Shown: piece after piece, positions 1 through 39,135 of the stretch | Layout: the number at the start of each line of letters is the position of its first letter | Position numbering within the stretch: the first letter of the stretch is position 1 | NCBI GenBank assembly: GCA_943704425.1 | Contig: CALSCP010001254.1 | Coordinates: 1-39,135 of the forward strand | Source of the DNA: Ministeria vibrans ATCC 50519 | Lineage: Eukaryota > Protista > Filasterea | Reading direction: 5' to 3' | Length of the DNA: 39,135 bases | Program-made: the position numbers and the translations under genes | The notes under the pieces: generated by a model | Told to the model about the DNA's origin: nothing | Seen by the model: the letters and a program-made list of their open reading frames with translations, nothing else | The model's database searches: none

Positions 1-99
1 AAAAAAAAAAGGAAAAAAAAAACGATTTTTGACATGACGAGAGGAAAACAAGAGAGAAAGCGACAAAAAAGATGCAGGGGTGGAACAAGTGTGGCATAC

Positions 100-261
100 C
101 GAGGCATCTTGGTCTGGATTTTGGTCGTCCGCCGCCTCGGGGGCGCCCGGGGACGCTGGCGGTGGGTGACTCTGTTCGTCGGACTGCGACGCGACATTGG
201 TCTCCTCAGCCGTGTCCATTGCATCCATGCTTGCTGCTTCAGCAGGTGTGTCGTCAGACAT
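100..261 (-). CDS. First coding exon of a gene running off the left end of the window; acidic, low-complexity N-terminus, product unknown
   Basis: ATG at 261 opens 54 codons (MSDDTPAEAASMDAMDTAEETNVASQSDEQSHPPPASPGAPEAADDQNPDQDAS) ending at a GTATGC donor; divergent from RPN7. Confidence 0.65.
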
Positions 262-406
262 GGCAAGAGCAGGAAAAGAAGAGTGCTGAGTCTGCTGAGA
301 GTGCGGAGTGAGACAAAGGGAATTGTCGTGTAACGATCAAGGAATGTCTAATCACTGACTTACTCAATAATACTCATCTTTGTGAGAAGCTCTTCCACCA
401 CCAACC

Positions 407-877
407 ATGACTGACGCTGCTGATGACTCATTGCCGAGAAACCCCGAGATGAACCTCGTTCAGTGGCTGTTCGCGGCGCAAAACGAATCTCTAACGCCCG
501 AAGCGAGAAAAGAGGCGCTCGACTCCATCATGAAGGAGGTCAACGAAAAGAGTACGTGGCATATGTCGTAGAGCGAGAGAAGTTGTGGGGTTTGGCTGAG
601 GAATAGAGGTCGATTGGGTGGAGGAAATATTTTTTGAAACGGCAATCGGTCTGTTCGATTGTTGAATAGCATCTGCAAGGTCGCAGTGTGGTCTGTGTAT
701 GAATGTTATGTGGGATGGATGCCGATGAGGCGACACTTTCAAGTGAACAGCGTTCGTTTTCTGTCGATTTTGACGCGTAACCCCAAAGAAAAAAACGGAT
801 TCACGAACAATCGCTCATTAATTTGTCGTGTTGGCTGTGCTTGGCGATTGATGCAGTGGATTGGGGCGTAACATGAG

Positions 878-919
<42 letters not shown>

Positions 920-1870
920 TGTGTGTGTGTGTTTAGAAATGGCGCCCTTCTACAAGACGGTGTGCAGTCAGTTGGGGATGGCGGAAGACAGTGCACTGGT
1001 GGCGGAGCTGGAGAGTGCCAATGCCGCAACGCTCGCTGCGCTTGAGACTGCAATCACAGAGGCGACAGAGAAGGCCGGAGATCTTGAAATCCGCGATGCG
1101 CTTGTGGCCAAGGCGGAGCATTTCTGTCGGATAGGCAACAAGGACGACGCCATTCTCTCCTTCAAAAAGGTACAATATTGTGTTCTTCTTCCATTCTCGT
1201 TATTACTCTATCTTTTCACTTGACGTGTTTCTAATGTTATTAGTATTATTGTTATTATTTTTTATATTATATTATTATTATTATTATTGTTAATATTATT
1301 ATGTTTGGTGTGGATTCAGGCGATTCTCAAGTCGATTTCAGTGGGAAAGAAACTGGATCTGGTGTTTACGCTGATTCGAATGGGTCTGTTCCATCGCGAC
1401 AACAAACTGACAGTGACGTGGATTGAGCGAGCAAAGAAGTAACAGAAGAAAATGCACTGTTTGTGTTTGTGTGTGTCAGTTTTTCCTGACCCCTCAACAA
1501 TGTTTGTGTGTGTGTGTGTGTGTAGGTTGATTGACGAAGGAGGGGACTGGGACCGACGAAACCGCCTGAAGATTTACGAGGCAGTGTATCTTATGAGCAT
1601 TCGTGACTTTGCAAAGGCCTCTGCGCTCTTCCTTGACGGGTAAGCGCTCGGAGAGTTTTTTCAAGGAGTCCTTCGTAGCTGATTGATGTTGCTTTTATTG
1701 TTTTATATAGGCTGGCTACTTTTACGTCGCATGAGATTATGTCTTACGCCACCTTTGTGTCATATGTTGTGCTCACCAGTATGATTTCTCTCTCGCGTGT
1801 TGACCTCAAAAAGAAGGTATCAAACACATTTTTGCGGCTTTCAAGTTTCACCTCAAATTTTGTGTCTCCG

Positions 1871-1919
<49 letters not shown>

Positions 1920-2555
1920 CTCTCTCTCTCTCTTTCTCTCTTTCTCTCTCTCTCTCGTTCTCTGTTTAGGTGATTGATGCGCATGAGTTGTCTGAAGCGC
2001 TGTTCAGCAATCCAACGATGCGTGGACTGCTGCACAATCTGTACGAGTGTCGCTATGCGGCCTTCTTCCAGTCGCTCGCAACCATCGAGACCACTCTGCT
2101 CTCGCGCGACGTTCTCCTTCACTCCCACTCGCGCTTCTACGTTCGTGAGATGCGTGTCATTGCCTATGCGCAGATCCTCGAGTCGTACCGTTCCGTCACA
2201 ATGCAAAGCCTTGCCTCCTCCTTTGGGGTCACCGTCGACTTTATTGACCGGTCTCAACTTTTTTGGACCTATTAATTCACAATACTTACTTTTTCTTTTT
2301 TTTTTTCCTGCCAGTGAGCTTTCGCGTCTGATTGCGGCCAATCGTCTCAACTGTCGCATTGACAAGGTCAGTTCCATTGTCGAAACAAATCGACCAGACA
2401 ACAAAAACCTTCAGGTAAGACCCAGACAGAGAGAGAGAGAAAGGAAACACGCCGTTTATGGCTCACTCTTCTTGCCGTAGTACCAACGGGCGATCAAGGA
2501 GGGCGATATGCTTTTGAATCGCATTCAGAAACTCAGTCGTGTCATTACAATCTAA
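407..2555 (+). CDS. RPN7: 26S proteasome lid subunit Rpn7/PSMD6 (7 exons)
   Basis: Spliced product contains [68 protein letters not shown]...[16 protein letters not shown]; all introns GT-AG and in frame. Confidence 0.97.
882..932 (+). repeat. Intronic (TC)n(TG)n microsatellite abutting a 3' splice site
   Basis: Read directly from the sequence. Confidence 0.9.
1874..1963 (+). repeat. Intronic (TC)n microsatellite
   Basis: Read directly from the sequence. Confidence 0.9.
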
Positions 2556-2866
2556 TGGAAAATAAATTGCTCGTCTTTTTTTAATGAGAAATGTTTTTTT
2601 GAAAATTGAACATAAAACAGTTTTGATTGATGCTCCTGCAGCTTAGAAAGTGGTTCTGACTTTTCAGCTGTTAGTGTTGTCGTTTTTCTTGTGATTTATA
2701 ATAACTAATTGGAAATTCCTCTTCTTATTTATCTTAAGTGCTACCAATTTGATTTTTGTGCACCCCTAAAATCTATAATCTAAATCCTACTTTCAATTCT
2801 CCAAATTTTCAATTTTGTTCTGTTTCAGACACTTCATACGACATACGTGCCTTTGTCCTTTGAAGA

Positions 2867-3369
2867 ATGCCCCACATTGAGATTCGAGTGAGTGACTGTG
2901 CACCAAAAATGCTCTTCCAATCATCTCTTTGCTCAATCGATGTAGGGGAATGAAATGCGCGAATCTCTGACTGGTTCGTACGTGGTGTACCTGATACATG
3001 TGAGGGGGAGTAAAAACACCATTGTGCGCCGGCGCTACAACGACTTTGTCGACTTCCACGGAAAGGTCAGTCCACGTCCCTCCTCAAAGACGCCCGTTAC
3101 ACACCCGCTCTCCTTAGCTTACTGCCAAATTCACGCACCCCGAGATGCCCGAGCTGCCTCCTAAGCACTGGTTCTGGAATACGCACCCAGACACCATTCA
3201 GACGCGGCAGGGCGACTTGGAACAGTACTTGCGCGAAGTCGCGCTGGTCGTTCAGGTACTGCACCGCTGTCCGTATGCCGAATTGAATATTGACAGACAC
3301 ACTGGGTCGTTGCAGGGGCACAATGCCGAAGAGCAGTTCTTTAATTATTTTCTCGACGTGGAGTATTGA
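2867..3369 (+). CDS. Small PX-domain-only protein (sorting-nexin-like, about 110 aa, 4 exons)
   Basis: MPHIEIR|GNEMRESLTGSYVVYLIHV...VRRRYNDFVDFHGK|L...PELPPKHWFW...IQTRQGDLEQYL...|FFNYFLDVEY; RRY, LPPK and R...LE.YL are PX motifs. Confidence 0.9.
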
Positions 3370-3455
3370 GTATTTAGTGTGAGTGTGAGTGTGAGAGAGG
3401 ATCGAGCGAGGTGTAAAAACAGATTGTACAACATAACTTTTTGATTCATTTATCA

Positions 3456-4491
3456 TTACAGTCCGTCAGCGGATGTGACAGGGGGGGTGTTCCTAAGGGT
3501 GGCCCGCGGAATGTAGGGTGTACTTACACTGCGCGACTGAGCTAGAGTGCGACGACGCACAGGTGATGCAAGATGGGCCTTCATCGCGGACGGCTCGAGG
3601 GTCTTGTTAGGCGAGTGCAGGCGTCGATGGGAGTTTGACGAGGGAAGATCAAACATTTCCAAGAGAGAGGTACAGGAGTGCGAAAGCGCATACAGTGCAA
3701 GAATGAGCAGAATGGTGTGCTATAAAGAGTAGGTGAGAGGTACAGAGAGACAAAGAGAGGTGAGAGAAGAGACGGTGCAAGAGGCACAGAGAGACAAAGA
3801 GAGGGGAGGGAGAAAGAACCGAAGTGATAGGAAAGAAGGAGCCCATGAGATACAAAGTGAGACAGAGAACGTAATAGTGATTGAGAGTAGAGAGCAAAAT
3901 AGAGAGCGAGAGAGAAGACAGCACTCGTAGCGAGTGCTTCTGATGTGTACCTCAAGGTCAGGTACAATCGTGTGGTCCCCGATGCGAGGCAGAAGGCGGA
4001 TATTGGCGTCGTAGAGGACGGTGTAGAGCCGCAGCGCCGACAACGACGACAAGAAGAAGCCACCGACGCCAAACAGGTAGGGAATCCACCAGGTGGCAAT
4101 CTGAGCCACGCACCAAAAGGTGAGCAAGGCAACGTAGGTGAGGGCGGAAGACCGCCATTCCCATCTGAGCGAGAGGGAGAGAGAGTGAGAGAGAGAGAAA
4201 GTGAGCGAGATGTTTTTGTTGACAAGTTTGCTTTTGCTGCCACACCGAAAAGCAAGGGCGCCAAACAAGTGGGGCCAGGCGTTGAGGAACGAGAAGACAC
4301 TAAACACGTTTCGACCGTAGATGGCGAGTAGTTTGCCTCGATTCCTGAGACAGTGTGAGAGAAAATAAAACACATCAGCGGTTTCAGTGGGAAAACTCAT
4401 TCAAGTACGAAATAGGAGTGTCGAAGTTCCACGAGACAAGCTGGAACACGAACAAGAGTACGAGCGATGCTTGGGCTCCGTGGTGTTTCAT
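3456..4491 (-). CDS. Uncharacterised multi-pass membrane protein (at least 4 exons)
   Basis: Spliced: MKHHGAQASLVLLFVFQLVSWNFDTPIS|NRGKLL...NAWPHLFGALAFR|WEW...QIATWWIPYLFG...LLPRIGDHTIVPDLE|HTILLILALYALS...; GT-AG introns keep the frame; several hydrophobic segments; 3' end uncertain. Confidence 0.75.
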
Positions 4492-4922
4492 TTCTTAAAA
4501 AAGACTGAAGTCAAATAATTAATAAAATAATTAAAATTGATTTGTGATAATGTGATGTTCAATCAACAAAGAGCTCTATTCTAAACGGAACTACCATCAC
4601 ACTATCATCGACGGAAACCGCTTAGAATTATTTTCTAACGCACGGAAGCGTCGAGAGAAGGTGAAGATAAACTGGTTGGCCGACGAATGAGGATAACATT
4701 CCAATAACAACACACAAGAGTGGAGGAGAATCAAAGAGACAGTGAACGAGTCGCTCAGCGCGCACATTAAACACACTACCTCCCCCATTTATAATATATA
4801 GCGGTAATGTGTATTTTAGTCTTCTTGAGTAAAAAATTTCACTTCATTTATTACAATAGCTGTAATATTCCAGAATACTGTTAATCGGTTAGTTCCTTCC
4901 TTCTTCACTTGTCTCGGGTGCC

Positions 4923-6023
4923 TCACTTACGCACAGCTACAAGGACCATGTCCTCAACGGTATCTAAGCAAGCGCATACGACGCATACACATGACATGAC
5001 ATGAGATGAAGGAGAGAAAGACAACGAAAATTATTACCGTTGAGCATCATTGCAAAGTGGGGCGTCGTGTCGTACGCGGACGACTCGGTCATGCGCTTTT
5101 CGTAGTCGGGCACGCCGGGAAAGCGCACATTGTCGGCAATGACAACACTTCCGGGCACAAGCACATTGAACGACTCGAGAAGGGTCACATCGGGAACATA
5201 GAGATCCTAAATAAAGCAGTCATTGTTGAGGCTGTGACAGTCACTGCAGGTCAAAATGATATGGAGTGGCAACTCCCTCAGACAAAGTCAGGCGTTAGGA
5301 GTACCTTCCAGTGGTCAACAAAGACCATGTCAACCTGCGTGATATTATTGTTCTTCAGTGTCTCAGCGAGGCCAAGGGAGACGCCCTGCGGCACAATAGT
5401 GATGCGCTCCGTCATGCCCACGTGGTCAATCAGTTGCTGAACAAATACAAGAAGAGAGTAATTGAGTATGCAATAGGCGCGCGAAGGAACCCACCTGAGC
5501 AATGGCGGCGTTGGCGGGATTCACTTCAAAGGTGTAGATGTGGGCATCGTCCGACAGAAGACGCGCTACACACACACACACACACACACACAATGACTTG
5601 GTCAGGCCAACCCCATCTTTCACATCTCTGTCCGTACCCATTCGAATGGACGAATACCCCAAGTACGTGCCAAACTCCAGCATCACCTTGGGCTTCTTCT
5701 TCTTGATTTCCTCATCAATGACCTAAAAGTCAAAAACGATAGTTAGTGTTGTAAACGGCGCATTTCCCTCAACAAAATGTATTTGCTTCATACCAGTCCC
5801 TTGTTCTCCCCCACGTCCATCATGAAGCCAACGGTCTCATGGAACCTGGTTGAGGTGGCAAGGAAGGAGTCGACGTTGCCCTTTTCGACATGGTCGAGAA
5901 TGTAATCGCGGTACTCCTGCAGCGGAGGCAACAGCAGCCGGAAGAGAGCGAGTCAGTGTCTCACCCCCTTCGATCCATACAGTCACACACCATTGGTGAC
6001 GGTTGGAAGCAAAGACCACACAC

Positions 6024-6079
<56 letters not shown>

Positions 6080-6237
6080 CAAACTGCCACATCAACTTGA
6101 TAGGCAAAGGGATATTGATCGCTTGATACCTCCTCCGCCGTACAGCCCTTCCATGCCAATCGGACTTTCCGGAACATCTGGGGGATGGCCAACGAGAAGA
6201 GGGACTTGGGATGTTTGGTGATCAATGACAGTGCCAT
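4923..6237 (-). CDS. COMT: Catechol O-methyltransferase-like SAM-dependent methyltransferase (6 exons)
   Basis: FMMDVGENKG, MLEFGTYLGYSSIRMAR, VFVDHWKDLY and PGSVVIADNVRFPGVPDY match the animal/fungal COMT motifs including the Mg-binding D and DN. Confidence 0.92.
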
Positions 6238-6312
6238 GTTGAGTATTGAAACAAAATTAGTAAGTGAAATTAGAACTAAATTAATAATAATAATAATTAT
6301 TTTTTTTTTTAT

Positions 6313-9300
6313 TCAGTTCAATTTTTGATCGCACTGTGCCATGCAGAACTGCGGCACATTGGGACCGTAAGGAGTGATCTGTCCCTGGCTAAACTCATCA
6401 AGAACCCACTGGCCAGAATTGGCATTGGGCACGGGGGCAAAGATGAAGGCGGGTCGGGCAACGGAGCGAACCACCGCACTCGTCGACGTTGTGTCCACTC
6501 GCCACTGCTGTAGAGACTGCGACGCACACGGCTGTGTGTGAACAACAATGGAGTGATGCCCTTCAAGCTGCGTGGCATCATCACTGCTCTTGGGGTCGCT
6601 CAGCGTCAGACATGCACCTGTGGACGCATGAACAAGCGTCGCGTTGACACCCACCACAAACTGCTGCTCCGGCGCGTCGACACCACTGCAACGCACAAAG
6701 CTCGTGGTACCCGCTTTGTTCACGGCAACACATTCGTTGCTGTTGTGCATGCGCAGACGCTGGGCGACGGCATCAAAGGCGACGGCGTGGGCAGCAGCGG
6801 GCGCATCGGCGTCCACAAGGCCAAGCGAACCGCCCACAAGCACAATGTGGCTGTCCGGATCGTACGTGCCAATGTTGGCCACATTGCCCGGCTGGGCACC
6901 GACAAAGTGCGAGCCAGTTTGCAGCGACACCCACGGGTAGCCCGAGTTGGGGGTGACGGTGAAGGTCTGCTGAGGATCCGACGAGGCAGCACAATCGGCC
7001 AGTGCAACTCGCCCAATGTTGGTCTGGGCACTGGCACAGAGTTTCTCGTTGGACTTGAGAGCCAATTGCAGTGTGGTCGAAGTGGGCCATTTAAGGGTCC
7101 ACTGCGACGTGGGTGCAGTCGAGCCCCCGCACCGCTGCATGGTCAGGTTCCCGCCCGCATGGGGCTCCACACAGCGCTGCTCCTGTGCCCCTGCGACGCT
7201 GAACCGGTCAAACTGCGCAAAAACAAAGTTTTGCTTGGTGCCCGCCATGAGCCCCGTCGCAATGGCCGGCCAGCCCGTCGTCACAATTGTATGACCTGCG
7301 TCGTGCTTGTTGGCGACCACCTTGCCGTCAATCGAGGCTCTGAGATTAGAGGAGGGAGAGAGAGAGCGGGAGAGTGGAAGGAGAGAGAAAGAACAGTGGT
7401 AGAGAGAGAGGAGGGAGAAAGAACAAAGTGATAAGAGAGAGGCGCACAATAAGAATCAAAGTTCAATTTATTTTTGTGAGCCTCTTACGTGATGGTATTG
7501 ACATCGACTTCAAGACGCAGTGTGTACCAGTGGTCTGTTTCAACGTCGTACGGACCCGATACGATGACATCGGCAAGGTCAAGACGACGAGCAAGAGTCC
7601 AGGTCTGCGTAGCCGAGTCGATAGCAAAGAAGATGCCGGCCGGCTGACAGCAGATGCGCGAGCGGGCGACAACCATGGCGGCACCAGGCGTTGCTGTCTC
7701 AATAAGTACGTCCACCTGAACGGTCTGTCGTGCCCATGCACTGTCGCCCATCACGCTAAACGGGCTGTAGTCTCCGCTCCAGGTCACAGGTCGCTCAGGA
7801 ACAACCTGGCACTCAATCAGTACAGCTGTGTCGCGTACTATTTTGTTTCACTACCTGACGCATAATCTTGCCACGTGAAGAGTCTTGGGCCGGACGGATC
7901 TCCCACACTCCCGCCTGGTCCGCAAAGTAGCTGGCCTCCTGGAAGTCCTCGTACGAGTCAAAGTCGTCCGAGTAGTCTGTGGGGAACGCAAATTCGGGCG
8001 GAGAGTCGGGAAACTCACCCTAGCAAGGATAAGAAAATGAGTTGTACATAAATGTGTGTATGCATGCACATGTGTGTGTGTGTGTGAGTGTGTGGGTGTG
8101 TGACTGGTATACCTTTGTTCCCGGACCCACGTTGGAGAGAGTGTAGAGCTCGTCAGGCCGAATGGTGAGGGAGAAAGAGCCGTCAGTGACATTAATGGAT
8201 GGAAGAAGCTCAAAGAAGTGGTTCTCAGTCTGATGGAGACCATCCCAGCCGAAACGGGTACGACGGACATAGAGCGACTTGACGGCGGCAAGAGGACCCG
8301 TGAGGTGAAACTGCATTGTCTCCGACTCGGTGTCGTACTGCGGCAAGGGTGGACGGATGCACTGGCTGTGGGCCCAAGGCATCTTCTCGATGATCATGGC
8401 CATCTTGTCTTTGCCGTCCGTCAGCGTCGCGTACGAGCCGCCTTTGGAAAGCAGCCCACTGCCGCTGCCCACTGGCAGATAGTGCCAGTCCATTTTGACA
8501 AACTGCGTTGTGTGTGCCGTAGCCCAGATGAGCCCCATGTTCTCGAGGTTGTAGCTGCCGCTCCAGGGTGACGCGGCTGTCATGAGCGCCGTACCGTACC
8601 ACAGCAGACCACGGTAGTACGACGCAATAAGGTTCCAGCTGATAGTACTCGTCATGTTGCCCACCACGTAGTTTTGGTTGAGAATGCGCGCCCAGCACTG
8701 CGCTCCACGCGAGTCGTCGTACGTACTCATGTCCTCGCTTGCCCACAAAGGCTGTACAGCCAAAAAAAANNNNNNNNNNGGGGGGGGGGGTTTAAAAATG
8801 CACGCGTGTGCAATACCAGTCAGTCAGTACCTTTCCAGTCTTCTTGGCATCATCGGACGAGTGGACGCCGGGGTAATGGGCACCCACAGCTCCAATGGCG
8901 GCGTCCAGTTCCGGGTCTTTAAGCATGGCCGTAGCAACGTCCCAGCCACGATCGGCTGCGACAATCTGAGTGCTCGAACAGTTGTGTGTGTCCAACGTCT
9001 TGCGCAGTGTCTTGAGGTAGTTGGCGTCATAGGCACGCTCGTTCCAGCAGCCAACCCAGTCGATGTGGAGGTCGTACACGTCGCGCGCACCTTCGATCCA
9101 TCTACATGCACAACAACATGAGATGAAAAGAGGAATCAGCCATGAAAGGAAAACATGAAAATTAAAGTGTCTTTGGGGTGTGTGTGTATATGTTTGTGCA
9201 CTCACTGCACTCAGAGCCGCTTACTTGAGAATGTAATTGGCGGGCAGAGTGGGGTCGGCATAGGGTGAGCCAGTTCCTTTGCCAACCCAGCCGGGCCAAG

Positions 9301-9359
9301 CCCAGGGAAGGCCGTACAGGACGATGTCGGGGTTGCGCGCTTTCGCTTCCTACAAAGAT

Positions 9360-9423
<64 letters not shown>

Positions 9424-9947
9424 ACAACGTCAAGTTCATCACACCCCGCACCTGCATAAGCCACCATTCATAGCCACGCTTGTAATTGAGATCATCTGCG
9501 CTGTGCATATGGCTCGATTCGCTTCCGTCTGGGTTGAGAGCGATGGATACAAAATAAACACTTTAGAGACCACACTCAACCCGCTTGGATCGCAGAGAAG
9601 CATGAGGGGGTACCGGTAGATTGAGCATCTCCTCCAATCTCGACCTACGAAAGGAAGGCGATGAAAAACGAACGAGAGAAGATTTGGTGTTTCACCTTCA
9701 AAATGTTGAGACTGGCTGCGAAGTGAGGCTTAAAGAGGATGTCGAGGAGCAGGTCGCGCTGCTTCTTGGGGTAGGAGACGAGCAGACGGGAGGTGGCGCC
9801 GCCGCCAGAGAGGCCGCCGATGCCCATGTACTGACGGCCGAGGGTCGCGCCGTCAATGCGGACGGCAGAGGACGAGCGGGCCGCCGATGCGCACGCCACC
9901 GTACACACTGCGGCCACAACGAGCGTTGCAGTCACAAAGTGCACCAT
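6313..9947 (-). CDS. GALC: Secreted GH59 galactocerebrosidase-like glycosidase with a C-terminal ricin-B (CBM13-like) extension
   Basis: Signal peptide; [58 protein letters not shown] (acid/base E), LWASED (nucleophile E), [15 protein letters not shown]; followed by Cys/QxW repeats. Confidence 0.95.
9361..9422. repeat. 62-nt poly(T) run (poly(A) on the GALC sense strand) inside an intron
   Basis: Read directly from the sequence. Confidence 0.85.
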
Positions 9948-10167
9948 TGTATATAATATTATTAAAGTATTAATAATTATTATTCATTGTTGAACTTGAG
10001 TCGTTTGAGTGACTTGAAGTCAATGTATTATTATTGGTGGGCAGTGTCACATTTCATAATCATCACTAATCATATAATTACATTAGAATATTCTTATTAT
10101 GACTGTATAAGTATTCATGATAATTAGTTGTAAAGAAATTGAAGAGTCAAAAAAAAACTTTGACAAA

Positions 10168-10979
10168 TTACATTGAGACCAACAGGTTCGTTGCGGCATT
10201 TACGTCGTTGTGGGTGCGGTGGAGAGCATCTATGACAGCAGCCTCGGCAAAACCCATGTCGACGAGAAGAGCAATGGCCTCGGGCGGAGGAGGCGGAGGG
10301 GGAGATGCGGGAGCGGTGGGTGGACGAGGGACGGGCTGGCCAAAGGCAAAGGCATTAGCGTGTCCATGCTGATGCTGCTGCTGTTGCTGCTGCTGCTGCT
10401 GTTGTTGTTGAAGGGAGACGGCTGAAGGGGTTGGGAAGAGACGTTTAAGGAGGGCAATGAGAAAGCGCGGGGCACGAACGCGCTGCCAGCGCAAGGTGTT
10501 GTGCAGGTACAGAACGCCCGCGAGCGCACCAGTAGTTGCCTGGATGAGTGTCCCTGGCACACCCGTCACGATCATCTGAACGTACAAAAAAAAAAAAAAG
10601 TGGGGCATTATATACAAGACACACCCTCAGAAATAATAACGAATATACGTCAACTCCTTACTTGGAAAGAGAGAACGTAGGTGAGCGTCTTGGAGCTGAC
10701 TAGAGGCACGCCGGCAACGGTGAGAGAGGTGTGTGCACGCGGCACAATGCGGTGATAGACCACAACGGCAGCAATGAGAGCACCCAGTACGCCTGACGGG
10801 AGTCCAATGGCCGGCGAGCGTTCGCGGAAGACGGCGAGCAGAGCAAGGTCCAGCAGAGTGGTAAAGGTGATGGTGGAACCGAAAAATGCCTAAGTAGAGA
10901 GCGAAGAAGACCATATGAGTGGGACGAAGAGAGACAGAGACAGAGACAGAGACAGAGAGAGACAGAGAGAGAGACAGAC

Positions 10980-11016
<37 letters not shown>

Positions 11017-11627
11017 CAGAGAGACAGAGAGACAGAGACAGAAACAGAGAGAGAGACAGAGAGAGAGAGACAGAGAGACAGAGACAGAGAGAGACAGAGA
11101 CAGAGACAGAGATAGAGAGACAGAGAGAGACAGACAGAGATAGAAAGACAGAGAGAGAGAGAGAGACAGAGAGAGACAGAGAGAGAGAGACAGAGAGAAA
11201 CAAAGTGATAGAGAGAAACAAAGTGATAGAGAGAGACAGAACAAAGTGATAGAGACAAAAACGTACGAGGAACTTGGACGAGCCAAAGAGACGCTCGATG
11301 ATGCGCAGGTCGTACAGCACAATCATAGTGAGGACCATTTGCGAAAAGGACTGGAACACAAAGGGACGCGCAAGTACCATGAGGGGCTACAAAGAGAAAC
11401 ACCAGATGAGAAGAGTGAGCATGGGTGCGGCAGGGATGCGGATACGCGGCTGCGTGCGCACCTGCTGGAGAAAGCCGTAGAATGTCATTCCCTGCAACGG
11501 GAGTCGACCCAACTCGGCGGCGATCGACACGTAGCGCAGGGCGACGGTGGTGAGCGCAGAGCCCAGCATAAATGCTTTGGTGACCGGAGTGTTTGCTGCG
11601 ACACAGAGAAGCGGGGTGGTGGTGAGC

Positions 11628-11675
<48 letters not shown>

Positions 11676-11747
11676 AGTCGAGAGTCGAGTCGGGAGTCGA
11701 GTCGAGTCGAAGTTGCGTTGTCGCGTACCAAATCCAAAGGCAACCAT
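10168..11747 (-). CDS. UBAC2: UBAC2/Dsc2-like rhomboid pseudoprotease with C-terminal UBA domain
   Basis: [29 protein letters not shown], and C-terminal [35 protein letters not shown]; GT-AG introns. Confidence 0.88.
10929..11256. repeat. Degenerate (GA/GACA)n microsatellite with three ACAAAGTGATAGAGA units in a UBAC2 intron
   Basis: Read directly from the sequence. Confidence 0.9.
11633..11710. repeat. (GA)n grading into a (GAGTC)n pentanucleotide repeat, UBAC2 intron 1
   Basis: agagagagtcgagtcgagagtcgagtcgggagtcgagtcgagtcga. Confidence 0.85.
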
Positions 11748-12027
11748 CCTAATCCCTGACTTGGCAAGAGCTGTAAGAGGTCACAAAGTGGTAGATACTT
11801 GACTTGATGAATGTACGAAGCAGAATATAAAAAATACTTAAAATTAAAATTATAGTATAAAAAATTATAATTATGAATACCATTGTTGATCCACCAAAAA
11901 TGATGCAAATTGAGTATTTCCCTTGAAAACTGGGAGTAGGAGTACATGTGATATAACTTGCTACTTGAGTGATGATTGAAAATGCGTTTTTTTTTCACTC
12001 ACTGGTACAAAAAGAAAGAGAATCAAC

Positions 12028-13173
12028 TTAGGGACAATTGCCCCAGTCAGGATGAAGTGTGGTGTTCCACTGGCTGGCCTCATTGCCAAAGAGCGGTGGT
12101 TCCGCTGTAATCAGACTAACACACCAGCCCGTGAGGTCCGCACTGAATTGGGATGCCTTATAGAACATGCCGTCCATTTCTAAGACGGCCGACACGTTCC
12201 AGTTGGGCAATTGCGTGCCCCCCGTCACAATGCCTGTCTCGCGAAACGCCTGTTTGAGACTCGTTACGCCCGTCAAATCGGGCATGTCCGTGGCAAAGAT
12301 ACGCAAAGACGTGGCACCATAAAAGTTCTGAGCGTCTAAGCCCAAATTGAGAGTGCCCCACTGGTGCACGGCGGTGAGATTGGGCGCGTGCTCACCGTTG
12401 TTCAGCGAGATGCCGATGATGATGCCGCGCATAATGACCGTGTAACTGCCGGGACTCGTGTACGTGTGCGACATGGCGGTCGTGTTGTGGTGGTTCGTGA
12501 TGAGGCTGGGCGTCGAGTCGTCGCCCCAAAACACAGTACATTTGTAGGTACCGGTGTTGGCCAGGGGCAATTTCAGCGTCACGGGCGCGGTGCTGAAGGT
12601 CCACTCGGTGATAAAGTCGCCAGGCTTCTCGCACTGCGGCCCCGTGTACTCGGGCGGGCAGGTACATGCAAAGTGGCCTGGCGACGCAGTGCAGTTTCCG
12701 CCGTTGAGACAAGGAAAGGAGGCGCACTCGAGAATGAGCGTCTCGCAAAGGGGCCCCGTGAACCCATAGGGACAGGTGCATGTGTAGTCGATGATGGTGC
12801 TGAGGACGCACGTGCCGCCATTCTGGCAGGGCATGGACGAGCAGGCGGAGCAGTCGCAGTCGCTCAGCGACCGTTCCGCAGCCGCAATGCGTCGCTTGAG
12901 CGCATCTAGCGTTGCATTCACCGCCAGCTCGGACACGACCGCGCTGCCCTGGACCACCATATTGCCATACACGCTCACGTCCTTGTCCGGCGCCATCACC
13001 AGGTCTGAGTTCTCAACAAAGCTGAAAAGAAGGAAGACAAAAAAAACGAAAGAAATCAATTGCGGCTCACTCACGAAAATGCGCGTTTCTATGGATGTGC
13101 TTCAAACGACGTACATGTTGATTTCCGCAGCGTGTACCAGGTACAAGAAGCAACAACAGATAAGCAATCGCAT
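12028..13173 (-). CDS. Secreted protein: signal peptide, coiled coil, 2 EGF domains, PKD-like domain, DUF285/BspA-type repeat
   Basis: Exons 13173-13138, 13088-13075 (14-nt microexon) and 13021-12028 give MRLLICCCFLYLKRAFS-FVEN...; CSSMPCQNGGTC...CTCPYGFTGPLCE; FITEW...VFWGD...HTYTSPGSYTV; QWG...PDLTGVTSL...WNVSAV..M.GMF..AS.F..DL.GWCVS...P.WG.CP. Confidence 0.85.
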
Positions 13174-13279
13174 AGTGATAAAGGTCGAAAATACACTCTT
13201 TGATTAATTGACTCTTTGTTTACTTTTGTGTTTTGAGTTTGAAGACTTTTCAGTATCGTTCTGAATTTATTCATTTCAT

Positions 13280-15982
<2,703 letters not shown>

Positions 15983-16153
15983 TATGACGGGTGAATGTTA
16001 TTAAAGTATTTAGATTAATAATTCAGAATTCAGAATGATAATAACGATTGGTGTATAAACTGTGAAACAAGGTTATTTGCAATCACAAACGAAAAGCGAT
16101 AGTACAAACAACTCAAAACTGTGTATCCTGTGTAGTGTAAAAAGTCATAGCAA

Positions 16154-17514
16154 TTATCCACTTCCTTCGCCAATCGAAAGATCCCTCAGCCTCGCGAGCG
16201 CCTCCATGCGCGCCGCCTCGGACAACAGCGAGGCCTTGCCCTGAAACCTCGTGCCGCGCACTCCACCTTTGGCCTGGAGCACCTCCTTGACAACGGTTGT
16301 GGCGGCGGCAACAAGAGCGGTGCTGCGTGAGTAGAACAGTACCGCACCGCCTCCGTCGGCAGTCAGCAGGAAGCCCGCAGTGTCACTCAGTGCGGGGAGT
16401 GCATCAAGGTGCGTCACGATGGCCGACAGGTACTCCACATCCCCGTCGTCTCTGTGGTGCGCCCCACACTCCCCGTGCGTCGTCGTGGCACCCAGTCCCG
16501 CCGCCACTCCCTCGGCCATCTCGCGCAACAGTCCCTTGATGTGCTTCGCGCTGCGTCCCGTGCTCTTCACGAGCGCCTCGCATCGCTCGGCAAACTCACT
16601 GGGCGCCGTGTGCAGCACGGATTTGGTCGCTCGCTGCACATCCATTGCGCTCGCAAGCAGCCGCACCACACGCAGTCCCACGGCAAAGAACACGCGCGTG
16701 TTCTTTTTCACACGTTCCGTCGTCAAAAAGGACACACACTATATATAATTATATATAATAGATATAAATAAAACAATTATATATATATCGCATCGTCATG
16801 CTTAACTAATGACTCACCTGAAGGTGTTTGAGAGACGAGACGTGTGTGCCGCAGCACATGTTGCGGTCGAGTTTGCCAATCGAAACGACGCGCACAACAT
16901 CCTCGCCGGGGGCCGTCTCAACGTCACTGCGAGCACGCACTCCGTCTACATCGTCACGTCCGTGCCACGACAGTGCCACTGGAAGATCCTCCAGGATGGC
17001 TGCGTTGACACTTGCTTCGAGGGGCCGCAGCTGCTCGAGCGTGAGCTTGCCGTTGTCCAGCTCGACATACGTGGTACCTTCTCCGGCGCGTCCCAGATGC
17101 CACCCGGTCGTCTTCCAGCCAAAATCCCTGTCGGCAATAGCCGTAATGAGGTGCTGCCCACTGTGCTGCTGCATGTGGTCGAACCGGCGGTCCCAATCGA
17201 CGCTCACCGTCACTGCACTGTTGACGTCGACCTTCTGCGCAACGCGATGCCGCACAACGCCATCCTCGCCCTTCTGCACGTCCTTCACCGGCACATTGTT
17301 AATTTCACCGTGGTCAGGTGGCTGGCCGCCGCCTTCTGGGAAGAGGACTGTGGGAGAGAGAGGTGTCACAGGACCAGTAACGTTGAGTGTTATTATATCT
17401 TATACTTGTGTCGTCAAGGACAACATCCCATTCGTCGCCTGCCGGCTCGCACGCCACTACACGCGCACTTTCTTGTTTCTTCAGGTAGCAGTTTCGTTGG
17501 CACAACAGCGACAT
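16154..17514 (-). CDS. AARSD1: Alanyl-tRNA editing protein AlaX/AARSD1 (3 exons)
   Basis: DTILFPEGGGQP.D, VDWDRRFDHMQQHSGQHLITA (HxxxH), NMCCGTHV (CxxxH), C-terminal GG...RFQGK. Confidence 0.93.
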
Positions 17515-17798
17515 CGTCAAAAATAGTGAAAATTAGGAAAATAAATTAATAGAGAATCGAGAGCTGTACTCAATGTCAAAACAAGACAATATACAAAACA
17601 AAGAGCAGCACAATACCATTATTACTAATTACCATTTATTTACCAATGAAAATTGAAGAAGTTAGAAGAAGACATTTCCAATTTATAATGAAAATTGAAC
17701 AACGTCATGAATTTTACAACTCAATTATTCCGACATAAGTCTCTTTGAGTCTTTACTCTTTACTCTTTTCACTTCGTTACTTTTTTGTTTGACTTGTG

Positions 17799-19543
17799 AT
17801 GCGCTGTGCTGGTTTTGCATTGGCCTTGCTGCTGGTGTGTTTCATGGCGGGCGGCGTGTTCGCACAAGGCGTCTCTGAAGCCACGATGGAACAAGCTGAA
17901 CAGGCCCAGGTACAAGCCCCTTTTGGAACCCCGTTTGGCCCATCCATGGCCACGCGTGTACATATGGTTGCGTATTGTAGCCAGTGGTGTGGACGGTGGA
18001 GCGAGCGAGCGCGCCAAACTTGGTCTGACACGATGTGTTGTTGATGCGTTTGTTTTGGTAGCGCGCCCTTCACGACTCAGACAGCTACACGGCCGACGAC
18101 ACGTCGACGGCAGGCCTCTATTGCGACCAATGCGTGGCCATCTCCGCCCAGACCATCTACTCCAAGATGCGCTGTAAGAGGAAGAGAAGAACAACAACAA
18201 TTAAAGCTGAAACCTTTTTATTTTGCTCTGACAGCAATTTCGTCGTATCAGGAAGAAGTCTCGAAAAAACAGGCGCTGAACAACGGCGAAGCGCCTCCCG
18301 AGGACGAACGGCCCCAGTTCAATATGGAGGTGTGTTTTGTCGAGACATACTGAAACGTAGCATGCGACTTGCTGAGCCTTTCTCGTCCCTTTGCACCAGA
18401 TGTCACGCAGTCTTGACAATGTGTGCCCGTCCGATGGCGTCAAGGAGCTCAACGAGGTGTCGCAGTTAGAGTGCGAGGCTTTTAAGACGCGTTTCTCCAA
18501 TGCATTTGACGATTTCAGGTAGGACTCGAAAATTGAGACAGACGGAAGTGAAAAAGTTGTCTTTGCTCAGGTTCTTTATGGGCACACTGTTTGCGGGCGC
18601 ATTTACTGGTAAGACGGCGGACAACTCTGCGTTTGAGTATGCGGACACGGTGTGCCGGCGCAAATTGCGTTTGTGCGGGCCGTTCAGTGGGCGCCACGAC
18701 CTGCGCGAGCCTCTGCAGTTTACAAGGGACTCGGACGACAAGACGCGCTCGATGGGGCCCATTGCGAGTGTGCCCGACGAGATTGATCCGTGCTCTGTGT
18801 GTGTGTCGCTCGCCGATGTAATTGACAGTCAACTGTCGATGTTGGCGCCGGGTGTTGGGGTGTCACCGGACCGCAGTGTGATTGGTGCGCTGCTGGACAC
18901 GGTGTGTGACTCGGTGGGACGCTACTACCACCCGCAGGTGTGGGCGCGTGTTCGGTCGCTGTGCCAGTCGTCGCTTGTCGACGACTACCTTGATGAGCTC
19001 GAGTACATCTTCAGCCGCGACAACAGCGCGCTCGTCGACGTGGGGCGTTCGCCTGTGGCTGTGCTGCGCGTGCGCACCCATGGCATGTGTGTCGACACCA
19101 CCGACGTGTGCTCCGAGACCGACTTTGACGACCGTTTTTCCAAACTCATCAGCCGTGTCGTGAAGCCGTCCAAGAGTCGTCGTTTCCCCCAATTCCATTC
19201 ACTCTTTGACGACGACCTCACCAAGTACGCGCCCAAAGAAGAGCCCCGTGCAGCCCCGCCGCCACCACCGCCACCACCGTCGCAACCGATTGCAGAGGAA
19301 ATGGATGCAGAGACACAGAAGATCAAGCTGGAGGAGATCAAAGAGCAGCTGGAGCAGGCAGGACTCAATTTCAACCTGAAGGGTGCCAAGCTGGCGGGCC
19401 AGGCGCACGACGACGATGATGATGACGAGGAGGAGGAGGAAGAAGACGACGACGACGAAGACGAAGAGATTTACACTGAGAGTGAGTTCCATGGTGATGG
19501 TGGCGATGACGACGATGATGTGGCCGTCAAAGATGAGTTGTGA
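17799..19543 (+). CDS. ER-resident protein with two saposin-like (Canopy/SapB-type) Cys domains, an acidic tail and KDEL
   Basis: Signal peptide; spliced domain 1 YCDQC..NVC..LEC..TVCRRKLRLC; domain 2 PCSVC..TVC..SLC..MCVDTTDVC; poly-D/E; ends VAVKDEL*. Confidence 0.75.
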
Positions 19544-19600
19544 AGTTGTTTTGTGTTGATAGTACTATGAATGAATAAATTTATCAATAATTTTCTTTAA

Positions 19601-21002
19601 ATGACTCACACTCTCCATCCCACTGGCCCCTATTATGACCAGTCGACGTATTTGGGACGGGTGCAGCACATGTCGGAGCTGTGCGATGCGAGGACGCTTC
19701 TCGTGTCAGACGCGCGCGTCCGCGAAGCCAAGGAGCTCCTCCTCAACCCACCCGAGACGCTTGACGTTGCGCAGGCCTTGGAAGCACACAGAATAACGCT
19801 GCCGGCGCTGCACCCAGACACGCTGGAGCCGATTGTGCGACCCTTTCGAATGAGCGCCTTTGTCGTGACCAACCTCATCCCGACCGTCGGCATGCTCTTG
19901 CCCAATATGGGCATGGCGGGTATCGTCGCCTGGCAAATCGTCAACCAGAGTGTCAATGTTGGATTCAACTTTGCCAATGCGAACAAGACGAACGAAATGC
20001 CCACCGAGAAGGCTGTTGGTAAGTCGGCGAGAAATTAGGGTATTGCCGCACACACGATTTTTTTTTTCTCGGATGACATAATAATTATGTGATCTGTTGC
20101 CTATCGTCTCACGTGTTTGGCGCTCGGTCAACCTGTCTTTGCTTCTGATTGACGCTCTTGTAGCTTAGAAAGTGGTTTTGGGCTGTTTGTATTGTCGCTT
20201 TTTGTTTCGTTATTACTAATGCTTTTTTATTTTCTTATGTAGAAGCATACCTTAGTGCCGTGGCGGTATCCTGTACTGTCGCTGTTGGCTTGAACCACTG
20301 GGTGAAGAATACGACAAGATTCAGTGCGTCGGTGCGCGGAGGACGTAACAAACAAACACCATCATCGTTGAGCACAGCTGACCTGACTGACACGCGACGT
20401 AGTGCTCAAGCTAGTGCCTTTCCTTGCGGTGGTTGCAGCAGGCACGGCAAACATGCTGCTGATGCGACAGAACGAGATTCGGGACGGCATTGCGGTGTAC
20501 GACGAAGACGACCATCACATTGGCGACTCTCGCGTCGCCGGAGCACAAGCCATCGCCATGGCACGACAATCATAATAATTTTTGTGCATTAGAGAAGCAC
20601 AACTCATCGCTTCACTCTTTTCATAGACAACGTTGGGTCGAGTGGCGGCGGCGGTGCCTGCGATGGTTGTGCCGCCGTTTATGGCGGCGGCACTCGCCCG
20701 TCGTCTGCCTGTGCTTGCCCCGACTCGCCCGTACATTGCCACGCTAGCCGCTTGTTTCGCCCTCTCTCAGCTCGTTGCCTTGCCTTTTGCCCTTGCCATC
20801 TTTCCACAAGTATACAGGGCAACAAAGACAGTGGCACCGTGTATGTGTGTGTGTGTGTGCGACTGACACTATTGTCTCTCCTGTTCTCTATTTTTTTTAG
20901 CGCGTGGCCGTTTCTGCACTTTCGCTTGAAGAGCGGTTTCATGAGGTGCGCAAACCCTCGGGGGAGTCCTGCGCCACTCTCTACTTCAATAAAGGATTGT
21001 AG
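19601..21002 (+). CDS. SFXN: Sideroflexin (mitochondrial tricarboxylate/serine carrier family)
   Basis: YDQSTYLGRVQH, HPDT.E....PFRMSAFV, WQIVNQS.N..FN.ANAN, VPF.AV..A...N..LMRQNE..DGI.V.D, ALAIFPQ and C-terminal YFNKGL*. Confidence 0.95.
20561..20626 (+). other. GC-AG intron in sideroflexin
   Basis: ATG|GCACGA...TCATAG|ACA; read-through hits TAA; splicing joins GAQAIAM to TTLGRV in frame. Confidence 0.75.
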
Positions 21003-21032
21003 TCTGTAATTTACATTTCGTTCCATTGCCAC

Positions 21033-21709
21033 TCATCTTCCAACGGAACCGTATCTGAGACGATGTGCCTGTGAACAAACAAGAGCAATGATGAGAAACA
21101 GGACACTCGCTGAAAGGCTCTCTCTCTCACGTACCCGCCACTTCTTGCGCCACTTCTTGTACTTGTGCCTCTTGACCTTTCGTCGCTTCTTTCGGAGGGT
21201 GCTGTCGCACAGCACTTCGGCGGCTGCAGCGGGCATTTCGACGGGCGCAAGGGCGAGGGGAAGGACAGGAGCAGCGCTGAAGGGCACACTTGAAGCGCGC
21301 GCCGTCCACAGCCGATCCGTCGCACTTCCGTTGAGCAACGGCGGTAGAATCGTCTGTGCAGCGGTGGGCGCTGGCATGGGCGCGATGGATGGTGGGGAAA
21401 AGGTGGGCATGAGCACAGGAGCGAGACCTAAAGCAAACGATAAAGTGAGAAAAAAAAATTGTGAGAGAATGGCGAAGAGAAAAAAGAAAGAGGATTCAAA
21501 GAGTGCCCTAAGGGCGGGATCGGAAGAAAGAGACGAGAGGGTGGGGGAGTGGAATGCACAGAGGGTGTGCGCATACCCGGCTTGACGAAGTGCAGAGAAG
21601 GAACTGTTCTTGACAACTGATGGCCGCTGAGCGCGCGCACAACCGCACTGCTGCGCGTCGCTGCTGCACCAGTGCCTACCCCCGCTCGGGCAAGTCGACC
21701 TAACAACAT
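21033..21709 (-). CDS. Mitochondrial ribosomal protein mS38 (AURKAIP1/COX24, DUF1713)
   Basis: Arg/Ala/Ser-rich presequence MLLGRLARAG...; C-terminal CDSTLRKKRRKVKRHKYKKWRKKWR|AHRLRYGSVGR*. Confidence 0.85.
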
Positions 21710-21982
21710 GAAAAATTGGAAAATTTGGAAATTTTTAATTTTACTTTCAAGTTTCAACTCTTAACTTTTGAGTGTGGTAAAATATACTTTGTTCTGGACA
21801 ATTAGACCTTTTCGCGAATGATCGTCGTCACGAAGTAGTGTATATGTGCTACTTCTAGAGCAACTTTGTGTTTGTAGCTCATGTTACGCTTAAATTCTGG
21901 GAAGGTGGATCACAGATGGATGTAGTTTGATCGGAGTTCTCATAACACAATTATTACAATATTTTTTCTTGCCTTTCTTTCC

Positions 21983-22810
21983 ATGTCATTTGCCGAGCAA
22001 TTACGAGCAGCCAAGTTGAAGAAAGCGACCACCACGGTCACGACAATCGACGGGAAAAAGGTAGAAAACGTCATCAAAAAAAACGACACTCAAACTTGGT
22101 TTACTGTATATAGTTTGTGGAAGGAAAAGATGGTTCGCGTGCGGAGACTGGCGAACGATCCCATGGGTTCTGTGTCGATACAGCACCCGACACGGTGATT
22201 GCAAAGGTACAAGCGCATGCATCGCCGAAAACACCAAAGTTCACTCAATTGCACACCTCTCGATGCGCGTCAGGTCGCCGACAAAGTCTTTGTTGGCAGC
22301 CAGGACGGCGCCAGCTGCGTGGAGGAGCTGGCCAAGAACAACGTGACGCACATTCTGAATGTGGCTACGGGCATTTCAAATGCCTATCCGGGCGTAAGGA
22401 GCAGCAACAGAATACGTGTGAGATCATCGCCTGACTCGCCCCGATGACTGTCCCTTAGAAATATGAATATTGCAATGTTGAAGTGTTGGATCTGCCCGAA
22501 ACCAACATTGTCGACTATTTTCCCAAGTGCTTTGCCTTTATTGAGGAAGCGAAGGCCAAAGGCGGTGGAGTGCTGGTACGTTGTTTGTTTTGTTTTGTTT
22601 GGTGCGTCTCTCCCCCTTGAGATGAGTTTCTCCACACAGGTTCACTGTAACGCGGGAGTGTCGAGATCCGTCTCAGTGGTGATTGGGTATCTGATGAAGA
22701 CTCAAGGTATGCCGTTTGACGCGGCGTATGCACATGTGAAGAGCGAGCGCAAAGCAGCACAGCCGAACGACGGATTCCGAAAACAACTCAAAGCGTATAC
22801 GCCCAAGTGA
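21983..22810 (+). CDS. DUSP19: Atypical dual-specificity phosphatase, DUSP19-like (5 exons)
   Basis: LKK.TT.VTT.DGKK N-terminus, [45 protein letters not shown]. Confidence 0.9.
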
Positions 22811-22868
22811 AAAAAACAAAAAACAAAAAGAAGGATTACGATTACACATTATGAGGTTTTATTATATT

Positions 22869-24771
<1,903 letters not shown>

Positions 24772-25133
24772 GGTGCTCCGACAAGGCGATGGCAGAGGCG
24801 TGACCAAAGAAGAAAGGGAAACGGACTGAGCTGACTGATCACTGAGTAAAAACCTAAAAATTGGTCGAGGACTCAAGGAACAATTCTCTCCGTCTCTCTC
24901 TCAATCTCTCGTTCGACAATATTCGTTCGACAATGTATTCTTCAATTCACTAAGATACATTCACCTAAATCCCACGCGGACAGACCGTGGTGTATCAAAG
25001 TACCGTCCGTTGTACTTGAGCGGTGGACGGTCCTTGACGCATATGACTTGTGAGAAAGACGTTTCGACGATCTGTTTGGAATGTTCCAAACAACAAGAAA
25101 GACTAAATAAAATTATATTCACATACTTCACAA

Positions 25134-26831
25134 TCAGGTGCTCGCTGAGGCGTCGTCGGTCGGAGTAGTCTTAGCCACCCCCGACACAACAACGGCACTC
25201 GGCGGCAACACACGCTTGCCCCCCGACGCAGCCGCCTTGTGCCGGCGGTCGTGCTCCTGCCACGGCTGCGGCAGCTGATACGACTCGCCTGCCTTGGCTT
25301 CAAAGAATGTGTACGACAGGGTCAAATGATCCACTTTGGCCAAAAGCGGATCGTTGACAAACTCAGGATCAATGTAAAACAGCACTGGAAGATCAACCTA
25401 ACACATTTAGAGATGCAGAGAGAGAGACATTAGAGAAAACGATACGAACCAGTGATAGAGATCAACAATAAAGAGAAAGACACAAATTAGTGAACAATTA
25501 AGAAAGACACAAAAATAACAGAAAGACACAAATTAGTAAAACACAAGATTATAGCAAAGACACAAATTAGTGAAAGAAAAATGAGAAAGACGCACAAAAA
25601 GACACAAATTAGAAACAAAAGAGAGAAGAAACAAGAATGAGAATCAAAAAGCACAAGCATAATGATATAGTATGTGTGCTCATTGGTTGCAGTCAAATCA
25701 TTTGAACGTCGAAAAAAAAATGTAATCAAAAAAAAAAAAAAAAAAAGAAAGAGAGAGAGAAATGGTCAAATGTTGAATGTGCCGTGTTTAAATCAAATAT
25801 GTGAATCTCCGTTGGTAAGGCACACTCTCCGGACCACTCTTGTTCAATATTCTCTCTTTTCCGCTTCTTATTCCCATTTTTGTTTTCTTTTGTGTTTTTG
25901 ATATTTTTTTCCGTCATGAAAAATCATCAAAACATAAAAAGACTAATTGTGTGCGGTTTTACCTCTTCTCCCGGTTCTAATCGTTGCTACGTCACAATGA
26001 GCACGAAATCGTTACTATTTTATTGGTATTGATTCTTATTGGATTGTTTTTGTGTACCTCTTCAAAACAGAAACATTGAATTTTGGCAAAATAAGGACCA
26101 GCCTACGGGAAAAAAGACAAAAGTCGATTGTAAAAGATATCGGCATAATGGTCACAGGTAACCCTATGGATTTGTAATGGGGTTGCGTTTGATACCTCAA
26201 AGGGAATGACATTGTAGGTAGAAATGCCAATGATTGGCTGGTCGGTCGGATTGGTTGCGGTGTAGAAGACAAGCGCAGTCTCGCCGGGCACAACAGAGAT
26301 CTGAATCACAACCATGAATATAACAAACCCCCCCAAAAAAAAATATATATATTTAATGAATATCGCGTAACTATGTGAACAGACGACAGAAATTTAATAC
26401 ATGTCACACAATGTATTACCTCGCGCTGGAGCGGTTTGAATTTCCACTTCATCTGTGTGCTAATGTCCGCATTGAACGACACTTTCAACGGTCGATATCT
26501 CACAGGCTTCATCTCGCTCAAATCCGAATCCTATGCGCCACAAACATGTCATGTTCGCATCGCACACACACACACTTTTTCTCTCTGCACCGTTCCCTAC
26601 CAAATCGTGCTTTTTCGTGGTGCCGCCGTAGCCGGTTGCCTGGCAAAACATTTTATACAGCGGGACTGCCGCGAAGGATGCGCCGGTGGCGCCGATGACG
26701 ACCGCAGCAGCGTAGTAGGCGGTTGCGCGAATTCGCGCTTTGTGCTCATTTGACGATGATGATCCTGTGTTGGAGAACGCTCGCGCTCGTGCCGGGCCGC
26801 GCAGTACCAACCGAGATGCAGCTCGTAACAT
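25134..26831 (-). CDS. COX11: Cytochrome c oxidase copper chaperone COX11
   Basis: AAVPLYKMFCQATGYGGT, W.FKPLQRE, PGETALVFY, STYNV.PFEAG.YF.KIQCFCFEE|QRL.PGEE|VDLPV.FYIDPEF, LSYTFF; includes 24-nt microexon 25963-25986. Confidence 0.97.
25479..25616. repeat. Minisatellite GACACAAATTAG, about 4-5 copies, in a COX11 intron
   Basis: Copies near 25479, 25525, 25559 and 25601, plus a degenerate copy near 25506. Confidence 0.8.
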
Positions 26832-26965
26832 CACTGCTCCTTCAACAAAGTAAAGAGTCTATCAATAATCAAATAATTCAATTTTTAAAAATCGTTCGGT
26901 TTTCCCTTCGGACTACTTCTCCCTTCTCCATTGATCACTCACATTTACTCAATTCTTCTTCAGAA

Positions 26966-27822
26966 ATGTTTCAGAGCATCGTAGTCCGTCGATTCATACG
27001 ACGACCACTCTACCAATGTCGGGCTCTGTCCACGTTGCCGTTTGACACGCTGAAATTCGTCCGGACGCTTGAATCAAAAGGCTTCACGGGCGCCCAAGCG
27101 GAGGTATCGCCGGCGCTACCCGCGTGCGAAGGACCCCCACTCTGTTTACTACCATTGTCTTTGTGTTTTAGGCTATTAGCGACGCTCTTCGTGATGCTCT
27201 CTCGAGCAGGTAGACGAAAATGAGAGATGTCGTCTGCCAATCGCCTTCCTGATATATCCGTTGAACCCGATCGCCCTGTCGCGAGAATTACCTCTTGACA
27301 AGACTGAACCAGACGAAATTGTGTGTTTTGACGGCTTCGTAGCTTCCACTCGCAGGTGTCACAGAGCGAACTCGCCATTGTCGCTAAAGATCTCGATGCG
27401 ATGCGCACCAAGTTCACTGCCGACTTGAATGCCCACGAAAAGGTCGCCAGAGTGTACTAGAGAGATGCTGCGTTGCTAACACGCCCGTACTTCCAGGCGG
27501 TGAAAGAAGAAGTGGAAAAGTACCGAGCAAATGTGCGGCTGGATTGGAGCCTTGAGAAGCAACGACTGCGCGAAGAGTCAGCACTGCACGATGCGAAGAT
27601 CCACGAGACACGAAGGACTCTCGAGACTGAAATTTCGCATATCAGAGTCAACTCGGAGACGATCAAGCTCGATATCATTAAGGTGGATTTCTCATCCAAA
27701 TGACATTTGCTTGTTTATGACCCTTCCTCTCCCTCTCTCTCTTTCTTTGTGTTCAGCTTGGCGCCGGTACGGTTGTCTCCGCGCTGGGTCTTATTCTAGC
27801 GTACCTCCGCTTCGTTCACTGA
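26966..27822 (+). CDS. CCDC90/MCUR1/FMP32-like (DUF1640) mitochondrial coiled-coil protein
   Basis: Presequence; FDTLKFVRTLESKGFT.AQAE, VRLD.SLEK.R.RE, I.E....ETEI.....E.IKLDIIK, C-terminal TM GTVVSALGLILAYLRF. Confidence 0.9.
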
Positions 27823-28111
27823 GGAATGCTAAACCCTGTCACAATGTACTTTATATTCACAAGCCACACAGATACAAGAATTAGTGTATTCGAACATGTA
27901 AAGATTATCGAGTAAACGAGAGGAAATAAAGTGCATCGGCCGAGGAGTCGATGACCAAGTAAGTACGACCAACGATGTACGCGGCCCTGGCGGGGTCTCG
28001 GCATCAGATACATTACAATTCATACCTTGATACTTTGCTAATACTGTTATAAATTGCATAAACTTAACAAATTCAACAAAATAATTATTTGAACTTATAA
28101 TAATATTTGTT

Positions 28112-29265
28112 ATGCCTTCGCTCATTGTAGACTTGTCCCTCTTGGGAGGCACAGTCTATATACTGCTGCAGCAGCCACATCTAATACCCAAAATTGCTCG
28201 ATTTTCGGGTGTTGCAGTCGGCACGGTGTTTCGCTTCATGTCCAAGTTCCAACGGGCCGCGTCGGACCTCTCCAAGCGTCCCGACATCATCCAAATGCGA
28301 GAGGAACTTTCAAAGACGTACGCTGACCTCACCGATGTCCACGACAGAGTTCGAGAAGGTCAGAGGAACGCAAACGAGCGCTCAACTCGTCCGCTGATCA
28401 TTTCGCTCGCTCAACTCGTCCGCTGATCATTTCGTTCCAGGCGCCGACGCCCTACGGCCCCGAAACATTGCCAAGCGCGTAGCACGGGGAGAAAATGTGG
28501 ATATCGTCAAGATGAGCGAAGAAATCCGTCGAACGACCGATCGAGTGCAGCGTAAGCAATGGTGGAACGGCACAACTTCAACTTCTGTCTGACACTCGCG
28601 TGTAGGAGTTGTTGACACGGCCGCAGGAAGAACATCAGGTTCAACAACTACTGTGTCTGAATCTGTCGTGCGCTCAACGAATGAGACAATGTCAAACGGT
28701 ATGCACAAAAATCGTATCGTATAGTGTGTGTCCTTTTATTGTGTCCCTTTTTCAGATCAACTTGTCGTCGTGGACGAAACAACAAGTCAACAAGTCATTC
28801 AAGTTGCACAAGGGGGTAAGAACTAATGAGATGCAAAGAGTCCAGCGTCACATGCATTGCCATTCGTTGTTCCATAGTGTCTGAGCCAACTCAATCGCGT
28901 TCAACTGCTCAAGGTAACAACTTAAACACACAAAATCCGCCGTTTTTTTCTAAAAAAAAAAAAACTTGTGATTGCCCGCTATTAGAAGAGACGCCAGGCA
29001 GTATCAACTCAAGCACCATTTACGCTGAGGGTACGGAGAAATTTACGACTGACATTTTCGTGACTTCCGTTTCCTTTTGCCTGTAGACATTGAAGGCGCT
29101 GTACGGTTTCGCGCCGACACCCCCTCGTTCTTTGCAGCGCCCACTGAATCCACACGCGCCTCTCACAAGCGCACCAGCTCTACGGTGGACGAGCGACTGA
29201 ACAATATGCGCGGCGGTGCTGCTCACATTGCCGAGGAAATGGAGTTGGATCTCAAGCGGAAATGA
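28112..29265 (+). CDS. TatB-like protein, probably mitochondrial (7 exons, about 256 aa)
   Basis: N-terminal TM helix, hinge proline and amphipathic helix (IVDLSLLGGTVYILLQQPHLIPKIARFSGVAVGTVFRFM), then a coiled segment, a Ser/Thr-rich linker and a C-terminal GGAAHIAEEME helix; six GT-AG introns all keep the frame. Confidence 0.65.
28379..28434 (+). repeat. Perfect 27-bp tandem duplication in intron 1 of the TatB-like gene
   Basis: CGCTCAACTCGTCCGCTGATCATTTCG at 28379-28405 and 28408-28434. Confidence 0.95.
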
Positions 29266-29597
29266 GCTTTTTCTGCCGATTGGTGTTTGTTAGCACGCAC
29301 CATTTTAATGGCCAACTTGACAAGCCCTGTTTTGCTGTTAAGTAACTTTTGTTTGATAACTATGCAACTTTGAAGATGAGTACAATATTAAAATATAAAA
29401 CTTTCACTTACTTGACGTATAATAATTATTCTTATTAAATTAAATTTGTTAAAATAATAATAAAAAATAAAATTTAATATAAAATTATTATTATTATTAT
29501 TTGTTCCTATCAATAATATAATTATTTTATTTTTTCTCATTATTATCATAATAATTATAATAATAATAATAAAAACAAAAAAATAATAATAAATTTA

Positions 29598-29636
<39 letters not shown>

Positions 29637-29740
29637 TTTTTATGAATAATATTCCAAACAATTTTTTCGAGAATTATCAATATCCCCTCAGGTGCCGTCT
29701 GCGTCCTTGACTCGTGCAAACACCCCCTCCTTTGCGTCAT

Positions 29741-30751
29741 ATGGAATCTGCTTCGGCCGAGCCTGGCGCGAGCGGCGTCAGTCAGCGGCTGGGGCAGTCT
29801 CCCCCGCGACGGCGATTCTCGTTGCTGCGCGACCTGCACATCCCTTCAGCCATCACCGCCGAATACCCCTCAAAACCTCCCGGCGGCTCGTCCTCCGGTG
29901 AACCTTCTCGTCAACGACCCACTCGAGCGCCACCAGGCACCCAAGAAGACGTACCACTCAATTTATGTCAATGCCGGTTGTGACGTAGAACAATATATGT
30001 TTTCCACTTTTTCTTGCTCCACTCGTAGATGTGCGCTGTGTGCGCCGCGCCAGCACGGCTGTACTTTACATGGCAAAAGAGCGACTCGAGCGCCCCGAGA
30101 CGAACCCACTTCTGCTCCGAGGAGTGCCGCATTAAGCTGCACTCGGCGTCGCGCTACCGCTCTTCTTTGGATCTCGGCGAATCGCTCGCTGCATCGACCG
30201 CATCGGCGCCCTCCAGCGGGCCTGGAAGCACGCTCACCACCGCTACCGGCACCATCGGGCGGTCGCAGTTGTCTCGATTGCGCGCACGGCCACCAACACA
30301 CAGAACTTCCGAGCTGGCCACCACAGCCATCTTTGTCGCTTGCGAAACGGGCAGTGTCGACCAGCTTCGCGAGTCCCTGTCACTCCTGCCGGATCACGTC
30401 AACTGCCTTGCCTCCGCCGAGAACATGACGCCACTCATGGTCGCAAGTGAACTCGATCATGTCGGCGCCGTCCAAGTGTTGCTCGAGTTCAAGGCGGACG
30501 TCTCGCTGCGCGACGCCTACGGCCGCAACTGCTTGCACTATGCCGCCTCGGCTCAAGCCATCTCTGTGGTCGAATCCCTCGTCACGCTTGAACACACCGT
30601 TGTAGAAGAAATGCTTGCCGCAACGGACGACCGAGGGCGCACGCCCCTCTTCATTGCCTGCCAAGAAAATCACAACTACCTCGCTGAGGTGCTTCTTGGC
30701 GCCGCCACCACCATCACAAATGCGTCTGCCACACAACAACAACAACAACAA

Positions 30752-30820
<69 letters not shown>

Positions 30821-33800
30821 CCCTCAAGTCAACAACAACAACCCTCAAATCAACAACAACAACAACAACTACAACAGTCGCAACAACAGCCAGGCGCCAT
30901 CCCTCGACGGCAATCGTCGATTCTCAACTCCTTTGCGCTGGCCGATGCCCTTGCCAGTCCCGTACCTTCTTCAATTGCGACTGGCACCTCTGCCACGAAA
31001 CAGTCGTTGAAAACAAACGTCTCTTCCGCCTCGACGGCCTCGGGCACCTTTGCCGGATGGCTCGCAAACAAGGCAGACGGCAGCAACGTGTGTCCGCTCA
31101 TGTGGGCAGCGTACCACGCCAACACGGCCCTCGTTACGACCCTACTTGATGCAGGCGCCGATGTGTCCTCGCGCGACGACAAGGGCAAAACAGCCGCGCA
31201 CTGGCTTGCCCCGTCCGCCACTCACGACTGTATCAGTGCTCTAGTAGGCGACCCGGCAAGCAACCAAGCTGCCCGTCTTCTTGCCGTGCGCGACGGAATC
31301 GGACGCACCGCTCTTCACCAAGCAGGTAGGAGTGTACTAGCCCTCCCGCTGACTCCTTCAGTCGTGCCTCGTTTATACTCAATAATTATTTATTTCGTAG
31401 CCATCGATCATTGTGACGAGCTTGTTGGTGTTCTCCTTGACTGCGGTGCATCCCCGTTGGCGCGCGACAACATGGGACGCACTGCACTGCACTGGGCAAG
31501 TGCGACAGGCTCTCTCGCGTGCTGCTCAGTCATTGTTTGCGCGTGCAAGGTCGGCGCATTGGGGCCTATGTCACGCACGGCGATGGCTCGCCGTCGTCGC
31601 GCCAGTGCCATTGCGTCATCTGCCACAAATAACAGTCTTGCCGTGTCGCCGGTGCGTCGTCGCAGTCTGCATAGCATCCAGGACACCAATCATGTTCACT
31701 ACGTCGCTAGTCCAGATGATCTAGACTCCACTTCGAGCTCGCCTATGCATGGCCTGGGCACGTCAACAACTACGCCGCGGCCGCCGCTCTCGTCGCGCTC
31801 CCCCTCGCAAATGTCCATGCTGCGACGTCGCATGGTCAATGGCGGTCGCGATCTCGAGACACTCTCCGAGGAGAACCCACCCACGCGTGATTTAGCGTCG
31901 CGTCGCAGTCTCAAGGGCGTGGCACGTCTGTCGCTTAAGAGACGCACCACCGAGGCCAATGGCAGCGACGGCAACTCCAGCGCCAACTGCACCCCGGCAC
32001 CCACTACCCCTGGGACCCCCGGTGCCAATCTTGCCCTGCGCACGCTCTCCCATGGCCAGCTTGGCAACGCCAACGGTGTGTCCCCTCAGGTAGTCAACGC
32101 CGGTGTGTCCACTCCCAAGAGCCCCTTCACCGTGCTACCTATCATGCATCGCTCGACATCGCTTGACCTCGAGAGTACAGCCAACGTTACCGTTAACCCT
32201 GGCATGCAAAAGCGCCTGTCTTCGTCACCCGCCAACGCCTTCTTCCCCCCCACGTCGGGCGTTGCCGGAGCAACGTCAACCTCAACGCCAGTACAGGAGA
32301 CGAGCGTTTCCACACCCACACTGCATCATCAACAGACGACACACTCATCGCAGGGAAACAAGAGTCACGAGCGTCGTGTTAAGGTTGCCGGTCAGCGGTC
32401 TCTGTTGCTAAAGACGGACACAAGCGTTGCGCGCAATCTCGCCTACTCCGAGCAAATCAACACGACCGCCGACGAACTGGTGCTCTCGGCGATTAGCAAG
32501 GCCGTCGAAACCCTCTCGGGTGCACGAGTGCCTGCCTGGCGTCGTCGCTATGTCACCACCAATGTGCTCGAGGATGTGCTATCAGCGCGCGCTACCAACC
32601 GTGCCACCGCACTTCATCTTGCCTGCTACAGTGGCAGCAACGACATTGTGCGCCTGCTGCTTGACGAGGGCGCAAGTGCTTCGTCACGCGACGCCGAAGG
32701 TCGCGACGCCCTTGCCTGGGCCGCGTCACAAGGCCATACACACTGTGTGTCGTTACTCGTTGACCATGGCGCCAATCTTAACACACGCTCAGCCGAGGGT
32801 CACACGCCGCTGCACTCGAGTGCCCATGCCAACCGTGCCGACGTGTGCACTGCTCTCTTGCGACTTGGAGCAGAAGCCATGATCAAGGACGAGCGCGGTC
32901 ACAACCCCCTTACCATTGCAGTGCACACTGGCTCACTTGCAGCCGCGCAGGTGTGTGCATAGATGAAAATTATAAATAGTTTTACTAATTTACTCTGATT
33001 CATGTTTGTGCATTATTTTTTCCTTCTTTTTTTTGCTTTAGATCCTGTTGGACCATTCACCTCGTGCAGCTCTGTCACGCGACAAACGAGGAAGGTGTGC
33101 GTTGCACTATGCTGTGCGAGGTGGCAACAAGCGACTTGCTCAAATGCTGATTCGTGCCATGCCATCCACTGTGACCGTGCACGACAACCACATGCGTCTG
33201 CCAGCGCACGAGGCCGCACTTCACAACTACTCACATCTTCTCAGCGACCTCTTCCTTTTGAGTGGTCGTACTGTTGTGAGCCATCATCAACAGTCGCAGC
33301 AGCAACCCCCTGCGCCCTTCACGGCCGACGTCAATGGCATCACTTGCCTCCATGCGGCGGCGGCGCTCGGTCACATGGCTTGCTGCAAAGTGTGCCTTGT
33401 CTACGAGCGCGTGAGTGTCCTGGCCAAAAACCGTCGTGGTGAGACTCCCCGCGACGTTGCTCTGGCACAGGGCCACCGAGAGGTCGCCGCGTTCCTTGCG
33501 GCTGCTGAACAACCTTTCAACCTGCTCAATGCTGGGTCGCTGCGGCAGCACATTGCAGCGGCGTCACTTCAAGCGGTGGCACGTGGTGCACGTGTGCGCG
33601 TACTGCTGGGCACTGTTGCAGCACGACGAGAAAAGCTGCGACAACGGCGCAAGGCCAAGGCAATTGCAGCGTCCAAGGAGTTTGGTGGTGGCGGCAGTGC
33701 GACTGGCTCGCCAGGTGTGACTGTGCCCTCAAGTGCCTCGACGCTTGCCGGTGAGCGCACTCTTGCGGTCGCTCCCGACGGAACGTCGCTCAAACTGACC

Positions 33801-35023
33801 ATGCCCCAACTCAACATTCAAGACGAAGAAGGCCGCAGAGGTAGCAGTGGGAGTGGTGGTGGTGACGCGACGGCAGTGACCAGTGGGGGCTTGGGAACAC
33901 AGCTCGGCGAGGGGGAGATGGACGAGGAAAAGGTGACGGCGCGCCTGTCGCGCATTCTTGACGAGCTTCAGCACGAAGAGGAGATTCGCGAAGAGACCGA
34001 GATGAAGCGAGTGGCCTCATCCATGTCGCGTCGTGGCAGTTTTTCGTCGTCGTTTCTGCATGTTCCCTCCGCAAGCCACATTAGCGCTGCCGCTGCGCCC
34101 GCGGCGATTGGACTCGCCGAGGAAGCGGCGCGTCTGACAGAACGCGTCAAGACATTGGAGGAGGAGCGTCAGGTGATGGAACAGGCAAAGCAGACTGAAA
34201 TGGACGAGCTCCGACAGCAATTGGAGCGCGAGCGTGAGCTACGTGAGGCGCGCGATCAGGAGGCACGGGCGACGCAAGAACGCCTGGCGTTGCTCGAGGA
34301 GGAGATAAAGTTGTCGCGCAAGGAACGTCGCTTGTTGGCGGGACGCGCTGTTCTCGGGAGTGATGACAAGGATACGCACGACCACCACTGCGACAGCAAA
34401 GGAGATGAGGACTCAATCGATGAGGCATTGGAGCGTGTTGAGCGGATGTTAGAGGCACATAGCAGAAACAACACTGGCAACAAGGAGCAGAGAAGCACCG
34501 TGGGCCAACGGCTCTCAGGCGATGGCGCGCATCACAGCCGCTCACCCTTACGCAAGAGCGTCACACCCATCCAAGCGTCGCGTCGTGCTAGCGGCAGTGG
34601 CTACAGCGGCGGTCGTTCGTCAATCTCACCGACACGTCGGAGTGGAGCACCGACGCCAACGTACGATGAGGAGCGTGTGAGTCTACCTCCTGTGATTGAC
34701 GCCCTCGAGACACGCGCTGCTCTAATGGACCACACGCTGTCGCAACGACGCGAGCGGGTGCTCAAGAGCCTCTTGAACAAAGTCATTGAACAAGCCAACC
34801 CGCGCTCGCGCTCTCCCTCTCTCTCCTCCTCCATCGATCGAGACAGCATGAGCACCCCGCTCACGACGCTCCTCGCCGAAGCGTCCCTCTCCACGCCTAC
34901 CAGCTCGCCCGCGCAGCAGGCCCTCTCCGCCGAAGTGGTCCGACTGGTCGAGCGTGTCCACAAGGCCGCTCCACCCCGCTCCACTTCACGCACTCCCACC
35001 ACTCGAGATCGTTCGCCACACAA

Positions 35024-35074
<51 letters not shown>

Positions 35075-35099
35075 CAAGAAGAAGAAGAAGAAGACGTAA
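29741..35099 (+). CDS. Large ankyrin-repeat protein with an N-terminal CxxC..FCSxxC zinc finger, polyQ, an IQ motif and a coiled coil
   Basis: Introns about 29951-30028, 31326-31400 and 32951-33040; many TPL/TALH ankyrin repeats; CAVC...HFCSEEC; IQ-like AAASLQAVARGARVR; E/R-rich coiled coil. Confidence 0.85.
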
Positions 35100-35169
35100 T
35101 TTGTTATAATAGTATTAATTAATGTGTTTAAGACGTATTGTTATGTGTAAGACAAGAAGCTGATGTAAA

Positions 35170-38836
<3,667 letters not shown>

Positions 38837-39135
38837 GCTACAATGTTGAACCGACGTTGAGATTTTTTTTTCAAAAACTTTGACATTGAATGACACGCGA
38901 TTGGTATAAAAGGGAAACACCAGAGTCTCAGAGAGAGCCCAGTGGATGCTTAGAGGGTAATGAGACAGATGGGACGAGTCGGCAACGGCAATGGCAAGCT
39001 GAAGTGCTGGCAAAAGACGTTAACGAGTAAAGCACGACACAAAAAACGAGCAACAAGTCTTTTCTTCAAAAACGCCTCACCGAATGACAGTGAGACATAG
39101 CTGGTGACTGTCGGGAACACAATGACAACTCAAAA

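Follow-up and report, generated by a model that had tools for sequence, protein, structure and literature searches.

The window analysed here is a stretch of 39,135 nucleotides of the Ministeria vibrans ATCC 50519 genome (contig CALSCP010001254.1, assembly GCA_943704425.1). We focused on positions 28112-29265 of the plus strand. These hold a transcribed, spliced nuclear gene of 7 exons, with 256 codons followed by a TGA stop. RNA-derived contigs of three runs (X1, X3 and X5; two studies) cover the seven exon blocks and skip the six intervals between them. Each of the six introns begins with GT, ends with AG and interrupts the frame in phase 1; their lengths range from 54 to 82 nt. The spliced reading frame proposed in a preliminary description, made from the sequence alone, is thus backed by RNA at all six joints. 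The gene is present in a single copy in its own genome, and the window is matched collinearly by DNA run X7. Coordinates of individual features are listed in Table 1. Within intron 1, positions 28379-28440 hold a perfect tandem duplication of ~27 bp, which takes in a CTGAT resembling a branch point, shortly before the acceptor.

An in-frame stop codon occurs at 28082-28084, and RNA contigs start at 28112 and 28116. Hence, exon 1 has no room for an N-terminal presequence, and the hydrophobic helix is the very start of the protein. This agrees with the earlier statement that there is no cleavable presequence. The transcript starts coincide with the ATG itself, behind an AT-rich stretch (28082-28116). 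This indicates either an extremely short 5' UTR or an assembly break.

Table 1. Features of the TatB-like gene (window coordinates) and giant open reading frames of the mitochondrial contig C1523
Feature	Molecule	Position	Strand	Evidence or remark
Exon 1; 82 full codons + 1 base	Window	28112..28358	+	RNA contigs; carries the whole TatB-like module
N-terminal hydrophobic helix, residues 4-19, with D7 (N in relative)	Window	28121..28168	+	Translation, AF2, hydrophobicity
Hinge Q-Q-P-H; P22 and H23 invariant in both family members	Window	28169..28180	+	Alignments; AF2 helices interrupted at residue 21
Basic amphipathic helix region, residues 22-54; I25-P26, R30, G33, F46-Q47 at TatB positions	Window	28175..28273	+	TatB profiles, helical moment
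Further helix, residues 57-81; aligns to third TatB helix region	Window	28280..28354	+	TatB profiles, AF2
Intron 1; 82 nt, phase 1	Window	28359..28440	+	RNA contigs; position as in relative (L009)
Exon 2; charged helical continuation	Window	28441..28551	+	RNA contigs
Exon 3; S/T-rich linker begins	Window	28606..28698	+	RNA contigs
Exon 4	Window	28756..28815	+	RNA contigs
Exon 5	Window	28878..28913	+	RNA contigs
Exon 6	Window	28986..29030	+	RNA contigs
Exon 7; C-terminal acidic helix and TGA stop	Window	29087..29265	+	Translation, RNA contigs
3' UTR, to limit of RNA contigs	Window	29266..29408 (end about 29408)	+	RNA contigs
Giant Lys-rich ORF	C1523	2523-8666	-	No Pfam match
Giant Lys-rich ORF	C1523	11673-14447	-	No Pfam match
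Giant Lys-rich ORF	C1523	34093-38172	+	No Pfam match
Giant Lys-rich ORF	C1523	40799-43459	+	No Pfam match
Giant Lys-rich ORF	C1523	45798-50384	+	No Pfam match
Giant Lys-rich ORF	C1523	50528-52876	+	No Pfam match

The region directly upstream (about 25100-27860) is occupied by a head-to-head gene pair: COX11 on the minus strand, with exons that match CtaG_Cox11, and a CCDC90/MCUR1-like gene on the plus strand. An RNA contig from the latter stops at 27861, and its last 28 letters are absent from 27700-29500. AT-rich, trinucleotide-like repeats flank the TatB-like gene at 29400-29650. Further downstream, a 2-kb block (35000-37000) has a GC content of 21-28%, while the window is otherwise about 50% GC. 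The gene content of the genome is of holozoan type, including three integrin-beta genes (contigs C749, C376 and C2390) and two T-box genes (C1301 and C1244). Taken with the mitochondrial code and the presence of Bcs1, they suggest a unicellular holozoan.

The protein comprises 256 residues. Exon-by-exon translation places D7 within a hydrophobic stretch at residues 4-19. After a proline hinge comes P22..I25-P26-K-I-A-R30..G33..G37, which is basic and amphipathic with two spaced glycines. A charged helical segment follows (K-R-P-D-I-I-Q-M-R-E-E-L), and the charged helical part runs into exon 2. Exons 3-7 are S/T-rich and the protein terminates with an acidic segment, G-G-A-A-H-I-A-E-E-M-E. Every element of this architecture had been listed earlier, from the D7 helix to the terminal helix, and every one is seen in the translation. 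Residues 1-21 have a mean hydrophobicity of about 0.6 and a low helical moment; for residues 25-57 the moment is 0.5-0.67. Net charge is -1 before the hydrophobic helix and +5 after it. AlphaFold2 (AF2), given exon 1 in a two-row alignment, predicted helices at residues 2-20, 22-32, 36-54 and 57-81 with a mean pLDDT of 74.8. Briefly, hydrophobicity, helical moment, charge and the AF2 model all point to a protein that opens with a short transmembrane helix and continues into a basic amphipathic one. This is a trait of the TatA/TatB family. All searches and folds were run on single exons, leaving out the six codons split by introns.

Besides the ORF of the window itself, a HMMER scan of 1.84 billion representatives yielded a single true relative, P0004, a read-through ORF from a 1.2-kb contig (assembly GCA_025491055.1). 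This ORF is 36% identical to exon 1 and its first intron falls at exactly the same codon position. Residues invariant in both members include G12-G13, P22, H23, I25-P26, A29-R30, G33, G37, R41 and Q47. A profile search of a 5.8-billion set, covering proteins of 45-143 residues, recovered the two known members and none further. Nor did metagenome and genome contigs yield extra relatives when scanned with back-translated patterns. Four other phmmer matches among the 1.84 billion representatives (P0002, P0003, P0005 and P0006) are long repetitive proteins with many short matching stretches; we rejected these as composition artefacts. The known family thus has two members and its profile is thin.

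For comparison with Tat proteins we gathered tat loci from two sets of 61 genomes each, one alphaproteobacterial and one gammaproteobacterial. Our own profiles were built from 25 alphaproteobacterial TatB, 21 gammaproteobacterial TatB and 7 TatA genes; the alphaproteobacterial TatB profile covers the first 80 residues. Exon 1 scored 15.8 bits with the alphaproteobacterial TatB HMM (p 6e-7), 15.3 bits with the gammaproteobacterial HMM and 21.1 bits with a combined HMM (p 1.5e-8), p-values that carry selection because the gene was picked beforehand for the very motif that the profiles score. The relative reached 12.6, 12.9 and 16.5 bits, respectively. For the same three HMMs, the best of 4000 shuffles scored 8.3, 11.2 and 9.9 bits. 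Conversely, the TatA HMM matched neither protein (-0.6 bits for exon 1 and -1.4 bits for the relative; best of 4000 shuffles 9.2 bits).

Profile-profile comparison gave a consistent picture. With hhalign, the alignment of exon 1 and its relative (A1) matched the TatB alignment (A2) with a probability of 87.8% (E 3.3e-6). Columns 9-70 were placed on columns 9-70 free of gaps, so that the two are in register from Met1. Against the 80-residue TatB sets, the probabilities were 92.3% and 94.0%; against TatA, the probability was 0.3%. In a background of 8,996 six-frame ORFs, genuine Tat proteins were the only ones to rank above the window ORF. The reverse profile put TatB ORFs first in this background (best 22.4 bits, E 5e-5). 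A search for neighbours in the ESM Atlas, taken as a lead only, gave TatA_B_E and TatB as the nearest clusters (scores 0.81-0.83).

The scale of these scores is instructive. Genuine TatB proteins across the two bacterial classes score 45-81 bits, whereas bacterial TatA paralogues score 7.6-33.5 bits on TatB HMMs. Hence, the protein is about as distant from TatB as TatA is. In the HMM and profile-profile tests, the resemblance of exon 1 to TatB is nonetheless far above chance. A lack of any profile match had been named beforehand as a finding against TatA/B identity; our TatB HMMs and hhalign do match, and both the alphaproteobacterial and the gammaproteobacterial HMM align exon 1 and its orthologue in register. 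The earlier designation of the product as TatB-like is upheld to this extent. Judged from sequence, homology of the N-terminal module to TatB is quite likely.

Curated models and structures gave no such signal. PF02416 (MttA_Hcf106; threshold 21 bits), against which the preliminary description proposed to check the N-terminus, had no match to the exons even at E 10, and the same was true of the NCBIfam TatB models. Nor did PF02416 match anywhere in the whole assembly. Exons 1, 2 and 7, scanned against Pfam and NCBIfam, produced nothing beyond sub-threshold noise (KIP1, HTH_7 and NmlR). A Foldseek search of the PDB with the AF2 model returned no Tat structure and no match at E 0.001. Its top rows, the SRP54 M-domain and DNA-binding helices, are uninformative as the model is small and all-helical. 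A sequence-profile search of the PDB found designed helical repeats only, and no Tat protein. Scanning the whole genome with TatB alignment A2 returned nothing, the TatB-like gene itself included. Hence, the first filter of that scan is blind to matches of ~15 bits, and blanks in genome scans are weak evidence where very diverged genes are concerned.

At the level of residues, agreement with proteobacterial TatB (PF02416 TatA_B_E) is partial. The shared features are a short transmembrane helix that begins at the N-terminus, Pro 22, (L/I)-P at 25-26, a basic residue at 30, Gly 33 and F-Q at 46-47, together with a basic amphipathic helix, further helices and a long unstructured tail. Of the hinge and L-P motif in alignment A2 (G21, P22, L25 and P26), P22 and P26 are kept in both family members and L25 is replaced by I. 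The hinge Gly, invariant in TatB, gives way to Q in our protein and to F in P0004; the earlier reading of the hinge as QP rather than GP is therefore correct. The TatB Glu-8 column holds Leu, and the acidic residue D7 (N in the relative) sits one place earlier. The protein also differs from proteobacterial TatB in its score (15-21 bits compared with 45-81 bits for genuine TatB, and below the curated Pfam and NCBIfam models), in its nuclear gene with six introns, in its length of 256 residues and in coming from an organism where we found neither TatC nor TatA.

These observations bear on an alternative interpretation, convergence or chance. The gene would then encode a single-pass membrane protein restricted to this lineage and with no kinship to Tat, whose N-terminal anchor, Pro-kinked basic amphipathic helix and coiled helices happen to look like those of TatB. 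We know of no established function for TatB in the absence of TatC, and this raises the prior for convergence. Such an origin would also fit the silence of the PF02416 and NCBIfam TatB models, the missing structural match, the lack of conservation at the hinge Gly and Glu-8, the lack of TatC described below and a family of two members. However, two independent TatB HMMs and hhalign agree on one register from Met1, with p between 1e-6 and 1e-8 for a gene chosen by eye for its TatB motif. TatA has the same architecture and yet obtains the negligible hhalign probability given above. In addition, TatB ORFs come first in the reverse search among about 9,000 ORFs, and the orthologue retains P22, I25-P26, R30, G33 and Q47. 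We consider convergence unlikely.

Other members of the family are poorer matches. TatA/TatE and plastid Tha4/Hcf106 share the N-terminal helix, the hinge and the amphipathic helix, but TatA profiles do not match the protein, by HMM score or by hhalign. Signs of a plastid Tat system are absent from the organism, as is any recognised TatC. Nuclear genes for mitochondrial TatB have been reported only from plants, ochrophytes/oomycetes and cryptists (Carrie et al. 2016; PMC6251230; PMC8662606). Like these, of which plant At5g43680 is the type, the gene described here is nuclear, its product is longer than bacterial TatB and only remotely similar to it, and the presumed location is the mitochondrial inner membrane. 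Unlike them, it belongs to a holozoan lineage, and to an organism where mtDNA tatC was not found; published surveys find mtDNA tatC in every eukaryote that has a nuclear TatB (PMC6251230, PMC8662606). A phmmer search of the 1.84 billion representatives (E 1e-3) retrieved no plant, stramenopile or cryptist protein.

We lean towards an orphan protein derived from TatB, probably anchored in the mitochondrial inner membrane, with a role independent of TatC. The product would be a bitopic membrane protein whose first ~80 residues form a strongly diverged TatB module. It may descend from the TatB of the mitochondrial ancestor, TatC having been lost and TatB kept. If TatC was lost, the canonical TatBC receptor cannot form. 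The most likely topology would place the N-terminus in the intermembrane space and the bulk of the protein in the matrix. By analogy, the hydrophobic helix and the basic amphipathic helix behind it could serve as an internal import signal of the Bcs1 kind. In yeast Bcs1, such a signal gives an N-out, C-matrix topology. The likeness is one of working mode, not kinship: both combine a transmembrane helix with a positively charged amphipathic helix behind it, and neither has a cleavable presequence. Bcs1 itself is an AAA ATPase with no sequence relationship to our protein, and Ministeria encodes it in a separate gene. As a guess, the TatC-independent job may be membrane-bound client binding or chaperoning during assembly of the respiratory chain.

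The same features can be read differently. A true TatB derivative could reside outside mitochondria, in the ER, plasma membrane or another membrane, as an N-out/C-in signal anchor with an S/T-rich cytosolic tail. The ER also uses N-terminal signal anchors with positive charges behind them, as found here. There is no cleavable presequence, and no TatC to keep the protein in mitochondria. Against such a location, the order seen here, with the basic amphipathic helix behind the hydrophobic one, is that of a known internal mitochondrial import signal, as in Bcs1. Moreover, the 16-residue hydrophobic stretch contains Asp, Ser, Gly-Gly and Thr and would be weak as an ER signal anchor. The neighbouring COX11 and CCDC90-like genes fit a mitochondrial role, though in a eukaryote such proximity is weak evidence. 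We regard a non-mitochondrial location as improbable.

The preliminary description saw the protein as the partner of a TatC encoded by mtDNA. The assembly amounts to 29.7 Mb in 2,860 contigs and has one cox1, on contig C1523, which we identify as mtDNA. In this linear contig (55,949 bp, 25% GC), TGA codes for Trp and a tRNA with anticodon UCA is present. Its first 1,021 bp occur again at the other end as an inverted repeat with 99.9% identity, and nowhere else in the assembly. Hence, the linear mtDNA looks complete. Each terminal repeat holds a tRNA-Asp gene, and two gene blocks run away from the middle, on the minus strand to about 29.8 kb and on the plus strand from about 29.9 kb. The contig encodes both rRNAs, 25 tRNAs, nad1, 2, 4, 5 and 6, cob, cox1-3, atp6 and atp9. 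We verified the standard protein genes by Pfam on TGA-free fragments, where pieces of 45-93 residues score 38-96 bits. Hence, a TatC should be visible.

No TatC was apparent. With filters off, the best match of an alphaproteobacterial TatC HMM to all 483 table-4 ORFs of the mtDNA had an E-value of 0.54. In hhalign comparisons of each mtDNA ORF of at least 120 residues with a TatC alignment, the probability peaked at 1.1%. No TatA/TatB-like ORF was found in the mtDNA either; the earlier suggestion to look there for tatC and tatA thus yielded neither. Across the 29.7-Mb assembly, PF00902 detected no TatC. The sole genome-wide candidate for TIGR00945, on contig C528, is a TG-repeat frame and spurious. 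The proposed partnership with a mitochondrion-encoded TatC is therefore not borne out by an apparently complete mtDNA.

Six giant Lys-rich ORFs (783-2048 codons; Table 1) occupy well over a third of the mtDNA. Their TGA-free pieces had no match in Pfam. Candidate explanations include expanded ribosomal proteins and plasmid-derived genes. A further ORF at 43463-44128 of C1523 (plus strand) has 222 codons, 19 of them TGA (Trp), and is polytopic, with no proline and no similarity to TatC.

Bcs1 was the other component to be checked. Its gene is on contig C2371 (107504-110806; locus L165), where a BCS1_N exon scoring 60.7 bits accompanies AAA exons; the N-terminal domain that the preliminary description asked about is thus present. 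In Tat-less eukaryotes, Bcs1 exports the Rieske domain, yet Tat and Bcs1 can coexist (PMC8662606). The twin-arginine motif of the Rieske protein does not track the presence of Tat (PMC6251230).

Could a working mitochondrial TatBC exist all the same? Its TatC would be missing from the assembly, encoded on an unassembled molecule or diverged beyond recognition, with the ORF at 43463-44128 as a candidate. The TatB-type similarity of exon 1 would be explained, one polytopic mtDNA ORF has no assigned family, the genome scan can miss matches of ~15 bits at its first filter, and Tat and Bcs1 are not mutually exclusive (PMC8662606). In other holozoans, a choanoflagellate and homoscleromorph sponges, mtDNA tatC is known, according to literature cited in PMC6251230. 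TatC has conserved prolines, whereas the 222-residue candidate has none. Given an mtDNA bounded by unique inverted repeats with both rRNAs, 25 tRNAs and the standard protein genes in place, short gene fragments that score well enough for a TatC to show, TatC comparisons at background in HMM and hhalign searches and a genome-wide search with no TatC match, we judge a working TatBC to be very improbable. An absence of tatC from both the mitochondrial and the nuclear genome had been named in advance as a result that would speak against the proposal, and this is what our searches returned. With TatC found in neither the mtDNA nor the nuclear assembly, and with Bcs1 present, the mitochondrial twin-arginine translocase suggested by the preliminary description is unsupported. 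A left-over or repurposed subunit is more likely than a working mitochondrial Tat machine.

The reading that we prefer, an orphan TatB derivative, has a broader counterpart. A nuclear TatB may have outlived TatC in a unicellular holozoan and been kept, under selection and with its intron conserved, for a TatC-independent role at the inner membrane, a 'TatB-only' state to which we give an even chance. Published surveys distinguish three mitochondrial Tat arrangements, TatAC, TatBC and TatC-only (PMC6251230, PMC8662606). If the similarity is convergent, the protein is just another lineage-specific small membrane protein. If the 'TatB-only' state is real, it would constitute a fourth arrangement, and the animal-fungal half of the eukaryote tree would have its first reported nuclear TatB. 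A TatB-type protein in an animal relative that lacks TatC and bears Bcs1 would show that a small Tat subunit can be retained alone. It would also offer a handle on the role of TatB apart from holding TatC. Finally, transfer of tatB to the nucleus would be pushed towards the root of the eukaryotes, or an independent transfer would be required.
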